A stretch of 64,000 nucleotides of DNA from assembly GCA_016201505.1 (NCBI GenBank), contig JACQCQ010000013.1, positions 80,830 through 144,829 on the forward strand. Reading direction: 5' to 3'. The translations under genes were made by a program, and so were the position numbers. Shown one piece after another: positions 1 to 64,000 of the stretch (position 1 is its first letter; every line of letters begins with the position of its first letter). The notes under the pieces were generated by a model. That model was not told the DNA's origin. It did not search any database and saw only the letters and a list, made by a program, of their open reading frames with translations. The stretch is from Candidatus Sungiibacteriota bacterium. GTDB taxonomy: Bacteria > Patescibacteriota > Minisyncoccia > Sungbacterales > JACQCQ01.

Positions 1-367
1 TGTTGACGCGGCGCATGATGAGCGGCGTTACGACTTCTTCTTCGCTCTGGCCCAAGGCGTATTCTTTTTCCGTGCGGCTTCTTAATTTAAATAAAATATC
101 AATCGAGTCCCAGCCGCCGGTCGTCTGCCAAATAGATTTAGGATGCAGCAGCGGCATCAAAATCTCTTCTCCGCCGATGGTGTTCATTTCCTGGCGGACA
201 ATCGTCTCAATCTTCCGCAGTACGCGAAGGCCAAGCGGCAAATAGGAATAGACACCAGCCATCAATTTTTCAACATACCCGGCACGCGTAAGCAGCCGGG
301 CATTGATGGCCACTTCATCTTTGGGCGCCTCGCGGGTGGTACGCGCAAACAGTTGAGACAGTCTCAT
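1..367 (-). CDS. proS: Prolyl-tRNA synthetase, N-terminal fragment. The start codon is rc of 365-367 and the gene runs off the left edge. It is not in the ORF track because there is no stop inside the window.
   Basis: Manual minus-strand translation gives MRLSQLFARTTREAPKDEVAINARLLTRAGYVEKLMAGVYSYLPLGLRVLRKIETIVRQEMN, which matches the conserved ProRS N-terminus (class II aaRS motif region). Confidence 0.8.
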   Translation of the reverse strand, partial: MRLSQLFARTTREAPKDEVAINARLLTRAGYVEKLMAGVYSYLPLGLRVLRKIETIVRQEMNTIGGEEILMPLLHPKSIWQTTGGWDSIDILFKLRSRTEKEYALGQSEEEVVTPLIMRRVN

Positions 368-409
368 CAAAATCAGTTTAATACGAAAAAGAGAACCCCT
401 CCAGCGTGT

Positions 410-451
410 ATAAAAAACAACGCCCCGATTCGCGCATGCGCGAATCGGGGG
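410..451 (-). terminator. Rho-independent terminator downstream of the 514..1152 minus-strand gene.
   Basis: Perfect hairpin CCCCGATTCGCGCATGCGCGAATCGGGG (423-450) preceded on the plus strand by an A-run, which is a U-run on the minus strand. Confidence 0.6.
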
Positions 452-513
452 CCAAGGGTTAAAGGATCAACGTGATAGAGTGACCCGCGGAGGGTCTGCC
501 TGCCGCAGGCAGG

Positions 514-1152
514 TCAAGCCGCCACAAGGAAAGAGGAATTGCGGGAGAACACCCGGTCGCCCTCATACCACCTGATCGGATCCGCGACAACGCGCGCAAA
601 CAGGTGCCACTCGCAGGCATTCCGGAACACGAACACTGCACGGAGGATGCCTTTGGCATCCTTGACATAGAAGATGTTGGCGCGGCCGTCGGTGAGGAGC
701 GGACCCGGCTCGCCCTGTGACTGATGCGTGATCAGCCAGTTGATCTGGGCGAGGGTCGTCTCCTCGTGCTCCGCACCGAGCTCCTGCCGGATCTCGCGGT
801 CGAGGGCGTTCCTTGTGAGGGACGCGTAGGCGAGAGTCACCTCGGCCTGCGGCTCCTCTTCACCCGCGAGGAACCACTCCCTGAAGTTCCCCCAGAGATG
901 CACTCCGTCATGGACGAGGCACGAAGCGATGAACTTCTCGGGGAGGGCAGGGATGGTGAGGGTGTTGATGGGGGCGAGGAGTTGGGGCTTTGCCGGCTGC
1001 GGCGTCTCGGCCTTCACCCAGCAGGTCTCCTGCCGCAGAAACTTCTTCAGCTCCGCTTCCCATCGTTCGCCATCTGCACCCAAGAGATTCTTCTCCAACT
1101 GATGGCGCAGTCCGAGGTTAGCCCGGAGCGCGCGTCTGAGCATAGGGTTCAT
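514..1152 (-). CDS. Hypothetical protein (212 aa) in a high-GC (~60%) island; no family recognised.
   Basis: Long clean ORF with its own terminator. Composition is strongly atypical versus the AT-rich neighbourhood. Confidence 0.5.
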   Translation of the reverse strand: MNPMLRRALRANLGLRHQLEKNLLGADGERWEAELKKFLRQETCWVKAETPQPAKPQLLAPINTLTIPALPEKFIASCLVHDGVHLWGNFREWFLAGEEEPQAEVTLAYASLTRNALDREIRQELGAEHEETTLAQINWLITHQSQGEPGPLLTDGRANIFYVKDAKGILRAVFVFRNACEWHLFARVVADPIRWYEGDRVFSRNSSFLVAA

Positions 1153-1381
1153 GGTCAGACTCCCTTCCTTTAAGTTTTAGCGCCTCATCTTCGCTGGGCG
1201 CCACTTGAATAGTACTATAATACCTAAAATAAGATGTGTCAATAATCGCGTCGCCTGGGGAGACTACTGGTGTGTTATTTCTATCGCTTTATAGAGATTC
1301 TATCTCCAGGCCTTTAAATGGCGAACTAAACCACGAAACAATCGCCCTTCCATTTACTGATACTTACATTACACATTACAA

Positions 1382-1419
1382 ACTAGTACATTTTATCCGA
1401 TCGGATAAAATGTACTAGT
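1382..1419. promoter_or_regulatory. 38-bp perfect palindrome ACTAGTACATTTTATCCGA|TCGGATAAAATGTACTAGT (operator type 1, copy a). It abuts the stop codon of the regulator gene.
   Basis: Perfect 19+19 inverted repeat. Related copies occur at 1978-2015 and 17034-17071. Confidence 0.6.
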
Positions 1420-1976
1420 TATCTATGAATACCAAACTTATACAATAAATACTTTTCTGAAGTAACTGAATCAGCCACAATATAATGCACGTATTTTCCG
1501 ATTTGGAAGGATTCTGCAATAAAATCTATCTCATCTTTACATTCATATGGCCAAACCCAAAGACTTTTTTGCAGCTGTACGCAGCCAAGATCAATCAGTT
1601 TATGGCGCAACGCATCCCTGCCTCTTCTCAATTGTTCAGGAATATCAAACGCAATCATCCTCCATTTGCCATCCCACATCGGAAAGGTGGGCAATACGAT
1701 CGATTCAAGGTTGTAAATGAGAGCTTTCCTTTTACCTTCTTCGGTCAGGGTAATCCTTGTTTTTCCGCCGATCTCTTTATATTCAATATATTTCTTGCGT
1801 CGTAAATAGTTAATCGTCCAAATAAATTTTTCTCGTTCCTGCTTTTGTTTTATTTCTTTACGGAGCGCAGAGAGCAATTTGCTTGAAAAATTTTTGTTCC
1901 CCAAAGCAAGATAGAAAGCTCCCGCATTCAATAAAAGTTTTAGGAGCTGGCTCGTATACCCATGGTGATTCCTCAT
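1419..1976 (-). CDS. Small transcriptional regulator with an N-terminal winged-helix and a C-terminal Cas2/PaaX_C-like domain (PaaX-family-like). The true start is probably the internal Met of ORF 1419..2267.
   Basis: The C-terminus MIAFDIPEQLRRGRDALRHKLIDLGCVQLQKSLWV resembles the Cas2/PaaX C-domain pattern (I/V)xFD(I/V)...RR..L...L...G.R.Q.S(V/L)(F/W). A wH-like segment KKYIEYKEIGGKTRITLTEEGKRKAL is also present. The longer ORF would overlap gap and read through the palindrome. Confidence 0.55.
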   Translation of the reverse strand: MRNHHGYTSQLLKLLLNAGAFYLALGNKNFSSKLLSALRKEIKQKQEREKFIWTINYLRRKKYIEYKEIGGKTRITLTEEGKRKALIYNLESIVLPTFPMWDGKWRMIAFDIPEQLRRGRDALRHKLIDLGCVQLQKSLWVWPYECKDEIDFIAESFQIGKYVHYIVADSVTSEKYLLYKFGIHR

Positions 1977-1977
1977 A

Positions 1978-2015
1978 ACTAGTATTTTATTCCCGATCGG
2001 ATAAAAAATACTAGT
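1978..2015. promoter_or_regulatory. Operator type 1, copy b (imperfect palindrome ACTAGTATTTTATTCCCGA|TCGGATAAAAAATACTAGT), 2 nt upstream of the regulator start codon.
   Basis: Same half-site core as 1382-1419. It overlaps the expected promoter/RBS region of the regulator, suggesting autoregulation. Confidence 0.55.
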
Positions 2016-2068
2016 TCTGCTTGGATGCTCGTATACTCCGATGCCTATGAGCCGATCATAAGCCTCGA

Positions 2069-3073
2069 CTACATCTTGCCTACCCTCCGCACGTGCTCGA
2101 CGAGGGTCGAGGTGTAACCGTACTCGTTGTCGTACCAGGAAAAAACTTTCACTAGATCGCCGTCGATCACCTGCGTCAGCGTTAGATCCACAATCGCGCC
2201 GTATGGCTCGCCGATGATGTCGGTGGAAACAACTGGATCCTCTGTAACTTTTAAAACTTTTTCCCATCTTGTGTCGCCCGCCGCTTTTTTAAAAATAGAG
2301 TTTACTTCCTCGACAGTGGTAGGTCGTCCAACCAGCGCTGTTATATCCGAGATTGACCCAGAAATAACGGGAACGCGGAAGGCCATGGCGCCGAATTTTC
2401 CGAGAAGGTCGGGGATGGATTGAATCACGGCTTCCGCCGCCCCGGTGGTTGAAGGCACGATGTTCGCCGCCGCGGCCCGACCGCGGCGCATGTCTTTTGT
2501 ATCCGGCCCGTCAACTAATTTCTGGGTTGCCGTATAGCCGTGCACCGTCGACATGCCGGCTTTTTTAATGCCGAGCGTCTCTTTTAGAATTTGCATCACG
2601 GGTGCCGTGGCATTCGTCGTGCAAGAGGCATTCGCCGAAATCTTTTTAATCGATCCAGCAAATAGAGTGTCGTTGACGCCAACCAGTGCCGTCGTGACTT
2701 CACCGGTTGCGGGGGCGGTGATCACCACCCGGCGCGCGCCAGCACTCAAATGCGCCTCGGCTTTAGCCGAGTCCGTATAGAATCCGGTGGACTCAAGCAC
2801 GACATCAATGCCGTATGACTTCCAGGGCAGTTTTAGCGCCTCTTTTTCGGCCAGAACCTTAACCTCCCTCCCATCAACTACCAGAAATCCTTCTTTTGCT
2901 TTTACTACTTTATCGTAACGGCCGTAGACGCTGTCGTATTTCAATAGATAGGCCAGCGTCTTGGTGTCGGTCAAATCATTAATCGCCACCATATCGAACT
3001 CCGGATCGCCAAAGGTGCGCCTGAAAAAATTACGCCCGATTCTTCCGAAACCATTGATGGCAATTTTTATCAT
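2069..3073 (-). CDS. gap: Glyceraldehyde-3-phosphate dehydrogenase.
   Basis: MIKIAINGFGRIGR Rossmann N-terminus; active-site ASCTTNA motif; full-length GAPDH similarity. Confidence 0.9.
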   Translation of the reverse strand: MIKIAINGFGRIGRNFFRRTFGDPEFDMVAINDLTDTKTLAYLLKYDSVYGRYDKVVKAKEGFLVVDGREVKVLAEKEALKLPWKSYGIDVVLESTGFYTDSAKAEAHLSAGARRVVITAPATGEVTTALVGVNDTLFAGSIKKISANASCTTNATAPVMQILKETLGIKKAGMSTVHGYTATQKLVDGPDTKDMRRGRAAAANIVPSTTGAAEAVIQSIPDLLGKFGAMAFRVPVISGSISDITALVGRPTTVEEVNSIFKKAAGDTRWEKVLKVTEDPVVSTDIIGEPYGAIVDLTLTQVIDGDLVKVFSWYDNEYGYTSTLVEHVRRVGKM

Positions 3074-3126
3074 AGCCCAACTTTTAACGCTCACGTCTCT
3101 ATACTAAAGAATTTTCTGAAACAGAG

Positions 3127-3333
3127 TTATGAGGCTTTAAACCCCAAGGTGCCGATCTCCTCGATAATTTTTTCTTTGGTAATTTTAGCGGGATCAAATT
3201 CAAACGTCCCCTGCTTTTTGTCGTAATCAACAAATGCCGACCCGACTCCATCGAGCTGGGAGGTCAGCATCTGGATACCCGTGGCACAGGCCCCGCAGTG
3301 CATGCCTTCAATGTTCATATCGATTTTTTCCAT
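3127..3333 (-). CDS. copZ: Copper chaperone with heavy-metal-associated (HMA) domain.
   Basis: GMHCGACA metal-binding motif; 68-aa HMA fold protein adjacent to copA. Confidence 0.85.
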   Translation of the reverse strand: MEKIDMNIEGMHCGACATGIQMLTSQLDGVGSAFVDYDKKQGTFEFDPAKITKEKIIEEIGTLGFKAS

Positions 3334-3387
3334 AATTTTTTAGCCAGTTTTAATTTTTGATTCTTGGCCGCCTTTGGGCGAGCCTCG

Positions 3388-5925
3388 TTATTTGAGCGGG
3401 CCGCCTTTGGACTTTAGCTCGGCTGCTTCTTTTAACTTCTCGCGCTCCATCGGCGGAAGGTAGCGGCGCAGAAACAGTGAATTCGTCACCACCGAGACCG
3501 AGGAGAATGCCATGGCAAACCCGGCAATCTCGGGGCGAAGCGAAGACTGCGAGAGATTCAGAAACGCCGACCCGGCCTTGCCCATCTTTGAGGCGAGGCG
3601 AACCACCCAGGGCGCGGCAGCGCCTCCGATGCGCGTCTGGGTGACAAACAGATGCAGGCCCCCAGCCACCGGAATGGCCACCACATTATATATGAACGCC
3701 CAGAAGAGATTCTGCCAGACCTTGTGGATGGTTTTACCCGAGAGCTGAATGGAAGTGACGACGTCGCGCAGATCATCTTTTACCAGCACCACCTGCCCGG
3801 TCTGCACCGCCACATCCGTGCCCGATCCGACGGCAATGCCGATATCGGCCTGCGCCAGTGCCGGCGAGTCGTTGATCCCGTCACCCACCATGGCGACCGT
3901 CTTGCCCTCGGCCTGCAATTTTTTGATGACCGCGGCTTTGTCTTGCGGCAGAACCTGGGCCATCGCGCGATCAATGCCAATCTCTTTGGCAATGGCCTCG
4001 GCCGTTCGCGGATTGTCGCCCGTAATCATTACAATTTCTTTGCCCATTTTTTTTAGGGCGAGAATCGCCTCTTTGGCGTGAGGCTTTAGGGTATCGGCCA
4101 TGGCAATAATCGCCTGAGCCTTCCCATCAACCGCCAGAAAGACGACGGTCTTGGCTTCGTTTTCGAGTTTTTCGGCCTCGGCGCGATGGGCTTCAATCGC
4201 CACATTCAACTGCTGCATATACGCCGAGTTGCCCAGCCTGACCTTCTTGCCCAAGACCGTGCCTTCAACGCCGAAGCCCGAAAGGGCTTTAAAATCTTTG
4301 ACCTCGGGCACCGCGCCTTTTTCTTTTTGCTTTTCAATGACCGCGCGCGACAAAGGATGCTCGGAGCCGGTTTCAACTCCGGCGGCCAGCGCCAAGGCCG
4401 CTTCGGCATCAGCACCGTTTATGGCCAGGAAGTTTGTGACGACGGGTTTTCCAATCGTCAGCGTTCCAGTTTTATCAAAGGCAATCAAGCTAATTTTATA
4501 AGCTTTTTCAAGCGCCTCGCCGCCCTTTAAGATAATGCCAAAGCGCGCCGCGCGGCCGATGCCGACAATGAGAGCCGTCGGCGTGGCGAGGCCCATGGCG
4601 CAGGGACAGGAGATGACCAGGACCGCAATGGCTTTAATCAGGGCCGCGCGAAACTGGCCGGGCACGAGAATAAAATACCAGGCAGAAAAGGTGACGACGG
4701 CAAGGACCACGACGGCCGGCACAAAATATTCTGAAATTTTATCGACTAAATCCTGAATCGGGGCGCGCGTGGCCTGGGCTTCTTCCACCATCTGAATAAT
4801 TTGGTAGAGCAGTGTTTCTTTGCCCACTTTGGTGGCTTTAAACTTAAAGAGGCCCTCCTGATTGATGGTGGCTCCGATCACCTCATCACCCGCGCCCTTG
4901 CCCACCGGAAATGATTCGCCGGTCACGACCTTCTCATCGATGTGGGTTTTCCCCTCGACGATGACGCCGTCAACCGGAATCTTCTCGCCGGGGCGCACCA
5001 CCACAACCTCGCCTTTTTGAATTTGATCGATCGGCACGGTTACTTCTTGGCCCGCGCGTATCACATGCGCTTCTTTGGCCTCCAATTTCAAAAGCTCCTT
5101 GATCGCGGCCGAGGCCCGGCCTCGGGCGACCGCTTCAAAGTGCCTGCCTAAGATGATAAAGAAGAGTAAGGCGGCGGATGATTCCCAGAAAGGATGGTCA
5201 ATGCCAAAAAACAGAAACCCGAACATCGAATAAAAATAAGCCGCCGAAGTGCCCAGCACGACCAGAACATCCATATTAGCCGAGCCGACGCGCACTGCCG
5301 TGATGGCATTTCTGTAGAATGGCCAGGCGATGACAAATTGGATGGGTGTTGCCAAGATCCAATAAATATAATTTAAATCAATGCGGAACGGCGGATGAGC
5401 GACATCCATAAAAATCGAGGCGATCAACTTCAGGGGTTGGGCTACAAACCAGAGCAAAAATTCAGCACTGTAGGCGCCGAAGCTCAAAACTTGCGAAATC
5501 ATCGAGGCGGCAGCCCCGGGTGATGCGTAGAGAGGCTGGGCCTGATTCAAAAAGTCGAACAGCTCATGCACATGCGGCAGATTAAACATGTGAATCAGCA
5601 TGTAGTAGACGATAATCGGGCCGGCCAAGAGAGCCGTGGCTTTGACGCGTCTCCTCGACTCCTCGATCTTGCGCGCTTCTACGGCCTCTTCTTCTTCAAC
5701 CGAGGCGCTCACTTCGTCGGGGCGTATGATGTCGTAGCCCAATTTGTGGACCAGCTCGTCGAGCCGCTCTAATTTGACTTTTGATTCATCGTATTCGATG
5801 GCTGTTTTTTCAGCGCCGTAGTTAGTTTTGACCGAAACCACGCCCAGCTCTTTTGCAACCAGCTTGTCAATTAAAATCGCGCATGAGGCGCAGTGCATTC
5901 CTTTGACTTTCAAAACTGTTTTCAT
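3388..5925 (-). CDS. copA: Copper-translocating P1B-type ATPase.
   Basis: N-terminal HMA (GMHCASCA); CPC transmembrane motif (SCPCAMGLATP); DKTGTLT phosphorylation site; GDGINDSPAL hinge. Confidence 0.95.
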   Translation of the reverse strand: MKTVLKVKGMHCASCAILIDKLVAKELGVVSVKTNYGAEKTAIEYDESKVKLERLDELVHKLGYDIIRPDEVSASVEEEEAVEARKIEESRRRVKATALLAGPIIVYYMLIHMFNLPHVHELFDFLNQAQPLYASPGAAASMISQVLSFGAYSAEFLLWFVAQPLKLIASIFMDVAHPPFRIDLNYIYWILATPIQFVIAWPFYRNAITAVRVGSANMDVLVVLGTSAAYFYSMFGFLFFGIDHPFWESSAALLFFIILGRHFEAVARGRASAAIKELLKLEAKEAHVIRAGQEVTVPIDQIQKGEVVVVRPGEKIPVDGVIVEGKTHIDEKVVTGESFPVGKGAGDEVIGATINQEGLFKFKATKVGKETLLYQIIQMVEEAQATRAPIQDLVDKISEYFVPAVVVLAVVTFSAWYFILVPGQFRAALIKAIAVLVISCPCAMGLATPTALIVGIGRAARFGIILKGGEALEKAYKISLIAFDKTGTLTIGKPVVTNFLAINGADAEAALALAAGVETGSEHPLSRAVIEKQKEKGAVPEVKDFKALSGFGVEGTVLGKKVRLGNSAYMQQLNVAIEAHRAEAEKLENEAKTVVFLAVDGKAQAIIAMADTLKPHAKEAILALKKMGKEIVMITGDNPRTAEAIAKEIGIDRAMAQVLPQDKAAVIKKLQAEGKTVAMVGDGINDSPALAQADIGIAVGSGTDVAVQTGQVVLVKDDLRDVVTSIQLSGKTIHKVWQNLFWAFIYNVVAIPVAGGLHLFVTQTRIGGAAAPWVVRLASKMGKAGSAFLNLSQSSLRPEIAGFAMAFSSVSVVTNSLFLRRYLPPMEREKLKEAAELKSKGGPLK

Positions 5926-5934
5926 ATGAGTGCG

Positions 5935-6363
5935 TTAACTTGAAGCTGGGACCACGTGTATGACCCCGACCATGTCAAAATGCGTCCGTTTTTTACCGTC
6001 GACAACTCCTTCGCCGCAGGGTACGGAGCAGTAAAAAGAAAAGTCGCCTTCTTGGGTCACCGTAAATTCAATCGTGATGGTTGAATTGGCCGGCATTCTT
6101 TGAGAGACGCCGTAGGCGTCAATCGCCAGGCCGTGATCATAATCGTCTTCGTTTACGACTGTGGCCACGATTTTGTCGCCGCGAATAACCGTGATTTGGT
6201 CGGGGAGAAAGCGCCACTGATTCTTTTTGGCGACAATCGTGACGGCTTTTACATTTCCGGTAATGACCGGGGCTTGACCTCTGGGCAAGATGAAATACCG
6301 ATAACCCATGCCGGCGACAAGTATCACGAGGCCGACAATGATTAAAATGAGATATTTATTCAT
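5935..6363 (-). CDS. Membrane-anchored cupredoxin-domain protein with CuA-like ligands.
   Basis: N-terminal TM helix; C-terminal FYCSVPCGEGVVDGKKRTHFDM (Cys-x3-Cys-Gly...His-x2-Met) resembling CuA/cupredoxin copper-site spacing. Confidence 0.6.
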   Translation of the reverse strand: MNKYLILIIVGLVILVAGMGYRYFILPRGQAPVITGNVKAVTIVAKKNQWRFLPDQITVIRGDKIVATVVNEDDYDHGLAIDAYGVSQRMPANSTITIEFTVTQEGDFSFYCSVPCGEGVVDGKKRTHFDMVGVIHVVPASS

Positions 6364-8509
6364 GAACTTTATCGGGTTTAATGCGCTTCGGCTCAAGATA
6401 GCGCTTGACCGCCCGCGCGAGCGCCACGATTAAGATAAGCGAGCCAATTAAATTCAGCCACCAGGGCGAAATCGGCAGTGTCGGCTTGTCGACCACCCTG
6501 ACCCAAAAGACAGCGGCGAGGGCCTCATCGGGCGGCAAATGAATGCCGGTCGGCCTAAACTGGGCAAAGACGCGATAAAGGCCCGACTCGGGAAAGGTTG
6601 CGGTAAAGTTGACGGTGTGGCCATAGCTGTCGGGGTGGGTGTGCACAAACTGCGACCAGTCATCTTTGATCATGGTCAAATGCATGGGGACTGTGAGGTA
6701 GTTTTCCAGCTCGACATCGGCCCCGGCAACCGTATGGACCTCGATTTGGAGGGTCGTGCTAATATTTTTGACGAAGGGATCAATACCGAGCATACCAACC
6801 TGATAGGTGCGACCGTCGGAATCGGCAACGAGAACCGTGCGCGAAAGATTTACATTTTTTTCATCAGTTGGTCCCGCCCCCCTGACCTCGATGACCGGCT
6901 CGCCAAAGACATGATCCACGCCGTCCTGTTGAATTTCAGACCAGATTTTATAGCGCCCGGGTTTTAGGAATGTATGTGTGATGGTCATGAGGCCGGTCGT
7001 GGTAGCCGCAGCAGCGGGGTGAATATGAAAGAATTCCGCCATGTCGGAACGCACGCCAATGACATGCATCAGCTTGCCATGGTTGTATTCCAGCTGCGAA
7101 ATAGGGATCGGCGAATTGGCCGGCTTTTGCGAGACGAAGAAACCAAGTTCTGCAGGTTCCCCGACACGTAGAGACGATGTGGCCTCGCAGGCGGCGCAGC
7201 CCGTACCTGCCAGTACTTTCATAATCGAGACCGGGCCGTCGGTTGTGGCCAAGGCATCGTGATAGGCTGTCGGGTTATGCGTGTGGCCGCTTCCGTTTGA
7301 GGTCATGGCGCCTGTATGCGTATCGGTCATCGATTCTTCATGCGTATGCGTCATGGCCTGATTTAAAAAGCGCTGCGGCAGGACGTTGATAAAAAGAACG
7401 GCGAGAAGCAGAGACAGAGTGATGAGAAACCAAAGCCGCAACGGCCGAACCCGGGTCTCAATTTTTTGTTCCTCGGGAGGAAGTTTCTCGGCCTGGGCTT
7501 TTTTCTTTTGGTAGTACCAAAAAAATGGCCAGACCCAAAGGAGTACCAAAGCCCAGTTTCCCAGCCAGAGCGGCTGGCCGAAAAGACCCGTTCCTGTCGG
7601 TATGCCGTGCGTGTGCGGGATGCCGCCTAAGTTGAATTGTTTGATCAAAAAGCCGAGAAAGCCCTCCTCCTGCGTAATACTCTCCAGGAGTGTGTGCTGG
7701 CCGGAGAAGACCCACCAGTCATGTGTAAACAAGCCGAGTATTAAAATAAAAGCGGCCACAAGGACCATCATCCAGCCGGTGGCTTTTTCGATTTTCTCTT
7801 TCCGCGAAACGAGCCAGGAGAGAGCGTTTGTGCCTAAGATGGCCAGCACCGCGAGAATTAAAAGCGGAATGACGCGGCCGATGGCATGGGTCAAAAATAA
7901 GGTCCAGCCGTAAAAGACATTGCCCGAAACCGCAATGCGGCCCAAGATCAGCGGGGTAGCCGGATGCGGGCAACCGACGCCGACGTTCCCCAAAAACAGT
8001 CCGAGAAGAAAGGCTTTGATGAAATCCTGCTGTTTTTGGATAAAGGCCGGCGCCGCACCACGGTAGGTTGGCATGTGAAAGTTAATCAGTCCAATCTCGC
8101 CCAGGGCAAAAAGATAGGCGAAGATGCCGGCGCCAAAGTACAGCCAATTTTTTACCAACTCAAGCGGAGCGCCCAAAGAGCCGATGGCCACCTTGCCGAG
8201 AAAGGCCGCGGCGATGCCGTACACCGAGAGCATCAAGGAAACTCCGAGACCAAAGGCGAGCGCAACCCCCAAACCTTTGAGCGGTCCCTTGCCCATGGAT
8301 AGCGGGACAATCACGAAGGCGAGCGGCAGGGTGCAGGGGAGCACAATCATGGTGAGCCCCATCACAAAACTGAAAATATACCAGCCGAGCCCGACGGAGT
8401 TTTGTCCCGCGCCGGCTACAATCACATACCCAACGCCAAAGAGGGCGAGAGCAATGAGACCAACCAGTACAGCGACGAGAATGAATTTAGCGCTCTCTCT
8501 GATGGCCAT
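6356..8509 (-). CDS. Fusion protein: CcdA/DsbD-type thiol-disulfide transporter TM domain plus a periplasmic His/Met-rich CxxC metal-binding domain plus a C-terminal TM anchor.
   Basis: CcdA-like motifs LPCTLPLAF and GVGCPHPATPLILG in TM helices. Downstream are MTHTHEESMTDTHTGAMTSNGSGHTHN and GTGCAACEATSS (CxxC) plus many His residues. The gene sits in the copper cluster. Confidence 0.7.
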   Translation of the reverse strand: MAIRESAKFILVAVLVGLIALALFGVGYVIVAGAGQNSVGLGWYIFSFVMGLTMIVLPCTLPLAFVIVPLSMGKGPLKGLGVALAFGLGVSLMLSVYGIAAAFLGKVAIGSLGAPLELVKNWLYFGAGIFAYLFALGEIGLINFHMPTYRGAAPAFIQKQQDFIKAFLLGLFLGNVGVGCPHPATPLILGRIAVSGNVFYGWTLFLTHAIGRVIPLLILAVLAILGTNALSWLVSRKEKIEKATGWMMVLVAAFILILGLFTHDWWVFSGQHTLLESITQEEGFLGFLIKQFNLGGIPHTHGIPTGTGLFGQPLWLGNWALVLLWVWPFFWYYQKKKAQAEKLPPEEQKIETRVRPLRLWFLITLSLLLAVLFINVLPQRFLNQAMTHTHEESMTDTHTGAMTSNGSGHTHNPTAYHDALATTDGPVSIMKVLAGTGCAACEATSSLRVGEPAELGFFVSQKPANSPIPISQLEYNHGKLMHVIGVRSDMAEFFHIHPAAAATTTGLMTITHTFLKPGRYKIWSEIQQDGVDHVFGEPVIEVRGAGPTDEKNVNLSRTVLVADSDGRTYQVGMLGIDPFVKNISTTLQIEVHTVAGADVELENYLTVPMHLTMIKDDWSQFVHTHPDSYGHTVNFTATFPESGLYRVFAQFRPTGIHLPPDEALAAVFWVRVVDKPTLPISPWWLNLIGSLILIVALARAVKRYLEPKRIKPDKVHE

Positions 8510-8510
8510 A

Positions 8511-8888
8511 TTATTGTCGTGACGATAACACAACTAAACTCACTGCAGCGCCCAAAAGGCCGATGTCGCGAAAGGTGATAAGATCAACACCGAAGAGCAG
8601 CAAAATCCCCGCCATCTCAAGCGCTGACAAGGTCGCCACCATCGTGACCCAGCGCCGCGGCAGAAAAGGAATAATTAAGACGAGAGCAAAGAGTAACTCC
8701 CCGACTCCCTGAATTTTAACAAATGACGCTGTAGTCAGTAGCGGGGCGACGGCCGACTTCAGCCAAAAGGGAATAAAGTTCGTCCAGCTTTTGGGATGTA
8801 CGAAAAGATCGAATCCGGAATAGACATACATCGCACCGAGACTCAAGCGCAGAACCCATTCCGGATTTATTTTTTTTAAAAGTGCCAT
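8511..8888 (-). CDS. DoxX-family membrane protein.
   Basis: Four hydrophobic helices; DoxX-like pattern (YVYSGFDLF...IPFWL...ELLFALVLIIP). Confidence 0.6.
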   Translation of the reverse strand: MALLKKINPEWVLRLSLGAMYVYSGFDLFVHPKSWTNFIPFWLKSAVAPLLTTASFVKIQGVGELLFALVLIIPFLPRRWVTMVATLSALEMAGILLLFGVDLITFRDIGLLGAAVSLVVLSSRQ

Positions 8889-8901
8889 TGGGTTACAAAA
8901 A

Positions 8902-9168
8902 TTATTCGCCCGAGAGTTCTTTAAGTCTTGCGAGAAACTTCGTCTTATCAAATCCGCCTGTCGCCCAGAGCTCGCCGTTCAACAAAATGCCGGGCGAAGC
9001 AAAAATCATGTGTTTTTGGGCGAGCGCCTGCCCTTCGGGTGTGATCACCGACGTGTTTTTGTAGGTCACAGCCGGCCAGTCCTTTTCAATGGAATGCCAA
9101 AACGCCTCAAAGGCCTGGCAATGTGAACAACCGGGCGAAGAAAGCTCTTCTAGAGCAATGTGCTGCAT
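8902..9168 (-). CDS. Thioredoxin-fold protein with a CxxC active site.
   Basis: SSPGCSHCQAF motif; about 90 aa thioredoxin-like length. Confidence 0.6.
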   Translation of the reverse strand: MQHIALEELSSPGCSHCQAFEAFWHSIEKDWPAVTYKNTSVITPEGQALAQKHMIFASPGILLNGELWATGGFDKTKFLARLKELSGE

Positions 9169-9374
9169 GCGATAGACTTCACTACTCACAAGTATACCAC
9201 CCAAAATTGACCCAAAAGCTCGGTCTGTGGACTAACTTTTGGGCTAACGTCAAAATCGGCCCTTATGGGCTCGCCGGCAGAACTTATTTTTGCCGTCATG
9301 ACTGGGCTGAAACGGCAAACTTCGCAGATAAAAGAAAAACGTCCGCCTAGGAACGTTCTTTCTGCATCAACGCA

Positions 9375-10325
9375 TCACTTCTCCACTTCAGCCGCCGGGC
9401 TCCGGCGCTGCATCCCCAAGATATAGTTATAGGCCGAAAGCGCCGCCTTGACCGCATCGCCCACCGAGATGTTATTTTGTTTGTAAATTTCGTCGGTGAC
9501 GTCACCAGCGGCATAAATCCCGAGCTTCGAAGTTGTACCAGTTTTATGATCAATCAGAACTTCCCCAAACGGATTCATCTCGACTAGGCCTTTTGCAATG
9601 TCTGAATTTGGCACCGCGCCAATTTCGACAAAGACCCCTTCCACTGCGAGCTCTTTTTCCTCACCGGTTTTGGCGTCTTTATACTTCAACCCCCTGACAA
9701 AATCGGCGCCCAAAACCTCTTGCGTTAAAGCATCATAAATAATTTCAACTTTGGAATTTGCCCGCACCTCATCTTGCGTGACCGGGTCTCCTTTCAGACT
9801 GTCGGAGCGCACCAAGAGATAAATTTTTGAGGCATAGGGCGTCAGATCCACGACCGCCTCAAGTCCCGCGTTCCCGCCGCCAACCACCGCCACCTTCTTT
9901 TCTGGAAAAAGCGGCGCATCGCAGGTGGCGCAAAAAACTACGCCCTTGCCTTCAAATTTGGCCTCGCCGGGAACACCGAGTCTTCTCCTGCGGCTGCCGG
10001 AGGCGAGGATAATTGTCTTGGTCTCAAAAGACTTCCCCCCATCGGTTTCCACCAGAAATCCGCCAGCAATTTCTGAAATTTTATTGGCGAGTTCGCCTGA
10101 AACAACTTCGAGTCCCTTTTGCGCCCGAATATGCCGCTCCAGTTTTTGGGTTAAATCAAAGCCGGTGAGCAATTCATCCCCAATCCAATTTTCGATCGAA
10201 GCCGACACCGCCGACTGCCCGCCAAACTCTTTAGCAATCAAAACGGACTTTAATTTTTTTCGCGCGACATAGACTGCAGCCCCTGCCGCTGCTGGTCCGC
10301 CGCCGATGATTACCACGTCATACAT
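9375..10325 (-). CDS. trxB: Thioredoxin reductase.
   Basis: VVIIGGGPAA FAD motif; redox-active CATCDA motif; second NAD(P)-binding motif VAVVGGGNAG. Confidence 0.9.
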   Translation of the reverse strand: MYDVVIIGGGPAAAGAAVYVARKKLKSVLIAKEFGGQSAVSASIENWIGDELLTGFDLTQKLERHIRAQKGLEVVSGELANKISEIAGGFLVETDGGKSFETKTIILASGSRRRRLGVPGEAKFEGKGVVFCATCDAPLFPEKKVAVVGGGNAGLEAVVDLTPYASKIYLLVRSDSLKGDPVTQDEVRANSKVEIIYDALTQEVLGADFVRGLKYKDAKTGEEKELAVEGVFVEIGAVPNSDIAKGLVEMNPFGEVLIDHKTGTTSKLGIYAAGDVTDEIYKQNNISVGDAVKAALSAYNYILGMQRRSPAAEVEK

Positions 10326-10418
10326 GAGCTGGAATTACGAATCATGAATTAAGAATAGAGGAAATACGATTGGGAGCCAAACTTCTTAATTCTCAACTCT
10401 TACTTCTTAATTCTAGTC

Positions 10419-10679
10419 CTATTTGCCCGTCGCCCAGCCTTTCAGGTCCTCGTAGTCGGCCTCGCCGCATAGAAAAGCTTTTGTTTCGGTATTAACAAAA
10501 AACGGCACGCCGCCGCAAAGCCCCTTATCAAGTTCCGCCAGTTTTTGGCCATTTTCCTCGTTCTGCCAAACTTCAAGAGACTCAATTTCTATACCTTCCT
10601 GCTTCAGCCGGTCTATTAAAGGCCTCATTCGCTCGCAGTGCGGGCAACCATTGCCGTAAAACTCTATCAACATAACCAC
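10419..10679 (-). CDS. Small thioredoxin/glutaredoxin-like redox protein (CPHC).
   Basis: YGNGCPHCE active-site motif; 86 aa. Confidence 0.7.
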   Translation of the reverse strand: MVMLIEFYGNGCPHCERMRPLIDRLKQEGIEIESLEVWQNEENGQKLAELDKGLCGGVPFFVNTETKAFLCGEADYEDLKGWATGK

Positions 10680-10755
10680 ACGACATTACAAAATAAGCCA
10701 CGAGTACCTGCAAATATTGGTATATTTTGGTGTGCCGTTTTGTACAGATCCGTGG

Positions 10756-10998
10756 TTACTTGATACCCAAAGCTTCCGCAATGCGCGGCTTATCAAAGCC
10801 GATAATGATCTTGCCGCCAATATCAATCACCGGCACCCCAATCTGCCTAGATTTGGCAATCATTTCCTCACGGGCTTTCGTGTCGGAGGCCACATTGACC
10901 TCTTCATACTTTACATCGTTCTCGGCAAAAAAGGATTTGGCCATCTTGCAATACACGCAGACTGGTGTCGTATAAATTTTTACGGATGGTGTTGGCAT
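10756..10998 (-). CDS. Glutaredoxin-like protein (NrdH/Grx family).
   Basis: KIYTTPVCVYCKMAK CxxC motif and a glutaredoxin-like C-terminal GVP...IGG pattern; 80 aa. Confidence 0.8.
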   Translation of the reverse strand: MPTPSVKIYTTPVCVYCKMAKSFFAENDVKYEEVNVASDTKAREEMIAKSRQIGVPVIDIGGKIIIGFDKPRIAEALGIK

Positions 10999-11047
10999 AC
11001 AATGTTCTTATTGTTATTTTATCACAGACGTCAATACTAGCCCTGCG

Positions 11048-11782
11048 TTACTTTGCCGCTTCAAGAGCCGCCTCAATCGCGGCTTTAAATTGTGCGTAGG
11101 GCTGGGCGCCGGAAATCCCGATGCCGTTTACAAAAGTGAAGGGCGTACCGTTCACGCCCAGCCGCGTACCCGCCCCGACTTCTTTGGCGATCGCCTCGGC
11201 GTACTTGCCCGAATCGAGACAATCATTGAATTTGGCCTGATCAAGCCCGATGTTTTTTGCCCACAGCTTCAGATTGGCAATTGAAAGATCGGGCTGGTTT
11301 TGAAAAATCGCATCGTGCATTTGCCAGAACTTGTTCTCTTCTTTGGCGCATTGGCCGGCTTCTGCGGCTTTTTCGGCCATGGGATGAATACTGGAAAGGG
11401 GAAAATCACGATAGACGAATTTCACTTTACCCGTGCGCACATAATCGCGGACCAAGCCCGGCTCGACCGACTGGAAAAATTGTTCGCAAAACGGACACTG
11501 GAAATCTGAAAACTCAACGACCGCGACTTTGGCGTTCGGATCACCAAGTATGGGATCGTCACTGGCGTAATAGGCCGCGGTGTCGGGAGAAGTATTTTTT
11601 GTGTCGCGCTTCAATGACGGAGCGCCGTTTGAATAAAGCACCGCGAGCGCAATGATAACGCCTGCCGCAATAATCGATCCGGGTATCAAATAATTCGTTT
11701 GGCCATCGGGGGCTTTTATTTCTTCGTCCATAGGCGGAAAAAATGAAGCTCGCGGCGTAGCCGCGAACATCTTGCATTTCAT
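11048..11782 (-). CDS. DsbA-family thiol:disulfide oxidoreductase, membrane-anchored. The start is uncertain.
   Basis: FSDFQCPFCEQF thioredoxin-like CxxC motif; N-terminal TM helix; DsbA-like length. Confidence 0.7.
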   Translation of the reverse strand: MKCKMFAATPRASFFPPMDEEIKAPDGQTNYLIPGSIIAAGVIIALAVLYSNGAPSLKRDTKNTSPDTAAYYASDDPILGDPNAKVAVVEFSDFQCPFCEQFFQSVEPGLVRDYVRTGKVKFVYRDFPLSSIHPMAEKAAEAGQCAKEENKFWQMHDAIFQNQPDLSIANLKLWAKNIGLDQAKFNDCLDSGKYAEAIAKEVGAGTRLGVNGTPFTFVNGIGISGAQPYAQFKAAIEAALEAAK

Positions 11783-12064
11783 CCTGATGAACTCATGCAA
11801 GATACAGCGCCTGCCGGCAGGCAGGGAATCCCCGCCTGCCATCTGCCTGTCACACGAGCTTAGGAAAGTGTGAGGATATAGAGTGTTCTGGCGATATATG
11901 GCGGAGTCTTATGACACAGGCACTGGCGGGCAGGCGCCAAAGCATCCGCATCTCGACTCAGCGGGCGATCATCGCTGTTTTTGAGTAAATATTTAAATGC
12001 GCTAAAAGCCTCCTGGCGGCGGCGGAGCTTCCCCATCATACGGGAAGTTCTAGTCGCTGGCAAA

Positions 12065-13294
12065 TTATATCTGGTCGAGAGGCACCTCGGGATTAGAAAG
12101 CAGCGCGAGACTCTGGCTCATATTTCTATGCTCCAAAATCCAGCGCGAAATGAGAGACTGGCTTTTGGCCGAGTTTATAAAAAAAGCACCTTTTATGATC
12201 CCCTGGCCAAGATACATTTCTTGATAGGCCAGAGGTTTTTTTGTCTCCCGGATAACGCGCTGATAGGACGCGTTCGAACTCCCCACCACGCTGATATGTA
12301 AACCTAAATTCGTGATCGAATACGAGGAAATATTGAGAAAGGCCTTTTTTCCACCCGCCATATTGGCCCCCGCGGCTTTCCCCTGAAGGAAAGCGTTATT
12401 CCAGTTGCCGACGGTATGCACTTCGCCTAAGGCGAGATCCTGAAATTCCGCCGCGTCTCCGGCAGCATAAACATCAAAAGCTCCTGTTTCCAAGAATTCA
12501 TCAGTAATGACGCCGTAGGTTCCGAGTGTAATGCCGGAGCCGGTTAAAAAATGAATGTTTCTTTCTACGCCAATCCCGACGCACAAGGCATCACACAGAA
12601 TTTTTTTCCCGTTCCGCGTCAAAACGCCGGCGATGGCTCCATCTTTTGACGCGATCGAATTAATCGTGTCGCCCAGATGCAGTTCGAACTCATGATCCTC
12701 AAAGTTTTTTTCGAGTATCGCACTGCCCGCCGGGCCAGAAAACTTCGAAAAAAAATGTTCTTCCGGCGCAACTAAAATCGTTTTAATCCCGCGCAGCGAC
12801 AGAGTCTCGAGAAACTCGAGCGCGATAAATCCGCCGCCGAGCACGACTGCCTGCTTGATATTCGGCAAGGCTTGGTAAAAAAGATCAGCATCGTCAACCG
12901 TTTGCAGTCTAAAAATATTTGAAACCCCAGCTCCACCGGGAAAAGGCAGCGGAAAAACTTTGCCGCCGGTCGAAATCAGTAACTTGCGGTATCGGACAAC
13001 GGCCCCGCTTTGTAGCACGACGTCATGCCGCTCGGGACGAACCTGAATCGCCTCCTCGCCCGCAAACACGTGGATATTTTTTTTGTCAAAATCTTTAATC
13101 GTCCGCATGAAAACCTGACCCCGTTTGATCCTCTGTTTTAAATACGAGGGGAGCAGAACGCGCGAATAGAGCATATGCGGCTCGTTCGTAATTACCGCGA
13201 TAGATCCCGAGGCATCTTTTTCGCGGATTGTTTCAGCCGCGGTAATGCCGGCAATGCCCCCACCGATAATCAGATAATCAACTGTTTGATCCAT
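12065..13294 (-). CDS. FAD-dependent pyridine nucleotide-disulfide oxidoreductase family protein.
   Basis: YLIIGGGIAG FAD dinucleotide motif, second Rossmann VVLGGGFIALEF, and C-terminal AAGD motif (YAAGDAAEF). Confidence 0.8.
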   Translation of the reverse strand: MDQTVDYLIIGGGIAGITAAETIREKDASGSIAVITNEPHMLYSRVLLPSYLKQRIKRGQVFMRTIKDFDKKNIHVFAGEEAIQVRPERHDVVLQSGAVVRYRKLLISTGGKVFPLPFPGGAGVSNIFRLQTVDDADLFYQALPNIKQAVVLGGGFIALEFLETLSLRGIKTILVAPEEHFFSKFSGPAGSAILEKNFEDHEFELHLGDTINSIASKDGAIAGVLTRNGKKILCDALCVGIGVERNIHFLTGSGITLGTYGVITDEFLETGAFDVYAAGDAAEFQDLALGEVHTVGNWNNAFLQGKAAGANMAGGKKAFLNISSYSITNLGLHISVVGSSNASYQRVIRETKKPLAYQEMYLGQGIIKGAFFINSAKSQSLISRWILEHRNMSQSLALLSNPEVPLDQI

Positions 13295-13346
13295 TGAGTT
13301 AAGTCTAAAGGACAAATGCCAAATGCCAAATTACGACTCATAAAAG

Positions 13347-13379
13347 AAAAAGCCCGAAGGGCTTTTTCTTTTATGAGTT
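13347..13379 (-). terminator. Rho-independent terminator downstream of the 13378..13692 ORF.
   Basis: AAAAGAAAAAGCCCGAAGGGCTTTTTCTTTTAT hairpin with a U-run on the minus strand. Confidence 0.6.
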
Positions 13380-13692
13380 AGAACTCTCTTCGTCCTCCTC
13401 CGCCGAAGTTTCGGCGGGGCGGTCTGTCGCCTCGAACTTCCTTGAAGCAATCGAAGCAATAGACCGGGCGGCCGGCTGTCGGCTGAAAGGGTACCGTCGT
13501 ATCCTTGCCGCATTTTGAACATGTTGCGGCAAACTTCGGTCGGTCAGCTCCAAAGCCGCCTCCCCCCTGGCGCGGCTGGTAGCCGCCACCATCCTGTTGC
13601 ATATTATCGTCCACGTTGATGCGATCCCAAAATTTGTATTCTTTTGGAGATCTCCACTTAATTTCGAACCCACTCTTTGGGAGCCGTATCAA
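13378..13692 (-). CDS. Small zinc-ribbon protein with Gly/Arg-rich (RGG-like) segments.
   Basis: CSKCGKDTTVPFQPTAGRPVYCFDCF (CxxC-x17-CxxC) plus GGGYQPRQGGGGFG and GGGGRREF. High GC. Dedicated terminator. Confidence 0.4.
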   Translation of the reverse strand: MIRLPKSGFEIKWRSPKEYKFWDRINVDDNMQQDGGGYQPRQGGGGFGADRPKFAATCSKCGKDTTVPFQPTAGRPVYCFDCFKEVRGDRPPRRNFGGGGRREF

Positions 13693-13792
13693 CGTGTTCG
13701 CCTACTAATTTACTAGACTACCCTCGTGATCGATTCTCTTATCTGAGCGTAAAAAGAGCATAGCACCGATACATCAAAAGTCAATAAACAAA

Positions 13793-13825
13793 AACGCGGC
13801 CCCGAGGGGGGCCGCTTAACTCTCT
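13793..13825 (-). terminator. Rho-independent terminator downstream of the P-loop kinase gene.
   Basis: GCGGCCCCGAGGGGGGCCGC hairpin flanked by an A-run on the plus strand. Confidence 0.6.
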
Positions 13826-14501
13826 AACGGCGAAGTTTCAAGAGAACGCGGTCAACCGCTCCCTTCCAGCGCCTGGCATCAGTCGTGTCGATCTCTATAA
13901 CTCGGACCGGGAGTTTTTTCAGGACCCACTGCCCGCCGGTCTGGTTCACCCACCGATAGTGCCGCGGCGTTCGGCGCCACATTTCGCGAAGCTTCACTGC
14001 TGCGCCTTTCGTCTGGCCCGTTCCCCGCCATTTCGATGTCGCGCCGCCAAAGAAGTCGCTTGCATGACTTCGGTAAGTCGCCGCTATCGTGCGGCCAACC
14101 ATGACATCAAAATCGCAATGCGTTCGGACATACACGAGACGAATGCGGTGCGCCTTCGCTAAACGTTTGATTCTCGCCCGCTTTTTCGCGTCGCTGAAGT
14201 CCGAGTCGAGAACGACGCTTCCGCTGCTCTCGATTACACGAAGTGCCGCATCCTCCGCGATACGGCGAGCATTTTCGTAACGCTCGCCCTGCTTGCGGAG
14301 CTCGACGCGAATGTTATCGCCAGCGATGACGACAGCACCGATGCGTGCTGCCGCGTAACGAGCAACGGAACTCTTGCCTGATCCGACCAACCCGATCATC
14401 GCGAGAATCACCGGGCGCTTCGTCCGTCGCTTTGGCACATCAAGACCGCGCATGAATGTTTTTTCGGCGCGTCGCTCTTTTCGGGTAAGGGTTGTTTTCA
14501 T
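13824..14501 (-). CDS. P-loop NTPase / predicted kinase (AAA_33 or zeta-toxin-like fold) in a high-GC island.
   Basis: Walker A MIGLVGSGKSS and a Walker-B-like hhhhD segment (VVLDSD). GC is about 60%, unlike the neighbours. Confidence 0.55.
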   Translation of the reverse strand: MKTTLTRKERRAEKTFMRGLDVPKRRTKRPVILAMIGLVGSGKSSVARYAAARIGAVVIAGDNIRVELRKQGERYENARRIAEDAALRVIESSGSVVLDSDFSDAKKRARIKRLAKAHRIRLVYVRTHCDFDVMVGRTIAATYRSHASDFFGGATSKWRGTGQTKGAAVKLREMWRRTPRHYRWVNQTGGQWVLKKLPVRVIEIDTTDARRWKGAVDRVLLKLRR

Positions 14502-14565
14502 ATGTCCTCCAGTCTGCTAGATTCAGTTCCGTCATATACCGCGGGGACTTTCCTGTCAATATTAT

Positions 14566-15633
14566 TCACAGGAAATAATGACGCACATCATGGAAACTGA
14601 TAAATAAAACCAAAATAAGAATCAAGATGATGCCTGCGGTGTGCGCCAGTTGCTCATGCCGCATATGGACCGGGCGGCCGCGAATCTTTTCCGTAAGCAA
14701 GAATAAAATCCTGCCCCCATCCAGTCCGGGAAACGGGATGACGTTTAGTACCGCAAGACTAACGGAGAGCGCGGCCACAAATTGAATAAAATAAACAAAC
14801 CCGAGCTTGGCAAATTGATTGGTTAAGACGAAAACGCCGATTGGGCCCGAAACACTTTCGGGAATGCGCCCCTCGATGACACCGGACTTAAAAATAGAAC
14901 CAAAGGCTTCAAGCGTTGCGCGAAGCGCATACCAAAGACTTTTCGCCCCATACCAGGGGGCTTTATACCAGGCAACTTTATATATCCCGACGTCAGCCAG
15001 CGCGATACCGAGCGGCCCCTCTCCCGCCGGAGGATTTTTTCGTGCTTCAACATCAACGACCTGCGTGTCCGATCCGTTTTGGATGGTAATATGCAACGTT
15101 TCGCCTTTATGCCGGTTTACAAAAAAAACCAGATCATCGGCACTCTTCGGCACCAAACTTTCATTGGTGGCAACTAGTTTCTCGACGATGCTCCCGAAAC
15201 TAATTTTGGCCTTCGCGGCTGGACCATCTGAAGCGACATCGGTGATCGTTACCTTTTGATTGACCGTATCACTATCTCCGACAGATGGAACACCGATGCC
15301 AAAGCCAATCGAAAATAAAACCCAGGCCAAAACCAGGTTCATGAAAACGCCGGCCAAAATAATAACCACCCGATGCCAAATGGGATGCGAGGCAAAGCTT
15401 TTTTTATTATCCGCCCCTTCGCCTGATTCACCGAATAATCTAACAAACCCGCCGAGTGGAACGAGATTTAAGGAATAGATTGTCTCGCCCACTTTTTTAG
15501 CCAAAATCCGCGGCGGAAATCCAAAGCCAAACTCGTCAACGCGAATGCCGAAACTCCGCGCCGCAAAAAAATGTCCCCACTCGTGAACAAGGACAATGAC
15601 TACAAGAACAGCGATAAAGATAATGACGGACAT
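14566..15633 (-). CDS. rseP: Site-2 protease, M50 zinc metalloprotease.
   Basis: HEWGHF (HExxH) in the first TM helix; PDZ-like middle region; multi-TM architecture. Confidence 0.85.
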   Translation of the reverse strand: MSVIIFIAVLVVIVLVHEWGHFFAARSFGIRVDEFGFGFPPRILAKKVGETIYSLNLVPLGGFVRLFGESGEGADNKKSFASHPIWHRVVIILAGVFMNLVLAWVLFSIGFGIGVPSVGDSDTVNQKVTITDVASDGPAAKAKISFGSIVEKLVATNESLVPKSADDLVFFVNRHKGETLHITIQNGSDTQVVDVEARKNPPAGEGPLGIALADVGIYKVAWYKAPWYGAKSLWYALRATLEAFGSIFKSGVIEGRIPESVSGPIGVFVLTNQFAKLGFVYFIQFVAALSVSLAVLNVIPFPGLDGGRILFLLTEKIRGRPVHMRHEQLAHTAGIILILILVLFISFHDVRHYFL

Positions 15634-15686
15634 ACAATCAAAGTACATTATTCTAACTTATCAAACCATAGCGTTGCATCATCGAT

Positions 15687-15718
15687 AAAAGTTCGATAGA
15701 CTAGTCTATCGAACTTTT
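15687..15718. promoter_or_regulatory. Operator type 2, copy a: AAAAGTTCGATAGACT|AGTCTATCGAACTTTT, 32-bp perfect palindrome between the TrpR-like gene stop and the rseP start.
   Basis: Perfect inverted repeat sharing the core GTTCGATAGACTAGTCTATCGAAC with copies at 16149, 20417, 29422 and 35243. Confidence 0.6.
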
Positions 15719-15804
15719 TCACATTGCGGCTAACGAGCGCTTCCATCTTTTAAAACTTGCGGGCGAGCCTTTTACGGGTAGATCGAGCAACGCGATTACT
15801 TTCT

Positions 15805-16143
15805 CTAATGTTCCCATGAAACCTTTGAATTTTTCTGATTTTTGTGGATCAGAATAATTTTTGCATAGCCTCCCGCCGAACGTACTAGCTCCCTTTCGAC
15901 TGAATACACGGTGCTCTTACTTATTTTAAGAATTCTACAAATCGCAATCACATCAAATCCTTGTTCGATGAAAAACGCAACCATAAAACGTTTTGCGAGC
16001 ATCACTTTCTCGCTCCGCGTGAAGAATTCAGAAAGAAACAACGAGGCGTCGACTTCTCGAAGCTTCCCTAAGGCTCTAAACAGCGAGGAGATTATTTCCT
16101 GTTCGAATTCTTTTGAAATTTTATTCTGTGATACTCTCGGCAT
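15805..16143 (-). CDS. TrpR-related YerC/YecD-family small DNA-binding protein.
   Basis: 112 aa. The segment EKVMLAKRFMVAFFIEQGFDVIAICRILKISKSTVYSVERELVRSAGGY matches the YerC/YecD Trp-repressor-like HTH pattern. Confidence 0.75.
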   Translation of the reverse strand: MPRVSQNKISKEFEQEIISSLFRALGKLREVDASLFLSEFFTRSEKVMLAKRFMVAFFIEQGFDVIAICRILKISKSTVYSVERELVRSAGGYAKIILIHKNQKNSKVSWEH

Positions 16144-16148
16144 AGTAT

Positions 16149-16180
16149 ATTAGTTCGATAGACTAGTCTATCGAACTAAT
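16149..16180. promoter_or_regulatory. Operator type 2, copy b: ATTAGTTCGATAGACT|AGTCTATCGAACTAAT, 32-bp perfect palindrome 5 nt upstream of the TrpR-like start codon and overlapping the tlyA stop.
   Basis: Perfect palindrome with the same 24-bp core as 15687-15718. Confidence 0.6.
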
Positions 16181-16904
16181 TGACAGTGTAGCGAAAATGA
16201 ACGAGGTACTCAACATTACCCTTTGCGCCCCGAATTGGTGATTCGGCGGATCCAGCTACTTCCCAGCCCTGAAGTTTCGCCCAGTTTAAAAATTTATGAA
16301 GCGCAGTTTTTCGAATTTCCGCATCGGTTACAATGCCGTGATGAATCTCGCGTAAGTCTACTTCATATTGCGGTTTAAAAAGAAATACCCCTTCGGCGGT
16401 ACTCGCTAAAAACTTTTTTACCGATAGCAGAATATATCTAAGCGAGGTAAACGAAACATCACAGGTGACAAATTCTATTGGTTCCGGCAATGAGACAAGA
16501 TAAAGCAAATTCGTCTCTTCCATCACGACGATGCGCGGATCCTCGCGCAATTTTAAGGCCAGCTTCCCGCGCGCCGTATCAATAGCATAAACTTTTTTGG
16601 CGCCATGATTTAATAAGACTTCCGTAAATCCGCCAATGGCCGCGCCAATATCGGCGCAAACTTTTCCTTCGACGTTAAGGTCAAACTTTTCAAATGCGCC
16701 TTCTAATTTATAGCCGCCGCGGCCGACGTATTTTCTCGGCTCGCGCACTTTTAAAATCGCCTCTTGCAGATAAAGCTCTGCCGGCGAAACGGCTTTCCGG
16801 CCTCCGACAAAAATATCGCCTTCGGTTACGCGAATAAAAGCTTCGGCTTTACCTTTCACAATCCCCCGCTCGATCAAAATTTCGTCCAGTCGCTTCTTTT
16901 TCAT
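16176..16904 (-). CDS. tlyA: TlyA-family rRNA 2'-O-methyltransferase (hemolysin A-like).
   Basis: S4-like N-terminus, YVGRGGYKLEGAFEKF, SAM-binding CADIGAAIGGFTEVLL and VYAIDTARG motifs. Confidence 0.85.
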   Translation of the reverse strand: MKKKRLDEILIERGIVKGKAEAFIRVTEGDIFVGGRKAVSPAELYLQEAILKVREPRKYVGRGGYKLEGAFEKFDLNVEGKVCADIGAAIGGFTEVLLNHGAKKVYAIDTARGKLALKLREDPRIVVMEETNLLYLVSLPEPIEFVTCDVSFTSLRYILLSVKKFLASTAEGVFLFKPQYEVDLREIHHGIVTDAEIRKTALHKFLNWAKLQGWEVAGSAESPIRGAKGNVEYLVHFRYTVN

Positions 16905-17033
16905 TTTTCTATCCTACTACAGACAAACTAGAAACGCCGCACGGAGTACACCCCGTGCGGCGTCTTCGCTTTCGCTCTTCGAGCTAAGCTACTAAAGCTT
17001 TAGTTAATGGCTGGATTTTCAATTCCTATACCA

Positions 17034-17071
17034 CTAGTACCTTTTATCCGATCGGATAAAAGGTACTAGCT
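17034..17071. promoter_or_regulatory. Operator type 1, copy c: ACTAGTACCTTTTATCCGA|TCGGATAAAAGGTACTAGC, in the frr-tlyA intergenic region.
   Basis: Near-perfect 38-bp palindrome with the same core TTTTATCCGATCGGATAAAA as copies at 1382 and 1978. Confidence 0.55.
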
Positions 17072-17283
17072 ACTGCTTAAAATTAAGTTTATACAAAATA
17101 CTGCAGGCGGTACAAACAAACAGCGCCTGAGGCCAGCCTCGGGATCTAGATCGCCCTTCTCAAGCTTGCATCCGGGGAGTTCCCACTTCCCCTGCAAAGA
17201 GCCCGAGGCGCGACGGCCAACCAGCACTTTTCCATCACGTTCGAGAATCAGCGCTGTTACTGTAGTTTGAGCCGTGATGCCCC

Positions 17284-17841
17284 CTAAACGGTCATGATCT
17301 CTCTTTCTTTGTGGGCGCCTGTATCTTCAATTTTTTTATTCATTTCGTCAATCAGTTTTTGGATTTCGCTTTTGCCGCGGAAATGGTCGTCTTTCGAAAT
17401 CGTTTTATCTTTTTCGGCACGATCCAATTCCTTCATTGACTCTTCGCGAACGCGTCGAACAGAAATTTTGGCCTCTTCAATTTTTTGATTCAGCAATTTA
17501 ATCAATTCGCGCCGCCGCTCTTCAGTTAATGCGGGGAGTGTCAGCCGAATACCATTTGAGTCGGCAATCGGATTCATACCGAGATTCGATTGCTGGATGG
17601 CTTTTTGAATCGGCTCCATGGCGCCCTTATCCCACGGGGCAATCATGATTTGGCGCGGCTCGGGGACACTGATGGCGGCAATCGCCCGCAATGGCTGTTT
17701 TGCGCCGTAATATTCAACTTCTAAATTTTCAACCAAGGCCGGCGTCGCCCGCCCGGTGCGCAGCGATAAAATCTCACCGCGAAAATGAATTAATGATTCT
17801 TCTAACTTCGGTTTTAATCCGTCGAGAGTTTGGGCAATCAT
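17284..17841 (-). CDS. frr: Ribosome recycling factor.
   Basis: Full-length RRF similarity (VENLEVEYYGAKQPL, IRLTLPALTEERRREL, ISKDD). Confidence 0.9.
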   Translation of the reverse strand: MIAQTLDGLKPKLEESLIHFRGEILSLRTGRATPALVENLEVEYYGAKQPLRAIAAISVPEPRQIMIAPWDKGAMEPIQKAIQQSNLGMNPIADSNGIRLTLPALTEERRRELIKLLNQKIEEAKISVRRVREESMKELDRAEKDKTISKDDHFRGKSEIQKLIDEMNKKIEDTGAHKEREIMTV

Positions 17842-17868
17842 ACTTGGGCAATCATACAGTGATTATAG

Positions 17869-18942
17869 CTATTTACCGACGACCGCAAAAATTATATTTG
17901 GATTATCGGGCTTGATGCGGAGTGCGGCAATCGATGCGGTTACATTCATCGGCATAGCGCGCCAATTCTCACCGAAGTCTTCCGAGACATAGATTGAATT
18001 GCCGGCGGCGGCATAAATCTCGCGTGAATTTTTGGTATTCACGGCTACTGACTGAATCGAAAGTCCTTTGGGTGGAATGATGAGCGGGACTTCTTTCCAT
18101 GTAGTTCCCGAATCGACTGAGCGCAAAAGTCCGAACTCGGAGGAGATATAGATAGTCGAAGGATTATTCTGATCAAGCCGGATATCGGTGATACTCGCGG
18201 CATTGGAGAAACTGGCATATCCCGGCGTCAATCGGGTCCAAGAAGCGCCCTCATCCTCCGTCCGATAGAGCTCACCGTGAGGCGTTAAAACAAATAATTC
18301 TGACCCGCGAGCTGGGTTTTGGATTAGGCTAATCAGGCCATCAGGAAACCATTTATCAACTTTCCAGGTTTTTCCGGCATCAGACGATGTCAAAAACCCG
18401 CCCTCACCGGTCGCGATATGCACCCGGCTTTCATTCTCGGGATTGATCGCGGCGCCAAAAACGCCGTACTTTAGAATCGGCACGAAATAAACCAGATCAA
18501 AGGTAATGCCGCCATCGACACTTTTTAAGACCTCGCCTTTGTTGTTTTGATAGACCGAAAGATAGATCAGCTTTTCATCTTTAGCACTTGTCGCGATTGA
18601 ATAGACCTCGGCGCTTTTGCTTACATTCTCTTTGGCATCAATTACGCGCGCCCAGGTTGCGCCGGCATTTTTTGAAACCCATAGGCTGCCGCCTTTCGTA
18701 CCCAAATATATAATGTTTGGATTCTTCCGATTAAACTCGAAACTCAAAATATGCGCAGGCAGTGCGATGCCGATTTCAGAACTTCGCACAGACAACGCCC
18801 ACGAGGATCCGCCGTCAGTGGATTTAAAAATGCCGGTCGTTGCCGACGTGGGATTTTTATTCGTCCCAATAAAAAACGGCAGAATGATTCCGAAAATCAA
18901 AACGAGCATCGCCAAAATTACCAGTAGATAACTAAACTTCAT
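17869..18942 (-). CDS. BNR/Asp-box repeat beta-propeller protein, membrane-anchored (Ycf48/sialidase-like fold).
   Basis: Seven S-x-D-x-G-x-(T/S)-W/F repeats (STDGGSSW, SKNAGATW, SVDGGITF, SSDAGKTW, TEDEGASW, SVDSGTTW, SEDFGENW). N-terminal TM helix. Confidence 0.75.
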   Translation of the reverse strand: MKFSYLLVILAMLVLIFGIILPFFIGTNKNPTSATTGIFKSTDGGSSWALSVRSSEIGIALPAHILSFEFNRKNPNIIYLGTKGGSLWVSKNAGATWARVIDAKENVSKSAEVYSIATSAKDEKLIYLSVYQNNKGEVLKSVDGGITFDLVYFVPILKYGVFGAAINPENESRVHIATGEGGFLTSSDAGKTWKVDKWFPDGLISLIQNPARGSELFVLTPHGELYRTEDEGASWTRLTPGYASFSNAASITDIRLDQNNPSTIYISSEFGLLRSVDSGTTWKEVPLIIPPKGLSIQSVAVNTKNSREIYAAAGNSIYVSEDFGENWRAMPMNVTASIAALRIKPDNPNIIFAVVGK

Positions 18943-19856
18943 GCGTGTAGGTTCATGACTATGATATCAGTTGCGAGGCGCGCATTCACGTTGGTGGTTT
19001 CCAGTGTCTCCAGCGCCCGCAAAGCTTTTGAAATATTTTTAGACTTGGATGCGTTCCCCGTTATCATGAACGATTCCCCAAGACGAAACAGATGCTCCAA
19101 AAGAATTTCGCGATCTGCGGCAGCTTGATAGTTGCCGGCGGTGGCCAGTGCCTCTGAAACCGTTGATTGGGAGATGCGCCACGCATCGCGATAGATTCCC
19201 TGCTCGTGTTTTTTTTGCGCGTCATCTAGGGTCATGGAAATCAAAACGCCCGGCAGGCCGCGAGATACTTGAATGAGCTCGGCAGTCGCGCCAGGTATTC
19301 TTTTTAATTCACCCGCGGCGGGGCAAGAAAATCGCATTGGGACAAGCCGCGAAAGAATAGTCGGCATGACATACTCCGGCTTTGACGAAATGAAAATAAA
19401 AAGCGTTTTTTCATTTGGCTCTTCTAATGTTTTTAAAAATGAATTTGCCGCATCGGGTGATAAGAGCTCCGCTGCCTCGACAATGACGATCTGCCAATCT
19501 TTTGAGGCAAGAGCGATGCGACGCCTTATGGCTTCAACTTCTTCGATGCTGATTTTGCTGCGGCGCTTCATCTCATCTTCGGCAATTGGCAGAAAGGGTG
19601 AGGCGAGCGAAAGCACTATCAAATTCGGATGCGTTTCCGACTTCATTCTTTGGCAGGCCTGACAAACACCGCAGCCGCCGATTTTCTTTGACTGGTTTTC
19701 GCAAAGCAGCATCGCCGCACAGCCTTTGGCAACGGTTAATTTACCGACGTCTTTTGGCCCATAAAAAAAGTAGCCGTGAGCCAGTCTCGAGTTTCGGCAG
19801 GCTTTCGTCAAATACTGAATCTCTTTTGCGTGCCCCAAAATCATCTCCTTATTCAT
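18939..19856 (-). CDS. holB: DNA polymerase III delta-prime subunit. The ORF is open up to 20192, but the conserved HolB N-terminus starts at the internal Met.
   Basis: MNKEMILGHAKEIQYL..HGYFFYGPKDVGK (degenerate Walker A typical of delta-prime), Cys cluster CGVCQACQ, and SRLV motif (ILSRLVP). Confidence 0.75.
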   Translation of the reverse strand: MNKEMILGHAKEIQYLTKACRNSRLAHGYFFYGPKDVGKLTVAKGCAAMLLCENQSKKIGGCGVCQACQRMKSETHPNLIVLSLASPFLPIAEDEMKRRSKISIEEVEAIRRRIALASKDWQIVIVEAAELLSPDAANSFLKTLEEPNEKTLFIFISSKPEYVMPTILSRLVPMRFSCPAAGELKRIPGATAELIQVSRGLPGVLISMTLDDAQKKHEQGIYRDAWRISQSTVSEALATAGNYQAAADREILLEHLFRLGESFMITGNASKSKNISKALRALETLETTNVNARLATDIIVMNLHA

Positions 19857-20215
19857 GCCACATAATTCGGAATTAATACATAACCAGGCGATTTTTTCGC
19901 TTTTGTGGATAAGATCGCCGAGGTCAGCACGAAAAATAGAATATACTATATATAGGATTACGTTCGAGATGAATTCATGTTCTTTCGGGCTGGAGTGTCC
20001 GGTCCATCCGTTGAAGAAAGAAGTCTTTCTTTGCACCAATTCATTTCTGTAGACGGCTAGCTCTTTTGTCAATTCATTCGTCCCTTTCCCTGTTGGAGAT
20101 TTTATTCTCCCTCTCGGGCGGGATCCTCGAAGGAGGATCCGACTATTCAGCGCTTCTCGCGGTGACCTCTCTTTTTTACGCGATTGAGGCAAAACATCTG
20201 AATGTGTTGGGCCTC

Positions 20216-20320
20216 CTTTTTCTTTGGCGCGAAAAGCTCCACGGCCGCATCAGGCGCGGCCGTGGCATCTCGCTTTTTCGCTTTGGGCGAAACTCTTGTG
20301 AGATCGGCGGAATCGCACCT
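20216..20320. ncRNA. Candidate structured RNA / conserved element, copy 1 of 2 (the other at 47398-47490), upstream of holB.
   Basis: Stems: CCACGGCCGC/GCGGCCGTGG, TTCGC/GCGAA, ATCTCGC/GTGAGAT. The same three stems with altered loops recur at 47398-47490. Confidence 0.35.
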
Positions 20321-20416
20321 GGCATATAATCTTTGACATGGCAGAGAATATACCAGCTGTTTCCGCATTCATCCACAGGCTTACGCCCACGGCTTTCTGT
20401 GATGGTAGGTAAACAC

Positions 20417-20448
20417 TATAAGTACGATAGACTAGTCTATCGTACTTA
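20417..20448. promoter_or_regulatory. Operator type 2, copy c: ATAAGTACGATAGACT|AGTCTATCGTACTTAT, with a symmetric T-to-A variant in both half-sites. It lies upstream of holB.
   Basis: 32-bp perfect palindrome; the half-site change is mirrored, preserving dyad symmetry. Confidence 0.55.
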
Positions 20449-20545
20449 TGCGTATGCAATCTAAGGTTCACAAAACACCCGACATCTGCCAACTGGCGGA
20501 TGTCGGGTCGATCTTTGCATTACTACACCTACGTACTCTCACCGT

Positions 20546-21100
20546 TTATGACGCGTCTTGCCGCAATGTTGCGAGTTGGATTTTTAACGCTTCGAGATTA
20601 GATTCGAGAATGGCAGTCCTCGGACTTTCATCGGCATTTATAATCATCTCGGAGAGAACGCCCTGCGTGATTGGTCCAAATGCTCCCCAACCGGTGGAAA
20701 GCGTATCGCCTTCGCAGACAATTTGCTCATCGCATTGAAATTGTTGTAAGGCCGCTTCTGTCCGCGGACCAAAAAATCCCGTGTCATTGCCGGACGAAAG
20801 ATAGCCGTACTGAATGAGATCTTTTTGTAATCTGGCAACATCTGTATGCGGCTCATCGATGGATGAGCTTCGAGGAAATTCGAGTGGCATGGTTGGCGCT
20901 TGGACGGTTAATTGTGGTTGGGCAGAGGTATAAGACGCAACACTAACAGATGCAAGGGAAGTCTTAAGCGAGAACTCACCGATCCCAATCATGGAGAGCG
21001 AGAAGACAAATAACATAAGCAGCAACACTTCCGACAGTGGGCTTAAACTTGGTTCAATTTTCTTTTTCTTTCGATGTTTCTTTAAGGTTTTCTTTTTCAT
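20546..21100 (-). CDS. Membrane-anchored protein with a putative peptidoglycan-binding domain (PG_binding_1-like).
   Basis: Lys-rich N-terminus plus TM helix. The segment LQKDLIQYGYLSSGNDTGFFGPRTEAALQQFQ matches the PG-binding repeat pattern. Confidence 0.6.
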   Translation of the reverse strand: MKKKTLKKHRKKKKIEPSLSPLSEVLLLMLFVFSLSMIGIGEFSLKTSLASVSVASYTSAQPQLTVQAPTMPLEFPRSSSIDEPHTDVARLQKDLIQYGYLSSGNDTGFFGPRTEAALQQFQCDEQIVCEGDTLSTGWGAFGPITQGVLSEMIINADESPRTAILESNLEALKIQLATLRQDAS

Positions 21101-21295
21101 AAAAAACAAAACACCCGCAAAAGGGGCGTCCCGCTTCCCATGTATCGAAGAGATGATCTCCTCACAATTTATAATACCCGATCACTTTTTATGATACAAG
21201 CGAGCTATCCACAATAGGCTACGAGATGAAGAATGGAGGCCAGCGACCAAAAAGATAGATAAAAATTGTATCAAGCCTGGGGCTGTACATCCAGT

Positions 21296-21335
21296 ATACA
21301 AAAAAGCGCGGCCCCCGCGGGGGCCGCTTTCTGCC
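21296..21335 (-). terminator. Rho-independent terminator downstream of the IMP cyclohydrolase-domain gene.
   Basis: GCGGCCCCCGCGGGGGCCGC hairpin flanked by A/T runs. Confidence 0.6.
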
Positions 21336-21337
21336 CA

Positions 21338-21946
21338 TCACTGACCGAACATCTCAAAATTGAAGTTTATCAAAATCAGATCATAGGCGGCAGTGCGCCG
21401 CAGAGCTTCAGTTGCAAGCTCCCGGATCTCATCTGTTCTCTCGCCTCGCCGGTAGGTCTTGGCGAGTTCGATGGCGCGGTCATACTGGTTTGGATGAGAA
21501 ACGGCGATACGCCGTCTTTTCGCCGCAGACCGCAGCATCGTCGGCCCGCCGATATCGGTCATGTCTATGACCTCGTCCTCGGTCACCCCATTACGATTCA
21601 TAACATCGTCGAGCGGCTTCAAACCGACCGAGACGAGATCGAAAAACGGCAGATCTAGACGCGCGAGGTCTGCCATGTGTTCAGGATTGTTCGCCTCCGC
21701 CAAGATGCCCGCGTGGATTTCTTTCGTCAGTGTGACTACTTGGCCGCCGAAGGTTGGAAACTCACCGAGGAAGAGCGCGCCGACATCAACTGATGGGACA
21801 TGGTAACTCTTGAAAAACTGATGCGTCCCCGGGGTGGCGTAAATGTTCCAGCCCATCTCCTCAAGCCTTTTGGCAAAACGGCCAAGCTCGGATGTTTTAT
21901 CAAAGCTGGAAATGAGCGCGTTATATAACCGCGAGCCCATGTACAT
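21338..21946 (-). CDS. Stand-alone IMP cyclohydrolase-like domain (PurH N-terminal MGS-like domain) without the AICAR transformylase domain.
   Basis: ALISSFDK, DIGGPTMLRSAAK, and TAAYD motifs align with the PurH N-terminal IMPCH domain. The protein ends after about 200 aa. Confidence 0.7.
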   Translation of the reverse strand: MYMGSRLYNALISSFDKTSELGRFAKRLEEMGWNIYATPGTHQFFKSYHVPSVDVGALFLGEFPTFGGQVVTLTKEIHAGILAEANNPEHMADLARLDLPFFDLVSVGLKPLDDVMNRNGVTEDEVIDMTDIGGPTMLRSAAKRRRIAVSHPNQYDRAIELAKTYRRGERTDEIRELATEALRRTAAYDLILINFNFEMFGQ

Positions 21947-22033
21947 GCGCGGCCTCCTTTTGCTTAGATGAGAACTGATTCTATTTTATCGCGCTTGAAG
22001 AAAAAAGCTACCTAAATATCCTATACTTACTGC

Positions 22034-22942
22034 ATGCGAAAAGAGACTGGCATGACTATTTTTCTCGTTCTTATTTTTCTCGTGGCTCTCTTCACCTATC
22101 AGAAACGAAATCTGACTTTTTTGCGCCTCACGCCCTCGCCCAATAAAGTGATGGTCATTAAAAATATTCGATATATTGACGACGGGCTGGAAAAGCATCG
22201 GCTGGATTTGTATCTGCCGAAAAATAAAAAGGATTTCTCGATTGTGCAATTTGTGCACGGCGGCTATTGGACTTCAGGCGACAAAGATTATTACGCCGCC
22301 ATCACCGGCTTATACGGAAGCACCGGCCGGGCTCTGGCGGCTAAAGGCATTGGTGTCGTCATCCAGAATTATCGACTGGCACCCGACGTACAAATTGACG
22401 GAGAAATTGACGATGTTGTTTCGGCCATCAAGTGGACACAAAACCACATTGCTGAATACGGCGGTGATCCAACGCATCACTTTTTAATGGGCCACTCTGC
22501 CGGCGGTCATTTAATTACGATTCTTGGGCTTGATCCGGAATATTTTGCCCGAGCCGGGATTAGAAGCGGCACCATCCGCGGCTACATTTCGCTTTCGGGC
22601 ATTGTTGACCTAAATGACATGGCGGCGAAAAATGATGAGCAATTTAAGGAGTCCATAATCTATAGAGTTTTTGGGCGCGATCCAGAAACGCTTATGCACT
22701 ACTCCCCGACTTCATACATTCAAAAATCGATGCCGCCGTTTTTAATCATGATCGGCGAACATGATTTTGATTATTTAATCCCCGAAACAAACGCTGCGAT
22801 TCAAAAAATGAAAGACGTTGGCGCCTCGCCCAAATTTAAAGTCATTGCCGGCAACACGCATATGGACATGGTGCTAAAGTTTGGGAGCCGTGAGGATAAT
22901 ATGACGCAACCGGTCGTTGATTTTATACATCAGTCTCAATGA
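22034..22942 (+). CDS. Alpha/beta-hydrolase fold esterase/lipase. The alternative start is at 22052.
   Basis: FVHGGYWTSGDKD oxyanion region, nucleophile elbow GHSAGGHL, and an N-terminal TM/signal helix. Confidence 0.8.
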   Translation: MRKETGMTIFLVLIFLVALFTYQKRNLTFLRLTPSPNKVMVIKNIRYIDDGLEKHRLDLYLPKNKKDFSIVQFVHGGYWTSGDKDYYAAITGLYGSTGRALAAKGIGVVIQNYRLAPDVQIDGEIDDVVSAIKWTQNHIAEYGGDPTHHFLMGHSAGGHLITILGLDPEYFARAGIRSGTIRGYISLSGIVDLNDMAAKNDEQFKESIIYRVFGRDPETLMHYSPTSYIQKSMPPFLIMIGEHDFDYLIPETNAAIQKMKDVGASPKFKVIAGNTHMDMVLKFGSREDNMTQPVVDFIHQSQ

Positions 22943-22944
22943 AG

Positions 22945-22985
22945 AAAACAAAAATCCCCGCCAGCGGCGGGGATTTTTGCAATTC
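22945..22985. terminator. Bidirectional rho-independent terminator between convergent genes.
   Basis: AAAATCCCCGCCAGCGGCGGGGATTTTT hairpin with flanking A and T runs. Confidence 0.65.
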
Positions 22986-22992
22986 CGGAAAT

Positions 22993-23211
22993 CTACATCC
23001 CGCCTCCCGGGTTGCACAATCGGCAGTCTTTCTTGTGAATGGCAAACTCGTAAATCGCCGAGAGTCCCACAAGAATATAAATGAGACGCGGCAAGAGCGC
23101 ATCCATCCCGCCGAGCCAACGACTGATCTCCCATCCAAACACGCCTTCAAGCAGCCAATTGAGGCCGCCGACGATGAGCAGGATGAAGGTGATCATGTGT
23201 AGTCCTTTCAT
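22993..23211 (-). CDS. DUF378-family small membrane protein.
   Basis: MKGLHMITFILLIVGGLNWLLEGVFGWEI...LIYILVGLSAIY, a typical two-helix DUF378 pattern. Confidence 0.55.
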   Translation of the reverse strand: MKGLHMITFILLIVGGLNWLLEGVFGWEISRWLGGMDALLPRLIYILVGLSAIYEFAIHKKDCRLCNPGGGM

Positions 23212-23337
23212 AGTGGTCTTTCTAATAGGTTCTGACCTTTGATTTATTGTAGCACACAAAAAAACCGCCGACTCGACTTCGCGAGGGGCGCAGATCGTCC
23301 TGCCGCCGGGCGGTTTTCGTTTTGACGCTTAAAAAAA

Positions 23338-24558
23338 TTAGAATGCGGAAGTTCCAAGCGGCGTGCCAAGGCCGGTTGGCCCGTCGTAGCCGGTAAGAGC
23401 GGTGCAAAGATAAGTGCCTGCGCAGCTGCCATTGGAGCCGGAGGTAATGTCGTGCATATTCGCTGAATTGCCGAGTGCATACGGCAGCGAGGCGGGAGAA
23501 GAGGAACCAACCGTTCCCTGAAGCCCATAGACGGCGGCAATCAGCGGACTCGACAAACTTGTCCCGCCGACCTTAAACCAGCCTGACTTGCCCTGATACC
23601 GAACACTGTCATACACCGCTGCTCCCGTGTTGGGGTCTGCCACTGCCGAGACATCGGCAATGGCCCGATGAGTACACGACGCATCGCTTTGCCAGGTTGG
23701 TTTTGATTCATACTGACTGCACCCCGACCCACTGCCTGACCAGGCAGTCTCGCTGTTATAGGAGTTATCTGAATTTAAGAATAACGTCGTCCCGCCAACG
23801 GCGACAACGTATTGAGAGGCGGCCGGATACTCCACGCCGTAGCCTGCGTCTCCCGAACTGAAGGTGAATACAATTCCAGAATGATTGAAGTGCGCGTCGT
23901 AGCCAGTCTCACCAGAAAATTCCGCCGAGCCGTATGAATTCGAGACTTCGTTGGCGCCGAGCGTTACCGCGCGATCCACCGCGGCCATTAAATTGGCATA
24001 TGAATTTGAGCTGGCTTCGACAAGCAGGATGCCGCAGTTTTGGCACATAGCGTGAGCTACTTCAACGTCGAGCGAAATCTCAAGCGCCCAACCGGAATTG
24101 ACCGAAGGATAATTAAATGTCTGACCAAATTGATTTACTTTTTGAAAGCAGGGGGAAGCCGAGGCGGCAATTGGTCCGGCACACTGAGGCAACACCGGAA
24201 TGGCGTAGGTTTTACTGTAGGTGGCGAGATCCGAATAAATATTCGGGTCATCATACGCGTCCACGATGGCAATAATATTTTTTGTAGCAGAAGTTGTGGG
24301 AACACTATAGGCCACGTGAAATTGGGTCGGTCCAAATCCGTTTGGCAACGATGTCGTTTTCGGCGTCGATCGATCAGATTCGGTGATCACGCGCACATGA
24401 CAGCGGACATCGCCATCCCTCGGATGACAGACTGCGATGTGCGGCTCATGAAGAAGCTTACTGTCATCTCTTTCATTATCAGTTTTGGCGACCGCCACCG
24501 CCGCCACAAGCAACGTAGCCGCAATGACACTAAAAAAGACTTTATCGGGATAGTTCAT
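23338..24558 (-). CDS. Secreted S53 (sedolisin-type) serine-carboxyl peptidase (S8/S53 superfamily).
   Basis: Signal/TM N-terminus. Sedolisin triad context: E-x-S-L-D-V-E (EISLDVE), SSGDAG, and GGTSLSSP. Confidence 0.75.
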   Translation of the reverse strand: MNYPDKVFFSVIAATLLVAAVAVAKTDNERDDSKLLHEPHIAVCHPRDGDVRCHVRVITESDRSTPKTTSLPNGFGPTQFHVAYSVPTTSATKNIIAIVDAYDDPNIYSDLATYSKTYAIPVLPQCAGPIAASASPCFQKVNQFGQTFNYPSVNSGWALEISLDVEVAHAMCQNCGILLVEASSNSYANLMAAVDRAVTLGANEVSNSYGSAEFSGETGYDAHFNHSGIVFTFSSGDAGYGVEYPAASQYVVAVGGTTLFLNSDNSYNSETAWSGSGSGCSQYESKPTWQSDASCTHRAIADVSAVADPNTGAAVYDSVRYQGKSGWFKVGGTSLSSPLIAAVYGLQGTVGSSSPASLPYALGNSANMHDITSGSNGSCAGTYLCTALTGYDGPTGLGTPLGTSAF

Positions 24559-24699
24559 AACCTCGTAGGCATCATACCAGACCTTGTGTCATATTTCAAA
24601 CACCGACCTCTGCAAAACTAAGACCATTCTGCCGTCGGGCGGTTTTCGTTTTATGAAAACCATGGGGGAGAAATTATGATACTCCGAGCTGTACTCATT

Positions 24700-24752
24700 T
24701 CCTGCGATCGCAGGAAATGAGTACAGCGAATCAAAAGCCGCGCGATGCGCGG
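24700..24752. terminator. Tandem hairpins: a 20+20-bp perfect palindrome followed by a GC hairpin with a T-run.
   Basis: GCTGTACTCATTTCCTGCGA|TCGCAGGAAATGAGTACAGC followed by AAAAGCCGCGCGATGCGCGGCTTTT. Confidence 0.5.
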
Positions 24753-25075
24753 CTTTTGTGTTGCTCAAAAAATTTCCCGCCTTCTCCGCCAGCTGGCAGA
24801 TACGGAAGGGCGCAGCAACTGTTTTATCCCTGAATGAATTCCAACTGTTCCGACTTTGGTCTTCCGAAGCTCCGTGAGGAGCGCAGGAGACCGCGCTGTA
24901 ATGTCCCCATTACAACGACTAGTCTCGGTGTATCGTGTTTCAGCCGTCCGAAGCTCTTGCGAGCGTAGGAGACTTCCGAGACCAAACACGTCTTTGGCTC
25001 GCCGTAGCTCCGTGAGGAGCGTAGACGGCTTTCATTCTCCAGGATGAGATAAGGAGGCGAGGCGCTTGCAGTACT

Positions 25076-26412
25076 TCTAAACGCACCTCGCATAAGGATC
25101 AGGCTTTCGCCTGCTAGATTTCGATCTCGGGCAATCTCCACGCCGCAGGCAAGGTGCACCTCGCCAAAAGCACGTCTCCGCTGCAGCGGAGCAAGACGAC
25201 CCGAGCTCTGTTATCCCGAACATCGGTACGATTTTTTTTTGCGATGCAGATACCGAGGTAGCGGAGGAAGCAGACGCCCAGTAGAGGATCGGGCGAAGGC
25301 ACTACCTACTAGCTAACCCGATCATACGTGATGTCCACCCCCGCGCTTCTCATCACCTTGTCCAGTGATACTCCGCAAGCGCCACGGGATTTCCTGCATC
25401 GCAAACTGAATTTCTATTTTTCCTTATCTCATCCTGGAGTTTTCGCCGCGCCAAAATTTTTATAAATAAAAACTTAGGCGGGCGTCCGACCTTCTAGGAT
25501 CACTGTTCAATCAGTTTGCTAGTTTTCTAGTTGACTAGTTAACTAGTAGGTCGCTAAGCGACCGGAACTGATGAACTGACAGATTCCTAAAAAGAATATG
25601 TTCCATCGACAGCTTCCGCTACCGATGCCTTGTTCATGTTCTCCCTATGTCGCCATAAGGCATGGACTATATCATCACCCTTTGTTGCAATGTCTTGATT
25701 TTTCTCGGATGCCAACTTCCGATAATCTTCAAGAAGTTTTCTTGAGATTTTTTCGAAATAAACATTCGGAAATAATCTGGATCTATGTGGAAACTTGGAT
25801 TATGGATTTTCCCCGATTGGATTCCAAAACTTATCAGCATTTGTTTAAGTTTCTCCAGTTTGATGCGATCATTCTGCACCAGTTGAATGTAAAACCTTGC
25901 GGATGGACTTCTTGGAATTCCTCCCTCGGCATCAAAGAATCCTCTTAAATACGCTATTTTTTCCTCAGCTGAATTTAACCGCTTAGGATCGAATTTTGTA
26001 TCTAAGAATTTTGCTCTTGTTTCCAATACATACACTTTACGATTTCTGCCTTCGCGATATATCCAGGAGGTATTATCCGTTAGCGCTAGGCAAGATTTTA
26101 GTACTGATAACCAATCAGTACCTAGCTGCGCAAACCGGTGTCTTTGGTTATACCGATTGAAGGTGCCATCGTGAAGCGCACCGAGTAAGTATGCTCGGCA
26201 TTCTGCAACAGAAGGGGCTTGGCGTGTAGTCTCTGAGGCGCCTCCGACGTTACGTCGGAGTTGCCTGCTGATTGTCTGCGCTTTTCGCATTATCACTTCT
26301 AGAACTATTTTAGCTCTATAAGTAGCAAAAAGATACTCAGGTTTTCCAGCATATAGCCAAGTTTTTATGTGAGAATTACTCCTCACAAGTCGCAACGGAC
26401 GCAGTCTGCGCC
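25076..26412 (-). mobile_element. About 1.3-kb intron-like insertion near the 16S 3' end (E. coli position about 1506-1520) encoding a LAGLIDADG homing endonuclease.
   Basis: 16S exon sequence (positions about 1400-1505) occupies 26396-26497 and the terminal about 22 nt occupy 25051-25072. The intervening 1.3 kb has no 16S similarity and carries the LAGLIDADG ORF. Confidence 0.6.
25667..26395 (-). CDS. Double-motif LAGLIDADG homing endonuclease (intron-encoded). The track ORF begins with a TTG; the start is uncertain.
   Basis: Two LAGLIDADG-like motifs: LLGALHDGTF and YLRGFFDAEGGI. Length 242 aa. Confidence 0.8.
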   Translation of the reverse strand: MRLVRSNSHIKTWLYAGKPEYLFATYRAKIVLEVIMRKAQTISRQLRRNVGGASETTRQAPSVAECRAYLLGALHDGTFNRYNQRHRFAQLGTDWLSVLKSCLALTDNTSWIYREGRNRKVYVLETRAKFLDTKFDPKRLNSAEEKIAYLRGFFDAEGGIPRSPSARFYIQLVQNDRIKLEKLKQMLISFGIQSGKIHNPSFHIDPDYFRMFISKKSQENFLKIIGSWHPRKIKTLQQRVMI

Positions 26413-26497
26413 TACGACTTCGTCTTTGTCACCGATCCTACCGTGGGCCACCATAAGTGGACTTCGGGTATTACCAGCTCCCCTGACGTGACGGGCG

Positions 26498-27232
26498 GTA
26501 TTAAGATCACTTCTGTGTCTTACACCACTGGGCGAACGGTTTTCCCGTACCCTAGCGGTTTCTTATATCGCTTTCGCGATATAGATTCGTCCCTTCCCGA
26601 GCACATATTTTTGGAGTCTATTGACGAAATTTATCAATAGGTATATAAATTGTATACGAGGAGGTGAAGGATTATGTTGGGTATCGCGGTTCCACCGATC
26701 CCTGCAAACGCGGGTGTCAGTAGCGATCCGGAAGGACTGCTCGCGCTCCTTCTTCTGATGTTCGTCGTTGTTCCGTCAATCATCGTCATTTTCGGCGGCG
26801 CGATCATGGCGAACGTCGAAGACTGAGATCAGCGGACGGCTTTCACCCCCCACAGCGGCCTCCAGGAGGTCGCTTTCAATTTCTCCAAAAATATGTGCTC
26901 GGTACTATGGATTCTGCTGACTTCTCAATAAGCATCAAGATAAAATTGCTTTTATCCTTTACCTTTCGGACTTAATAAGATCTCCTTCGGTCACCGAATA
27001 TACCATTCTCTCACATCTCGATACTCCGTATATAGCGTAAAATTTGTGCAGATGACTTCTCCATGTACTCGAAGGATCGTCGATCTACGCTACCTATTAG
27101 CGAGTATTCAAGCTATAAGACATATACTTTCGCCCTTCATCCTGAGGATCACTCCTCGAAGGACTGCGATTTCATTTCGCGACTTCTGCAAATCGTGGTG
27201 GGATTTAAACCCACTGGCATACTCGGCTGCAA
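26498..27232 (-). other. About 735-nt insertion in 16S at the conserved 1400 region, between GACGGGCGGT and TGTACAAG.
   Basis: Universal 1392 primer-site sequence is split: ...GACGGGCGGT at 26485-26494 and ...GTACAAAGCTCGAGAACGTATTCACC at 27235-27262. Confidence 0.6.
26674..26826 (+). CDS. Candidate 50-aa hydrophobic peptide with a strong Shine-Dalgarno, encoded inside the 16S insertion (antisense to the rRNA).
   Basis: AGGAGGTG is 5 nt upstream of the ATG. Translation MLGIAVPPIPANAGVSSDPEGLLALLLLMFVVVPSIIVIFGGAIMANVED has one predicted TM helix. Confidence 0.3.
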   Translation: MLGIAVPPIPANAGVSSDPEGLLALLLLMFVVVPSIIVIFGGAIMANVED

Positions 27233-27708
27233 AGCACCCGAGTACAAAGCTCGAGAACGTATTCACCGCGGCATAGCTGATCCGCGATTACTAGCGATTC
27301 CATCTTCAAGGAGTCGAGTTGCAGACTCCTATCTGAACTGGGGCGCACTTTGATGGGATTAGCTCCGCCTTGCGGCTTGGCAACCCATTGTATGCGCCAT
27401 TGTAGCACGTGTGTAGCCCAGGGTATCAGAGGGCCATGCTGACCTCGCGTCATCCCCTCCTTCCTCTCCCGAAAAGGAAGCAGTCTCTCCTGACACATAT
27501 AACAGAAGACAAGGGTTGCGTTCGTTAACCCACTTAAGGGAACAGTTCAAACCACGAACTGACGAGGGCCATGCAGCACCTGTGATTGCCGTCTTGTGAA
27601 CACACCGCGGTTTCTCGCGGTTTTTGCAATCATTTCAAACCCTGGTGAGGTTCCTCGGTTGTCATCGAATTGAACCACATGCTCCACCGCTTGTGCGAGC
27701 TCCCGTCT

Positions 27709-27740
<32 letters not shown>

Positions 27741-27838
27741 TCCCAGGCGGCAGATTTAACGCGTTAGCTGCGCCACTCCGAGGGTCGATACTCGAAATAG
27801 CTAATCTGCATCGTTTAGGGCGTGGACTACTGGGGTAT

Positions 27839-28920
27839 CTACAATTTTGTTGCGACAAAATTGGAATTTCTAAATCCGAATTTCTAATTTCTAAACAAAT
27901 CCGAAATCTCAAATTTCCAAATTGCGGACGAGACATTTCTGCTCGTCTCTCCGTATCGCTACGGAGATCGGACTGTATCATGACGGAAAGTATTACTGGC
28001 GCGGGTTTCGCTTTCGCTCACCCGCGCCGGGACTTCCGCCCTCGGCGTGCAGTCTCTGAGGGTTACGAAAGAGAGATCGGCGCTGTTTCTACATGCCGAT
28101 GGCCGAAACCGGGCCCGTCGAGGCTATCTCCGTAGCTTTCCTTGACGATGCGCTCGACGCGTACCACATTACCCATATCTTGAGCGATGGCGCGAGCTAC
28201 ATTGTCACCTTGAGCTTCGAACTCTACGACTGCCCAATATTTCATAGCTTCTCCTTTTCGTCCTTCCCTGCTGGTTGTCCGTTGACCGATCCGCGTTTAG
28301 CGGATACAGGTCGCACCGGATGCTTTTTTACCACTACTTTACATCGAACTTGCTGACTTCCTTCCGCATTCCTTCAAGGACCCTGCGAATCTCCGGCGAA
28401 TTGCCGTACTTCGCGAGGTACTTGTCGATCAGCTCGAGAAACCCGTTCTGCATGGCCTCGCGGGCCATTTGAGTGAACAAGCTCATTGTTTTTTTCCTTT
28501 CTGTGGTAGCACCGGATACACCGGATGTTCCAGCATATAGCTCCGCCGTCGCCTCACGGCTATGGCGGATCCCAACTTCACCATCATATTTTTCAATGGT
28601 GCGTCGGGACAAGTTTTCCAGGCAGTAGAAATTCGACTCGCTTCACAGCTGGCCGCAGAGAGGCCGGTCGAATTTCTACTGCCTGGTTTTTCCTTTTGAC
28701 GCGTTACTTCGCGTCCTAAGGGGACCATGCTCACGGTACCCCTACCGCCTCACTCTCGTTCGCTGTATCAACAGCGCCCTCAAGCGAGTCACATGTATGC
28801 ACAGAGAAATTTTTTCGAAACTCAAGGGAGGGATCCCGTCGTCGGAACGACAAATCCCTATGGGGAGAGTTGTAACATGCTCCTCCCTTGGTGATGAAAA
28901 AATTTCTCTGTGCAAAACAT
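27839..28920 (-). other. About 1.1-kb insertion in 16S after the 785-805 site. It contains small ORFs (28063..28245 and 28334..28612, minus strand) and a hairpin repeat element.
   Basis: 16S blocks on either side are contiguous in normal 16S (GGACTACTGGGGTATCTA at 27820-27838 and CCCATTCGCTCCCCACGCTTTCG at about 28925). The intervening sequence has no rRNA similarity. Confidence 0.55.
28613..28686. repeat. Hairpin element with 21-bp perfect terminal inverted repeats CCAGGCAGTAGAAATTCGAC...GTCGAATTTCTACTGCCTGG (family member 1).
   Basis: Perfect inverted repeat with a 28-nt interior. The terminal repeats match the element at 29205-29332. Confidence 0.6.
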
Positions 28921-29204
28921 GCGCGAGCGCTTTCGATCCCATTCGCTCCCCACGCTTTCGTCTGTGAACGTCAGGACAAGGCCAGCAACATGCCTTCGCC
29001 TTTGGTATTCCCTATGATATCAACGGATTTCACCCCTACACCATAAGTTCTAGTTGCCTCTCCTTGCCTCTAGTCGTGCCGTTTCGAATGCGGCCTACGA
29101 GTTAAGCCCGTAGATTTAACACCCGACTAACACGACCGTCTGGAGACCCTTTACGCCCAATAAATCCGGATAACGCTTGAAGCCTTCGTATTACCGCGGC
29201 TGCT

Positions 29205-29332
29205 GGCCAGGTAGTAGAAGTTCGACTGCGCGCGAGCGCAAATTATTTTCGAACATTTAATTTTCAGAGCCATGACAGATAGTGCTCCCAACTACAGAAA
29301 TCTTCATTTCATAGTCGAACTTTCACTACCTG
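29205..29332. repeat. 128-bp hairpin intervening element inserted in the 16S 530-loop region. Terminal repeats CCAGGTAGTAGAAGTTCGACTG / CAGTCGAACTTTCACTACCTGG. Family member 2 (IVS/MITE-like).
   Basis: The insertion splits the universally conserved GCTGCTGGCAC (519 site) into GCTGCTGGC | element | CTGGCAC, with a CTGGC direct repeat. The 22-bp terminal inverted repeats are near-identical to those of the 28613 element. Confidence 0.65.
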
Positions 29333-29344
29333 GCTGGCACGAAA

Positions 29345-29995
29345 TTCTACCGCCAATTTGGACTATATCATCACCCCGATGTTCATCGGGGGTCCCGCGT
29401 GTAGTCTCTGAGGGCTCTCTGCTATAAGTTCGATAGACTAGTCTATCGAACTTATAGAAACAGGTTGCCTGCTGATTGTTTCGTTGCGCGTCTTTGCAGT
29501 TTGCAAAACATTTCCGCGGACACAACGAAGTGTTCCAGTCCCGCAAGCCTCCCCACCGCAATACACTGATGTATTGTAGTGGCATGACTCACAGGATTCC
29601 CGAATCCATCTTTTCTTACGGCCAATAGGGCCGCGGGATTGCGATTTGTAACTACTCCGCCTTCGCTAAAAGCTTCGGCGGACAAGTCGTTACACTCGCA
29701 GACAAATCGGGAACATATAGCGAGATTTTCTTATGACGTATTACTACGCCAACTTCGCACCAAGTTTTTCTAACTTCACGAAGTTTGCAGCTTCTTATTC
29801 ATCTGGTACGGTCAGTCGTGCCTCGCTCTAGCGAACCACTCTCAATTTTAAATTTCCAATTTCTAATTTTCAATGAATGTCCTAATGTCTCAATTTCCAA
29901 AGGTTTGGGGTATTGAATCATTAAGAATTGACTGAAAATTGCAAAATTGATCATTGCAAATTGTGTGCCTCACAAAAGTGAGACACGACTTCTTC
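29345..29995 (-). other. About 540 extra nt in the 16S region between E. coli positions about 400 and 515. It contains the operator type 2 palindrome and sequence blocks shared with the LAGLIDADG intron.
   Basis: Blocks GCGTGTAGTCTCTGAGGG (29396-29413) and GTTGCCTGCTGATTGT (29464-29479) also occur at 26222-26238 and 26261-26276 within the LAGLIDADG ORF region. Conserved 16S resumes near 29995 (CTTTACAGACCGAAGTCCTTCTTCCTGCACGCGGCG). Confidence 0.5.
29422..29457. promoter_or_regulatory. Operator type 2, copy d: CTATAAGTTCGATAGACT|AGTCTATCGAACTTATAG, 36-bp perfect palindrome, located inside the 16S insertion.
   Basis: Identical 36/36 to the copy at 35243-35278. Confidence 0.55.
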
Positions 29996-30237
29996 CCAGA
30001 TAAAAGCAGTTTACAGACCGAAGTCCTTCTTCCTGCACGCGGCGTCGCTCGATCAGGCTTTCGCCCATTGTCGAATATTCTCGACTGCAGCCACCCGTAG
30101 GTGTATGAACCGTATCTCAGTTTCATCGTTGGGGATCACGCTCTCACGCCCCCTACCCGTCATAGCCAAGGTGCGCCATTACCACACCTTCTAGCTGATA
30201 GGACCAAGGCTCCTCCCCGAGCGCTCTTGCGAGCTTT

Positions 30238-30296
30238 ACCCCGCCTAAATTTTTGAGCTTTTTCATACTTTCAAAAAGCTCAAAAATTTAGGCGGG
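30238..30296. repeat. 25-bp perfect-stem hairpin expansion in the 16S V1-V2 region.
   Basis: CCCCGCCTAAATTTTTGAGCTTTTT-catactttc-AAAAAGCTCAAAAATTTAGGCGGGG. Confidence 0.5.
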
Positions 30297-30624
30297 GACC
30301 ATTGAGTATTAGCCAATCTTTCGGCTGGTTATTCTCATCTCGGGGGTAGATTCCAAGGTATTACTGAACTCGTTCGCCGCTAACTGGCAAATTGCGCGTA
30401 GCTAATGGAAAATAGTATTGCTACTATAAGCCATCCGCCAATTGCTATAAGCCAATTCGCACGACTTGCATGCCCTATCCACGCCGCCAGCGTTCATCCT
30501 GGACCAGGATCAAATCCTCTAATAGATCAGTTAGTTTTTCAGTTTACTAGTTGCCTAGTTCACATATTGCTAACTGCCGAGAACAAGAGGAAGAAAGAAA
30601 CGAATTTTTAGAAAACTCGCGAAA

Positions 30625-30675
30625 AAATAAAAAAAATTTAGGACCAGTCCCGCAGCTTCACAGCTGCGGGACTGG
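30625..30675 (-). terminator. Rho-independent terminator on the minus strand.
   Basis: 16-bp perfect stem GACCAGTCCCGCAGCT-tcac-AGCTGCGGGACTGGTC preceded on the plus strand by an A-run (a U-run on the minus strand). Confidence 0.55.
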
Positions 30676-30978
30676 TCTGCGGCGGATGAGATGCCGGGAG
30701 CAGCACCCTTGGCCACACACGCCTCCAGCCACGAAGCACTCCGGAATGCTCCGCACTAGATTTGGAGAGTTTCTCATTTTGGCATCGGCGACGAATCTCA
30801 CAGGATCTTCGCCGAACGCCGTACCAACGCCAGCAAAATCGGGCCTTCCAACACTGGCGTCTTTCGCCCTAGGTCCACCCCCATCGGGCGTTGGACGGCT
30901 CGCGCGTAGGCGAGGAGCCCTATTCGATTTTAATGTCTCGCGACACTCCCTTTTGGCCGCCGCACCATCAAAGATCTT

Positions 30979-31386
30979 CTACGGACGGCCTGTCCAGCCG
31001 TCATCGAATGAACCGATTCGATGCGTCGCAGGATCTGCCGGCGTTCCGGCGAGTAGCGAGAACTGCGTACCGAGATCGTCAGCCTTGAAACCGTGATCAA
31101 GCAGGAACTGACGCGTCCGCGCGATACGCTCGATGATAGGGTCTATGGCGCTTGAGCCTCTCTTCCGCCAGAGCTTATCCAGCGCCCAGAGAAGATCACG
31201 GGCCTTTCCCTTCTGATGCAGAATTTTCAAAGCTCCCGGTTCCCCCGCAATTTCGTAGAGAATCTCATCCTCGATAGATTCAAGCGCCCGAAGCTGATGG
31301 CGCCAGATGCGAAGCAACGAGCTTGCGGGAGGCACAATGTACCCCTCGCTTGTAAGCGTACCAAGGATTTTACTCGGCATTGTCAC
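30979..31386 (-). CDS. Hypothetical protein (135 aa) in a high-GC island. The frame stays open for about 100 more codons after an in-frame TAG.
   Basis: ORF with protein-like composition. After the TAG at 30979-30981 the same frame stays open to the terminator at about 30665. Confidence 0.35.
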   Translation of the reverse strand: MTMPSKILGTLTSEGYIVPPASSLLRIWRHQLRALESIEDEILYEIAGEPGALKILHQKGKARDLLWALDKLWRKRGSSAIDPIIERIARTRQFLLDHGFKADDLGTQFSLLAGTPADPATHRIGSFDDGWTGRP

Positions 31387-31776
31387 GACTCCTTTCCTTT
31401 TCCTTCTTCCTCTTGTTCTCTAATTCACTCATTAAGTTTTACTTAGCGAGTATAGTTCTAAAATCGAGCTCCGCAGTAATTATGAGAATCGGAATCCCGC
31501 ATCAATCTCGGCGCGACTTTCATTCGTTCGTGAGTCGAATGCTCGGAGATCGCCTCCGGCTGACTTTATAGAATAAGAAAGTTTGTCGTAAAGATTGGTG
31601 CGGGATTCTCGATTTTGTCCTCAAAAATTATCGCTTCACTCAATTTTTGAACAAAATCGGAACAGTTGGAATTTTTCCAGGCCTTTCAGTTTCTAGTTAC
31701 GCTCGCATTGCGAGCTACAGTTTTCTAGTTATAACTAGCCAACTAATAAACTAGCGAACTAAAAGGTTACTAATTT

Positions 31777-31806
31777 ATCCCGTTAGAAACTTTTTCTAAT
31801 CGGGAT
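31777..31806. repeat. Short hairpin ATCCCGTTAGAAACTTTTTCTAATCGGGAT, a minimal member of the CCCGTTAGA inverted-repeat family.
   Basis: Inverted repeat CCCGTTAGAA / TTCTAA(T)CGGG. Confidence 0.5.
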
Positions 31807-31830
31807 TGTGCTACACCCATTATTTTTATT

Positions 31831-31858
31831 CACTCCAATACTTTAAAGTATTGGAGTG
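31831..31858. promoter_or_regulatory. Operator type 3, solo copy: CACTCCAATACTTT|AAAGTATTGGAGTG, 28-bp perfect palindrome.
   Basis: Identical to the palindrome at 36548-36575 flanking the second TrpR-like gene. Confidence 0.55.
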
Positions 31859-31876
31859 CTTCAATAATGGTGTATT

Positions 31877-31905
31877 TGTCCCGTTAGAAACTTTTCCTAA
31901 CGGGA
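31877..31905. repeat. Short hairpin GTCCCGTTAGAAACTTTTCCTAACGGGAT (CCCGTTAGA family).
   Basis: Inverted repeat CCCGTTAG / CTAACGGG with a 10-nt loop. Confidence 0.5.
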
Positions 31906-32175
31906 TCTATTCAATTATTAAAATACTGTCCAAGCAGACACCACGAATTTATACAAACTGTTTTCGGCAAACACGCACAAACATTTCGTATCCTTTCGTT
32001 AACAATCTTGTAACGATTCGTGGTTTATTCTTACAAAACAGAACCACGCAAATTCCCATAAAGAAACTTGCGCGGTTCTGCCTGCATTGTGTCCCCCAAT
32101 TGACTCGAGGGTTTTGACTTGTTCCCGGCCCCAACGATTCCGATAGACCGAGTATTTTGATAGGCGAAACAGCTA

Positions 32176-32242
32176 CATCCCGTTTAGAAGTAAGAAACTG
32201 ATGTTTCTGCTACTTTCAGAGAAAGAGGACTTCTAACGGGAT
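32176..32242. mobile_element. MITE-like element (67 bp) with ATCCCGTTTAGAAG / CTTCTAACGGGAT terminal inverted repeats.
   Basis: Terminal inverted repeats share the CCCGTTAGA core with the elements at 32309, 35068, 58294 and 59674. Confidence 0.5.
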
Positions 32243-32308
32243 ACATTTAACCTATCTGACAACCAAGTTAAGGTAAGTAAAAGTATAAGCCTCTATAAGA
32301 AATTGTCA

Positions 32309-32473
32309 ATCCCGTTAGAAGCCGCGACTACGAAAGATAGAACTAAAATGATTATTTTTATTGAATCTAGACTAATCTGACACAAACACGTTTGATCGCG
32401 ATCCTACCTGCGCTCCGTCGGCCATAGCCTTTGGCGACGTGCGACCGGCAGGCAGGTCTGCTTCTAACGGGAT
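32309..32473. mobile_element. MITE-like element (165 bp). Its left terminal repeat ATCCCGTTAGAAGCCGCGA and right terminal repeat TCTGCTTCTAACGGGAT match the two ends of the 59674-59780 element in reverse orientation.
   Basis: 14-17-bp terminal inverted repeats. The internal GTTTGATCGCGATC block is shared with the 59674 element. It lies just downstream of the ROK kinase stop codon. Confidence 0.6.
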
Positions 32474-32498
32474 CAAGTATTTCCTCCAGCCGCATCGC

Positions 32499-33236
32499 TC
32501 AGCGAAACAGCAACGCCGCCCCGATGGCTTGAGCCGCATCCCCTAAAGCGCCAAATGCAATTTGAGGCACGATATCGCCTAATCGATCGGCTACTTTTTT
32601 CTGCAGGACTTCTAAATCATATTTTCCCGCCGCAATCGGCCCGCCGCCGATGACGACAGCTTGGGGATGAAATTTATGAATGGCTTCAGAAATTACCCCC
32701 GCATATGCGTTGGACGCATCACCGGCAATCGCAAATTCTTGACGGGCTAATTCTTCCCACTCAATGGCGCCTTTCTTCCAATGTCCGATTTCACCCGCTC
32801 GTCCATCATCGCCGACATAAAACGTTCCGTTCTTCCAAACAGCGCCCCCAATGCCAGTCCCGACGACAACACCGACCGCGTCTTTAAATCCGCGGGCCGC
32901 ACCCCAGGCCATCTCGGCGGAGAGAAAACAGCGCGCGTCATTATCGGCCCGGATCTCGCCTGAAAAATCAGGCAGCAGATCGGCCGCGGATTGGTGATTT
33001 AAAAATGAAATATTCGGTGCCTCTTCGATGATCAATCCGCCCTCTGGTACAAACCCGGCGAGGCTTAATCCGATCTTAGTTCCTTCAAAGTCTTTCGCGA
33101 TATCGGATAAGGATTTTTTTAATTCAGCTAAGCTTTTTGGAGTCTGGATTTTTTTAGCTTGAAAGTTTTGGCTAAGAAACCCTCGAAGCACGACACTTCG
33201 AATCCAGGTTGCGCCGATATCAATCCCCAAATACAT
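32499..33236 (-). CDS. ROK-family sugar kinase (glucokinase-like).
   Basis: MYLGIDIGATWIRSVVL N-terminal actin-fold phosphate-1 motif; GVVVGTGIGGAV; ROK signature region DGRAGEIGHW. Confidence 0.85.
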   Translation of the reverse strand: MYLGIDIGATWIRSVVLRGFLSQNFQAKKIQTPKSLAELKKSLSDIAKDFEGTKIGLSLAGFVPEGGLIIEEAPNISFLNHQSAADLLPDFSGEIRADNDARCFLSAEMAWGAARGFKDAVGVVVGTGIGGAVWKNGTFYVGDDGRAGEIGHWKKGAIEWEELARQEFAIAGDASNAYAGVISEAIHKFHPQAVVIGGGPIAAGKYDLEVLQKKVADRLGDIVPQIAFGALGDAAQAIGAALLFR

Positions 33237-33239
33237 GAA

Positions 33240-35069
33240 CTATAGCGCGCTCTGGTTAAATAATTCACCCGCCATATTCCAATATTCTGGTCTGGCATGT
33301 TTTGTTTTCATGTAATACCACCATTCTGCCCCCCAAAGATAATATTCATCAAATCCGGCGGCTTGGGCATAGCTGATAACTTCTTGGAAGTATGCGGGGG
33401 TGAAATTGTTAATTTGCGTTTTGATCGGAGTCTCCGGAATGGATAAATGCTGCCAGGGTTCGGCTTGTAATTCAATCACGAGATAGCGCTCATCGGGTTT
33501 GCCGGTAAAATATTTCACGAATTTTTCTTTCAGCAAAAAAGCGCCGGGACCAATGGGATATTCCGTCACACCAAAAAACGGACCCAAAATGCGCGAATAG
33601 ACTTTGCGGTACATCGTCGTGCCAAAAACATCGCCGCGCGAAGCCGCGCGAATCCAATCCCCCGTCTCGCCCGCGTCCGATATTAAAATTTGGTGCGCTG
33701 GATCAATTGATCGCACTAAGGCTATTTCGTTATCAAGAAATCCGCCGGGCCGCGAAGGGCAGGTGCCAAAGGGCAGAAATGGTTCATTTTCCACTTGCCA
33801 GAGATAGAGACTCGGACTGGCTACGTAATGTCGGACAACCTCGGCGATAAAGGGTTGCAGCTTGGCTTCTTTCTCCCCTGTCGAAAGATTCTCTACCCAG
33901 CCAGGAAGATGGCACTCCGGCCAACGCGGCAGCTTCATGCCGACCGCCAAAATTACCGGCAGGTTTCTTTTTTCGGCCTCATGCATAAGGATATCCAGCC
34001 GCGAGAAATCGAATTTATTTTCCTTTGGCTCGATCTCGTCCCAATAGGCCACAAGCCGCAGGCGTTTCGGTTGGAGTTCATCGAGTATGGCAATGTACGA
34101 CGAACGCCAATCCAGCCCGAGTTGGTCGGTAAAGGCGGTCGAGAACGTAAGTCCCCAGACAATCGGCCGGTCGGGATTCTTTTTTAATGTACCAGAATAA
34201 GCGGAAAGTCCGAACACTAAAAGCCCCGAGAAAATGAAAGCTATTGCCAGAATTTTCCCCCATAACACCCTGCCGCGAAATTTCTCATGCAGCAGCAATG
34301 CGCCAAAAATAAAAATAATGACATACTGAAAGCCCTGGACAGACTCAACCAGCGCCGGATGCGCCAGAAAAACGGCAAACGAAAATAAGAACGAGCCAAT
34401 TCCCGCGACGAGACGATTGGCCAGATAATATGCGCTTTCAGTTTTGATTTCCGCCCCTTTTTCGCTTTGCAGCTTCTGGCGAAACTGCGGAATCAGAAAA
34501 GCCAAAAGCGCAAGCAACACGCCGCCGATTTTTACCCAGACAAATCCGGCGATAAACGTGCTGTGAAGGTAGACGTATTTGGTGAGCACTTGTGAAAAAC
34601 CGAGCAGAAGTGCGCTGAATGTGGTCAGGAGGATCATGCGAACCCTCATTCCGCGCTCTTCGATAAAAAAGAGGACTAGGCCCCCGAAGACTAAAAACCA
34701 AAAGCCAAATGATTCGCCCTGCCCGACCGGAATATGCAGCAGATACGAAGAAAACAGAAGTGCCGAGAGGGCTGAAAATCCGGCAATGATGGGCAGGCTA
34801 ATGGAGGCCTCGCTGTGATGCAAGGCGAAATAAAGCAAGAGGAGACCCAGACAGAATAATGCCCCCGCGGCAAGCGCTGTACCTATCAAACTAATCGGAA
34901 TAACGACATTCCCAAAAGGAATTAAAACAAGCGCAAAAAGTCCCAAGAGGCCCAACCAGAAGGCATACGACCAAGGATTAAAAACCCCGCGTTTTAAAAT
35001 CACGCGATCAAAAACTGCTGCCAGACCAAGTAGGAATTGAGATAAAAGTGCGACAAAGAGCCAGTTCAT
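33240..35069 (-). CDS. Membrane-anchored glycoside hydrolase: N-terminal about 9-10 TM helix domain fused to a C-terminal clan GH-A TIM-barrel hydrolase domain.
   Basis: Multiple hydrophobic helices across the first 300 aa. The C-terminal domain has the WQVENEP motif (the NEP acid/base of clan GH-A) and GH5/GH42-like context. Confidence 0.75.
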   Translation of the reverse strand: MNWLFVALLSQFLLGLAAVFDRVILKRGVFNPWSYAFWLGLLGLFALVLIPFGNVVIPISLIGTALAAGALFCLGLLLLYFALHHSEASISLPIIAGFSALSALLFSSYLLHIPVGQGESFGFWFLVFGGLVLFFIEERGMRVRMILLTTFSALLLGFSQVLTKYVYLHSTFIAGFVWVKIGGVLLALLAFLIPQFRQKLQSEKGAEIKTESAYYLANRLVAGIGSFLFSFAVFLAHPALVESVQGFQYVIIFIFGALLLHEKFRGRVLWGKILAIAFIFSGLLVFGLSAYSGTLKKNPDRPIVWGLTFSTAFTDQLGLDWRSSYIAILDELQPKRLRLVAYWDEIEPKENKFDFSRLDILMHEAEKRNLPVILAVGMKLPRWPECHLPGWVENLSTGEKEAKLQPFIAEVVRHYVASPSLYLWQVENEPFLPFGTCPSRPGGFLDNEIALVRSIDPAHQILISDAGETGDWIRAASRGDVFGTTMYRKVYSRILGPFFGVTEYPIGPGAFLLKEKFVKYFTGKPDERYLVIELQAEPWQHLSIPETPIKTQINNFTPAYFQEVISYAQAAGFDEYYLWGAEWWYYMKTKHARPEYWNMAGELFNQSAL

Positions 35070-35172
35070 CCCGTTAGAGAATTAATCAGTAACTCTAGCG
35101 CAAGTTTAATGTCTATATGTGCTACAAGTCTCATTTTCGGAATACAGTTTCTCGCTAATTCTCTAACGGGAT
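35068..35172. mobile_element. MITE-like element (105 bp) with 17-bp terminal inverted repeats ATCCCGTTAGAGAATTA. Its left end overlaps the start codon of the upstream membrane GH gene.
   Basis: Perfect 17-bp terminal inverted repeats. The element begins with the AT of the gene's ATG (rc of 35067-35069). Confidence 0.6.
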
Positions 35173-35242
35173 AGACTATTTACCTCAATTGTATCCCGCG
35201 AACGGGTTAAGCTGAAATTGGGCAAAGGGGAATGGCCAAAAG

Positions 35243-35278
35243 CTATAAGTTCGATAGACTAGTCTATCGAACTTATAG
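35243..35278. promoter_or_regulatory. Operator type 2, copy e (36-bp perfect palindrome) upstream of the membrane GH gene.
   Basis: CTATAAGTTCGATAGACTAGTCTATCGAACTTATAG, identical to 29422-29457. Confidence 0.55.
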
Positions 35279-35325
35279 AAAGCTGAAAGATTATAATGAG
35301 AATATTCCGCTCTCGAAGTTTTATT

Positions 35326-36537
35326 CTAATCCCCCAACGGGATTGTATTCGTTGCGATGATTTTTTTGTACTCAAGGGCCGATGGTCGAATTTTGCGCTC
35401 TTGGGTTTTGTAGTTTACCTCCACCAGGCCAAACCGCGGACTAAATCCGGAGTCCCATTCAAAATTATCGATGAGAGACCAGTGTAAATAGCCAAAGCAG
35501 TTCACTCCCTTTGTTAAAGCTCTTGCGACGCTTTTCACATTATCTTGAATGTAGGCCGGCCGGTAATTATCTTTGGCGTCAGCCAGTCCGTTTTCAGTGA
35601 CGATAATCGACGCATTAAATCTTCGATGTAAGCCCATCAGTGCATGATACAGACTCCCGTCAAAAATTTCCCAACCCATATCTGAAACTTTTTTGTTTTT
35701 ATTTCTGCCAAAGCCGTAATGAATGCGATTATGAAAATAATGATTTAAGCCAATAAAATCAAAATGCCCTCGCGTGTGATTTAAAACATGATAGTTCCAG
35801 ATGCGGTCAGCCGCCCATTTCAAAATATAGTTCACCGGCCCGCCCGCGGATTCAAAGTAGACAATATTAACTGCCAGCCCGACTTTGGCATCGGGGCGCA
35901 CACCCTTTACCGCCTGATAGGCTTTCCGATGAGCAGTAATCAAGCGCGCGATAGCTTTATAAAATAAAAAAATATTCTTCTTTTGCGGCCCCCACTTGCC
36001 CCTTAAATAGGAGTTTAAGGCATAGATCTCCGGTTCATTGATAGTGATCCAATGGCGGACATCGCCACCGAAAGCCTCGGCCATTTTTTTTACGTAGCGT
36101 TCAAAGTACATCGGGAATTGGCTTGATTGAATCCCGCCCTGATTGCGAAGCCAAATTGGTAACGTAAAGTGCCACAGGGTGAGAAACGGCTCAATGCCGC
36201 GCTCGCGAAGCGCTTTAATTACCTCGCGATAATGTTCAATGGCAGCCTGATCGAATTTTCCTTTTTTCGGCTCAATGTATGACCACTCAAGCGAAAACCG
36301 GTGCGCATTGTGGCCTAAATCTTTGGCGATATCAAAATCCTCGCGGAATCGATTATAGTGATCAGAGGCGCGGCCTGAAATATAATCTTCGGGATTTAAA
36401 CCTTCGGTCTTTAACTCTAGAACGCGCTTGGGAGACTCTTCCCACTCCGTCCAATCATTATGATTTGCGCCTTCTACCTGATGCGCCGAGGTTGCAGCCC
36501 CCCAGAAAAATCCGCTCGGAAATTTAAATGTCTCCAT
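35326..36537 (-). CDS. bgl: GH1 family beta-glucosidase.
   Basis: N-terminal FPSGFFWGAATSAHQVEG GH1 signature; catalytic acid TINEP (WITINEPEI); nucleophile motif TENG (IIVTENGLAD). Confidence 0.95.
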   Translation of the reverse strand: METFKFPSGFFWGAATSAHQVEGANHNDWTEWEESPKRVLELKTEGLNPEDYISGRASDHYNRFREDFDIAKDLGHNAHRFSLEWSYIEPKKGKFDQAAIEHYREVIKALRERGIEPFLTLWHFTLPIWLRNQGGIQSSQFPMYFERYVKKMAEAFGGDVRHWITINEPEIYALNSYLRGKWGPQKKNIFLFYKAIARLITAHRKAYQAVKGVRPDAKVGLAVNIVYFESAGGPVNYILKWAADRIWNYHVLNHTRGHFDFIGLNHYFHNRIHYGFGRNKNKKVSDMGWEIFDGSLYHALMGLHRRFNASIIVTENGLADAKDNYRPAYIQDNVKSVARALTKGVNCFGYLHWSLIDNFEWDSGFSPRFGLVEVNYKTQERKIRPSALEYKKIIATNTIPLGD

Positions 36538-36547
36538 GTTATCAACT

Positions 36548-36575
36548 CACTCCAATACTTTAAAGTATTGGAGTG
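36548..36575. promoter_or_regulatory. Operator type 3, copy a: CACTCCAATACTTTAAAGTATTGGAGTG. It abuts the stop of the TrpR-like gene and lies 10 nt upstream of the GH1 start.
   Basis: 28-bp perfect palindrome. Confidence 0.6.
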
Positions 36576-36986
36576 CTATACTTTCACCATGTTCCATCGA
36601 CCCCTTGGATCTGATTTTCTCGGTAAGCTCATAAAGAGTTTTTCAATAGTTTCAAACGTATTCTTGAAATTTTTGCTCCTCTCAAGATTTTTTATAAACA
36701 TCCTGAATCCCCTTCCATCGCGCTGAAGTTTTTCACTAATCGTGCCTATGGTAGTTTGGCTAACTTTTAAAATTCGTTCTATCTGCTGATAGGAGTAATC
36801 CTCTTCGAGCAAAAGCGCTATTAAGATTCTTTTTCCGAGCATTGCTTTTTCAGTAGTAGTCAATAAATCATCAAAGAACAATTTCAACGAGCCTCTATCC
36901 CGCAAAATTAAGGTGGCTTCGACGATTCTGCTTGACAGATCATCTATATGGCCTGGCGTTAATTTATAACGTGATAGATGCGGCAT
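36576..36986 (-). CDS. TrpR-related YerC/YecD-family small DNA-binding protein (second paralogue).
   Basis: 136 aa. FFDDLLTTTEKAMLGKRILIALLLEEDYSYQQIERILKVSQTTIGTISEKL closely follows the YerC/YecD consensus (FFDDL.T..E...L..R...A..L.EG.SY..I.......S..TIS). Confidence 0.75.
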   Translation of the reverse strand: MPHLSRYKLTPGHIDDLSSRIVEATLILRDRGSLKLFFDDLLTTTEKAMLGKRILIALLLEEDYSYQQIERILKVSQTTIGTISEKLQRDGRGFRMFIKNLERSKNFKNTFETIEKLFMSLPRKSDPRGRWNMVKV

Positions 36987-36992
36987 GGCTGT

Positions 36993-37020
36993 ACTCTAAT
37001 ACTTTAAAGTATTGGAGTAA
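36993..37020. promoter_or_regulatory. Operator type 3, copy b: TACTCTAATACTTTAAAGTATTGGAGTA (1 mismatch), 6 nt upstream of the TrpR-like start codon.
   Basis: Near-perfect palindrome with the same core as 36548-36575. Confidence 0.55.
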
Positions 37021-37032
37021 AGTTTTTGGTGG

Positions 37033-37731
37033 TTATGGTGAATGCTTTTCGCGCCAGTCGGCGATTTTTTTATGATTTCCGGAAAGCAGAATCTTGGGAA
37101 CGGCGTATTTCTTACCTTTATATTCTAATACCTCCGGGCGCGTATAGTGCGGATATTCGAGCCCCTGCTTAAGAGATGCGGCCTTTTCTTTTTTAAGCAA
37201 AAGATTCCAATGCGATTCCTCTTTTAACGAATCAAGCCGAATGACTCCAGGGACCAAGCGCGCAATAGCCGAAATGATAACCATTGCTGCCGCATCACCA
37301 TCCGTTAACACATACGGCCCGATCGAAATTTCTTCGGCATGCAAAATTTTCAATACCCGTTCGTCGATACCTTCATATCGGCCGCTGATGAGCACGAGCC
37401 GCTGATATTTTTTTGCCCAGCCATGAGCCATTTTTTGGTTAAATGGCTTGCCTTTGGCCGAGAGCACAATGATCTTTGTACGCACTTCGGCGGGTTTGTC
37501 TTTTGACCTTACGTGCTCGATGACACGTATAATCGGCTCGGCCATCAGCACCATCCCCGCTCCTCCGCCGTATGGCCTGTCGTCAACTTGCCGATACGTT
37601 CCTTTGGCCCAATTTCTTACATTATGAATCTGGACGGAAATGAGGCCGCGTTCCTTGGCACGGCCCAAAACCGACGTATCAAAATACGACTCAAGTGCTT
37701 GCGGCGTTACCGATAGGATATCAAATCGCAT
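37033..37731 (-). CDS. trmD: tRNA (guanine37-N1)-methyltransferase.
   Basis: SPOUT knot region with GRYEGIDER and PYGGGAGMV. Full-length TrmD similarity. Confidence 0.9.
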   Translation of the reverse strand: MRFDILSVTPQALESYFDTSVLGRAKERGLISVQIHNVRNWAKGTYRQVDDRPYGGGAGMVLMAEPIIRVIEHVRSKDKPAEVRTKIIVLSAKGKPFNQKMAHGWAKKYQRLVLISGRYEGIDERVLKILHAEEISIGPYVLTDGDAAAMVIISAIARLVPGVIRLDSLKEESHWNLLLKKEKAASLKQGLEYPHYTRPEVLEYKGKKYAVPKILLSGNHKKIADWREKHSP

Positions 37732-37824
37732 TAAGCTGTATTCCAGCATATTTATTTTTATTTCTCAAATGTGAGCCAAAATCAAAATCCGTGCTGTGGC
37801 GCGGATTTTGATTTTGGTGTTTTG

Positions 37825-38181
37825 TTATATATTCCCGAGTTCATCGACGAGCTGGTCGAGATCCCGATTCTTTTCGTTTCGCACTTCGGGGCGTTCGGAT
37901 ACTCTATCGTCGCGCCTGACATAGGTTGACCCTTCCGGCTCGGCAATCTTCAAGTTAACCCTGGCATTATTTTTAATGCCGACGACTCGAAGCAGCGTTC
38001 GGATGGCCTTCGCAGTTGATCCATTGCGGCCGATCAGTTTTCCCATATCCGATTGCGAAACATGCAGTGTTAAGAGCACCCCCATTTCATCAACCTTGCG
38101 TTCAACTTTAACGGTAGACGGATCATCCACCAAGGCCTTCACCACATGTTCGAGAAACGCCTGATCTGAATTTTGATCCAT
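37825..38181 (-). CDS. KH-domain RNA-binding protein (KhpA/YlqC-like).
   Basis: GKLIGRNGSTAKAIRTLL KH GXXG loop region; position between rpsP and trmD as in the rpsP-ylqC-rimM-trmD cluster. Confidence 0.75.
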   Translation of the reverse strand: MDQNSDQAFLEHVVKALVDDPSTVKVERKVDEMGVLLTLHVSQSDMGKLIGRNGSTAKAIRTLLRVVGIKNNARVNLKIAEPEGSTYVRRDDRVSERPEVRNEKNRDLDQLVDELGNI

Positions 38182-38271
38182 AGCAGTACTATCAATCTTT
38201 CCGTAGCTTTCGACCTCGCGGCTACTCTAATTTGTAAGCAAACTATAAAACGAAATTATAAAAAATTCAAA

Positions 38272-38562
38272 TTATGCGGCTGCAGTAGCTGTAGCTTTTA
38301 TCTTCATTTTAATCGGGCGCGGCTGGGCCTCAATGATCTTATGTTTGATCAACAAATTGTGCGCCGTATCAGAAACTTGAGCGCCTTTTAAAAGCCAATA
38401 GTGGATACGTTCGCTTTTTAAAACAGTCTGCTTCGTCTTGGGATGATAGGAACCCAAAAGCTCCAGGTATTTTCCCCGGGCGGCATTTTGATGTTCGGTG
38501 ACCACGAGCCGAAAGGCTGGGTCATTTTTTCGGCCGACGCGCTGGAAACGGATAACTAACAT
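38272..38562 (-). CDS. rpsP: 30S ribosomal protein S16.
   Basis: MLVIRFQRVGRKNDPAFRLVV...GSYHP, a typical S16 N-terminus. Confidence 0.9.
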   Translation of the reverse strand: MLVIRFQRVGRKNDPAFRLVVTEHQNAARGKYLELLGSYHPKTKQTVLKSERIHYWLLKGAQVSDTAHNLLIKHKIIEAQPRPIKMKIKATATAAA

Positions 38563-38835
38563 GGACCCAAATTTCTAATATCTAATTCCTAATTTCTAAT
38601 ACCTAAAACTAACTCTACGAGAGTAACGAAAACGAGCCCACAAGTCAAACTACGCCTCCCGCATGGAATTGAAAGTCATACATTACCTATAACATCCTAT
38701 AGTACGTTATAGGTATGGAGAGCTGAAGCCATTGCATTTTTGGCACTTTGGAAATCTGGAAGAATCGATAAAATGAAAGCCGCGGGTTCCGCCGCGGCGC
38801 GTAGAGACATTGGATCAATCTTCTCTTCGCGTGAG

Positions 38836-39141
38836 TTAATCCCTCCGGTGGGATCGTTTGGCAACTATGAACGCGAGATCGCGCATGTGCTTATTAATCA
38901 CCGCCTGATTCAAATGAAAATCAGTGAACTCGGTGCGAAGCGCTTTCTGGAATGCAACCTTTCGATCTTCGAGGAGCTTTTGCGTTTTCCTCCAGCCACG
39001 TGATCGCGCTTTGGCGAATTGCTTGAGCTCTTCATCACAAAGTCGAATTTCTTCATAATAGACGACCCGCTGGTTCAAAACCTGAAGCTGGCAGACGACG
39101 AGATTCAGCAGTTGCATCGAACTCGAGACAGCTTTATTCAT
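38836..39141 (-). CDS. Hypothetical small protein (101 aa). It could be non-coding, and an overlapping plus-strand ORF also exists.
   Basis: ORF only. It sits where ftsY/ffh would normally lie between smc and rpsP. Confidence 0.25.
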   Translation of the reverse strand: MNKAVSSSMQLLNLVVCQLQVLNQRVVYYEEIRLCDEELKQFAKARSRGWRKTQKLLEDRKVAFQKALRTEFTDFHLNQAVINKHMRDLAFIVAKRSHRRD

Positions 39142-39194
39142 CAGTGCCCTCCCTATGTGTAGGAGCGTAAAACGCTGATGGCTGGATTGTCAAA

Positions 39195-41387
39195 TTACCG
39201 ACTTACGTACTGCTCGCCTTCCTCAAATTTAATCGAGACCAGTTTTGAGATGCCATCATCCCCCATGGTGACGCCGTACAAAATTCCGGCGCGCAGCATC
39301 GTCTCGCGGTTATGGGTGATAATAATTAATTGCGTCTTTTTAGAAAGTTCAACCAGCGTATCGGCATATTTTTGCGAGTTGGCTTCATCCAGCGCCGCAT
39401 CCGTTTCATCAAGCACCAAAAAGGGCGGCGGGTTCACCAGGACCATCGCAAATAAGAGCGCAATCGAGGCTAGCGCCCGCTCCCCGCCCGATAACATGGA
39501 AAGCGATCTAATGCGTTTTCGCGGGATATCGACGTCAATATCAATGCCGTATTCAATTTCTTCGGGTTCTTCTAAGCCGTCTTTTTCATCTTCATCACTC
39601 TTCCGACGGCCTAATTTTTCATAGGTTAATTTGGCGTGTCCCCCGCCAAAGATTATTTTAAAATACTGATCAAAGCCCTCATTGATTTTTTTAAATCCGC
39701 GATCAAAGTCATCGGCAATTTGTTTTTCTAAAGTCTCGATTAATTCTTGCAGTGAAGCGCTGGCGGCTTTTAAATCTTCCAGCTCCTTGGTTAAAAACTG
39801 GTAGCGCGATTCCGTGTCGGTGTACTCTTTAACCACCGAGGCGTCGATCCCGCCAATTTCTTCCAGCTTTCCCCGCAGCCGCTCAATTTTTTTAAATAAA
39901 TCTTGCGCGTCAGGATAGTGCGCCAGGTCATTGGCATCTACTTCACGCACCTTGGCTTCAGGCAGATTGACCAGAGCTAACTCTTTTTTAAGGGTCTCGC
40001 GGCGAGAATGTATATTCTCGCGAAGATAATTAGTCCGCTCGAGCTTCGATCGGATCTTGCCTCTTAATTCTTCGGCTTCGCGCAATTCACGCTCCAGTTT
40101 TCGCAAATCGGCCTCTGTGGCTCGCGAGACTGATTCGCGGACGCGCACTGCCTCGCGTTTCTTTGAAAGGTCAGCCGCGGCTTTTTGCAGTTCGGCTTCA
40201 AGCCTTTTTGCCTCCTCTTCCAGGATCTTGAGATCCTTTTGCCATGCCGCGTCCGGCGTAAGTTCCACACTGCCCCGGTCAATATCGCTGATTAAGGACT
40301 CAAGTTCGAAAACGGCGCTCTCAATTTTATGAGCCAACTCTGCGGGATTCCCCAGGCTCTCTTTTAATAACGAAAGGAGTTTGGTAATTTTTTCTTTGAT
40401 GTAGGCAGGGTCGGCAATGCGCACAGAGGGTTTTGCAAGCCTGTCTTTTTCGGCGAGGGCTCGTCCTTCGGCCCTGCCAAATTCGCGTTCCAAATTTTGG
40501 CGCGTCGTCTCCAAAGCCGCGAGTGAATTCTCGAGGCTGGTTACATCATCGGGATTCAGGGCCTCTGCCTCACGCGCTTCAATGGTTGACTTCAGGTGAC
40601 GGACCTTGGCTTCGGCTGATGCCAGTTCTTTTTCAAAAGGAGCGGCGTCTTTGGCAATTTCTTTTTCTTCACGCTCGATCTCAACTAAAATTCGGCAAAA
40701 ATAAATCCGTTCCAATTTTTCCAGATCGGCCTCGAGAGTTTCGCGAGCTTCGGCTTTTTCCGCCTGATGTTTTAAAAATTTAAGATGCGGCGCAATTTCG
40801 CGAACCAGAGCTTCAACTTGGTTCATATTCTCCTGCGTTAAGGCAAATTTCCGTTCGGATTCAATTTTTTTTATCTGATAAACCTTAAGTCCCAAAGCCT
40901 CCTCTAAAATCTCTTTCCGATCACGCGAAGAAGAGAGGAGCCAGCGGTCAACCTCGCCCTGTCCGATGATATTGTGCTTTTGATCTCCAAGCCCCATGCG
41001 CGCTATCAAGCCCACGATGTCTTTCAGGCGCACGATGGAATTATTCAGCGAGTACTCATTTGAGCCGTCGCGGAAAATCTTCCGCTCGACGATGACTTCC
41101 GGAAAATCAAGCGGAATTTTCCCGTCATGATTCTCAAAATACAAAGCCACCGAGGCCTTACCCATTCTCGGGACTTTCGGCGAGCCATTAAAAATCAAGT
41201 CCTCCCCGCGCCTGCCGCGGAGACTCTTCATGGATTGCTCGCCCAAGACCCAGCGGATGGCCTCGGCGATGTTTGATTTGCCCGAGCCGTTCGGCCCGAC
41301 AATGGCGCTGATCTCGACTGGGAATTCCAAAACCGTGTTTTTAGCAAACGATTTGAATCCAGAGATTGAAAGCTTAGAAAGGCGCAT
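39195..41387 (-). CDS. smc: SMC-family ABC-type ATPase, short form (about 730 aa) with coiled coil but no recognisable hinge domain.
   Basis: N-terminal Walker A GPNGSGKSN. The C-terminus has the ABC signature LSGGERALASIALLFA and Walker B LVLDETDAALD. A long Glu/Lys/Ala/Leu-rich coiled-coil middle. Confidence 0.75.
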   Translation of the reverse strand: MRLSKLSISGFKSFAKNTVLEFPVEISAIVGPNGSGKSNIAEAIRWVLGEQSMKSLRGRRGEDLIFNGSPKVPRMGKASVALYFENHDGKIPLDFPEVIVERKIFRDGSNEYSLNNSIVRLKDIVGLIARMGLGDQKHNIIGQGEVDRWLLSSSRDRKEILEEALGLKVYQIKKIESERKFALTQENMNQVEALVREIAPHLKFLKHQAEKAEARETLEADLEKLERIYFCRILVEIEREEKEIAKDAAPFEKELASAEAKVRHLKSTIEAREAEALNPDDVTSLENSLAALETTRQNLEREFGRAEGRALAEKDRLAKPSVRIADPAYIKEKITKLLSLLKESLGNPAELAHKIESAVFELESLISDIDRGSVELTPDAAWQKDLKILEEEAKRLEAELQKAAADLSKKREAVRVRESVSRATEADLRKLERELREAEELRGKIRSKLERTNYLRENIHSRRETLKKELALVNLPEAKVREVDANDLAHYPDAQDLFKKIERLRGKLEEIGGIDASVVKEYTDTESRYQFLTKELEDLKAASASLQELIETLEKQIADDFDRGFKKINEGFDQYFKIIFGGGHAKLTYEKLGRRKSDEDEKDGLEEPEEIEYGIDIDVDIPRKRIRSLSMLSGGERALASIALLFAMVLVNPPPFLVLDETDAALDEANSQKYADTLVELSKKTQLIIITHNRETMLRAGILYGVTMGDDGISKLVSIKFEEGEQYVSR

Positions 41388-41527
41388 ACTATTTAGAATA
41401 TCACGGTTCATTTGGGCGGACGAGATTTTTAGGTTATACGAAAAGGTTGATATACTGACATAATCTATGGTAAAACTCCGTCATCTTTAGCAAAGAAGCT
41501 CATCACTTGAGTACACGCAAAGGCCAT

Positions 41528-42286
41528 ATGCCATCAAACAAACCGCGAATTCTGCGCGGGCGAAAAGAAAACGGAGCGGCTCGAGCAATGGACTCTATCC
41601 CTTTACCCGTGCCTGCGTCTTTCGGAATTCTCAAGACTCGCGTCCCCGCAGTCGGAGGGGGGAAGTTTTTGGCTATCTCGGCAACAAATTTTATGCTGGC
41701 CTTCATGCTCCTCTATCTTGCGGGACTTATGCCCGATGGGGCAAAAGAGATTGCCGGAGCCATTACCCACCCGTTCATATTACAATCCCGGGCGGAAACG
41801 ACTCCCCTATCTGAAACAGAATCTCCCGCAGTCGGCGAGGATTCCAACTGGCGCATCGAAATACAAAAAATTAATGTTGACGCGCCGATTCTTCTGCCTG
41901 ATACGAGGGCGCCCGTCATCTTAAATGAAGATCTGACCCAAGGCGTCGTGCATTATCCGGGGTCGGCCATGCCGGGCGAAATTGGGAACGTATTTTTATT
42001 TGGTCACTCAACGGGACTCGCCTTCGTTCACAACAAGAACTACGAAATCTTTAACGACGTAAAAAAACTGGGGGCAGATGATGTCATAAAACTGGAGAAC
42101 AGCGGGCGCGTATACTTGTACCTTGTCAAGTCAGTCGAAAATAAAAAGGCGGGCGCCGCCGAAATTCAATTGACGTCAGATAAAAAACTGCTTACGCTTT
42201 CTACCTGTAACATTTTCGGCGGCGAGGAGGCGCGTTACATCGTAGAGGCGGAATTTTTAAGGAGCTATCCGGTGGTAGTCGATTAG
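41528..42286 (+). CDS. Sortase (transpeptidase) family protein.
   Basis: N-terminal TM helix. His in FLFGHSTG. Catalytic TLSTC motif (the TLxTC sortase signature). Confidence 0.8.
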   Translation: MPSNKPRILRGRKENGAARAMDSIPLPVPASFGILKTRVPAVGGGKFLAISATNFMLAFMLLYLAGLMPDGAKEIAGAITHPFILQSRAETTPLSETESPAVGEDSNWRIEIQKINVDAPILLPDTRAPVILNEDLTQGVVHYPGSAMPGEIGNVFLFGHSTGLAFVHNKNYEIFNDVKKLGADDVIKLENSGRVYLYLVKSVENKKAGAAEIQLTSDKKLLTLSTCNIFGGEEARYIVEAEFLRSYPVVVD

Positions 42287-42347
42287 TTTTCTAGTTTATC
42301 AGTTTGCTAGTTCAAACTAGCCGACTAGACAACTAGCGAACTGAACG
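42287..42347. repeat. ctagtt/aactag-rich repeat block (family also at 25508, 30527, 31683).
   Basis: AGTTTTCTAGTTTATCAGTTTGCTAGTTCAAACTAGCCGACTAGACAACTAGCGAACTGAAC shares AGTTTTCTAGTT...AACTAGCC.ACTA..AACTAGCGAACT with 31720-31765. Confidence 0.5.
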
Positions 42348-42446
42348 TGCCGCCGGATACTTCCTCGAAAAGTTCGGGGAAAAGATCGTTCACACACCAA
42401 CGAGAAGAAAACCCAAAAACGCCCTAACCGGGAAAGGCGGAGAATC

Positions 42447-43727
42447 GTGAGAAAAATCCTGATCGCGCTTAGTGTGGTCCTCGCCATGGTCTTTTTTGTC
42501 CCCGGCCAGTCGTTCGCCAGGTTCATCTGGGCCAACCCCGGTGAGAGTCCGTTCACGCCGGCAAACACGCAAGGCATCGAAACGCACATCCGCCAGATGT
42601 CCTCCCTTCCGAAAGAGGTACAGGATGATCTGATCCGACAGGTGCAAGACGCACTCGTCGCCAAGGCGGCGCTAAAGCAGCTGATCGACGCGGAGCCAAG
42701 CCTGACCACAGAAGAGAAGTCGACTGCGTGGGAACAATACGCAAACGCGCCGGCCCCGTTCTTCAATGTCGAGGAGCTGGAAAAGCGGAGTCTTCCCCAG
42801 CCCGTACTCAAAAAAGCTCGGGCCTTGGTCAAGATTCCTACCGTCGCCTTCCTAAAGCCCGGCCAAGAGTTCGACTACATGGCTTCGGGCAAGGACCGAA
42901 TCGTCCGCGACGTGGTCTACACGCCGGCTCCCGGCATGCAGGCCAGCGTGCCCGCAATCCATCGACAAGGCAGCGAGCTGAAGGCCTATATCTTCGAGGC
43001 GAGCAAAGACGGCATGGGTTATGTCATCGTCATGCCGACCATCTGCAACAACTTGGCGATGTATCGCCATCAGCTGAATCTCGCCCAACCCGCTCCTACG
43101 CCGCGAGCCACGCCTGATGGGACGCCTACTGCGACGCTCCAGCCGCTTGGCCCCGAGTGGAAAATCTTCCACATCCGGGAGTGGAGGCCAGGACCCACGG
43201 CCAATAAGCTCGTGGGACACGATGGCTACCAGAGCCGCGATCTCGGCTTCGAGCTGACCGAGCATCACAGTCGCGGCGCGAAAACCGAGGCTTTGGCTGA
43301 ACACCTGGCCTGCGGCTATTTCACCTTCAAGATATTCGGCGTCCGCGCGACCGCCATCGGCCAGCCGTTTGTCCAAAACGGCAAGATCCAGGATACGATC
43401 GGCCAAAAGTACGTCGTCCGCCACTACGACGATAATCTCGTCGATCTCGCAATCGAAACGCCGGTCTGCCAAGGCGAGGGCGACATCGCCTTCAAGCGCA
43501 TCGAAGATCCATCCGCGGCGTGGGTCCTGCCGCACAGCGTCGTCTATGTCGAAGGCGCAAAAGAGCGCCACTACCAATATCCTCGCACGCAGGCTCTCAA
43601 AACCTGCTCGGGGCTGGGCAACGACTGGAAGATCTGCGGCAGGAACGTAGTCGCCGAGATTGGCGAATTCGCTCAAGAGTTCGCTGATCTGACGGTGACG
43701 CGATTCAACTTCCGTATCGGTCAGTGA
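42447..43727 (+). CDS. Secreted hypothetical protein (signal peptide) in a high-GC (~60%) island.
   Basis: N-terminal MRKILIALSVVLAMVFFVPGQSFA signal peptide. Long ORF with strongly atypical GC. Terminator immediately downstream. Confidence 0.6.
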   Translation: MRKILIALSVVLAMVFFVPGQSFARFIWANPGESPFTPANTQGIETHIRQMSSLPKEVQDDLIRQVQDALVAKAALKQLIDAEPSLTTEEKSTAWEQYANAPAPFFNVEELEKRSLPQPVLKKARALVKIPTVAFLKPGQEFDYMASGKDRIVRDVVYTPAPGMQASVPAIHRQGSELKAYIFEASKDGMGYVIVMPTICNNLAMYRHQLNLAQPAPTPRATPDGTPTATLQPLGPEWKIFHIREWRPGPTANKLVGHDGYQSRDLGFELTEHHSRGAKTEALAEHLACGYFTFKIFGVRATAIGQPFVQNGKIQDTIGQKYVVRHYDDNLVDLAIETPVCQGEGDIAFKRIEDPSAAWVLPHSVVYVEGAKERHYQYPRTQALKTCSGLGNDWKICGRNVVAEIGEFAQEFADLTVTRFNFRIGQ

Positions 43728-43765
43728 CGAGATGAGGCGGCGCGGAACTCCGCGCCGCCTCATCA
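43728..43765 (+). terminator. Rho-independent terminator.
   Basis: GATGAGGCGGCGCG-gaactc-CGCGCCGCCTCATC, a perfect 14-bp stem. Confidence 0.6.
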
Positions 43766-43775
43766 GAAAATTTTT

Positions 43776-44477
43776 ATGTCAACTGCCAACAAAAAATTTA
43801 TTTTGGAAAATTCTTTTACGGGGAGATTTCTCTTTCTCTTGACTTTGTTATGCATATTTAGTTTTTCACTTATTTTAATAAACCGAGAATTCAACGCCCA
43901 TATTTCCTTCATCCATTCAGCCTTAGCGGACGCTGGCGGAGAGGGTTCCGGTGACGCGGGCGGAGAGGGATCGGGAGATGCCGGGGGAGAAGGCGCGGGT
44001 GATGCGGGAGGAGAGAGCATCGGAGGAGTTAGTGTTGCCCCGGGTCAGCCTAGCGGCAATCCGCCGGGCGATCAGCCGGGCACGCCGCCCTCAAGTCCGC
44101 CGACCGCACCAATCAGTCCGCCGCCGCCTGCACCACCGTCCCCTCCATCACCTCCATCACCTCCATCACCTCCAACTCCACCTTCACCGCCAGGCTCTCC
44201 GGGCTCACCGCCTTCAAGTCCCCCGGGCGGCGGGGGAAGTTTTTCTCCGGGAATTTGTCTTGATCCGGGCGGCTTAAATTACGGCGGCTCGCTGCCCTGC
44301 ACGTATCCCAGCGGCAATATCTCGTTAAGAAAAGAAATTTCGCCGACTGCATTTATTTATTTATCGCAAGTGCCTTATACCGGCATTGGCGACAATACCG
44401 AAACTATTGGTTTCTTTCTCTCACTTCTTGGTCTTAGTCTCGCCGGAACATATTTAATGACGAATCGAAAAACCTAA
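43776..44477 (+). CDS. Pro-rich repetitive surface protein with a C-terminal cell-wall-sorting-signal-like tail (candidate sortase substrate).
   Basis: N-terminal TM/signal. DAGGEGSG x4 repeats. PSPPSPPSPP tract. C-terminal VPYTG, then the hydrophobic IGFFLSLLGLSLAGTYLM, then the basic tail NRKT. Confidence 0.55.
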   Translation: MSTANKKFILENSFTGRFLFLLTLLCIFSFSLILINREFNAHISFIHSALADAGGEGSGDAGGEGSGDAGGEGAGDAGGESIGGVSVAPGQPSGNPPGDQPGTPPSSPPTAPISPPPPAPPSPPSPPSPPSPPTPPSPPGSPGSPPSSPPGGGGSFSPGICLDPGGLNYGGSLPCTYPSGNISLRKEISPTAFIYLSQVPYTGIGDNTETIGFFLSLLGLSLAGTYLMTNRKT

Positions 44478-44483
44478 CACGGT

Positions 44484-45470
44484 ATGGCCCAACTTCAGGC
44501 ACTATTACGTCCCTTGCTCGCAATTGCGGTCCTCTTCATCATCCTGATTTTAATCGTCGGGCTGATTGGCAAGATGTTTTCCGGCATTCATTTTGGTTCG
44601 CTGCTTTCTGCCATATCAATTTCGCGCGAGAAAATTAGCGTGGCCGCCGCTCCGGCTGTCGTTGCCTCCGGCGAGAAAACCGCCATCTCTTGGAACCATG
44701 AGCATAAAAGCGCTAACGGATTATATGAGCTTGTCTATCCCTGCCGAGAGAATCTAATAATAAAAACTGAATCAGGCGAGACAATCTCCTGCAACTCAAG
44801 TTATCCCCTGGGCTCATCAAACTCGATTATCATTATTCCCACTCTCGAAGGCAGCGATACGGCCAACATTCCCGTCTCTATCAGCTTTACGCCAAACGGC
44901 GCGGATCGCGTCGCTCTTTCCGGTTCAGTCCAATTGACCATTAACCCAGCATCGGGTGCATCGACCAGCAAAGCCAGCACGTCAACTAAAGGGTCAAGTG
45001 AGAGCACAAAACCCGGTAATAAAAAAATGAATACCTACCCCATACCTGGAGGCCAATCAACGCCGCCTTTGGCGAATCAGAACGGCTATCCTGATTTGGC
45101 TATCGAGCTTATCGCTGCGGGCTCACTTGCGACAACCAGCGGGACCGAGACGCTGATACCAAAATCTACGCTTCTCCCAGGCGAGCAGGCGGGAGTTCGG
45201 TTTATTATAAAAAATATCGGCAGCGGACCATCCGGCCCCTGGATTTTTAACGCCAATCTCCCAATCAATTCGAGCGGCAGTTTCTTTATCTCGGATTCAC
45301 AAGCTTCGCTAAACCCCGGCGAGAGTGTCGTGTTTACCATGGGCTTTAATAACCTGAAAAATTCCGGCGCTAACGTCGCAACCTTCACCGTTGATCCAAA
45401 CGCCTATATCTCGCGTGACCTCAATCGAGCCAATAACTCGTTCTCGGTCACCATCAATCGAGGATACTAA
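44484..45470 (+). CDS. Membrane-anchored surface protein with a C-terminal CARDB-like domain.
   Basis: N-terminal TM helix. Ser/Thr-rich linker. C-terminal PDLAIELIAAG...VRFIIKNIGSG...ESVVFTMGFN...ATFTVDPN pattern typical of CARDB beta-sandwich domains. Confidence 0.55.
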   Translation: MAQLQALLRPLLAIAVLFIILILIVGLIGKMFSGIHFGSLLSAISISREKISVAAAPAVVASGEKTAISWNHEHKSANGLYELVYPCRENLIIKTESGETISCNSSYPLGSSNSIIIIPTLEGSDTANIPVSISFTPNGADRVALSGSVQLTINPASGASTSKASTSTKGSSESTKPGNKKMNTYPIPGGQSTPPLANQNGYPDLAIELIAAGSLATTSGTETLIPKSTLLPGEQAGVRFIIKNIGSGPSGPWIFNANLPINSSGSFFISDSQASLNPGESVVFTMGFNNLKNSGANVATFTVDPNAYISRDLNRANNSFSVTINRGY

Positions 45471-45505
45471 AACTTGAATTAAGAATTAGGAATAAAGAAT
45501 TAGAC

Positions 45506-45541
45506 GAAAACCAAAAATCGGCCGCGGCCGATTTTTGGTTT
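45506..45541. terminator. Bidirectional terminator between the convergent CARDB gene and rnc.
   Basis: CCAAAAATCGGCCGCGGCCGATTTTTGG hairpin with flanking A/T runs. Confidence 0.65.
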
Positions 45542-46253
45542 AGCCCCAACTCTTAACTTGCAGACCCAAACGCGCGGCTTCTTCTTGGGCAATTTGTTTA
45601 GATGGCCCCTCGCCTTCGGCTACCAATTCCCTCCCCAAATAAATGCCGACCACAAAATGCTTGTCGTGATCCGGCCCCCATTCTCGAATGACTTCATAGG
45701 TTGGCGTGATCCCGACGCGCTCTTGTGCTTCTTCTTGAAACAATGATTTGGGATCTTGATACAGCCGTTTTTCCAAAACCATCTCGAGTTTCGGCATCAC
45801 GCTACCCATAATAAATTTTTTGGCCATGGCGTATCCCTGGTCTAAGTAAATGGCACCGGTTAAGGCCTCGAAGGTATTGGCCAAAATGTACTGCCTGGCG
45901 CGGCCGACGTCTTTGGCTTCGCCTCGCGAAAGCAAAAGAAATTCATTAAAACTTATACCCAGCGCCACATCTGAAAGCATTTTTGAATTAACCAGTGCCG
46001 CACGGAGGGTGGTTAACTCCCCCTCGGGCCTGGCCGGGAACATGGCATATAACTCCTCGGTTACGACAAGCTCCAGCACCGCATCTCCCAAAAACTCGAG
46101 CCGCTCATTGTGGCCCATGCCGAGATTGGGATTTTCGTTTAAATAGGAACGATGCAAAAATGCCTGACGCAACAGGTCCTTGTTTTGGAACGTTACATTG
46201 ATTTTTTCCTCCAACTTTCTAAAATCGGACATGTCCTCGGAAGCACGAATCAA
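45540..46253 (-). CDS. rnc: Ribonuclease III.
   Basis: RNase III signature ERLEFLGDAVL plus a dsRBD C-terminus. Confidence 0.9.
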   Translation of the reverse strand: MIRASEDMSDFRKLEEKINVTFQNKDLLRQAFLHRSYLNENPNLGMGHNERLEFLGDAVLELVVTEELYAMFPARPEGELTTLRAALVNSKMLSDVALGISFNEFLLLSRGEAKDVGRARQYILANTFEALTGAIYLDQGYAMAKKFIMGSVMPKLEMVLEKRLYQDPKSLFQEEAQERVGITPTYEVIREWGPDHDKHFVVGIYLGRELVAEGEGPSKQIAQEEAARLGLQVKSWG

Positions 46254-46344
46254 GAATCACGCTCGCCTGATTCCTAATTCCTGCCTGCTCCGTACCGAAC
46301 TGGTTCTGGTGCGGGGATTTTTAATTCTGCTGTTAATGGTTGGC

Positions 46345-46836
46345 TTATTTCTTGTCACTGGTCTCCTGTTTTTCTGCCTCTTTTTTCTCATGCCGCGATG
46401 GATGTTCCTTGCCCGGTTCACCGATTTCGCGATAGACCGTTCCTAAAACGCCGTTCACGAACCGAAATGATGAGTCGCTGCCGAATGATTTTGCCAGTTC
46501 AATCGCCTCATTGATCGCGACCTTCGGCGGTACTTCTTCTCGATTACCGAACAACAATTCATAGAGCCCCAACCGCAATAAATTTCGGTCAATCGTCGCG
46601 ATCATCTCAATCGGCCACTCGGGAGCGGCGCGTTCGATGATGGTATCAATCTGCGGCAGGTGGTCTTTTACGCCGTTGACCAGCCGCCAGATGAAATCCG
46701 TTTCTTCGAGTCCCGGCCCGAACTCCTCGATGTTCCGCTTCGTAATCACATCCAAATCCTCGGGGTTCTTCCCACGAAAGTCCCATTCGAATATGGATTG
46801 CATGGCAATACTTCTTGAAAGGTGCCGATTAGCCAT
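46345..46836 (-). CDS. nusB: Transcription antitermination factor NusB.
   Basis: AMQSIFEWDFR, IDRNLLRLGLYELLF, AINEAIELAKSFG, FVNGVLG: the conserved NusB helices. Confidence 0.85.
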   Translation of the reverse strand: MANRHLSRSIAMQSIFEWDFRGKNPEDLDVITKRNIEEFGPGLEETDFIWRLVNGVKDHLPQIDTIIERAAPEWPIEMIATIDRNLLRLGLYELLFGNREEVPPKVAINEAIELAKSFGSDSSFRFVNGVLGTVYREIGEPGKEHPSRHEKKEAEKQETSDKK

Positions 46837-46847
46837 AAAGGTACAAA

Positions 46848-46975
46848 TCCGAAATCCTAAATTCGAAATCCTAAACAAATTCTAATCCTCAAAAAACAAA
46901 ATTTCAAACGTTTCGAATTTTGAACTTTATAATTTGTCCCGAATTTAGGGTTTCGTATTTAGAGTTTGCTTAGCG
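46848..46975. repeat. AT-rich intergenic hairpin element (family shared with 56452, 58906, 59433) between nusB and rpmF.
   Basis: AAATCCGAAATCCTAAATTCGAAATCCTAAACAAATTC...GAATTTAGGGTTTCGTATTTAGAGTTTG, with inverted-repeat arms built from the CGAAAT / ATTTCG and CTAAA / TTTAG units. Confidence 0.5.
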
Positions 46976-47254
46976 ATGCGAGAGCTCCTCGGCGTTCAAT
47001 GTTTTGCTCTGTGCGGAGCTTTCCTTCTCGTGTTGCTGTAACTCTTTTTCTTTCTTTCTGCGTTCTTTCTTGTCGAGTCTCGCCAAGACATCAATCACCT
47101 GCTTGCCTTTGTAATAGCCGCAATTGGCGCAAATCGTGTGCGGATAGACTTCCGTCTGGCAGTGCGAGCATTTTGCGAGCGCGCGAAGCTTCAAGGCGTG
47201 ATGCGATCTCACGCGGTTCCTCTTGCCTCTCGTATGCCGCATTCGGATGACCAT
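46970..47254 (-). CDS. rpmF: 50S ribosomal protein L32 with a C-terminal Lys/Glu-rich extension.
   Basis: MRHTRGKRNRVRSHHAL and zinc-ribbon CSHCQ...CANCGYYKGK. Confidence 0.85.
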   Translation of the reverse strand: MVIRMRHTRGKRNRVRSHHALKLRALAKCSHCQTEVYPHTICANCGYYKGKQVIDVLARLDKKERRKKEKELQQHEKESSAQSKTLNAEELSHR

Positions 47255-47397
47255 TACAGTAGACTACTGTCTACTGTCCACCGACTACAGCCGGAGCGGT
47301 AGTCAGTAGTCTGTAGTCAGTATGCTTTTAATACCGAGATAGGATAACAAAATACGACTATTTTGACAACACTCACGACATGTTTTAAGGAAGAAGC

Positions 47398-47490
47398 GAC
47401 AACTATGAAGCTCCACGGCCGTGAGGCCGTGACATCTCGCAATTCGCCTTCAGGCGAACTCTTGCGAGATCGGCGGAATCCGCCAAAGCA
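47398..47490. ncRNA. Candidate structured RNA / conserved element, copy 2 of 2 (the other at 20216-20320), upstream of rpmF.
   Basis: Shares AAGCTCCACGGCCG..GCCGTG.CATCTCGC..TTCGCC....GGCGAACTCTTG.GAGATCGGCGGAATC with 20216-20320. Three stems are preserved with different loops and one G-U-compatible change on the plus strand. Confidence 0.35.
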
Positions 47491-47629
47491 TCCATTCCTT
47501 AACTCGGCTTAGGGTTATCCGTTGTAATCGCATTCAACCTCAGGCTAACGCCCGATGTCTTCTGCGACGGCGGATAAAAATACGGGGGAACGTCGCCGTT
47601 CCCCCACTCACCACGGATGCGGACTTCCG

Positions 47630-47872
47630 CTAATTGCGCCGATACCGGCGATCCCATTCTGCCTTCAACTTCCTCTCGGCCGAAAGATCCAGGATCACCG
47701 ACCGAAGCTCGGGAATCAGGACGACCTTCTGCTCGGCCTTTGGGGCCTTCGGCCCATCAGCCGACTTCGCAACATCATCGGGCTTCGATTTTTGCGGCGA
47801 GAAGTCGAAGTGCCGGAACTTCAGATCGCGTCCTAACTCCTCCAGACCGAAGGACCCCCGGAGTTCGTCCAT
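47630..47872 (-). CDS. Hypothetical small protein (80 aa) in a high-GC stretch with several overlapping ORFs in other frames. It may be spurious.
   Basis: ORF only. Charged, protein-like composition. Confidence 0.2.
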   Translation of the reverse strand: MDELRGSFGLEELGRDLKFRHFDFSPQKSKPDDVAKSADGPKAPKAEQKVVLIPELRSVILDLSAERKLKAEWDRRYRRN

Positions 47873-48059
47873 GGCATCCTCCTATGGCTTCGGATACCTT
47901 TATCATAACGGGTCTTTTATAAAAACCAAATAAAAAAACCTAAACGCGGTACAATCAGAAAGGCTCAAGCGACGGCGGCTTTGACTGAACATCCTACCTG
48001 TTTCGATAAAATAAAAAGCTCTGTAAGAGCTACCCGAGAAAGCCCCACTCTCCAGACAT

Positions 48060-48145
48060 CGAAAGTGATTTCTTATCGTCGGGCTGGCGGTGGGATCATT
48101 GCCGTTTGAAGGGTATTCAAAATAAAGGTGCGCTAAGAAATCACT
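48060..48145 (-). ncRNA. Conserved about 85-nt element immediately downstream of the mreB stop (copy 1 of 2; the other at 55048-55125 downstream of rpsI).
   Basis: Core TCGGGCTGGCGGTGGGATCATT..CG...GAAGGG.AT..AAA.TAAAGG.GCG conserved. It is enclosed by a different but self-complementary outer stem in each copy (GTGATTTCTTA/TAAGAAATCAC here, GGAAATTTTTCTTC/GAAGAAAAATTTCC in copy 2). Confidence 0.35.
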
Positions 48146-48156
48146 TCCAATGTGCG

Positions 48157-49167
48157 CTACCTCTTCGACATAATCGAGCGCTTGTAGATATCAAGATGCT
48201 CAAGCGCAATCCCCGTACCTTTGGCAACACAGAGCAACGCATCTTCGGCCAAGTGCGCCGGAATGCCGATTTCGCGCTCGATTAACACGTCTAAATTGCG
48301 AAGCAGCGAACCCCCGCCGGTCATCACAATACCGCGATCCATAATATCGGCTGATAATTCGGGAGGCGTCTCATGAAGGACCGTCTTGATGGCCCGCAAA
48401 ATCTCTGCCAGAGCCTCTTCTAAGGCTTGGGTGATGGCCGAAGATGAAATTTTAATCGTCCGCGGGAGGCCCGAGAGCAAATCGCGGCCTTTTACTTCCA
48501 TTGCCTCATCTTCAGTGATCTCAACCGCGCTGCCAATGGCAATTTTAACTTCCTCGGCGGTGCGATCCCCAATCGCTAAATTGAAATTTCGTTTAATATA
48601 TTCGGCGATGGCCTGATCTAATTTATTGCCCGCAACTTTAACTGATGTCGAAGCCACAATCCCGCCCAGCGAAATCACCGCGACATCAGTCGTCCCGCCG
48701 CCAATATCGATGACCATGTGGCCAGCGGCTTCATTAATGGGGATACCGGCTCCAATAGCGGCCAGCACCGGTTCTTTTACGACATAGGCGGCTTTGGCAC
48801 CCGCATGCACGGTAGCTTCAATCACGGCGCGCCGTTCAGTTGACGTGACACCGGCAGGAACTGAGACCATGACTTCGGGCCGTATAAAGCGAAACCAATT
48901 GCCGGCATTTGAAATAAAATATTTGAGCATGGCTTCGGTGACGCGATAGTCAGCAATGACGCCGTCCCGCAAAGGACGATAGGCCATGATGCTCTCTGGG
49001 GTTCGGCCGATCATGTCCCGTGCTGCATTGCCAACTGCGAGTATCCGGTTATCATCCACAGAAACTGCAACCACCGATGGCTCATTAATAATGACACCAC
49101 GCCCAGGCACAAAAACGAGCGTATTGGCGGTGCCTAAATCTATGCCGATTTTTTGCGAGAAAAACAT
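48157..49167 (-). CDS. mreB: Rod-shape-determining actin homologue MreB.
   Basis: IGIDLGTANTLV, DIGGGTTDVAVIS, and full-length MreB similarity. Confidence 0.9.
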   Translation of the reverse strand: MFFSQKIGIDLGTANTLVFVPGRGVIINEPSVVAVSVDDNRILAVGNAARDMIGRTPESIMAYRPLRDGVIADYRVTEAMLKYFISNAGNWFRFIRPEVMVSVPAGVTSTERRAVIEATVHAGAKAAYVVKEPVLAAIGAGIPINEAAGHMVIDIGGGTTDVAVISLGGIVASTSVKVAGNKLDQAIAEYIKRNFNLAIGDRTAEEVKIAIGSAVEITEDEAMEVKGRDLLSGLPRTIKISSSAITQALEEALAEILRAIKTVLHETPPELSADIMDRGIVMTGGGSLLRNLDVLIEREIGIPAHLAEDALLCVAKGTGIALEHLDIYKRSIMSKR

Positions 49168-49259
49168 GAGCGTTCCCATTTTACGCGCATTTAAAAGGCC
49201 GAGGCAAGGGGCTATCGAAACGCGCGCGCCTTGCGATATTAGACTGCAGTTTTAGACGC

Positions 49260-50735
49260 TTGGCAATTGTACGGCTTTTAGCTAGAGTTCTCGATATGAG
49301 GAAAACAACCCGTCGAGCCGTTTTTTATTTGTTTAGCGGGCTTTTTTTGATCACAACACCTTTGATCGTATTCTATGCCTTCGGTTATTCATTTGATTTC
49401 CAAAACGGTGTCGTGGTGCCTACCGGTGGCGTATTTGTGAAAGCCAACGTTGGCGCGATTCGCGTTTTGGCGAATGGAAAGCTCATGAAAGAAACAAATT
49501 TTTTAACTAAGGGCGCATTGATATCCGGCCTCTCGTCGGGCCATGTCGAAGTAGAGGTAGCGAAAGACGGATACATTCCTTGGAGAAAACCAGTCGGTAT
49601 CGAAGAGCAAGTTATTCAAGAATACCGCTCGATTCTTCTTGTACCCGAGGCCTTGCCGGCTGATCTCGTATACGGTACTACGAGCCAGGCGTCTTCAAGA
49701 CAGACTGTTTCTCTCGAGCTTTTGCCCGATCCAACGGGGAATTTCATTTTTTGGGCCGCAAAAAAAAGAAACTTAACCCGGCTACGCGTGATCAGTCGCG
49801 ATGGGGTTGAAACGCGGGCTCAAATCTCCCTGGAACCAGGCGAATCGTATCTTTCTGCCTCTTGGAATCCCAGCGGTAACGTAGTACTCGTTTCAACCAA
49901 CCGGCGTGGGCATACGATCTGGCGCGCTTTATCGGCTAATTCAAAATCCGTCCTACCGGTGTTTGATGAAAAAACTATTTTGCGTACGAGCACCTCAACC
50001 AGATCGGAAACCATCTCTGAAGCCTCGCTTAGCTTGATCACCTGGTCGCCGGCTGATATTGATGAATTTCTTGTGCTGGCAAACGGCGCGATTTACCGCT
50101 GGAATTTAAGCTCCGGGCTAGTCAAAAAAATTATTTCGAGTGCCAGATCGTTTGCCCGATTTAATGGAAATATCCTCTATTCAACTCAAAGCGGATTTAT
50201 TGCCACTGCCGATCTATCCGGCGAACATATAGAATCGCTGGATCATCCGGGTCTTTACGTTGCAAAAAGTCCGCTCCGCTATTTTCAAAATAAAGACGGC
50301 GTTTTGGCTTTGATCGACTCTGCCGGGGGACTTTATCTAGAAAACCCGAGCACAAGAAAATTCTCCCCCCTGACAACCGAGATCCATGAAGCTGAATTTT
50401 CCTCCAACACCGCCGAACTTGGCTACACCCAATCCGGCACATTCTCAACCATTGCTCTCGCTGATGAGACAACCCAGCCGTTCCGCAGAATGTACACCAA
50501 GTCGGCCATATTCACGACTGACGAAATTCTCCATTTTATATGGCTCGGCAATCCAGCAGCTCATATTGTCTATACGACCGCGCGGGGCGTATTTCTGGCG
50601 GAAACCGATCCGCGTCCGGGCGCAAATATCGTGCCGCTCCGCCGCGGAGACTACCAGATTGTCGAATCTCCCAACGACCCAAACAGTTTTTATTTCTCGG
50701 ACGGAGAAATTATTGAACGACTGACGATACGATAA
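49260..50735 (+). CDS. Membrane-anchored hypothetical protein with a PEGA-like domain and a beta-propeller-like C-terminal region.
   Basis: N-terminal TM helix. SGHVEVEVAKDGYIPWRKPV PEGA-like motif. Repetitive beta-rich C-terminus. Confidence 0.5.
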   Translation: MAIVRLLARVLDMRKTTRRAVFYLFSGLFLITTPLIVFYAFGYSFDFQNGVVVPTGGVFVKANVGAIRVLANGKLMKETNFLTKGALISGLSSGHVEVEVAKDGYIPWRKPVGIEEQVIQEYRSILLVPEALPADLVYGTTSQASSRQTVSLELLPDPTGNFIFWAAKKRNLTRLRVISRDGVETRAQISLEPGESYLSASWNPSGNVVLVSTNRRGHTIWRALSANSKSVLPVFDEKTILRTSTSTRSETISEASLSLITWSPADIDEFLVLANGAIYRWNLSSGLVKKIISSARSFARFNGNILYSTQSGFIATADLSGEHIESLDHPGLYVAKSPLRYFQNKDGVLALIDSAGGLYLENPSTRKFSPLTTEIHEAEFSSNTAELGYTQSGTFSTIALADETTQPFRRMYTKSAIFTTDEILHFIWLGNPAAHIVYTTARGVFLAETDPRPGANIVPLRRGDYQIVESPNDPNSFYFSDGEIIERLTIR

Positions 50736-50763
50736 GGTCATCCGATAACATGAAAAGTCCTAA

Positions 50764-50808
50764 AAAACATTCTCAAGTTCTTAAGAACTTGAGAATGTTT
50801 TTTAGGTT
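50764..50808. terminator. Bidirectional rho-independent terminator: 30-bp perfect palindrome flanked by A6 and T6.
   Basis: AAAAAACATTCTCAAGTTCTTAAGAACTTGAGAATGTTTTTT between convergent genes. Confidence 0.7.
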
Positions 50809-50822
50809 TCGTCTCCAGATGA

Positions 50823-51776
50823 CTACGGAAAGAATCTGCGATAGGGAGCCGAAATGATAGAACCGAATGTGGCGAGAAAGACCACCGCGACAACGAGCCA
50901 GCCGATAAAAGGAATAATTTTAAGAATTTGATAGAGCAGGACACCGATGACGATGGTTTGCCAGGAGATGTGACTCTCGCCTTTTTTATACCACAAAGAG
51001 ACATACCGGCCGAGTAAAATCGCCGCCACCGCCGATGAGACCACGATAGTTACGATATAAAGCAGAAGCCCGATCACGCCAATTGGTATGCCGATAATGG
51101 TGACAAAGGCAACGACAACCAGAATTGGAATACCAATCAAGCCAAGAAGTCCGCGAAGAATTTCTTTGCCAAAATTCGTCTCGGCCGCATGCACCACCTG
51201 CGATACCCAGGGGCCAAAGAAGTACCAAACAAGAAAGGCTAAAACAATGCCCATCAACGTTTTCATCACCCACCAAAAGCCAATAACGCCGAGGAGTCCC
51301 CCCGCGTGATTCTCGCCCGGTTTACGCGTATATTGTTTTACTGTTCCATGAACGACGCCCTGATTTTGAATATCACCGCCCGCCAGCAATAAATCCCCGC
51401 CGATGACAGCCCCCGGCAAAATTTTTACTCTCCCACCGGCCGCCAAAACATCGCCTTTCACTTGGCCCGCAATCGTCACCTCACCGCCCGCCACCCGCAG
51501 GCTATCGCCGACATTGCCCGAAATATTAATCGTCCCGCCGGCCAGCATGGCGCTTTTAGCGACATTCCCATTTACATTTACATTCCCGCCGGCCGCCGTC
51601 AGATCGCCGTTTATGTTGCCTTCAATGTTCAATGTCCCGCCGGCAATATAGAGATTGCTGTTGACTGATGCGCCTTTAGGCAGTAAATACTGATCGCCCG
51701 AATAAAATTCAGCGGCGAGCGAGACAAGCGGCACCAAAAGACCGAGGGCCGAAATGAGAATTAAGAGTTTTTTCAT
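50823..51776 (-). CDS. Bactofilin-like beta-helix repeat domain fused to a C-terminal multi-TM domain, adjacent to mreB.
   Basis: Signal/TM N-terminus. Repeats AGGTLNIEGNINGDLTAAGGNVNVNGNVAKSAMLAGGTINISGNVGDSLRVAGGEVTIAGQVKGDVLAAGGRVKI match the bactofilin (DUF583) pattern. Then about 5 TM helices. Confidence 0.55.
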   Translation of the reverse strand: MKKLLILISALGLLVPLVSLAAEFYSGDQYLLPKGASVNSNLYIAGGTLNIEGNINGDLTAAGGNVNVNGNVAKSAMLAGGTINISGNVGDSLRVAGGEVTIAGQVKGDVLAAGGRVKILPGAVIGGDLLLAGGDIQNQGVVHGTVKQYTRKPGENHAGGLLGVIGFWWVMKTLMGIVLAFLVWYFFGPWVSQVVHAAETNFGKEILRGLLGLIGIPILVVVAFVTIIGIPIGVIGLLLYIVTIVVSSAVAAILLGRYVSLWYKKGESHISWQTIVIGVLLYQILKIIPFIGWLVVAVVFLATFGSIISAPYRRFFP

Positions 51777-51850
51777 ATCAATTTCAACATACCATTTCTT
51801 TACCTTTCGTCCCACTTTGGGTGATAAATAATCCTGGTTTGATTTGCCGA

Positions 51851-52699
51851 TCAAAAACTACGCGCGGGCTGCTGGATTTGGGATTCTGCCCTAAACGCCC
51901 GATGAGCGCTTACCGAAGAATTTATTTGTTCGGGTCTCGCCTGCTTGATAATGACAGCCTGTCCTGTCGGGAGCCGAATGACTGGTTCATGATACCTGCG
52001 GCTGAACTCTTCAACGGCTTTATAGGCCCCGGGCCAGGACATAAATCCATAATCATCACAGACCATTACTCCGCCCGCTACGAGGCGAGGGTAGAAGTAT
52101 GCGAAAGCCGCCAGGGTGGGTTGGTAGAGATCCAAATCGACATGCACAAACAGATACTGCCTCTCGGGGACGTGCGCAAAGCTATCCGGTATCCAACCTT
52201 TATGGTACTCAATAAAATCGAAATCCTTCAGACTTTCTCGGACATCCTCTAGCGAATAGGCCATGCGGCCGCCGTCACTGCCGATTTTACTTGCGGGTAA
52301 TGATTTTTCGATGTCAAACTCGCTCGTAACATCTTCTTTCGTTCTAGCAGAGAGTCCTTGGAAGGAGTCGAACGCGTATATCTTATGCCTCCCGCCTTTT
52401 AGCACCGAACATAATTGAAATAGGGTAGTACCTCTGGCAATTCCCGCCTCCACAAAGTTCTGTTCCGGGTAGTTATGAAACCTCTGGCTGACATACGATG
52501 CGAGTTGAATCAAAGTATAGTTACGCACTTTGCTGGGGAAAAAATCTCCCTTATGAGTGGCTTTCAACGAATCTTGATATATCTCGTGGAACTTCTGGTC
52601 GTTTAACCAAAGATACCGCGGCTGATTGTTGAGACTCTGGGCGAGACGCATGACTTCATAGCCAAAATAGTTCGCAATTCGCCTGATTATTTTTCTCAT
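51851..52699 (-). CDS. TylF/MycF-family class I SAM-dependent O-methyltransferase.
   Basis: VEAGIARGTTL, IYAFDSFQGL, HVDLDLYQPT, GGVMVCDDYG: the macrocin-O-methyltransferase family pattern. Confidence 0.7.
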   Translation of the reverse strand: MRKIIRRIANYFGYEVMRLAQSLNNQPRYLWLNDQKFHEIYQDSLKATHKGDFFPSKVRNYTLIQLASYVSQRFHNYPEQNFVEAGIARGTTLFQLCSVLKGGRHKIYAFDSFQGLSARTKEDVTSEFDIEKSLPASKIGSDGGRMAYSLEDVRESLKDFDFIEYHKGWIPDSFAHVPERQYLFVHVDLDLYQPTLAAFAYFYPRLVAGGVMVCDDYGFMSWPGAYKAVEEFSRRYHEPVIRLPTGQAVIIKQARPEQINSSVSAHRAFRAESQIQQPARSF

Positions 52700-52726
52700 A
52701 ATGTTTTAAGACCATTATGAGCTGGC

Positions 52727-54067
52727 TCAGTTATTATCAAAATTTGACGCGGGGAAGTTCTCTCCATGATCCATCTCATCTTGAGACTGGGCCGAAGATC
52801 CCCCGCTCGATGTATTAAGCTGCTCGGCGGGAGACGTCAGTGGAACGAGACCCGTTGCCTGAACGCAGGCTATGATTTTCCCCTTCATGTCGGCTGTTGG
52901 TTGGAACGCGCCCTTGGCGTATTGATTGACAGCATCCGCGCCAAAAAGCTTAGAGATGCAGGCGAGTGGATTAAAATCAATTTTTTGCGGCATCATGCCA
53001 TGAGAACTCTCAGACCCTCCATACATATTTTTATTCTTTTCGGCCGATACTTTTTGAAAACAATCGCCGACTTTATGCCCCAGCTCGGAGTCTTTCATAA
53101 CCTGACCTGTTTCTACTTCACCCAGTTCATCCGGGGAGAGCGAATCCTTAAGGCAAGCCATTACATCGGACGGCAATTGAAACTTGGAAGAACCGCCTCG
53201 GCCCATGGGGCTCTCATGCATCATGTTGTGTTGTTCTTTTGAAAAATTCGCGCAGGTCGCCTTGTTTTCCGGCTGACTGCAAAATTGATGACATGACTCT
53301 GGCGAGTCGCATCCCCCCGGCCCCTTCATGTCTTCACTCCTAAAGTTCTTCTCCTCTTCATCCGTGATGAGTCCGGCTTTTTTGGCAAACTGGATGCATT
53401 CATCTTGATGCGCGGGGTCCTGGCAGTATGGCATGCACTCCTCTTTTGACTTGCAGCCGCCTGGAGTTTCGCCCGTCTTTATCAATTCAATAAACTTCTT
53501 GGCGCGCTGAATCTCGCTTGCATCCATTAAGCCATTCTGTTCGGCAAATGAGAGACACGCGTCCGCATGTGCCGGATCGTTGCAATACGCGCGGCAGGCG
53601 GTCTCCCCCCGGCAGCCGCCCGGCCCAATTCTTTGCGCGTCGAGTTTTGATTTGAACTTTTCAATTTTCTGAATTTCGTCCTGGCCGATTAGATTGTGCG
53701 CTTTCGCAAACGCCAAACACTCATCGCGATGTCCGGCATCAGAACAATATGCCCCGCAGGCTGATTTTGAAGTGCACCCGCCAGGTCCGCCATTTTTTAT
53801 CGCTTCCTCGATCTTCGACTGATTATCGGTTCTTCTGGGTGCGAGTCCATGAGACTCGGCATAACTTTGGCAGGCTTCGGCATTAGCCGCGACGTCGCAA
53901 AACGCTTTGCATTCGGCCATCGAGCCGCAATTGCCCAATTCGGCAATCGGAAACTTTATATCAAACGGATTAGCCGATAAGGCAAAATGCGAAAACAAAA
54001 CAGCTCCGATAATGATGAGGCATGTAAGCAGCGCCGGATGGCGGAAAGAAGTCATATTACTTTCCAA
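52727..54067 (-). CDS. Secreted Cys-rich tandem-repeat protein: five about 45-aa repeats, each GPGGC-x5-C-x3-C-x6-C with His/Asp-rich spacing.
   Basis: Signal peptide. The five repeats are:
- [34 protein letters not shown]
- [33 protein letters not shown]
- [32 protein letters not shown]
- [27 protein letters not shown]
- plus an N-terminal copy. Confidence 0.6.
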
Positions 54068-54317
54068 AGGGATTCTTATATGAATCTTGGAATGGATTCA
54101 CTGTTTTTTCATAGGGATTGGTCGCCGGAACTTTGTTGCCGATTGAGGAGGAGGCGCGAATGTTTATTCTGATGTTCTCGTTGGGAGTTGCTCTCGCAGC
54201 CGGCCCTTGATTAAAGATGCTCTCCTTCCAGTCCGGCCCCAAAGTTTTATATATGAAAAAAGCGGCAGCCAAAATGACGATAACGGTGATTAGGGCAATC
54301 ATGTATTTCATAGACAC
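54057..54317 (-). CDS. Small membrane-anchored protein (86 aa), probably co-transcribed with the Cys-rich protein.
   Basis: N-terminal TM helix [18 protein letters not shown]. 11-nt overlap with the downstream gene start. Confidence 0.4.
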
Positions 54318-54438
54318 TCTCTATTATAGATCCTGCAAAAAAGCCGTAAATACGCCTTTATAAACAATCACTTTTTAGACGTCTCAAATTTTTATTCTAA
54401 CTTTCTTAAGAACTTGAGAATGTTATTTTTACGCTGGT

Positions 54439-54897
54439 CTAAATTTTCTGCCAGCCGATGACGGGATGAAGTTCCCACCAGTTATGAAAGGTATCAAACC
54501 GGACAATGCCCCAGATTTTGATGCGATCGCCGGCTGTGGGTAGCGGCAAGTTTTTAATTTCAGGAATAAATTCAGTAACAAGCAACGACTCGTCCGGTGC
54601 CTTGATTACGACATGAAAGTCTCCGTCGGGTTGCGGGGCGATGATATTGACGACGCCCTCGACTGTAACTTTTGTCTTCTTGCTGCCGTGCGTAATGAAG
54701 GTGGCAAGATCAGTATCGTAATAGAGCAGGTCATCATCCTCCGTTTCACCTTGCTGGACAGAATAAGAAAGGGTTCGTTCTACAATTTTGGGAATTAAAG
54801 CCCGTGGATTTAATGTTTGGGATCGAATATAAAAACCAAACCCGATGCCCGCGCCCAAGACAACCAGAAACTTTACCGCCCAAAGCCATCGCGTCAT
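54439..54897 (-). CDS. Membrane-anchored hypothetical protein (152 aa).
   Basis: N-terminal TM helix, then a soluble beta-rich domain. Flanked by degenerate copies of the 50771 terminator palindrome. Confidence 0.5.
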   Translation of the reverse strand: MTRWLWAVKFLVVLGAGIGFGFYIRSQTLNPRALIPKIVERTLSYSVQQGETEDDDLLYYDTDLATFITHGSKKTKVTVEGVVNIIAPQPDGDFHVVIKAPDESLLVTEFIPEIKNLPLPTAGDRIKIWGIVRFDTFHNWWELHPVIGWQKI

Positions 54898-54989
54898 AAA
54901 CTTAGTTTAACCGTTCTCTGTTGACTATAGAAGGCTGACTGGGGAAACAGAATCAGTTCCGACAACATTCTCAAGTTCTTACTCTACCC

Positions 54990-55020
54990 CAGAAAAAACC
55001 GCCCGCGGGCGGTTTTTTTC
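54990..55020. terminator. Bidirectional terminator downstream of rpsI.
   Basis: AAAAAACCGCCCGCGGGCGGTTTTTTT. Confidence 0.65.
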
Positions 55021-55047
55021 TGCCTCATGCAAAGCGGGGAAATTTTT

Positions 55048-55125
55048 CTTCATCGGGCTGGCGGTGGGATCATTTACGCCCGAAGGGCTATCGAAATAAA
55101 GGCGCGAAGAAAAATTTCCTGCGAG
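55048..55125 (-). ncRNA. Conserved 3'-flank element, copy 2 of 2 (see 48060-48145), immediately downstream of the rpsI stop.
   Basis: Same conserved core as 48060-48145 with a covarying outer stem. Confidence 0.35.
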
Positions 55126-55692
55126 CTATCGTTTTTGCCACTGCGGGGCGCGACGGGCTTTTTTAAGTCCAAACTTTTTGCGCTCTACTTCTCGTGCATC
55201 GCGGGTTAGGAAGCCTGCCCGTTTTAGTCTTTTTCTAAATTCTGGATTGAATACTGTGAGTGCTCTCGAAATGCCAAGCCGAATGGCTTCGGCTTGGGAG
55301 TGAATGCCGCCACCATTAACTTTGGCCGAAACGCGAAAGCGGCCTTCAGAGCGCATCTTTTTCATCGGGTCATCAACCAGCCGCTGGAGTTCCATGGTGG
55401 GAAAATATTCCTTATAGGGCCGCTGGTTTACGACCGTCACTAAATCGCCCTTGGTATATAAACGCACGCGGGCGACCGCCGTTTTTCTGCGGCCGACAGC
55501 TTCAAAATAGCGATCGGTTTTGGGAATAACAAATTGAAAATCGGCCTCCGATTCTTTTTCGGGCTCCCCTACCATAGCCATTTTTGGACTATGGATGGCG
55601 ACTTCCTGCTTCTTGACTTTGGCGCGAGTCGTCGGCGCTTTCTCCTTTTTTGGTTTTTCCTCTCCGCCTTTGGCGGATTTCTTCGTCGGCAT
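55126..55692 (-). CDS. rpsI: 30S ribosomal protein S9 with an N-terminal Lys-rich extension.
   Basis: GRRKTAVARV, GGG, RLGISRAL, AGFLTRDAREVERKKFGLKKARRAPQWQKR: the S9 C-terminal signature. Confidence 0.9.
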   Translation of the reverse strand: MPTKKSAKGGEEKPKKEKAPTTRAKVKKQEVAIHSPKMAMVGEPEKESEADFQFVIPKTDRYFEAVGRRKTAVARVRLYTKGDLVTVVNQRPYKEYFPTMELQRLVDDPMKKMRSEGRFRVSAKVNGGGIHSQAEAIRLGISRALTVFNPEFRKRLKRAGFLTRDAREVERKKFGLKKARRAPQWQKR

Positions 55693-55716
55693 AGCCTAAT
55701 TCTTAATTCATTATTC

Positions 55717-56073
55717 CTAATTCTCGCTTCCTCGATGCATCACTAAATGCCTGATCCGAATCGCGCGGAGTTTGTTTTTCGGCAGCATGCCCATCACGGC
55801 ATGCTCCAAAACTTTCCGCGAGTCTTTAGCAAATAAATCTTTATAAACAGTTTCTTTCAGTCCTCCATGAAAGCCGGAATGATGACGATAGAGTTTTTGA
55901 TCCGCCTTCTTTCCGGTGACGCGAAGCTTATCGGTATTGGTGACTACAACTTTGGTCTCACCGGGTTTCGCATAATCAAATGCGGCGCCGCTTTTGCCCA
56001 TTAAGTGTTTGGCAACTAGAACGGCCAGCCGTCCGACAACCTTATTTGCTGCATCTAATTTCACCTCCTTCAT
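55717..56073 (-). CDS. rplM: 50S ribosomal protein L13.
   Basis: VVGRLAV.VAK.L; YYRHSGF.GG L13 core (LYRHHSGFHGGL). Confidence 0.9.
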   Translation of the reverse strand: MKEVKLDAANKVVGRLAVLVAKHLMGKSGAAFDYAKPGETKVVVTNTDKLRVTGKKADQKLYRHHSGFHGGLKETVYKDLFAKDSRKVLEHAVMGMLPKNKLRAIRIRHLVMHRGSEN

Positions 56074-56103
56074 AATTCCTCATTCATTATTCCTAATTCA
56101 CGG

Positions 56104-56451
56104 CTACACAAACTCAATAATGGCGAGTCTGGCCGCATCTGACTTGCGAACACCTAATTTCATAATCCGGGTGTATCCTCCATTTCGATCCTTATAATTC
56201 GGCGCGATTTTTTCAATCAAGATTCCCGCAATTTTCGGCGAAGTCGCGGAAATAATTTGCCGGCGTTTGGCGAGTGTCCCGGCTTTGGCTTTTGTCACCA
56301 ATTTTTCTACCGCTGGACGCAGTTCTTTGGCACGGGCTTCGGTCGTCTGGATGCGGCGGCGCAACACCAAAGCCGAGACGAGTGATTTCATAAACGCCTT
56401 TCTTTGATCCGTCTTGCGGCCGAATATTCTGCCCCTGCGTCTGTGCTGCAT
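56104..56451 (-). CDS. rplQ: 50S ribosomal protein L17.
   Basis: MQHRRRGRIFGRKTDQRKAFMKSL and TTEARAKELRP, a typical L17. Confidence 0.9.
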   Translation of the reverse strand: MQHRRRGRIFGRKTDQRKAFMKSLVSALVLRRRIQTTEARAKELRPAVEKLVTKAKAGTLAKRRQIISATSPKIAGILIEKIAPNYKDRNGGYTRIMKLGVRKSDAARLAIIEFV

Positions 56452-56581
56452 ACAAGCTAAATTCTAAATTCGAAACTCGAAATACGAAACAAATTCTAAA
56501 TTCAAAAGATTGAAATTCAAGACGTGCTTCATAATTTTGAATTTGGTCATTTGAATTTGTTTAGGATTTAGGATTTCGTGC
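56452..56581. repeat. AT-rich about 130-bp intergenic hairpin element between rpoA and rplQ. It is near-identical over about 117 nt to 58906-59042.
   Basis: ACAAGCTAAATTCTAAATTCGAAACTCGAAATACGAAACAAATTCTAAATTCAAAAGATTGAAATTCAAGACGTGCTTCATAATTTTGAATTTGGTCATTTGAATTTGTTTAGGATTTAGGATTTCGTGCTTAGGATTT, with long imperfect inverted-repeat arms. Confidence 0.6.
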
Positions 56582-57535
56582 TTAGGATTTTAGGCTTAAG
56601 CCTAATTTCGCAAGCATCGCTCTAATTTCTTCAATACCCTTGTCGCCAATGCCCTCGAATTCCCGAAGTTTTTCTTCAGTCTTTTTGGCCAGCGCGCCGG
56701 CAGTCTTAATACCAGCCTCCGCCAGCGCATTTAACGTTCGGCTCGAGAAATCCATATCGACTATTTTCAGCTTGGCCAGATCTTGAGTCCCGTCTTCGGC
56801 GGTTTCAGCTATAGATTCTGCCGTATGGGCGCGTGAGCCCATTTCCGGGCGCGTCTCGTAGTTTGCCAGAAGCGACTTAAATTGGTCAACTAGGATGCTG
56901 GTCGCGCCCGCCAAAGCTTCCTGGGGGGTAAGGCTGCCATCGGTTTCGATATGTAAGCGGAGGCGGTTATAGTCGGTTTGGTCTCCCACGCGCATGTTCT
57001 CCACTTCATAATTTACATGCCGCACGGGAGAAAATGCCGCATCCAGAGCAATCGTTCCAATTTCGACTTTATCTTTAGAACGCTGTTCAACCGGCTGATA
57101 GCCGAGACCGCGCGAGACTTCAAGCTCCATTTCGAGCGTGGCTTTTTTGTCGGTAATCGTGGCGATATGCAGATCGGGCGAGACGATTTCCAATTGCGAA
57201 GGGCATTTTAAGTCTTTGGCTTTTACCTCCTTCTCGCCTTTAACCGAAAGTGAGGCGGCATACGGCCCGTCGCCGTGAATCTTAAAGCGCAGCCGCTTTA
57301 AATTGAGAATAATTTCGACGATGTCTTCTAAAACGCCGTCAATCGAAGTAAATTCATGTCCGACACCTTTAATTTTGACGGAGGTGACTGCCGCTCCTTC
57401 CAGTGAAGAAAGCATAACGCGGCGCAGGCTGTTCCCGATGGTGAGACCGTATCCCGGATAAAGATTCTCGATCTCATAGGTGCCGCGGTTTCCTTCTTCT
57501 TGAATGACGCGCGCCTCGCTGGGTGATGGAATCAT
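56582..57535 (-). CDS. rpoA: DNA-directed RNA polymerase alpha subunit.
   Basis: Full-length RpoA similarity: N-terminal dimerisation domain and C-terminal alpha-CTD (RTLNALAEAGIKT). Confidence 0.95.
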   Translation of the reverse strand: MIPSPSEARVIQEEGNRGTYEIENLYPGYGLTIGNSLRRVMLSSLEGAAVTSVKIKGVGHEFTSIDGVLEDIVEIILNLKRLRFKIHGDGPYAASLSVKGEKEVKAKDLKCPSQLEIVSPDLHIATITDKKATLEMELEVSRGLGYQPVEQRSKDKVEIGTIALDAAFSPVRHVNYEVENMRVGDQTDYNRLRLHIETDGSLTPQEALAGATSILVDQFKSLLANYETRPEMGSRAHTAESIAETAEDGTQDLAKLKIVDMDFSSRTLNALAEAGIKTAGALAKKTEEKLREFEGIGDKGIEEIRAMLAKLGLSLKS

Positions 57536-57607
57536 ACTCTGGCTGGTACACTTCGCGGATAAACGTTCTGTGGCAGTTCACCCAACTCTTGCACCAGCTT
57601 GGACTCA

Positions 57608-58228
57608 TTATTTTGAATAAAACTCAACGACAAGTCTTAAATTCCTGCCGACACCTTCTTCTTTCGGCAGATCGTTTACAGTCGCCGCACACGCTTCGGG
57701 GTCGAGACTGATCCAAGCCGGCGGATTATATTTTTTGAGGGCATTGGCCAGTCCTTCAAAGCCTTGGCCTGCAAGTGACTGCGGGCGAATGGAAATAACA
57801 TCTCCCTTGCGTACGCGGTATGAAGGAATATTGACGCGGCGGCCATTGACCAGCACATGCCCATGCGAGACAATGTGCCGCGCGATACCGCGCGAGACGG
57901 TAAACCCCGCACGATAAACCACGTTATCAAGACGTCGCTCTAAAATCTGCATCAAGACCTCGCCGGTTTTTCCTGCCTTCTGCTGGGCCTCGGTAAAAAC
58001 TTTTTCGAGAGCCGTGTCCGTCAGCCCATAGGTGTATCTCATTTTTTGTTTTTCCATCAATTGTGTGCCGAATTCGGAGACGTTTCGTTTCGGCCGCTTG
58101 CCGTGCATGCCGGGCCGTGTGCCGCGGCGAAGAGAGGCGCATTTGGGCCCCATACAGCGTTCCCCTTTCATAAACATCTTCTCGCCATAGCGGCGACAGA
58201 CTTTACATTTTGCTTGGATGCGTGACAT
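57608..58228 (-). CDS. rpsD: 30S ribosomal protein S4.
   Basis: MSRIQAKCKVCRRYGEKMFMKGERC zinc-ribbon N-terminus. S4 domain with YRAGF and R-x-x-A-R-Q (IARHIVSHGHVLVNG). Confidence 0.95.
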   Translation of the reverse strand: MSRIQAKCKVCRRYGEKMFMKGERCMGPKCASLRRGTRPGMHGKRPKRNVSEFGTQLMEKQKMRYTYGLTDTALEKVFTEAQQKAGKTGEVLMQILERRLDNVVYRAGFTVSRGIARHIVSHGHVLVNGRRVNIPSYRVRKGDVISIRPQSLAGQGFEGLANALKKYNPPAWISLDPEACAATVNDLPKEEGVGRNLRLVVEFYSK

Positions 58229-58293
58229 GCCTATTTTGTCGAAATTATTGAGTGAGTGAAGCGAACGAAAAGAATTTCGTTACAAAACTGAGC

Positions 58294-58392
58294 ACCCCGT
58301 TAGATACTATGCGAACAGACATAGCGCTTACTTTAGAATTTGGGTTGCAATCGGGGTTTTTGGTCTTTTTCATACTCATTATCTAACGGGGT
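58294..58392. mobile_element. MITE-like element (99 bp) with ACCCCGTTAGATA / TATCTAACGGGGT terminal inverted repeats, between rpsK and rpsD.
   Basis: 13-bp terminal inverted repeats with the CCCGTTAGA core. Confidence 0.5.
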
Positions 58393-58449
58393 AAAGGTTT
58401 TGTTATAAAAATTGATTTCGCTTGGCTCATGAATTTTTAACAAAGCCCT

Positions 58450-58905
58450 TTAAACTCTCCTCACTTTTTTCGGCCGAACGCCATTATGCGGTACCGGTGT
58501 AATATCTTTAATCATCATGATATTGAGCCCGTGATTGGCGAGAGCCCTCACCGCCGAATCTCTACCCGAGCCAATACCTTTCACCAGTACAGCGACATCT
58601 TCCAGTCCGGTTTTTTTTACTTTCTCTACCACGGTTTCGGCGACCCGAGCCGCGGCAAAGGGGGTGGCTTTTTTGGCCCCCTTAAACCCCAGCGCGCCAG
58701 CCGAAGACCAGGCCATAACGTTTCCCTTGTCGTCACTGATCGAAATCATAGTGTTATTGTAGGTGGCTTGGACATGCGCCACACCCCGGACAACGTGTCG
58801 CCCCGAAGCCCCCGCCTCTTTCATCTTGGAAACTTTAGACTCGAGCTCCTCACGCTCTTTTAAAGCCTCCTCGGCGCCTTGTTTTGCTACGCGTTTTTTT
58901 CCCAT
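58450..58905 (-). CDS. rpsK: 30S ribosomal protein S11.
   Basis: GVAHVQATYNNTMISISDDKGNVMAWSSAG..GFKG.KK.TPFAA: the S11 core. Confidence 0.9.
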   Translation of the reverse strand: MGKKRVAKQGAEEALKEREELESKVSKMKEAGASGRHVVRGVAHVQATYNNTMISISDDKGNVMAWSSAGALGFKGAKKATPFAAARVAETVVEKVKKTGLEDVAVLVKGIGSGRDSAVRALANHGLNIMMIKDITPVPHNGVRPKKVRRV

Positions 58906-59042
58906 ACAAGCTAAATTCTAAATTCGAAACTCGAAATACGAAACAAATTCTAAATTCAAAAGATTGAAATTCAAGACGTGCTTCATAATTTTGAATTTGG
59001 TCATTTGAATTTGTTTAGAGTTTAGGATTTCGTGCTTAGGAT
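58906..59042. repeat. AT-rich intergenic hairpin element between rpsM and rpsK (near-identical copy of 56452-56581).
   Basis: About 117/118 identical to the rpoA-rplQ spacer element. Confidence 0.6.
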
Positions 59043-59432
59043 TTATGTCGGTGAGGCCGCTGATTTTCTGCCGGAGCCCATCGTCTTTCGCACATTGCCG
59101 CGGCGCGTTCGTGAATTCGTTTTTGTCCGCTGGCCGTTGACTGGCAGGCCGCGCATATGGCGCAGGCCGCGATAGGTTGAGATGTCTTTAAGTCTTTTAA
59201 TGTTCATCATAATCTCGCGGCGCAAATCTCCTTCAATTTTGTAACTCTTTTCAATTGCGTCTCGCAGCCGCCCGATTTCATCTTGCGTGAGGCTATCACT
59301 CTTTTTACTCGGGCTCACATTGGCAACTTTTAAAACCTGCTTGGCGTTTGTGGCACCAATGCCATAAATATATCTCAAAGCGACATCAACTCTTTTTTTA
59401 TCTGGAATGGCAATACCCGCAATGCGAACCAT
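59043..59432 (-). CDS. rpsM: 30S ribosomal protein S13.
   Basis: MVRIAGIAIPDKKRVDVALRYIYGIG...YRGLRHMRGLPVNGQRT: the S13 signature. Confidence 0.9.
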   Translation of the reverse strand: MVRIAGIAIPDKKRVDVALRYIYGIGATNAKQVLKVANVSPSKKSDSLTQDEIGRLRDAIEKSYKIEGDLRREIMMNIKRLKDISTYRGLRHMRGLPVNGQRTKTNSRTRRGNVRKTMGSGRKSAASPT

Positions 59433-59561
59433 AGTAAATCAAATTCTAAATCCGAATTTCTAAATCCGAAACAAATACCAATACACCAAATCCAAAATTT
59501 GGAACTTTAGAATTTAGAATTTGTTTAGAGTTTAGGATTTCGTGCTTAGGATTTTTCATGT
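59433..59561. repeat. AT-rich intergenic hairpin element between rpmJ and rpsM. Its 3' half matches the 56452/58906 elements.
   Basis: ...GAATTTAGAATTTGTTTAGAGTTTAGGATTTCGTGCTTAGGATTT is shared with the other copies. The 5' arm is built from AAATCCGAAA / CTAAATCCGAA units. Confidence 0.5.
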
Positions 59562-59675
59562 TTAGCCTTGCCGCTGCTTATGCTTTGGATTCTTGCATAC
59601 AACAAATACTCGACCGTTCCGTCGAGTTGTCTTGCAATGACTGCAGATCTTTTTAACCGATGCGCGAACTTTCAT
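59562..59675 (-). CDS. rpmJ: 50S ribosomal protein L36. It is not in the ORF track because it is under 60 aa.
   Basis: Manual translation [37 protein letters not shown] matches the L36 consensus ([11 protein letters not shown]...RR.GR..V.C.NP.HKQRQG). Confidence 0.85.
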
Positions 59676-59780
59676 CCCGTTAGAAGCAGATCGCGATCAA
59701 ACGCGTTGTCTGCAAAAATAAATGTAATTAAATTGCTCTTTGTAACCCCGCTATTTCGCGATCGCGGCTTCTAACGGGAT
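59674..59780. mobile_element. MITE-like element (107 bp). Its terminal repeats ATCCCGTTAGAAGCAGA...CGCGGCTTCTAACGGGAT match those of the 32309 element in reverse orientation. Its left end overlaps the rpmJ start codon.
   Basis: Both ends carry the CCCGTTAGAAG core and match the 32309-32473 ends in reverse orientation. An internal GATCGCGATCAAACGCG block is shared with 32309-32473. The element begins with the AT of the rpmJ ATG. Confidence 0.6.
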
Positions 59781-59786
59781 TAATCC

Positions 59787-60002
59787 CTACTTCATGCGCA
59801 GTACGATCCTGCCTTTCGTTAAATCATAGGGCGACATTTCAATCCGCACGCGATCCCCGGGCAGAACCCGAATGTGATGCACGCGCATTTTCCCGCCCAA
59901 ATGGGCCAGGATCTCTTGCCCATTGTCGAGGAGAACCCTAAACAGGGTAGAGGGCAACGCTTCAGTTACTTCGCCTTCATGGATGATTTTGTCACCTGCC
60001 AT
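59787..60002 (-). CDS. infA: Translation initiation factor IF-1.
   Basis: S1-like OB fold: [31 protein letters not shown]...[22 protein letters not shown]. Confidence 0.9.
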
Positions 60003-60078
60003 TGTATTTTTTCGCCTACGGCGAAAGGAGTAGTGATATGGTATCAGAGGGGGCCTTTCGCGTCAACCCTATTTTAAG

Positions 60079-61599
60079 CTAAGATCCGGCTGCAAACGGC
60101 TCAATCGTTAGATTGATTTTGGCTGGGTCATCGGGGGCATTTTTAAGCCAAAAAGGGAAGAATTTAAGCTTATAGGCCTTAAGCCCGGGTACCGTCTGGA
60201 GCGCACTTTCAATCGCCCCAGGCGAACTGCCTTCAATTTTTTGCAAAATAGCATCTCGGTCGAGTCGACCGCCAAGTACGACGGCATTGGAAAGCGTATA
60301 GGTCAGTTGGTGTCTCGCAATATCGAGATTAACCCCGGTTCTCGCGAGCGCGCTGCCAGGCTCCACAAAAACTTTAGGACTTGAGGTCGAAAATAAGGCC
60401 GCGACCAGTTCCTCTTCATCCTGATTTCGAAATGCCATGGCGTTCACCTTACCCGTGGCTGTCACCGCAAACTGATCACCGGCCGTTCCGGCCTTAGGCG
60501 AAGAAACATTGGTGATGGCAATTTCGCGGGCCCCGTCAATAATGGTAAACCCGTCAGGGATCTTTAGTTTCAATTGATCCCGAAGATAATTAAACAAATC
60601 CGCCGTTACGCCTTGGCTGGCATTTTTGATATCTATCTCGGTGATCACATTCGATTCACCGGATACGCCACCGGAAAATCCATTCGCGGCAGTTGCCGTA
60701 ATGGTTTGATATTTCGGCGTCCCTTTAAACCCGACAATCTTGAGTAGGACGGGGCCAGAGTTATAGAGGGGTCCAACATCCGCGGCGGAAACTGTTGCCT
60801 GAATGGTACTAGGCGACAGTTTGCCCGCCTGCGATTTTGCTCCGGGGACCGTCACACCTTTATCGAGGCGATAGATTTTTCCTTCTGGAGTTTGAAATCG
60901 GGTCTCTATAATTAAAACTTGCGGGTCAGTACCAAAGGCGTTGGTAATGAGAATCGTGCCTTTGGCTTTTTGATTGGTTCTGGCGTGTCCAGATGATTTA
61001 GCCGTAACTTGACGGCTTTCGGTGAAGGTAATCATCTCGCCGGGAATAATGCCCCGCGCCGGATCGATGGCGTTGGCATCCGAACTGACTTTCAGCGGCG
61101 TGGGGGGCAGATTAAAGGTGTCGGTCGTGGGGGTGAGCGAGATACTCACGCGAGCAAATGTCGTTGAGAGTAAAATGATAAGAGCCAGCACCGCTCCTAA
61201 AAAACCGCCGACCATAAGCCAGCTCCGCCGGTGGCGTCTTCGACCCGGCTCCCAGGTTCTAACTTCAAATTTGTCTTTGGGGGCTAGCATCTTTCTCGAA
61301 TCTGCTTGGGGTACTTCTTCTTTCAGCGTCACTTCTTCCGCCCGCGGGCGGAAAAAATCGGCAATAGCCTGATCCGTGTCAGCCGGCAGTTTGGGAGCTG
61401 GGATGGGCTCGGCCCTTTTTTTCGGTTTTGGCGGCGAGTCAGGCGTTTTTGGCTCGTCTCTAAATGTAATCTCTGTTACCGGTTCATTAGTTGGCTCAAT
61501 TTTTTTTAAAACAATGGGCTCGGCCCTTTTTTTCCCGACTCGAATGTCATTCAGGCCACGTCGCGACAGGGCTTTATTTTTATCAGGTAATCCAGTCAT
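60079..61599 (-). CDS. Membrane-anchored hypothetical protein: a Pro/Lys-rich cytoplasmic N-terminus, a single TM helix and a large extracytoplasmic domain.
   Basis: TM helix SWLMVGGFLGAVLALIILL. No recognised family. Confidence 0.45.
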   Translation of the reverse strand: MTGLPDKNKALSRRGLNDIRVGKKRAEPIVLKKIEPTNEPVTEITFRDEPKTPDSPPKPKKRAEPIPAPKLPADTDQAIADFFRPRAEEVTLKEEVPQADSRKMLAPKDKFEVRTWEPGRRRHRRSWLMVGGFLGAVLALIILLSTTFARVSISLTPTTDTFNLPPTPLKVSSDANAIDPARGIIPGEMITFTESRQVTAKSSGHARTNQKAKGTILITNAFGTDPQVLIIETRFQTPEGKIYRLDKGVTVPGAKSQAGKLSPSTIQATVSAADVGPLYNSGPVLLKIVGFKGTPKYQTITATAANGFSGGVSGESNVITEIDIKNASQGVTADLFNYLRDQLKLKIPDGFTIIDGAREIAITNVSSPKAGTAGDQFAVTATGKVNAMAFRNQDEEELVAALFSTSSPKVFVEPGSALARTGVNLDIARHQLTYTLSNAVVLGGRLDRDAILQKIEGSSPGAIESALQTVPGLKAYKLKFFPFWLKNAPDDPAKINLTIEPFAAGS

Positions 61600-61604
61600 A
61601 ACAA

Positions 61605-62759
61605 TTAGTGCATTTCTTTTTGTATGATACGAGAAACAAGTGAAAAAAGCACTGTGTCTTCAGGCGAATGAAATGGCCAACCGCTAAAATGCGCCGACAC
61701 CGTGTCTGTTGGATGAAGGATAGAAACTTCGGCCTCGCTGCCGGCGGCAAAGGCTGCGTGCCAGTCGGGGTCTTGGAGGGCCGCCGACCAAACCGGGAGC
61801 GAGGCATACCTGCCTAAAACATAAAAGCGCGGAGTGACGACGACTGTTTTTGAAGCCTCAAGCAGCGCTTGTTGCCATTCGCGTTTCCAAAAATCCAACG
61901 TTCTTGCCATCGCCTCCTGAAGTTTTTTGATTGTTTCCGGCAGGAGTCTCCCCTCTTGCCATTGAGACAGAAGTACTGCGACGCTTTTTTCCGGCAGGCG
62001 AAAATACTTTCCAACAATACGCCTCAAATCCGCGCCGCCGAATTGAAACACGCGCTCGAACGCAAGCACGCCGCCCTGATAGAAGAGCAGGCCGGAGGCA
62101 TATTCACCGATATCAAAAACTACTCCCGAGGCATCAATACCCAGCTCAAAATGAACAGACTCATGAATGGATGAAATTCGCGGATAGAGGAAAATCGGCA
62201 GATGCGGGTACCTGATTTTAAAATGATCGAGTTCCTCCTCGAGCATACGCGGCCAGGCGGAGAGAGTAATTGAGAATGCGAGTTCTTTCCCGCGGGCAGC
62301 GACATTGTGCAGAAGTCGGTATCCATCAAGGCTGATGTGATCAAGCTCCGGAGGAAAATGAGCGAAGGGCTCAGATTCATCTTGGTATGAACGGGCGGCA
62401 GCGCGTTTGGCGCTTTTCCAGTAGAGTGCCAACTCCTCGGGTGTGATAGAAGCTGCGGGATTCGCCCGCGTCATCTTAAACTCATACATGTCCGCCTGCG
62501 CGGCGCTGTAGGGCAGTGAAATATGAATTTCCCGTACCTCTTTTAAGATCAAAGAAATTCTTCTCAAAAAAGCCTCGAGCGCCCGCAATGATTCTTGGAA
62601 AAGGCGCACATCGTCAACTTCTGGTCTTAGATCAAACTGCTCATGCAAAATGAGTTCAGCCGTTTTTTCATGCTTAGATAAGCAAAAAGCGACAAGTAAA
62701 ACCCGCGGCGGATCAATGTCGCAGCCAATAAAAACAAGCTGTTTGGCTTTTCGAAACAT
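61605..62759 (-). CDS. Divergent actin-fold ATPase (FtsA/PilM-like). The start is uncertain.
   Basis: FIGCDIDPPRV (phosphate-1-like), VVFDIGEYASGLLF (phosphate-2-like, degenerate), QFGGADLRR (FtsA GGDHFT-like). Confidence 0.35.
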   Translation of the reverse strand: MFRKAKQLVFIGCDIDPPRVLLVAFCLSKHEKTAELILHEQFDLRPEVDDVRLFQESLRALEAFLRRISLILKEVREIHISLPYSAAQADMYEFKMTRANPAASITPEELALYWKSAKRAAARSYQDESEPFAHFPPELDHISLDGYRLLHNVAARGKELAFSITLSAWPRMLEEELDHFKIRYPHLPIFLYPRISSIHESVHFELGIDASGVVFDIGEYASGLLFYQGGVLAFERVFQFGGADLRRIVGKYFRLPEKSVAVLLSQWQEGRLLPETIKKLQEAMARTLDFWKREWQQALLEASKTVVVTPRFYVLGRYASLPVWSAALQDPDWHAAFAAGSEAEVSILHPTDTVSAHFSGWPFHSPEDTVLFSLVSRIIQKEMH

Positions 62760-62879
62760 GTACGTTCCCGGGGCTCTTGTTGGCTTAACGATACACCGCC
62801 ACACCTGAAATTTATATCTTGGAAAAGCCGAAAATTTATATTCTCCTATTCGCGCGAATTAGAGAAGATACCGGCGGGA

Positions 62880-63554
62880 TCAGGTGTTTCGGTAAACCAT
62901 CCAGATATCGATATCGCCTCCCGACGGGACCTTGTATTCGCGCTTGGCGGCGCGAACGATGGCGCGGGCCACATCCTCCGGCGGCCGGCCGTGAAATTCC
63001 GTCATGGGGGTTTTTGTTGTATCCGGATTTACTGAAACGATATAAAGGCTTGGATATTCTTCGGCGATCGATTGGGTAAATCCTCTGACGCCGAATTTTG
63101 TCGCCGAGTAGACTGACTCCATTTGCATACCTTGCTTGCCTAACCCGCTCGAGATATTAATGATGCTTTCGCGAATTAGAGGCAAGAGCTCTTTGGTCAG
63201 TTTAATCAGCTCCAGAAGATTCGTTTTCATTTGCAGTTCAATTTCGTCAAACGATTGGTCCTCAAGTTTTTTCCTAACGTTTACGCCGGCGTTATTAACC
63301 AAAACATCCGCGCCGCCAGCTTTTTTTATTGCCTCCGCAAAATTTTTGAGGCTTTCATCGCTTGTGATATCCAGGTGGAAAAATCGCACGTCCGATGCGC
63401 CAAGTTCTTTGACTTCATCAGCAACTTTTTCAGCTTCGTTCTTATGTTTGTTGTAGGTGAGTAAAAGCCTGTTACCCTCTTTTGCAAACTCAAGTGCCGT
63501 CGCCCGCCCAATGCCCGAAGAAGCGCCTGTAATAACTACTATTTTATTCTTCAT
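62880..63554 (-). CDS. Short-chain dehydrogenase/reductase (SDR) family oxidoreductase.
   Basis: TGASSGIG cofactor motif, NNAG, and catalytic YSATK. Confidence 0.85.
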   Translation of the reverse strand: MKNKIVVITGASSGIGRATALEFAKEGNRLLLTYNKHKNEAEKVADEVKELGASDVRFFHLDITSDESLKNFAEAIKKAGGADVLVNNAGVNVRKKLEDQSFDEIELQMKTNLLELIKLTKELLPLIRESIINISSGLGKQGMQMESVYSATKFGVRGFTQSIAEEYPSLYIVSVNPDTTKTPMTEFHGRPPEDVARAIVRAAKREYKVPSGGDIDIWMVYRNT

Positions 63555-63557
63555 AAT

Positions 63558-64000
63558 TTATCTTTCATTTCTGATATGCTCCAACACGTCAGTCCAAGAA
63601 TATACGCGGGTGATGTGAGAAGGAATTGGGTCTTGATTCCAGGGAGTATTAAAGAGCCATACTTTCCTCCCAGTATCCGCAACTTCCAGCGCATGAGCCA
63701 CTGAGTCATCGATAAATATTTCTACCCCCAACTCATTACAAACTCCAGCTTTGGTTCTTTTGATACCATCGCCGTGAAATTGATTTGTAAAATATACTCC
63801 ACTAAATAAACCCGAATAATATTTCTCAAGCCATGAAGTTGTACGTTCCGCAAGATAGCTTGGCTTAGAGGTTATGACCACAAGCAAGTAATTTTTACTT
63901 AGTTCTCTAACGGCCTCCGTGGCCCCTTCCACCGGCTGAGCATTGTAGTGTACATCGGAGTTATAAAATTCTAAGATGCGCCTTATGGCATCATCTCTTG
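63558..64000 (-). CDS. HAD-superfamily hydrolase (5'(3')-deoxyribonucleotidase-like). Partial: the frame stays open past the window end, and the GTG called in the track is probably internal.
   Basis: HAD motif II (LLVVITSKPS) and motif III/IV (IFIDDSVAHALEVADTGRKVWLFNTPWN). Upstream in-frame translation continues to 64000 without a stop. Confidence 0.55.
   Translation of the reverse strand, partial: RDDAIRRILEFYNSDVHYNAQPVEGATEAVRELSKNYLLVVITSKPSYLAERTTSWLEKYYSGLFSGVYFTNQFHGDGIKRTKAGVCNELGVEIFIDDSVAHALEVADTGRKVWLFNTPWNQDPIPSHITRVYSWTDVLEHIRNER

Follow-up and report, generated by a model that had tools for sequence, protein, structure and literature searches.

A group I intron with a LAGLIDADG endonuclease gene at position 1498 of an interrupted 16S rRNA gene of Candidatus Sungbacteria, and a candidate folded domain in the 3' trailer

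Introduction

Where does the 16S rRNA end in a bacterium whose gene for it is broken up by large insertions? The question is raised by a 64-kb stretch of DNA (64,000 nucleotides; the window) from Candidatus Sungbacteria, a group of the Parcubacteria within the CPR. In its initial annotation, the end of the 16S rRNA, with an anti-SD sequence, was placed on the far side of an insertion that encodes an endonuclease. The answer favored here, with a probability of about 0.8, joins three parts. Judged from the sequences compared, the gene is interrupted near its 3' end by a group I intron with a LAGLIDADG endonuclease, the 16S tail after the intron is one without an anti-SD, and the transcript would continue into a trailer that contains a folded domain.

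Layout of the 16S rRNA gene

The bacterial 16S rRNA gene is placed by Rfam on the minus strand, from about 30525 downwards, and is split by large insertions. It is a single, heavily interrupted copy that runs from ~30525 to ~25591. The following exon blocks were located, by blastn against E. coli rrsH unless other evidence is given:

30199-29989, minus strand: 16S exon block, E. coli 243-453
29207-28936, minus strand: 16S exon block, E. coli 517-788
27841-27242, minus strand: 16S exon block, E. coli 789-1395
from 26499, minus strand: 16S exon block, E. coli 1398-1419
26414..26499, minus strand: 16S exon segment, E. coli 1398-1498 (helix 44, shortened), from blastn, the sequence and the contiguous intron-less alleles of L008 and L033
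25634-25599, minus strand: 16S exon block, E. coli 1499-1534

The exon segment at 26414..26499 ends in ...GAAGUCGU, and its last base, U1498 at 26414, is the U of the 5' splice site. This exon had been thought to end at 26396 and the insertion after it to reach 25073; both boundaries are revised, since the exon ends at 26414, the intron ends at 25635, and the 16S sequence resumes at 25634. Elsewhere in the gene, Rfam matches a group II D1-D4 fragment at 26884-26960, and group-II-like insertions at position 1400 have been described in the 16S rRNA genes of CPR bacteria (Tsurumaki et al. 2024, PMC11270868). The ORFs in the other 16S insertions and in the trailer element did not match any Pfam family.

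The group I intron

25635..26413, minus strand: group I intron, 779 nt (Rfam RF00028, homologous introns, RNAalifold compensatory pairs)

The intron lies between the positions of E. coli U1498 and A1499, so that the first base of the 3' exon, A1499, is found at 25634. It matches RF00028 over the full-length model (1-253) with an E-value of 1.6e-13, and its 59.5 bits exceed the gathering score, which is 50; Rfam gives the coordinates as 25643-26423. For comparison, the window was aligned with six further loci (L002, L003, L006, L129, L130, and L131). All seven carry insertions of 776-814 nt at the identical site, between AAGTCGT and AACAAGG, and each insertion ends in ...AUG directly ahead of AACAAGG, with the terminal G of the window at 25635. 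The exon sequence AAGUCGU is paired in P1 with the internal guide GCGACUU, and the splice-site U.G is present in 7/7 homologues.

The secondary structure was predicted from the alignment with RNAalifold. In the 5' part of the intron, P1, a hairpin in the P1 loop, P3, P4, P5/P5a, and P6 were obtained, and compensatory changes affect 16 of the 43 predicted pairs. The 3' part yields P7, P8, and P9, with 8 compensatory pairs out of 23. Such changes occur in the P1-extension, P3, P5/P5a, P6, P8, and P9, while P4 and P7 (GACUA/UAGUC) are invariant among the seven introns. The window intron additionally has P2 and a possible P10 (GUU/AAC). The insertion from 26413 to 25635 is a group I intron, and its core helices P3-P9 are backed by covariation. 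The intron class, which the initial annotation had left open, is settled by the match to RF00028, by the compensatory pairs in P1-P9, and by intron-less alleles in relatives.

The family to which the intron belongs suggests how it would be removed. The end of the 5' exon, AAGUCGU, would be held on the guide GCGACUU with the U.G at the splice site, and the core P3-P9 would fold. An external guanosine would attack after U1498, and the terminal G (25635) would then position the 3' splice site. The expected product of exon ligation is ...GAAGUCGU|AACAAGG.... This self-splicing chemistry of the 779-nt intron is assumed by analogy with other group I introns.

The homing endonuclease

25667..26290, minus strand: homing endonuclease gene, 207 aa plus stop, ATG at 26290 (Pfam, deposited protein, alignment, AlphaFold2, Foldseek)

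The 242-aa ORF at 25667..26395 (minus strand) with two LAGLIDADG motifs, from which the initial annotation had proposed an intron-encoded double-LAGLIDADG endonuclease near the 3' end of the 16S gene, does exist and is contained in the 779-nt group I intron. The TTG of the ORF track had been noted there with the question of the true start left open; the gene starts at the ATG at 26290, which gives the 207 aa of the deposited protein. The homologues also begin at the position of this ATG and not at the upstream TTG. With a cutoff of E<=1e-5 they number 1079, and almost all have a length of 203-216 aa. The encoded protein is 100% identical to the deposited 207-aa P0001, [quoted passage not shown].

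The Pfam search returned LAGLIDADG_3 with an E-value of 4.6e-13 at residues 145-226 of the 242-aa ORF, which is the C-terminal half. Pfam sees this one endonuclease domain, and the N-terminal domain goes undetected. Nevertheless, both LAGLIDADG motifs can be read, YLLGALHDGTF at 26191->26159 and YLRGFFDAEGG at 25951->25919, and both carry an invariant acidic residue: D41 (LHDGT) and E122 (FFDAEGG), in the 207-aa numbering, are unchanged across 27 homologues. In the AlphaFold2 model (pLDDT 88, pTM 0.83), two alpha-beta-beta-alpha-beta-beta repeats follow a disordered N-terminus of residues 1-23. A phmmer search of the PDB did not find a relative of the endonuclease, and one is given by fold comparison alone. 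The top Foldseek match in the PDB is I-DmoI over the full length (E 9.4e-10, TM 0.65-0.70, ~190-200 columns), followed by I-Tsp061I and then by WhiA. On this model, the 207-aa protein is predicted to be a monomeric two-domain LAGLIDADG endonuclease with the pseudo-dimeric fold of the I-DmoI type.

The gene and the ribozyme share sequence. The main body of the endonuclease fills the P8 loop, whereas the start of the ORF is in the P5 extension, from which its N-terminal ~23 codons traverse P5'/P4'/P6/P7; the stop codon TAG falls within the 3' strand of P7 (P7', GAUAUAGUC). At J6/7-P7, the RNA sequence UCAGAGACUA corresponds to S-E-T, a motif that is invariant in the protein. In the window's clade, P5'/P4' is read in a different frame (KAQTISR versus ADNQQGS), and the N-terminal stretch of the endonuclease is therefore constrained as RNA and not as protein. 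Expression of the endonuclease is putative because its start overlaps the ribozyme core and an SD motif is absent upstream of it. If the protein is made, it would, by analogy, cut intron-less 16S alleles at GACGAAGTCGT|AACAAGGCATCGG, and the intron would then be copied into them (homing).

Intron states among relatives

Alleles of the kind that such an endonuclease would cut are present in relatives. The gene is uninterrupted at the intron site in L008, a contig of a GTDB genome (...GACGAAGTCGTAACAAGGCATCGGTAGCGG...), and also in L033, a metagenome contig; the intron-less junction in both reads GGTGACAAAGACGAAGTCGT|AACAAGGCATCGGTAGCGGA. In L208-210, the same site is occupied by a group I intron of 440 nt that is ORF-less and has a short hairpin as P8. 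All of these are considered close relatives because the unusual 16S tail of the window is common to them. Close relatives thus show three kinds of allele: with the intron and its endonuclease gene, with the intron only, and uninterrupted. This is the pattern that a homing element should produce.

Knowledge of this insertion in CPR 16S rRNA genes reportedly goes back to Brown et al. in Nature in 2015. [quoted passage not shown] 2024 (J Bacteriol, PMC11270868). In that survey, the hot spots at which group I introns of CPR bacteria are reported are 16IS4-7 and 16IS10. Proteins of the LAGLIDADG_3 family are confined to 16S insertions, at 16IS5 and 16IS10 (PMC11270868). Group I introns with LAGLIDADG_2/_3 proteins occur at 16IS10, and the survey also speaks of the "IS at position 1498 of the 16S rRNA gene" (PMC11270868). 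Since introns of this kind are reported there at 1498/16IS10, the window intron is a member of a described class.

The 3' tail of the 16S rRNA

25591..25634, minus strand: 16S 3' exon (AACAAGG, helix 45, tail GGAACAUAUUCUUU), from blastn to E. coli 1499-1534 and colinear relatives
25050..25057, minus strand: CCTCCTTA octamer at the inner end of the 3' arm of a 19-bp helix, outside the 16S, from chance count and relatives

The intron is followed immediately by AACAAGG-CAUCGGUAGC-GGAA-GCUGUCGAUG-GAACAUAUUCUUUUUAGGAAUC, which gives a perfect helix 45 with a GGAA loop. The tail that follows has UAUUCUUU in place of the expected CCUCCUUA, so that the anti-SD positions 1535-1539 are UAUUC and not CCUCC. 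The mature 16S rRNA probably ends near 25591, in ...AUAUUCUUU. The tails of L006 (GGATCACCTCCTTTCTAAGGAA) and L002 (GGATCATCTCCTTTTTAGGGAG) are canonical, and they are colinear with that of the window:

L006: GGAUCACCUCCUUUCUAAGGAAU
L002: GGAUCAUCUCCUUUUUAGGGAG
window, identical in L003-5, L008, L033, and L208: GGAACAUAUUCUUUUUAGGAAU

The stretch homologous to the 16S ends of the relatives is 25598-25591 in the window. The 16S thus continues from the intron into helix 45 and a tail without the CCUCC core, a known trait of some Parcubacteria; the anti-SD motif was detected in only 48% of this group (PMC9297842).

The initial annotation had found the 16S terminus and the anti-SD at 25051-25072, and had assumed that an intron parts these last ~22 nt from the body of the 16S. 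Neither assumption holds. The 16S continues directly after the intron, from 25634 to ~25591, and the CCTCCTTA octamer at 25050-25057 lies ~535 nt beyond its end. One copy is present in the window against 1.34 expected, and at least one copy occurred in 79 of 100 shuffled sequences. In L008 and L087, GCATCCTTA stands at the octamer position, and of the four relatives in which the repeat described below occurs, two lack the CC of CCTCC.

The use of SD motifs gives no guide to the need for an anti-SD. Few of the 46 listed ORFs have an SD-like motif upstream, but such motifs are no more common in relatives whose tail is canonical; for this reason, they do not discriminate. In a small set of 47 ORFs, certain 5-mers are enriched upstream (TTAGAAT and ACCTAA). 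These may represent -10-like boxes, or else they may be complementary to the new tail, and 47 ORFs are too few to tell the two apart.

The 3' trailer

25440..25590, minus strand: proximal 3' trailer with CTAGTT/AACTAG repeats (RNAduplex; trailer alignment)
25037..25439, minus strand: structured trailer element, 403 nt, closed by a 19-bp perfect helix (repeat search; fold energy; relatives)
24918..24994, minus strand: conserved motif ACGUGuuuGGUCUC(G/U)G-variable hairpin-AACACGAUACAC(C/A)GAGAC (window, L005, L008, L033, L087, L208)
24830..24858, minus strand: conserved motif CAAAGUCGGAACAGUUGGAA..UUCAG, ahead of a terminator-like hairpin at 24710-24780

At its 3' end, the proximal trailer carries the conserved block "CCTAGAAGGTCGG" together with a hairpin whose sequence varies. 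According to RNAduplex, it can pair with the 5' leader at 30526-30660 (-58.8 kcal/mol, z -3.15; 2 of 300 shuffles were as good). This predicted leader-trailer duplex would be the usual 16S processing stalk, and it is separate from the 19-bp helix farther downstream.

The arms of the 19-bp helix are 100% complementary, the 5' arm being CUCCAGGAUGAGAUAAGGA (25439->25421) and the 3' arm UCCUUAUCUCAUCCUGGAG (25055->25037); the chance expectation for such a 19-mer in the window is 0.01. An inverted repeat had been reported in the initial annotation as 18 bp at 25041-25058 and 25413-25430. The repeat is real, but its length and coordinates needed correction to 19 bp at 25037-25055 and 25421-25439. 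It had also been read as a splicing stem in which the 16S terminus pairs with an intron segment. This cannot be upheld, as neither arm is in the 16S or in the intron: the arms lie 152 and 536 nt downstream of the inferred 16S end, and both are in the 3' trailer. The repeat is best read as the helix that closes a structured trailer domain, one that is dispensable and specific to the lineage.

The 403-nt element is predicted to fold with -184 kcal/mol (z -7.1). The identical locus carries the same arms in at least three other genomes (L008, L033, and L087), where the element is flanked by the conserved block CCTAGAAGGTCGG on its 5' side and by the conserved motif ACGUGuuuGGUCUCGG...AACACGAUACACCGAGAC on its 3' side. 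The interiors measure 145, 276, and 271 nt in these three genomes, and their sequences are largely divergent outside a conserved hairpin, GCGAGGUGC...GCGCCUCGC, which adjoins the inner side of the 3' arm in every copy and in the same orientation. Taken alone, the interiors give z-scores of -3.0 to -6.2 in the three relatives and -3.3 in the window. In L005 and L208-210, the element is absent and a small hairpin is found instead; the other conserved blocks are kept. Searches of the trailer and of the relatives' trailers against Rfam returned no family at E<=1, and a 111-aa spurious ORF over the trailer found nothing when used as a query for more relatives. A small ORF with an SD and an ATG lies within the element of L008 and has no counterpart in the window.

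The octamer once taken for an anti-SD belongs to this helix. In L008, the 5' arm is extended as UAAGGAGG, and CC precedes the 3' arm in L033 as well as in the window; an ancestral helix of 21 bp is therefore probable, and the octamer is simply its inner end. The arms are identical in sequence in three of the four genomes, and the fourth has a mismatch and not a compensatory change. Consequently, there is no covariation in the closing helix that would prove selection on the helix itself, and the conservation of the arms could equally reflect a protein-binding site or the ends of a mobile element. The 5' arm additionally shares 10 nt (UCCAGGAUGA) with the 5' end of the 16S, at nt ~20-30; this match (duplex -28.3 kcal/mol, z -2.8) is only marginally beyond chance.

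The two motifs downstream of the element are also conserved. That at 24918..24994 has one compensatory pair (G-C <-> U-A) and could form an H-type pseudoknot. A second copy of the CAAAGUCGGAACAGUUGGAA..UUCAG motif was seen in the window at 31656-31670 on the plus strand. A scan for the 15-mer GTCGGAACAGTTGGA gave 76 matches, all of which are regarded as chance because none is accompanied by the extended motif.

The most likely role of the element would be that of an entry site for the processing or decay of double-stranded RNA, for example, as a target of RNase III. It would act in the ~900-nt transcribed spacer between the 16S and the terminator at ~24750. What is found at the locus is a perfect duplex of about two helical turns around a dispensable insertion, as in RNase III-type sites; the cleavage itself is presumed. 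A second RNase III site would not be necessary for 16S maturation because the leader-trailer stalk already exists.

Alternative explanations

The sequence after helix 45 might be read as a second intron of ~540 nt (25598->25058), with its ends joined by the 19-bp helix and a canonical anti-SD restored by its removal. The product GGAACA|CCUCCUUA would be close to a canonical tail, the last base of the putative insert is a G directly ahead of CCTCC, and the segment is strongly structured; L033, too, has CCTCCTTA at the 3' arm. However, the sequence after GGAACA, UAUUCUUUUUAGGAAU, aligns base-for-base with CCUCCUUUCUAAGGAAU of L006 and UCUCCUUUUUAGGGAG of L002, which comprise canonical tail and trailer, and is therefore a homologous tail and not the start of an intron. 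The 3' arm of L008 and L087 is GCAUCCUUA, and L005 and L208 have the same tail with neither element nor octamer downstream. No intron model matched at E<=1, the octamer is at chance frequency, and the loss of the anti-SD is documented in Parcubacteria (PMC9297842). A second intron that restores CCUCCUUA was ruled out by the colinearity of the tail with those of relatives and by the non-conservation of the CC, and hardly any weight can be given to this explanation.

The preferred reading, with a tail that lacks the anti-SD and a folded domain in the trailer, can also be set against two other views of the 403-nt element. It might be non-autonomous mobile DNA of the MITE kind that landed in the 16S trailer, with the 19-bp arms as terminal inverted repeats. 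Its presence varies between close relatives, and the 19-nt ends are identical around different interiors. Nevertheless, the locus is always the same, between the same conserved blocks, and the inner 3' hairpin has one orientation in all copies. A second copy was not found in the 64-kb window with up to 3 mismatches allowed, target-site duplications were not seen at the four flanks, and a scan of viral contigs for the arms gave 0 matches; among the at least 120 metagenome 16-mer matches listed, both arms were found at orthologous loci only. Mobile DNA is thus an improbable source of the element. A MITE, a retron, and an invertible segment were all rejected on the absence of extra copies, of flanking duplication, and of an adjacent reverse-transcriptase or invertase gene, and on the constant orientation. 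Somewhat less improbable, though still unlikely, is an independent structured ncRNA, or an RNA domain of a novel type, that would be transcribed together with the 16S and the downstream motifs and serve beyond spacer processing, for example, in the timing of ribosome assembly through pairing of the 3' arm with the 5' end of the 16S. The folds are very stable in four genomes despite divergent interiors, the arms are invariant in sequence, one of them shares UCCAGGAUGA with 16S nt ~20-30, the conserved blocks downstream include a compensatory pair, and Rfam has no match. On the other hand, the element is dispensable, as it is missing from L005 and L208-210, which keep the other blocks; there are four examples among the matches listed, the closing helix is without covariation, and the 10-nt match to the 16S 5' end exceeds chance marginally. 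It is accordingly a speculative proposal that the element (150-400 nt), the pseudoknot-like motif, and the GUCGGAACAGUUGGAA motif form an undescribed RNA module in this clade of Sungbacteria, with the invariant arm, as a mimic or complement of the 16S 5' end (UCCAGGAUGA), taking part in the maturation or quality control of the 16S rRNA and not serving as inert spacer.

Significance

The main value of the analysis is a correction of annotation: exons and intron are mapped exactly at the 3' end of a CPR 16S rRNA gene that is broken up by large insertions, and the anti-SD that seemed to be split off is a chance octamer within a trailer helix. The correction matters because the 16S genes of CPR bacteria are routinely mis-called. 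The intron and its endonuclease are one further well-resolved example of a published class, and a neat one through the overlap of the ORF ends with the ribozyme core and the three states of the homing cycle in near relatives. The variable, strongly folded trailer element with the conserved motifs adjacent to it is the one part for which no published counterpart was found, and the novelty is modest. If functional, the element and motifs would bear on the processing of very long, intron-laden rRNA precursors in ultra-small bacteria.

Comparison with known systems

The intron can be compared with the core of the Tetrahymena type (subgroup IC-like). Common to both are J6/7-P7 UCAGAGACUACA, J8/7-P7' GAUAUAGUC, the arrangement of P3 and P8, the U.G at the 5' splice site, and the terminal G. 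Unlike that type, the host here is a bacterial 16S rRNA gene, a hairpin stands within the P1 loop, and the ORF lies in P8 and extends across the core. The endonuclease resembles I-DmoI from a 23S intron of Desulfurococcus and I-Tsp061I from a 16S intron of Thermoproteus in its predicted fold, its size (~190-205 aa), its location in an rRNA intron, and its two LAGLIDADG helices with one acidic residue each. Sequence identity to these proteins is only 14-21%. Their hosts are archaeal bulge-helix-bulge introns, which are spliced by a protein endonuclease, whereas the host of the window protein is a group I intron of the self-splicing class.

The closest known parallels to the trailer element are the rRNA IVS and spacer stems cut by RNase III, such as the 23S IVS of Salmonella and Leptospira and the 16S stalk. 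There, too, a long perfect duplex in the rRNA transcript closes an insertion that is dispensable, variable, and lineage-specific. The window element differs in its position, which is the 3' trailer and not the mature rRNA, and it comes in addition to the leader-trailer stalk; it is much larger (403 nt) and multi-branched, and its cleavage is putative. The introns of CPR bacteria at 1498/16IS10 are the nearest to the window intron. They share with it the host group (Parcubacteria/CPR), the gene, the insertion position, the intron class, and the LAGLIDADG_3 family, and the window intron shows no essential difference from them. To this picture, the present locus adds exact boundaries, the overlap between the ends of the ORF and the ribozyme core, and three states of the homing cycle among close relatives.

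The 16S rRNA 3' end and the downstream gene

The 16S rRNA of the window ends in UAUUCUUU rather than CCUCCUUA (25591-25598, minus strand), and the core of the anti-SD, CCUCC, is missing. The related loci L003-5, L008, L033 and L208 have the same tail, so that it occurs in no fewer than four genomes or contigs that are independent of each other. A different tail, GGAUCAAUAAAUUU, likewise without CCUCC, was found in locus L130 (at about 3720). The tail in the window agrees with a published survey in which some of the Parcubacteria have lost the anti-SD (PMC9297842).

Downstream of the rRNA, a promoter-like site, TTGAAA-17-(TG)TATGAT, is located at 24571-24599 (minus strand) and ends 13 nt ahead of the ATG at 24558, where a 406-aa gene starts. 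This spacing suggests that the leader of the gene is very short or absent, which is in keeping with the missing anti-SD.

Elements of the 16S trailer

The trailer, 3' of the 16S end, contains an element closed by a 19-bp helix. The 5' arm of the helix (25421-25439) has UCCAGGAUGA in common with 16S nucleotides ~20-30 (30496-30510, minus strand), so the 3' arm could instead pair with the 16S 5' end; this duplex was calculated at -28.3 kcal/mol (z -2.8). In the L008 copy of the element (1220-1345), the arm runs on into AAGGAGG. An ATG 7 nt further on opens a 39-codon ORF (MKIMRLAKSVARWWWRYSIMGW...), which is probably fortuitous because it has no counterpart in the window.

Two further motifs are shared with the related loci.

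24918-24994 (minus strand): conserved trailer motif; also L005 950-1037, L008 1430-1460, L208 ~6000-6085, L033 and L087
24840-24854 (minus strand) and 31656-31670 (plus strand): motif (G/A)TCGGAACAGTTGGAA-N3-6-TT(T/C)CAG; also L005, L008 (twice), L033, L087 and L208

The trailer motif, which has no match in Rfam, reads ACGUGuuuGGUCUC(G/U)G-[0-90 nt of variable hairpins]-AACACGAUACAC(C/A)GAGAC. It could form an H-type pseudoknot from CGUG:CACG and a 7-bp stem, in which one pair is compensatory (G-C/U-A). Every copy of the second motif is followed shortly 3' by a terminator-like hairpin. Its plus-strand copy lies on the opposite strand, upstream of the rRNA region, and is adjoined by CTAGTT/AACTAG repeats that resemble those flanking the 16S gene. 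In a non-coding stretch of ~1.1 kb (31779-32480), a repeat that can form a hairpin, ATCCCGTTAGAA...TTCTAACGGGAT, occurs at least five times with irregular spacing; the stretch does not resemble a CRISPR array.

Other insertions in the 16S gene

29208-29784 (minus strand): large insertion, 577 nt, near position 510; weak group I match (27 bits, E 8e-4)
27842-28935 (minus strand): large insertion, 1094 nt, at 788/789
26500-27241 (minus strand): ORF-less insertion, 742 nt, at 1397/1398; group II D1-D4 match (36 bits)

Further 5' in the gene, there are smaller insertions of 62, 38 and 162 nt. The 1094-nt insertion has no Rfam match, and its ORFs belong to no Pfam family. A few bases from the 1397/1398 site, group-II-like insertions are also found in L008 (at 1403/1404, with a LAGLIDADG-type ORF inside) and L033. 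The 1397/1398 insertion matches a hot spot described in the literature as "position 1400" (PMC11270868).

Follow-up and report, generated by a model that had tools for sequence, protein, structure and literature searches.

Group-II-like insertions in the 16S rRNA genes of CPR bacteria have been described at position 1400 only, where of the 53 members 39 code for a LAGLIDADG enzyme and the other 14 have no ORF (PMC11270868). In the bacterial rns-1396 family of IIC introns the endonuclease is located in domain IV, and domain III is a documented alternative site of ORF insertion in group II introns (PMC13190283). In both studies the annotation of reading frames was restricted to ORFs with Pfam domains (PMC11270868, PMC13190283). 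ORFs without a known domain have been left out of the counts in surveys of CPR rRNA insertions, and nearly all of those counted encode homing endonucleases.

Here we analyse a short antisense ORF in a 16S insertion of this kind, located in a stretch of 64,000 nt from a Candidatus Sungbacteria MAG that we refer to as the window. We propose, with a probability of roughly one half, that this ORF forms the protein-coding centre of an orphan mini-gene, a passenger which sits in the domain III loop of a group II intron that has no endonuclease. A gene for a single-pass membrane peptide would thereby have been acquired through insertion into the loop.

The host intron and its relatives

The 16S gene is encoded on the minus strand and is heavily interrupted; it also harbours a group I intron with a LAGLIDADG_3 gene at 25643-26423. 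The original prediction had placed the ORF inside a 16S insertion and antisense to the rRNA, and this holds for an insertion that we measure at 740 nt and place at position ~1397 (Table 1). The exon junctions read GUACUC / ACCGCCCG, and 101 intron-less relatives read GTACTCACCGCCCGTC at the same place, i.e. GTACTC joined directly to ACCGCCCGTC.

Towards its 3′ end the insertion contains three hairpins that resemble domains IV, V and VI of group II introns. The domain V helix differs by two compensatory pair changes from that of a related intron (L119), and the stem of domain VI is preserved through compensatory changes in the nearest related contig (L189). The bulged A of the domain VI hairpin, at position -8, lies within the 7-8 nt from the 3′ end that are characteristic of a branch-point A, and the terminal AAU agrees with the AY of group II introns. 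Its 5′ end is GGGUG and not GUGYG; those of the relatives read GGAUG, GGGUC and GUGUC. The Rfam model of domains V and VI (RF00029) matched L119 with 27.6 bits, which is below the gathering score of 40, and the window copy was unmatched at E <= 10. The model RF01998 reached 36.7-55.4 bits in six relatives, and the lower score of the window intron can be attributed to the cassette described below. This model closes with a stem of 3 bp that leads through an internal loop into a variable terminal hairpin, and the cassette is found exactly at the position of this hairpin. We take the hairpin that holds the cassette to be domain III. Judged by its sequence, the insertion is of a known kind, namely an endonuclease-less member of the CPR 16IS9 / rns-1396 introns. 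Because it agrees with the published descriptions (PMC11270868, PMC13190283), the insertion itself is already known.

Table 1. Positions of the features in the window, ordered from the 16S tail and the intron to the elements of the cassette.
Feature	Position	Strand	Details
16S 3′ tail	25586..25604	-	GGAACAUAUUCUUUUUAGG, without the CCUCC anti-SD; after helix 45
Group-II-like (IIC-like) intron	26500..27239	-	740 nt, in 16S at E. coli ~1397/1398; without homing-endonuclease gene
Domain-VI-like hairpin	26502..26522	-	bulged A at 26507, 8 nt from the 3′ splice site; intron ends AAU
Domain-V-like hairpin	26524..26559	-	CGC triad with G.U pair, 2-nt UC bulge, GAAA loop
Domain-IV-like hairpin	26562..26584	-	23 nt, GAAA cap, without ORF
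Rfam RF01998 group-II-D1D4-1 match	26884..26960	-	domain II-III region; 36.0 bits, gathering score 35; ends at the cassette hairpin
Lineage-specific cassette	26597..26902		306 nt, expanded apical hairpin of domain III
Left arm of perfect 20-bp inverted repeat	26597..26616		CCGAGCACATATTTTTGGAG; basal 8 bp are the native domain III stem
Sigma-70-like promoter look-alike	26621..26649	+	TTGACG-17 nt-TATAAA; 10/12 matches, without final T
SD-like motif	26659..26666	+	AGGAGGTG, 7 nt (AAGGATT) before ATG
ORF	26674..26826	+	50 codons, single-helix hydrophobic peptide; NCBI: hypothetical protein HY220_04185
Predicted pairing partner of GGTGAAGG (26663-26670)	26840..26847	+	CTTTCACC; pairing overlaps the SD-like motif; MFE folds
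Intrinsic-terminator look-alike	26854..26884	+	9-bp G+C-rich hairpin, then TTCAATTTCT
Right arm of perfect 20-bp inverted repeat	26883..26902		CTCCAAAAATATGTGCTCGG

For comparison, 62 related introns were assembled from an exon-anchored scan of genomes (L119 and L088) and a motif scan of metagenomes (60 loci). Most of these relatives possess a single-motif LAGLIDADG gene of 170-200 aa, which is encoded on the sense strand and located in the domain IV hairpin just before domain V. The domain III hairpin of the 62 introns, 38 of which are distinct, is always a stem-loop and measures 10-67 nt; a length of 306 nt occurs only in the window.

Closer relatives were sought via the endonuclease of the neighbouring group I intron. 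The nearest contig, L189 (SRR22388329), is ~85% identical and has the same intron, 52 nt of which are covered before the contig ends. Two sister organisms with the same 16S tail (L186 and L190) have no intron at the site. Three further contigs (L182, L183 and L192) contain a different group-II-like intron, which is inserted 2 nt further downstream and in which a canonical domain V is followed by a sense-strand orphan ORF for a two-helix protein of 77 aa. This ORF has a period-3 value of 2.52 (p = 0.001) and is closed by a stem of ~20 bp with two G.U pairs. Among population variants of this sister intron the ribozyme part differs by 4-7% and the 77-aa ORF by 0-1 changes, a hint that such ORF cassettes spread or stay conserved as units. 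To find two small hydrophobic ORFs, unrelated to each other, in the rRNA introns of a single clade is suggestive, but not yet a pattern.

The cassette and its reading frame

With a GC content of ~57% the cassette lies 17 points above the ~40% of the intron. The native form of the hairpin in which it resides is shown by a related intron (L154), where the hairpin CCAAGCAC...GTGCTTGG matches the basal 8 bp of the stem in the window. Because these 8 bp belong to the native stem, the true insert should comprise about 290 nt with termini of 12 bp. The complete 20-bp helix closes the loop, and the 266-nt interior would therefore be looped out of the ribozyme core, which is the normal way in which intron ORFs are accommodated; we regard this loop as a permissive one. 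The fold of the sense strand of the cassette is far better than that of shuffled sequences (z = -6.9). The folds of the two strands contain 12 G.U pairs each, a number that is uninformative on which strand is selected.

No similarity to the cassette was detected by blastn or tblastn among 190 fetched loci, and no Rfam family matched either of its strands. Likewise, no other copy of the cassette or of its termini was found in the window (allowing up to 2 mismatches), in the 190 loci or in viral contigs. Read along the + strand, the interior presents a -35/-10 look-alike, AGGAGGTG, the ATG, 50 codons, the stop, and a hairpin with a T-tract, in this order, so that the ORF together with the promoter-like and terminator-like sites fills the space between the repeat arms.

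The ORF starts with ATG and stops with TGA at 26824-26826, and its translation is exactly MLGIAVPPIPANAGVSSDPEGLLALLLLMFVVVPSIIVIFGGAIMANVED, which reproduces both the coordinates and the peptide of the original prediction. The sequence of the region is identical in an independent assembly of 1661 nt (SRR12113410). The predicted single hydrophobic helix is borne out by one strongly hydrophobic stretch in the peptide, which reaches a Kyte-Doolittle value of 3.16 over 19 residues. None of the 50 residues is a lysine or an arginine, which is unusual for a membrane peptide.

A word-indexed search of 5.8 billion clustered proteins and a full phmmer search of 1.84 billion representatives retrieved, apart from one low-complexity match, only the peptide itself. 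Comparison with Pfam, NCBIfam, PHROGs and PADLOC gave zero matches, and nothing was found in viral contigs with the back-translated peptide or by tblastn. A genuine gene had been expected to reveal itself through a reading frame conserved in related insertions and through tblastn homologues of the peptide, and this expectation was disappointed: neither frame nor cassette is present in the 62 related introns, and neither the 190 loci nor the viral contigs contain a homologue. Because peptide and cassette have no homologue, no selection can be demonstrated.

Could the ORF be a chance frame? Its length by itself is unremarkable, since 32% of composition-matched random 266-mers hold an ATG-ORF of at least 45 codons. 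Within the ORF, the period-3 power amounts to 3.69, compared to a mean of 0.74 (sd 0.43) in shuffled sequences, none of which reached this value in 5000 trials, and it exceeds that of 92% of true-gene windows. The periodicity is confined to the ORF: the values are 0.55 and 1.11 in the flanks of the cassette and 0.33 and 0.45 in the remaining intron. At 0.23 per codon, the codon score is host-like (true-gene mean 0.21) and is matched by 1.1% of 188 spurious ORFs, none of them equally hydrophobic; because this score is partly determined by amino-acid composition, it is not independent of hydrophobicity. The scores of the two strands, 0.23 for the + strand and 0.049 for the in-register - strand, compare with true-gene means of 0.218 and 0.049, and the reverse orientation is compatible with 0.8% of true windows.

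In none of 40,000 composition-matched random sequences was such an ORF accompanied jointly by an SD-like motif, a TM-like stretch and the period-3 signal. A survey of the insertions of 131 16S genes, 62.6 kb in total, yielded no similar ORF other than antisense shadows of endonuclease genes. Coding by the sense strand was considered as well, and was ruled out by the asymmetry of the codon scores and by a translation more hydrophilic than 6000 true-gene windows. We conclude that the ORF is not a chance frame and that it is coding now or was so recently. That it originated as coding sequence we regard as likely; that it functions as a gene in this host today is rather doubtful.

The spacer between the purine-rich motif AGGAGGTG and the ATG measures 7 nt, instead of the 5 nt of the original prediction, and falls in the 5-10 nt range of canonical SD-led genes. 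It occurs once per strand in 64 kb, which is about the number expected by chance. The genome was correctly described as SD-poor, as an SD-like 4-mer precedes 7 of the 44 genes in the window, against a background of 10%. This scarcity is explained by the 3′ tail of the 16S rRNA, which has lost the CCUCC anti-SD. The tail of this lineage reads GGAACAUAUUCUUUUU, the sister contigs have the identical tail, and of 115 tails from the loci we fetched, which are mostly from CPR bacteria, 63 are likewise without CCUCC. Loss of the anti-SD has been published for a subgroup of Parcubacteria (PMC9297842). In a host with such a tail, AGGAGGTG cannot act as a canonical SD, and the argument that a strong SD in an SD-poor genome is evidence for a gene therefore fails, although its premise is right. 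An alternative SD complementary to the altered tail was searched for upstream of 29 ATG-start genes, where no motif is enriched; these regions are simply A/T-rich.

What, then, is the SD-like string? The possibility that it belongs to a conserved RNA structure of the intron, which was raised as an objection together with the prediction itself, turned out not to be the case. It may be an heirloom of an SD-using donor lineage, since related introns (L119 and L088) occur in CPR lineages that keep CCUCC (GGAUCACCUCCUUU). Alternatively, its role may lie in RNA pairing only: minimum-free-energy folds of the cassette and of a modelled 229-nt mRNA predict a pairing between it and CUUUCACC beyond the stop codon.

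The promoter look-alike is situated 10 nt upstream of the SD-like motif. It was read directly from the sequence and is not listed by our scan, because the scan demands a T at position 6; the -10 element is without the conserved final T, which counts against this site. At least one canonical promoter is present in this genome, TTGACA-17-TATAGT upstream of the gene at 1242-1214. The terminator look-alike begins 27 nt after the stop codon of the ORF. Terminator-like sites are enriched in the genome (42 observed vs 27.8 expected), and intrinsic terminators are in use.

A transcript of the + strand would be made head-on to the oncoming transcription of the rRNA, and the abundant intron RNA would be its full complement; expression is therefore probably low or conditional. 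A further point against a gene is the antisense position in a locus that ranks among the most heavily transcribed in the cell. Of the proposal that the ORF encodes a genuine small membrane protein, the parts that stand are the coding statistics, the gene-like ends, the single helix and the antisense location in an intron, and those that do not are the SD argument, the conservation and the homologues.

Other readings of the cassette

The peptide could be the effector of an active module that resembles type I toxins. A membrane-damaging peptide would then be counteracted by an antitoxin consisting of the pre-16S intron RNA and the head-on transcription, and it would be made only when rRNA synthesis falls. 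The orphan status of the peptide is typical of type I toxins (PMC8309996). Moreover, the small size, the hydrophobicity and the single helix of the peptide agree with such a role, its ORF is inevitably antisense to the rRNA, and the folds predict a pairing of the SD-like region with CUUUCACC past the stop, which would form a 5′-3′ lock as in the mRNAs of type I toxins. However, this lock is a predicted fold that forms equally well on the opposite strand, and sequestration of an SD is meaningless in a host without anti-SD. All type I toxins known to us carry basic residues, and this peptide has none. It matches no toxin or defence family in Pfam, NCBIfam or PADLOC, a promoter for a dedicated antisense sRNA is not visible, and the putative module is present in one copy and unconserved. 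We consider a toxin module unlikely.

Decidedly unlikely, in our view, is that there is no gene at all and that the cassette is an expansion segment of domain III which acts at the RNA level, the reading frame, the SD-like string and the flanking signals being fortuitous. The length of this hairpin varies across the family, and long perfect stems of 25 bp (30239-30297), 19 bp (28798-28914) and 18 bp (29422-29457) occur elsewhere in the same 16S gene. The strong fold of the sense strand, the lack of conservation and of homologues, the missing anti-SD of the host and the frequency of ORFs of equal length in random sequences of the same composition all agree with this reading. An RNA helix, on the other hand, gives no reason for codon periodicity, which is extreme here and limited to the ORF, and both the codon usage and the strand asymmetry fit a gene on the + strand. 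The joint features are unseen in the random sequences and in the other insertions, and the GC content of the cassette departs from that of the remaining intron.

We see a slim chance that a MITE-like element entered the AUAU loop of the native hairpin, with terminal repeats of 9-12 bp (TTTTTGGAG...CTCCAAAAA) and a TA duplication, in which case the ORF would be cargo or incidental. The terminal inverted repeats are perfect over 20 bp, 12 bp of which extend beyond the native stem, and the GC content is foreign to the intron. The arrangement CACA-TA-[element]-TA-TGTG, as inferred from L154, fits a TA duplication in the 20-nt hairpin CCGAGCAC-AUAU-GUGCUCGG. The near identity of the ORF cassette in the sister intron, among variants whose ribozymes are 4-7% apart, likewise hints at recent spread. 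However, because the TA/ATAT junction is palindromic, a TA duplication is indistinguishable from the stem. A second copy is absent from the window, the 190 loci and the viral contigs, and a source of transposase is not known.

It is highly improbable that the ORF merely mirrors, on the antisense strand, a decayed intron ORF of the sense strand such as an old domain III endonuclease: LAGLIDADG genes do cast hydrophobic, periodic antisense ORFs in two relatives (L143 and L182), and the in-register sense frame is open across the cassette bar one stop, but tblastn of ~55 endonucleases of the family against the insertion matched only the domain V RNA region, Pfam is empty for the sense frames, the sense translation is more hydrophilic than any of the 6000 true-gene windows, and the score asymmetry fits a sense orientation in only 0.8% of cases.

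The passenger mini-gene remains our preferred reading. If the ORF is a working gene, rRNA introns of reduced genomes can shelter cargo other than endonucleases, and its position antisense to the most heavily transcribed RNA would be a simple way to couple expression to the growth state. If it is only a recent and silent acquisition, it still shows that foreign DNA can land in domain III of a bacterial group II intron. Where the ribosome has lost the anti-SD, translation cannot be deduced from a textbook SD, and for orphan small ORFs codon periodicity is the more reliable signal.

As a long shot, we suggest that membrane-peptide mini-genes could constitute an undescribed class of passengers in endonuclease-less rRNA group II introns of a Sungbacteria-like clade. 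The antisense member would be a type-I-toxin-like switch, with the pre-16S intron RNA as antitoxin and the peptide tied to the shut-off of rRNA synthesis. Examples for such a class are the antisense 50-aa ORF described here and the sense-strand 77-aa ORF of the sister organism.

Comparison with known systems

The host intron shares with 16IS9 (PMC11270868) and with rns-1396 of Thiomargarita (PMC13190283) the insertion site, the Rfam group-II-D1D4-1 motif, the look-alikes of domains V and VI, and the absence of a reverse transcriptase. Unlike most members of these families it has no endonuclease gene, a condition known from the ORF-less members (14/53, PMC11270868). It further differs from them by its 306-nt domain III cassette with an antisense orphan ORF and by its 5′ end, GGGUG. 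The placement of the cassette resembles that of the LAGLIDADG genes which group II introns carry in domain III or IV (PMC13190283), as in both cases a peripheral domain takes up the insert in its terminal loop, a helix closes off the insert and the core can still fold. In contrast to those intron ORFs, the product in the window is neither a nuclease nor a maturase, and it is encoded on the opposite strand with promoter-like and terminator-like signals of its own.

Features in common with type I toxin-antitoxin systems such as hok/sok, tisB/istR, fst and aapA/isoA (PMC8309996) are a hydrophobic peptide with one helix and no more than 60 aa, a predicted long-range pairing over the ribosome-binding region and a lineage-restricted sequence, to which a putative antisense RNA of complementary sequence may be added. 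This antisense RNA would be an rRNA intron, which is complementary by construction, and not a dedicated sRNA. Moreover, in contrast to those systems, the peptide has no basic residues and no match to a toxin family, and occlusion of an SD has no obvious meaning in a host without anti-SD.

A long perfect stem around an ORF insert in an rRNA gene is also found in the 23S_rRNA_IVP intervening sequences, which are excised by RNase III at such a stem (PMC11270868). Here the stem is part of an intron and not of mature rRNA, the peptide is unrelated to IVP and the ORF is antisense. Small peptides encoded in rRNA genes include the mitochondrial humanin and MOTS-c as well as the product of the pentapeptide mini-gene in E. 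coli 23S rRNA. With these the ORF in the window has in common that it is short and lies in an rRNA transcription unit; whereas they are encoded in mature rRNA, it is located in an intron, on the opposite strand and with its own signals.

Other insertions at and around the intron site

The unclassified insertion of about 900 nt in the 16S gene carries a three-base periodicity that reaches 4.03 at position 28086, equal in strength to that of the 50-codon ORF of the cassette. Its sense strand holds ORFs of 92 and 60 aa, neither of which has a match in Pfam, NCBIfam or PHROGs, and this insertion may be another intron gene, unrecognised or frameshifted. Nearer the 3′ end of the 16S gene, the group I intron contains a LAGLIDADG_3 endonuclease gene with more than 1000 homologues, for the most part in CPR rRNA genes. 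The insertion near position ~515 matches the group I model below threshold, at 27.1 bits.

A sister organism of the window's host carries a different group-II-like intron, inserted in the 16S gene 2 nt downstream of the site of the window intron. Its sense-strand ORF encodes an orphan two-helix protein of 77 aa, is placed 3′ of domain V and is closed by a stem of ~20 bp. Among the variants of this intron the ribozyme part differs by 4-7%, while the ORF is nearly constant. A second, unrelated insertion family was found one nucleotide downstream of the site of the window intron, after GTACTCA, in the loci L081, L039, L015, L105, L078, L072 and L059. Its members are 435-852 nt long and share a start of the form AAA(A/T)TAAA.GCGC, followed in most of them by a GGCAG motif.

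Coordinates of the features, in the window unless a relative locus is named
Feature	Positions	Strand	Remarks
Unclassified 16S insertion, ~900 nt	27924-28822		strongest period-3 part 28063-28612
Sister-organism group-II-like intron	L182 598-1325		ORF 1036-1269; also in L183, L191-L194
Group I intron	25643-26423	-	59.5 bits in Rfam; close to 16S position ~1500
Further insertion, ~577 nt	29339-29787	-	near 16S position ~515
Perfect inverted repeat, 25 bp	30239-30297		within 16S gene
Perfect inverted repeat, 19 bp	28798-28914		within 16S gene
Perfect inverted repeat, 18 bp	29422-29457		within 16S gene
16S 3′ tail	25586-25604	-	reads GGAACAUAUUCUUUUUAGG; CCUCC anti-SD gone
Perfect AGGAGG	21947-21960	-	6 nt 5′ of ATG of ordinary gene 21338-21946 (minus strand)
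Region 3′ of 16S gene, ~1 kb	24560-25590		GC 55-61%

Inverted repeats and the region downstream of the 16S gene

The three long perfect inverted repeats are all rich in A/T runs and resemble the closing stem of the 306-nt cassette; they could act as processing stems or represent expansion segments. The region 3′ of the 16S gene lacks tRNA and 23S, gives no Rfam match and has no ORF that reaches 120 aa; a motif GCTCCTCACGGAGCT(A/T)CGG is repeated there, with copies near 25020 and 24880.

AGGAGG motifs and loss of the anti-SD

One ordinary gene is preceded by a perfect AGGAGG despite the absence of an anti-SD from the genome, which shows that such motifs occur here without implying SD-led initiation. 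CCUCC is likewise absent from 63 of the 115 16S tails in the fetched loci, mostly CPR, and many of these 63 carry the same GGAACAUAUCC. Loss of the anti-SD has already been described for one subgroup of Parcubacteria (PMC9297842).

Follow-up and report, generated by a model that had tools for sequence, protein, structure and literature searches.

What are the two hairpin elements, e1 and e2, that interrupt the 16S rRNA gene of a Candidatus Sungbacteria MAG, and how can one of them be tolerated in the invariant 530 loop? Genomes of CPR bacteria are very small and densely packed with genes, and it is known that their rRNA genes abound in insertions that lack an explanation. An earlier note on this locus had interpreted the hairpins as either a MITE that targets rRNA or a family of intervening sequences (IVSs) excised by RNase III. 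We address the identity of the elements and their fate in the RNA, using a stretch of 64,000 nucleotides that contains the gene (the window) together with public genomes. The features discussed are collected in Table 1.

Table 1 Features of the interrupted 16S rRNA gene and its elements, in window coordinates.
Feature	Position	Strand	Basis or remark
Interrupted 16S rRNA gene, Candidatus Sungbacteria MAG	25600..30525	-	SSU matches 537.9 and 521 bits; taxon from names attached to window proteins
S788 group I-like intron, 1,094 nt	27842..28935	-	exon ends from 16S alignments
e1 left direct repeat TTTT, 4 bp	28614..28617	.	window sequence
e1	28618..28686	.	69 nt; copy of the short class (58-80 nt); 29-nt interior
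e1 right TTTT target-site duplication copy	28687..28690	.	window sequence
e2 duplication copy CTGG (CCAG in 16S sense, E. coli 518-521)	29203..29206	.	proposed true exon copy
e2	29207..29333	.	127 nt; copy of the middle class (112-157 nt); 87-nt interior
Proposed working omegaG, penultimate e2 base	29208..29208	-	inferred from sequence comparison
e2 second CTGG/CCAG copy	29334..29337	.	proposed as now intronic
S516 group I intron core	29339..29777	-	Rfam RF00028, 26.5-27.1 bits, E about 4e-4, below gathering score

Two hairpin elements in the 16S rRNA gene

Both hairpins are real and lie within a few bases of where the earlier note had placed them. They have terminal inverted repeats in common, as claimed, although the arms measure 20 nt (CCAGGYAGTRRAARTTCGAC) and not 21-22 bp. 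At up to 3 mismatches, the arm motif CCAGGYAGTAGAARTTCGAC occurs at only four sites in the 64-kb window: 28618-28637 (+), 28667-28686 (-), 29207-29226 (+) and 29314-29333 (-). None of 100 shuffled windows contains a match, and no extra arm pair was found in the window at 5 mismatches. The arms of e1 (CCAGGCAGTAGAAATTCGAC and GTCGAATTTCTACTGCCTGG) are complementary at 20/20 positions and those of e2 (CCAGGTAGTAGAAGTTCGAC and GTCGAACTTTCACTACCTGG) at 18/20, with an AG/GA swap that is typical of the family described below. The predicted RNA folds have stems of -45.4 kcal/mol (z -7.7) for e1 and -54.4 kcal/mol (z -5.4) for e2.

The interiors are indeed unrelated, but slightly longer than the 28 and 84 nt first given (Table 1). 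By blastn they match neither each other nor, outside the arms, any of the collected copy-bearing loci. Each holds a GC-rich mini-hairpin: in e1 (GGCC..GGCC) it adjoins one arm, and in e2 (TGCGCGCGAGCGCA) it follows directly after the left arm on the + strand. In Rfam, e1 also matches plant microRNA families (MIR6459), at 20-23 bits where the cut-off is 100, but such matches are generic to hairpins and were dismissed.

In the 16S sense, e2 splits GUG-CCAG^CAGCC with duplication of CCAG, and the 16S alignment takes up again past the element at CGGUAAUACG. The direct repeat around e2, correctly likened to a target-site duplication, is CTGG only; it had been read as CTGGC, but the last C is, on one side, part of the element. 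The location of e2 in the 530 loop also stands, whereas e1 is outside the 16S exon sequence. It lies ~250 nt into the insertion between U788 and U789.

A dispersed family and its GIY-YIG nuclease

Public genomes were scanned with a degenerate arm pattern for inverted, paired matches 40-330 nt apart. At up to 3 mismatches, this yields 74 paired copies, 72 of them beyond the window, and their hosts are mostly Patescibacteria/CPR MAGs. Single arm matches in non-CPR genomes are at about chance level, with ~280 expected for the pattern in 596 Gb. Of the copy-bearing loci, three carry the label Gammaproteobacteria and several just 'bacterium', which may be mislabelling. One Parcubacteria MAG (LBYG01) has copies at no fewer than nine loci, that is, at least 9. 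The copies fall into size classes of 58-80, 112-157 and 314-327 nt, and 71/74 measure 58-157 nt.

The 4-nt flanks are identical in 47 of the 74 copies and differ by one mismatch in another 13, compared with 1/73 in a shifted-flank control. Arm complementarity ends exactly at positions 1 and 20, and changes on both sides of the stem are seen at positions 1, 6, 14, 17 and 20. In 70/74 copies the arms retain an A.C + G.T mismatch at positions 10-11; e1 is one of the four that lack it. One element is nested within the arm of another, with a TTTT duplication (L043, L098). The interiors are unrelated between copies, those of ORF-less copies are not derived from the nuclease gene described below, and many ORF-less copies have a small GC-rich hairpin adjoining a conserved arm end. 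The family thus combines short ORF-less copies, below the ~600 bp limit of MITEs, terminal inverted repeats, a fixed 4-bp duplication and multiple dispersed copies with evidence of insertion, as MITEs do, and this part of the earlier proposal is borne out by the inverted repeats, the duplications and the 72 further copies.

The idea that the element targets rRNA is not. Among the 74 copies, only e1 and e2 are inside rRNA genes, and an Rfam scan of 58 other copy-bearing loci found no copy inside an rRNA gene. The commonest position is exactly on the NATG start codon of a protein gene, in sense orientation and mostly with a TATG duplication. This preference for start codons is striking, and 26 copies have an ORF of 59-822 aa that begins with the ATG of their 3' duplication. 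Interrupted genes were sought among the copies at other positions, as a sign of self-excision at the RNA level, but no long ORF is broken by any of them. The usual home of the family is intergenic DNA, and insertion at a start codon regenerates the host ATG by duplication.

The longest class (314-327 bp) has a GIY-YIG nuclease of 88-91 aa as its sole product, and the gene fills the space between the arms. The proteins of 3/3 long copies and of a fourth locus match the Pfam GIY-YIG family with E values of 1e-15 to 1e-17, and PF01541 is their only domain. An upstream ATG is often in frame through the left arm into the nuclease, the stop codon abuts the right arm and the next gene begins 20 nt past that stop. 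A protein search returned 956 clusters of relatives. Among the best 120 of these, every cluster with an organism name is from Patescibacteria, and ~45 start with MPGSENS(T/I)AI, the translation of ATG and the left arm. The nearest solved relatives are UPF0213 (5.5e-7) and SLX1 (3e-3). Intron-encoded homing endonucleases of the I-TevI type join a DNA-binding domain to the nuclease domain, have one long specific target and reside in introns; the family protein does not fit this type, given its single domain, the many different insertion sites and the score against the NCBIfam group I intron endonuclease model (22 bits, cut-off 56). The coding partner with the same ends as the short copies encodes this nuclease only, a candidate for the mobilising enzyme. 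With the family proteins as queries, tblastn found no GIY-YIG gene of the family in the 64-kb window, and ~6 kb of adjoining contig (Logan contigs) contains no family copies. The host organism also occurs in SRR12113409 and SRR12113410.

Proposed removal from the RNA with group I introns

We propose, with a probability of about 0.6, that e1 and e2 are non-autonomous copies of a dispersed CPR DNA family that is mobilised by a GIY-YIG nuclease, and that they are removed from the RNA together with group I introns. The family is apparently undescribed and common in ultra-small CPR bacteria. The nuclease would recognise the arm hairpin or cruciform and mobilise the ORF-less copies in trans. Both elements would have persisted in the 16S gene because group I introns take them out of the RNA.

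For e1, the carrier would be the S788 intron, provided that the S788 insertion is spliced. The exon flanks read ..AAUGGGAU (U788 = 28936) and UAGAUACCCC (from 27841). The proposed internal guide sequence (IGS), GUCCCG (28610->28605), is located 7 nt 3' of the TTTT repeat of e1, which places e1 in the P1 loop of the intron. The insertion shares core motifs of 21, 16 and 14 nt with both Rfam-detected introns of the gene, from which we infer its class, since it has no Rfam match of its own. Besides e1, it contains a hairpin (28798-28914) and two small ORFs.

The S516 intron has its 5' splice site directly after U516 (29778). Its IGS GCGAAGUU (29758->29751) is complementary to exon AACUUCGU, and UUGGU (29763->29759) may form a P10 pairing with GCCAG. 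The core is ~90% identical to eight metagenomic S516 introns, with covariation between exon and IGS: the relatives have ACUACGU/GCGUAGU, ACUCCGU/GCGGAGU and ACUCUGU/GCAGAGU, and the window has ACUUCGU/GCGAAGU. All eight relatives end in ..G|GCCAGCAGCC (8/8) and lack the hairpin. Their terminal G is a U in the window, where the omegaG position of the Rfam alignment corresponds to U29339. A search of metagenome contigs with an exact 22-mer of the 3' end found no near relative of the window intron.

e2 begins 5 nt beyond the canonical end of the S516 intron, and its far end provides G + GCCAG. The bases that follow 29208, G(29207)CCAGCAGCC, are exactly those found past the 3' splice site in the relatives. 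We suggest that e2 entered the 16S exon at the bases CCAG (518-521), a single base beyond the S516 splice site on the 3' side. As the element ends in ..CCUGG and is followed by the CCAG duplication, ..G|GCCAGCAGCC is rebuilt on the far side of e2. The 3' splice site would thereby have shifted to the end of e2, between 29208 and 29207, and intron and e2 would be spliced as one unit to give an intact 530 loop. The expected spliced junctions are CUUCGU|GCCAGCAGCC for S516 and GGGAU|UAGAUACC for S788. Against this model, folding predicts that base 29208, the proposed omegaG, is paired at the bottom of the e2 stem. Group I introns that lack omegaG are also known, one of them a Coxiella intron cited among the references of PMC11270868, so that splicing might conceivably take place at U29339, and e2 would then stay in the rRNA. 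The 13 nt preceding e2 (AAUUUCGUGCCAG) resemble a ligated exon junction, for which the proposed model offers no explanation.

The need to remove e2 from the 530-loop RNA, on which the earlier note had insisted, is supported. e2 presents a concrete, testable case of a tolerated insertion in this invariant loop, probably tolerated because the neighbouring ribozyme can splice it out. Judged from sequence comparison, the joint removal would be IStron-like. IStrons are group I introns with an insertion sequence fused at the 3' end and are spliced as one unit (PMC4227781). The proposed arrangement has the same layout: a DNA transposon adjoins a group I intron on its 3' side, the 3' splice site is past the transposon and both would be removed together. 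Unlike in IStrons, the passenger is a 127-nt ORF-less element and not IS200/IS605, and it sits in an rRNA gene, at one of the classical intron sites. The combination of the S516 intron with e2 looks like a one-off accident rather than a mobile chimera, because the eight related introns are without e2.

Alternative explanations and related systems

Long, near-perfect stems are the kind of substrate that is cut by RNase III, and both elements have such stems, of 20 bp. They could be cut out of the pre-rRNA with the ends left unjoined, so that the 16S rRNA would be broken in its 530 loop (e2) or the intron processed (e1). Many short insertions in CPR 23S genes have been ascribed to RNase III IVS sites (PMC11270868), and IVSs are likewise additional hairpins in rRNA genes that the mature rRNA no longer contains, as predicted for e1 and e2. 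However, IVSs replace the tips of variable helices and come without genome-wide repeats or duplications, whereas e2 is in the invariant 530 loop and the family is a DNA repeat scattered mostly outside rRNA genes (72/74 copies), with duplications of 4 bp and copies nested in one another. If the stem were cut, stubs would remain in the universally conserved loop, e1 is already within a larger insertion, and the stem of the family is interrupted by the conserved A.C/G.T mismatch. The missing omegaG of the S516 intron would also go unexplained, whereas co-splicing accounts for its loss. With the group I introns offering a simpler exit route, we consider the RNase III proposal of the earlier note quite improbable. 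It is more improbable still that the 16S gene is defective or redundant, with e2 kept in the transcript and either another rRNA copy in use or a dead-end lineage. The gene does have at least 4 introns and several expansions, and an anti-Shine-Dalgarno sequence is not obvious at its 3' end. The bacterial SSU model, however, matches its exon segments with 538 and 521 bits, their conserved cores are intact, there is no second 16S copy in the window, and several introns per 16S gene are normal in CPR bacteria (PMC11270868). We give almost no credence to the hairpins being native peripheral helices inherited with two related group I introns. Core motifs are common to the three group I introns of the gene, but the same arms occur at 72 loci that are neither intron nor rRNA, the related S516 introns are free of the hairpin, e1 (P1 loop) and e2 (3' terminus) occupy non-homologous intron positions, and both are bordered by 4-bp repeats.

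Duplications of 4 bp and inverted repeats of 20 bp are what one would expect of DDE insertion sequences, and the family would fit such elements on both counts. e1 and e2 may then be ordinary MITEs moved by a transposase (e.g. DDE) encoded elsewhere, with the GIY-YIG gene as a passenger or secondary invader and the same fate in the RNA. We know of no GIY-YIG protein that catalyses transposition, and the interiors of ORF-less copies show no relationship to the nuclease gene. Yet 120 genome loci (~0.85 Mb), searched over 400-3,500 bp for a transposase-bearing parent, contain no arm pair longer than 327 bp. The nuclease ORF is moreover built into the arms, starting in frame via the left arm and stopping against the right one, and the arm-encoded N-terminus recurs in the clusters of relatives noted above; we regard an external transposase as unlikely. 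A more far-reaching version of our proposal, which we put forward tentatively and at somewhat below even odds, is that the family represents a nuclease-only class of transposon, ~320 bp long with 20-bp inverted repeats and a 90-aa SLX1/UPF0213-like GIY-YIG protein as its sole product. The nuclease would act on the hairpin or cruciform made by the element's own ends and cut at its foot, and insertion would be staggered by 4 bp with a preference for NATG start codons. The element would borrow the ribosome-binding site and ATG of the host for translation of the nuclease and return a regenerated ATG to the host gene. ORF-less copies would have been spawned across CPR phyla, one of which would have redefined a group I 3' splice site in the decoding-centre 530 loop. 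The family is also a candidate for a very small system of DNA cutting directed by hairpins.

We also considered attC sites, archaeal bulge-helix-bulge introns and IS200/IS605 ends. All were set aside, since the elements duplicate 4 bp, form no arrays, are not accompanied by the matching enzymes and show no bulge-helix-bulge geometry where the stem begins. Elements of the IS200/IS605 type make no duplication and rely on a Y1 transposase or TnpB, which fits neither the duplication nor the GIY-YIG gene as the only ORF.

Bacterial MITEs such as the Correia elements of Neisseria are short and ORF-less, end in inverted repeats and duplicate a short piece of the target site. They occur in numerous copies scattered mainly through intergenic DNA, are transcribed together with adjacent genes and form long hairpins. 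The family resembles them in its short ORF-less copies, inverted repeats, short duplication and dispersal. It differs in the duplication, which is 4 bp and mostly TATG on start codons instead of TA, in the interiors, which are unrelated between copies, and in the conserved central A.C/G.T mismatch of the stem. Its only coding relative has a 90-aa GIY-YIG nuclease and not a transposase.

Tsurumaki et al. 2024 describe 30 GIY-YIG ORFs in scattered non-intron insertions of CPR rRNA genes, as well as many unclassified insertions of <200 bp (PMC11270868). For these insertions, the paper reports no inverted repeats, duplications or copies outside rRNA. Going by their description, the GIY-YIG-encoding non-intron insertions probably belong to the same family as e1 and e2. 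This points to a transposon-like family, whose ends and duplication are defined, as the source of some short unclassified insertions in CPR rRNA genes and probably of the scattered GIY-YIG ones too. For 16S surveys and annotation, such insertions account for genes of this kind being missed or mis-assembled.

A close parallel for the nuclease is provided by the Ssn nucleases and their NTS/SRM hairpin repeats (Chenal et al. 2025), whose IS-like layout was remarked on by the authors (PMC11893778). Ssn proteins are single-domain GIY-YIG nucleases of ~94 aa that belong to CDD family cd10448 and cut only single-stranded DNA, in a site-specific manner; the family protein has 88-91 aa with PF01541 only, and in both cases the gene is flanked on both sides by a repeat scattered through the genome. 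Unlike in Ssn, the family gene is enclosed by one 20-bp inverted repeat, with an arm on either side, and not by self-contained hairpins. The SRM pattern HGTCWY..YYVSBRH..WNVSBRG..RNCYNB (PMC11893778) has no match in e1, e2 or the whole window, and the arm start GTCGAA has a G where the pattern requires W. A further difference is that the family has clear duplications of 4 bp as well as nested insertions, evidence that it transposes. The family ties the recently described Ssn-type mini-nucleases to real mobility. The small GC-rich hairpin beside a conserved arm end in many of the ORF-less copies is reminiscent of the NTS.

Two hairpin elements in the interrupted 16S rRNA gene

The bacterial 16S rRNA gene of the window is located on the minus strand and is recognised by Rfam in separate pieces. 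NCBI assigns the proteins of the window to a Candidatus Sungbacteria MAG, which makes the host a member of CPR/Patescibacteria. Multiple interruptions are typical of the rRNA genes of this group (PMC11270868). Motif search and folding confirm, with small corrections, the earlier note's observation of two hairpin elements (e1 and e2) within this gene. The arm motif occurs four times in the 64-kb window and is absent from shuffled sequence, and no extra pair is found in the window at up to 5 mismatches. The stems fold at -45.4 (e1) and -54.4 kcal/mol (e2), far better than shuffled sequence. The terminal repeats, described earlier as 21-22 bp, are arms of 20 nt, and the direct repeat flanking e2 is a 4-nt duplication, CTGG, rather than the 5-nt CTGGC.

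Features of the 16S rRNA gene and its insertions
Feature	Position	Strand	Description or evidence
16S piece	28823-30525	minus	Rfam, 538 bits
16S piece	27198-27923	minus	Rfam, 521 bits
AT-rich insertion, helix 17	~29800-29985	minus	~160 nt
S516 group I intron	29777->29339	minus	weaker Rfam group I match 29339-29787
e2	29207-29333		127 nt; arms 18/20 complementary; interior 87 nt; flanks CTGG
S788 group I-like intron	28935->27842	minus	16S alignment gap and core motifs in common
e1	28618-28686		69 nt; arms 20/20 complementary; interior 29 nt; flanks TTTT
Group II-like intron, position ~1400	~27239->26500	minus	Rfam D1-D4 fragment match 26884-26960
S1506 group I intron with LAGLIDADG_3 ORF	26413->25635	minus	Rfam match 25643-26423

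At least four introns are present in the gene (25600-30525, minus strand). Downstream of the S1506 intron (25037-25640), the 3' end of the 16S gene has the sequence ..GAUGGAACAUAUUCUUUUU and does not contain the CCUCC anti-Shine-Dalgarno motif. The sequence CCUCCUUA is found ~550 nt further along, at ~25050, where two perfect 19-bp arms (25037-25055 and 25421-25439) make up a long-range inverted repeat; the region could be a further insertion close to the 3' end or a processing stem. The 16S 5' domain contains a perfect 25-bp hairpin at 30239-30297 (CCCCGCCTAAATTTTTGAGCTTTTT, a 9-nt loop and the complement), which has no flanking direct repeat.

A dispersed family with nuclease-coding members

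Scanning one genome per species with a degenerate arm 18-mer yielded at least 120 loci. Lone arm matches in unrelated phyla are close to the number expected by chance (~280 by our own arithmetic). Paired inverted matches, 40-330 nt apart, are found chiefly in CPR-labelled MAGs (Parcubacteria, Portnoy-, Yanofsky-, Doudna- and Paceibacteria, Saccharibacteria, Patescibacteria); three paired loci carry a Gammaproteobacteria label and several are named only 'bacterium'. Among the loci listed, 74 paired copies have at most 3 mismatches, e1 and e2 included, and their lengths form three classes (58-80, 112-157 and 314-327 nt). The 4-nt flanks are identical in 47 of the 74 copies and differ by one base in 13 more, against 1/73 identical in a shifted-flank control. 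TATG/CATA accounts for 32 of the 47 identical duplications, while the rest are varied (CCGA, CAAG, TTGA, TGGA, CGTA, TTTT, CCAG). The pairing potential of the arms is bounded exactly by positions 1 and 20, changes occur on both arms at several positions, and a fixed A.C plus G.T mismatch occupies positions 10-11 (70/74 copies). At two loci (L043 and L098) one element interrupts another's arm and is flanked by a TTTT duplication; removal of the inner copy restores the outer arm, indicating insertion at the DNA level. We place the probability of this hairpin family identity at roughly 0.9. Full-text literature searches returned no description of repeats of this kind in Patescibacteria.

Triple nesting is observed in a Portnoybacteria MAG (L098 914-1113 and L043 2388-2457). 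Besides the right-arm copy with its TTTT duplication, the same outer element holds a diverged copy with arms CCCCGTAG../..CTACGGGG, flanked by CCAG..CCAG, the tetranucleotide duplicated at e2. Copies of the middle length class (112-157 nt; L003, L006, L041, L052, L053, L065, L085 and others) mostly contain a GC-rich mini-hairpin of 6-8 bp immediately next to one arm; an A-run comes after it, and a YCTGGCA motif lies deeper in the interior. The mini-hairpin, which the coding copies lack, may be a nuclease recognition site.

In all three copies of 314-327 bp (L088, L102, L112), as well as at a fourth locus present in many samples (L131-L150), the interior is taken up by a single ORF of 88-91 aa, whose only match of substance is Pfam GIY-YIG (E 1e-15 to 1e-17). 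Searching for related proteins gave 956 clusters, of which the best 120 are 73-100% identical to the query and, where an organism is named, it is always from Patescibacteria. About 45 of these best 120 begin with MPGSENS(T/I)AI, the translation of the flanking ATG and the left arm CCAGGTAGTGAAAATTCGAC. At many independent loci, therefore, an arm adjoins the nuclease gene, which shares its reading frame with the ATG on the host side. The next gene always starts 20 nt past the nuclease stop, the spacer consisting of the right arm and a T. The family profile is nearest to solved UPF0213 proteins and next to SLX1 structure-specific nucleases. This small nuclease, the sole protein that the elements encode, belongs to a structure-selective branch within the GIY-YIG superfamily.

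Twenty-six copies, all in one consistent orientation, have a downstream duplication whose ATG is the start of an ORF of 59-822 aa. Copies at other tetranucleotides do not interrupt a long ORF. The earlier note had suggested a MITE that targets rRNA. Rfam scans of 58 other copy-bearing loci revealed no copy inside an rRNA gene, which argues that the family does not target rRNA; one copy is separated by 1.4 kb from the 23S gene that follows it (L031), and a variant copy at L127 (4153-4225) precedes a CPR 16S gene by ~390 nt. The L127 copy has arms CCCGG../..CCGGG and a TATG duplication and occupies the start codon of a tiny, lysine-rich ORF of 18 codons, with a sigma-70-like promoter (TTGACA-N18-TATAAT) on one side and the ATG of this ORF on the other; the frame from the ATG through the arm is open until a TAG adjoining the right arm.

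Mobility and relation to known systems

In the mechanism we propose, the two arms would pair with each other, either in single-stranded DNA or in a cruciform, and the nuclease would cut the foot of the stem as well as target DNA, with a stagger of 4 nt. Repair or ligation by the host would finish the transfer, and copies without an ORF would be served in trans. At start codons, the duplication would restore an ATG for the host gene, and the nuclease could be translated from the upstream ATG. The hairpin may bridge the gap between the ribosome-binding site and the second AUG, or translation of the two ORFs may be coupled. The GIY-YIG protein is probably the mobilising enzyme. Movement by a hidden transposase is a live alternative; among the 120 loci listed no arm pair exceeds 327 bp, so that no transposase-sized partner is seen there.

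The nearest described system to the family's nuclease is Ssn, a 94-aa GIY-YIG protein that cuts single-stranded DNA beside hairpin repeats flanking its own gene, an IS-like layout remarked by its authors (PMC11893778). In structure the elements qualify as MITEs, which upholds that half of the earlier reading; its alternative, a family of RNase III-excised intervening sequences, fits them poorly, and nothing suggests self-excision of the family from RNA. Nor do they conform to IS200/IS605 ends, homing endonuclease genes or the published SRM pattern of Ssn. The closest published statement concerns CPR rRNA genes, where GIY-YIG ORFs occur in non-intron insertions at scattered sites and many insertions <200 bp are unclassified (PMC11270868). 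We rate the elements as MITE or IS-like with an Ssn-like nuclease, and the proposed e2 arrangement as IStron-like co-splicing.

Probable routes of e1 and e2 out of the RNA

The element e1 is certainly inside the S788 insertion. The 16S alignment stops after ..AAUGGGAU (U788 = 28936) and restarts at UAGAUACCCC (27841), leaving 1,094 nt preceded by U and ending in G. As this insertion has no Rfam match, we infer its intron class. Its core motifs of 21, 16 and 14 nt recur in the two group I introns that Rfam detects in this gene. Pairing is possible between the hexamer GUCCCG (28610->28605) and UGGGAU at the end of the exon, with U.G as the outermost pair on both sides. After the hexamer come a hairpin and the common GCUAUAUGCUGGAA motif, an arrangement also seen in the S1506 intron. 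Only 7 nt separate the end of e1 from GUCCCG, which places e1 in the P1 loop, a peripheral position, and it very likely leaves the RNA together with its host insertion. The same loop contains a second long hairpin (28798-28914; perfect 19-nt arms TGCACAGAGAAATTTTTTC, 79-nt interior) with arms unrelated to the e1/e2 family. Two minus-strand ORFs of the S788 intron (28063-28245, 60 aa; 28334-28486, 50 aa) have no Pfam match.

The S516 intron is located at its classical position, upstream of e2. Its 5' splice site is set by P1, formed by exon AACUUCGU and the internal guide sequence (IGS) GCGAAGUU with U.G at U516 (29778). A metagenome scan found eight related S516 introns with cores ~90% identical to that of the window, and exon and IGS covary in these relatives (ACUACGU/GCGUAGU, ACUCCGU/GCGGAGU, ACUCUGU/GCAGAGU). 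All eight end in ..G, then GCCAGCAGCC. In the window, the Rfam-aligned terminal-G (omega) position is U (29339), followed by GCCAG, e2 and CCAGCAGCC. Every element ends in ..CCUGG; combined with the CCAG duplication, this automatically rebuilds ..CCUG/G-CCAG-CAGCC beyond the insertion. On the far side of e2 the omega position is thereby a G, and directly behind it stands the exact 3' exon, able to form P10 with UUGGU. Given the U at 29339 and this rebuilt site, we propose a 3' splice site between 29208 and 29207. A 570-nt unit (29777->29208) of intron and e2 would then be spliced out together, restoring GUGCCAGCAGCCGCGG. From the sequence, we lean slightly towards such co-splicing via a shifted 3' splice site. 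A precedent is provided by IStrons, chimeras of a group I intron with an IS joined to the intron's 3' end, which are spliced as a whole (PMC4227781).

The model has weak points. The predicted fold places the proposed omegaG in a base pair at the foot of the stem, and rare introns without omegaG exist, according to the reference list of PMC11270868. In addition, the stretch of 13 nt that immediately precedes e2 (29338-29350, AAUUUCGUGCCAG) resembles the junction of the ligated exons, AACUUCGU/GCCAG, whereas the corresponding site in the eight relatives carries a short hairpin and then GG. P8 of the S516 intron, as aligned by Rfam, is a perfect 18-bp loopless palindrome at 29422-29457 (CTATAAGTTCGATAGACT/AGTCTATCGAACTTATAG). 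Part of it, AAGTTCGA, also occurs in the arms of the elements, and the palindrome may be a relic.
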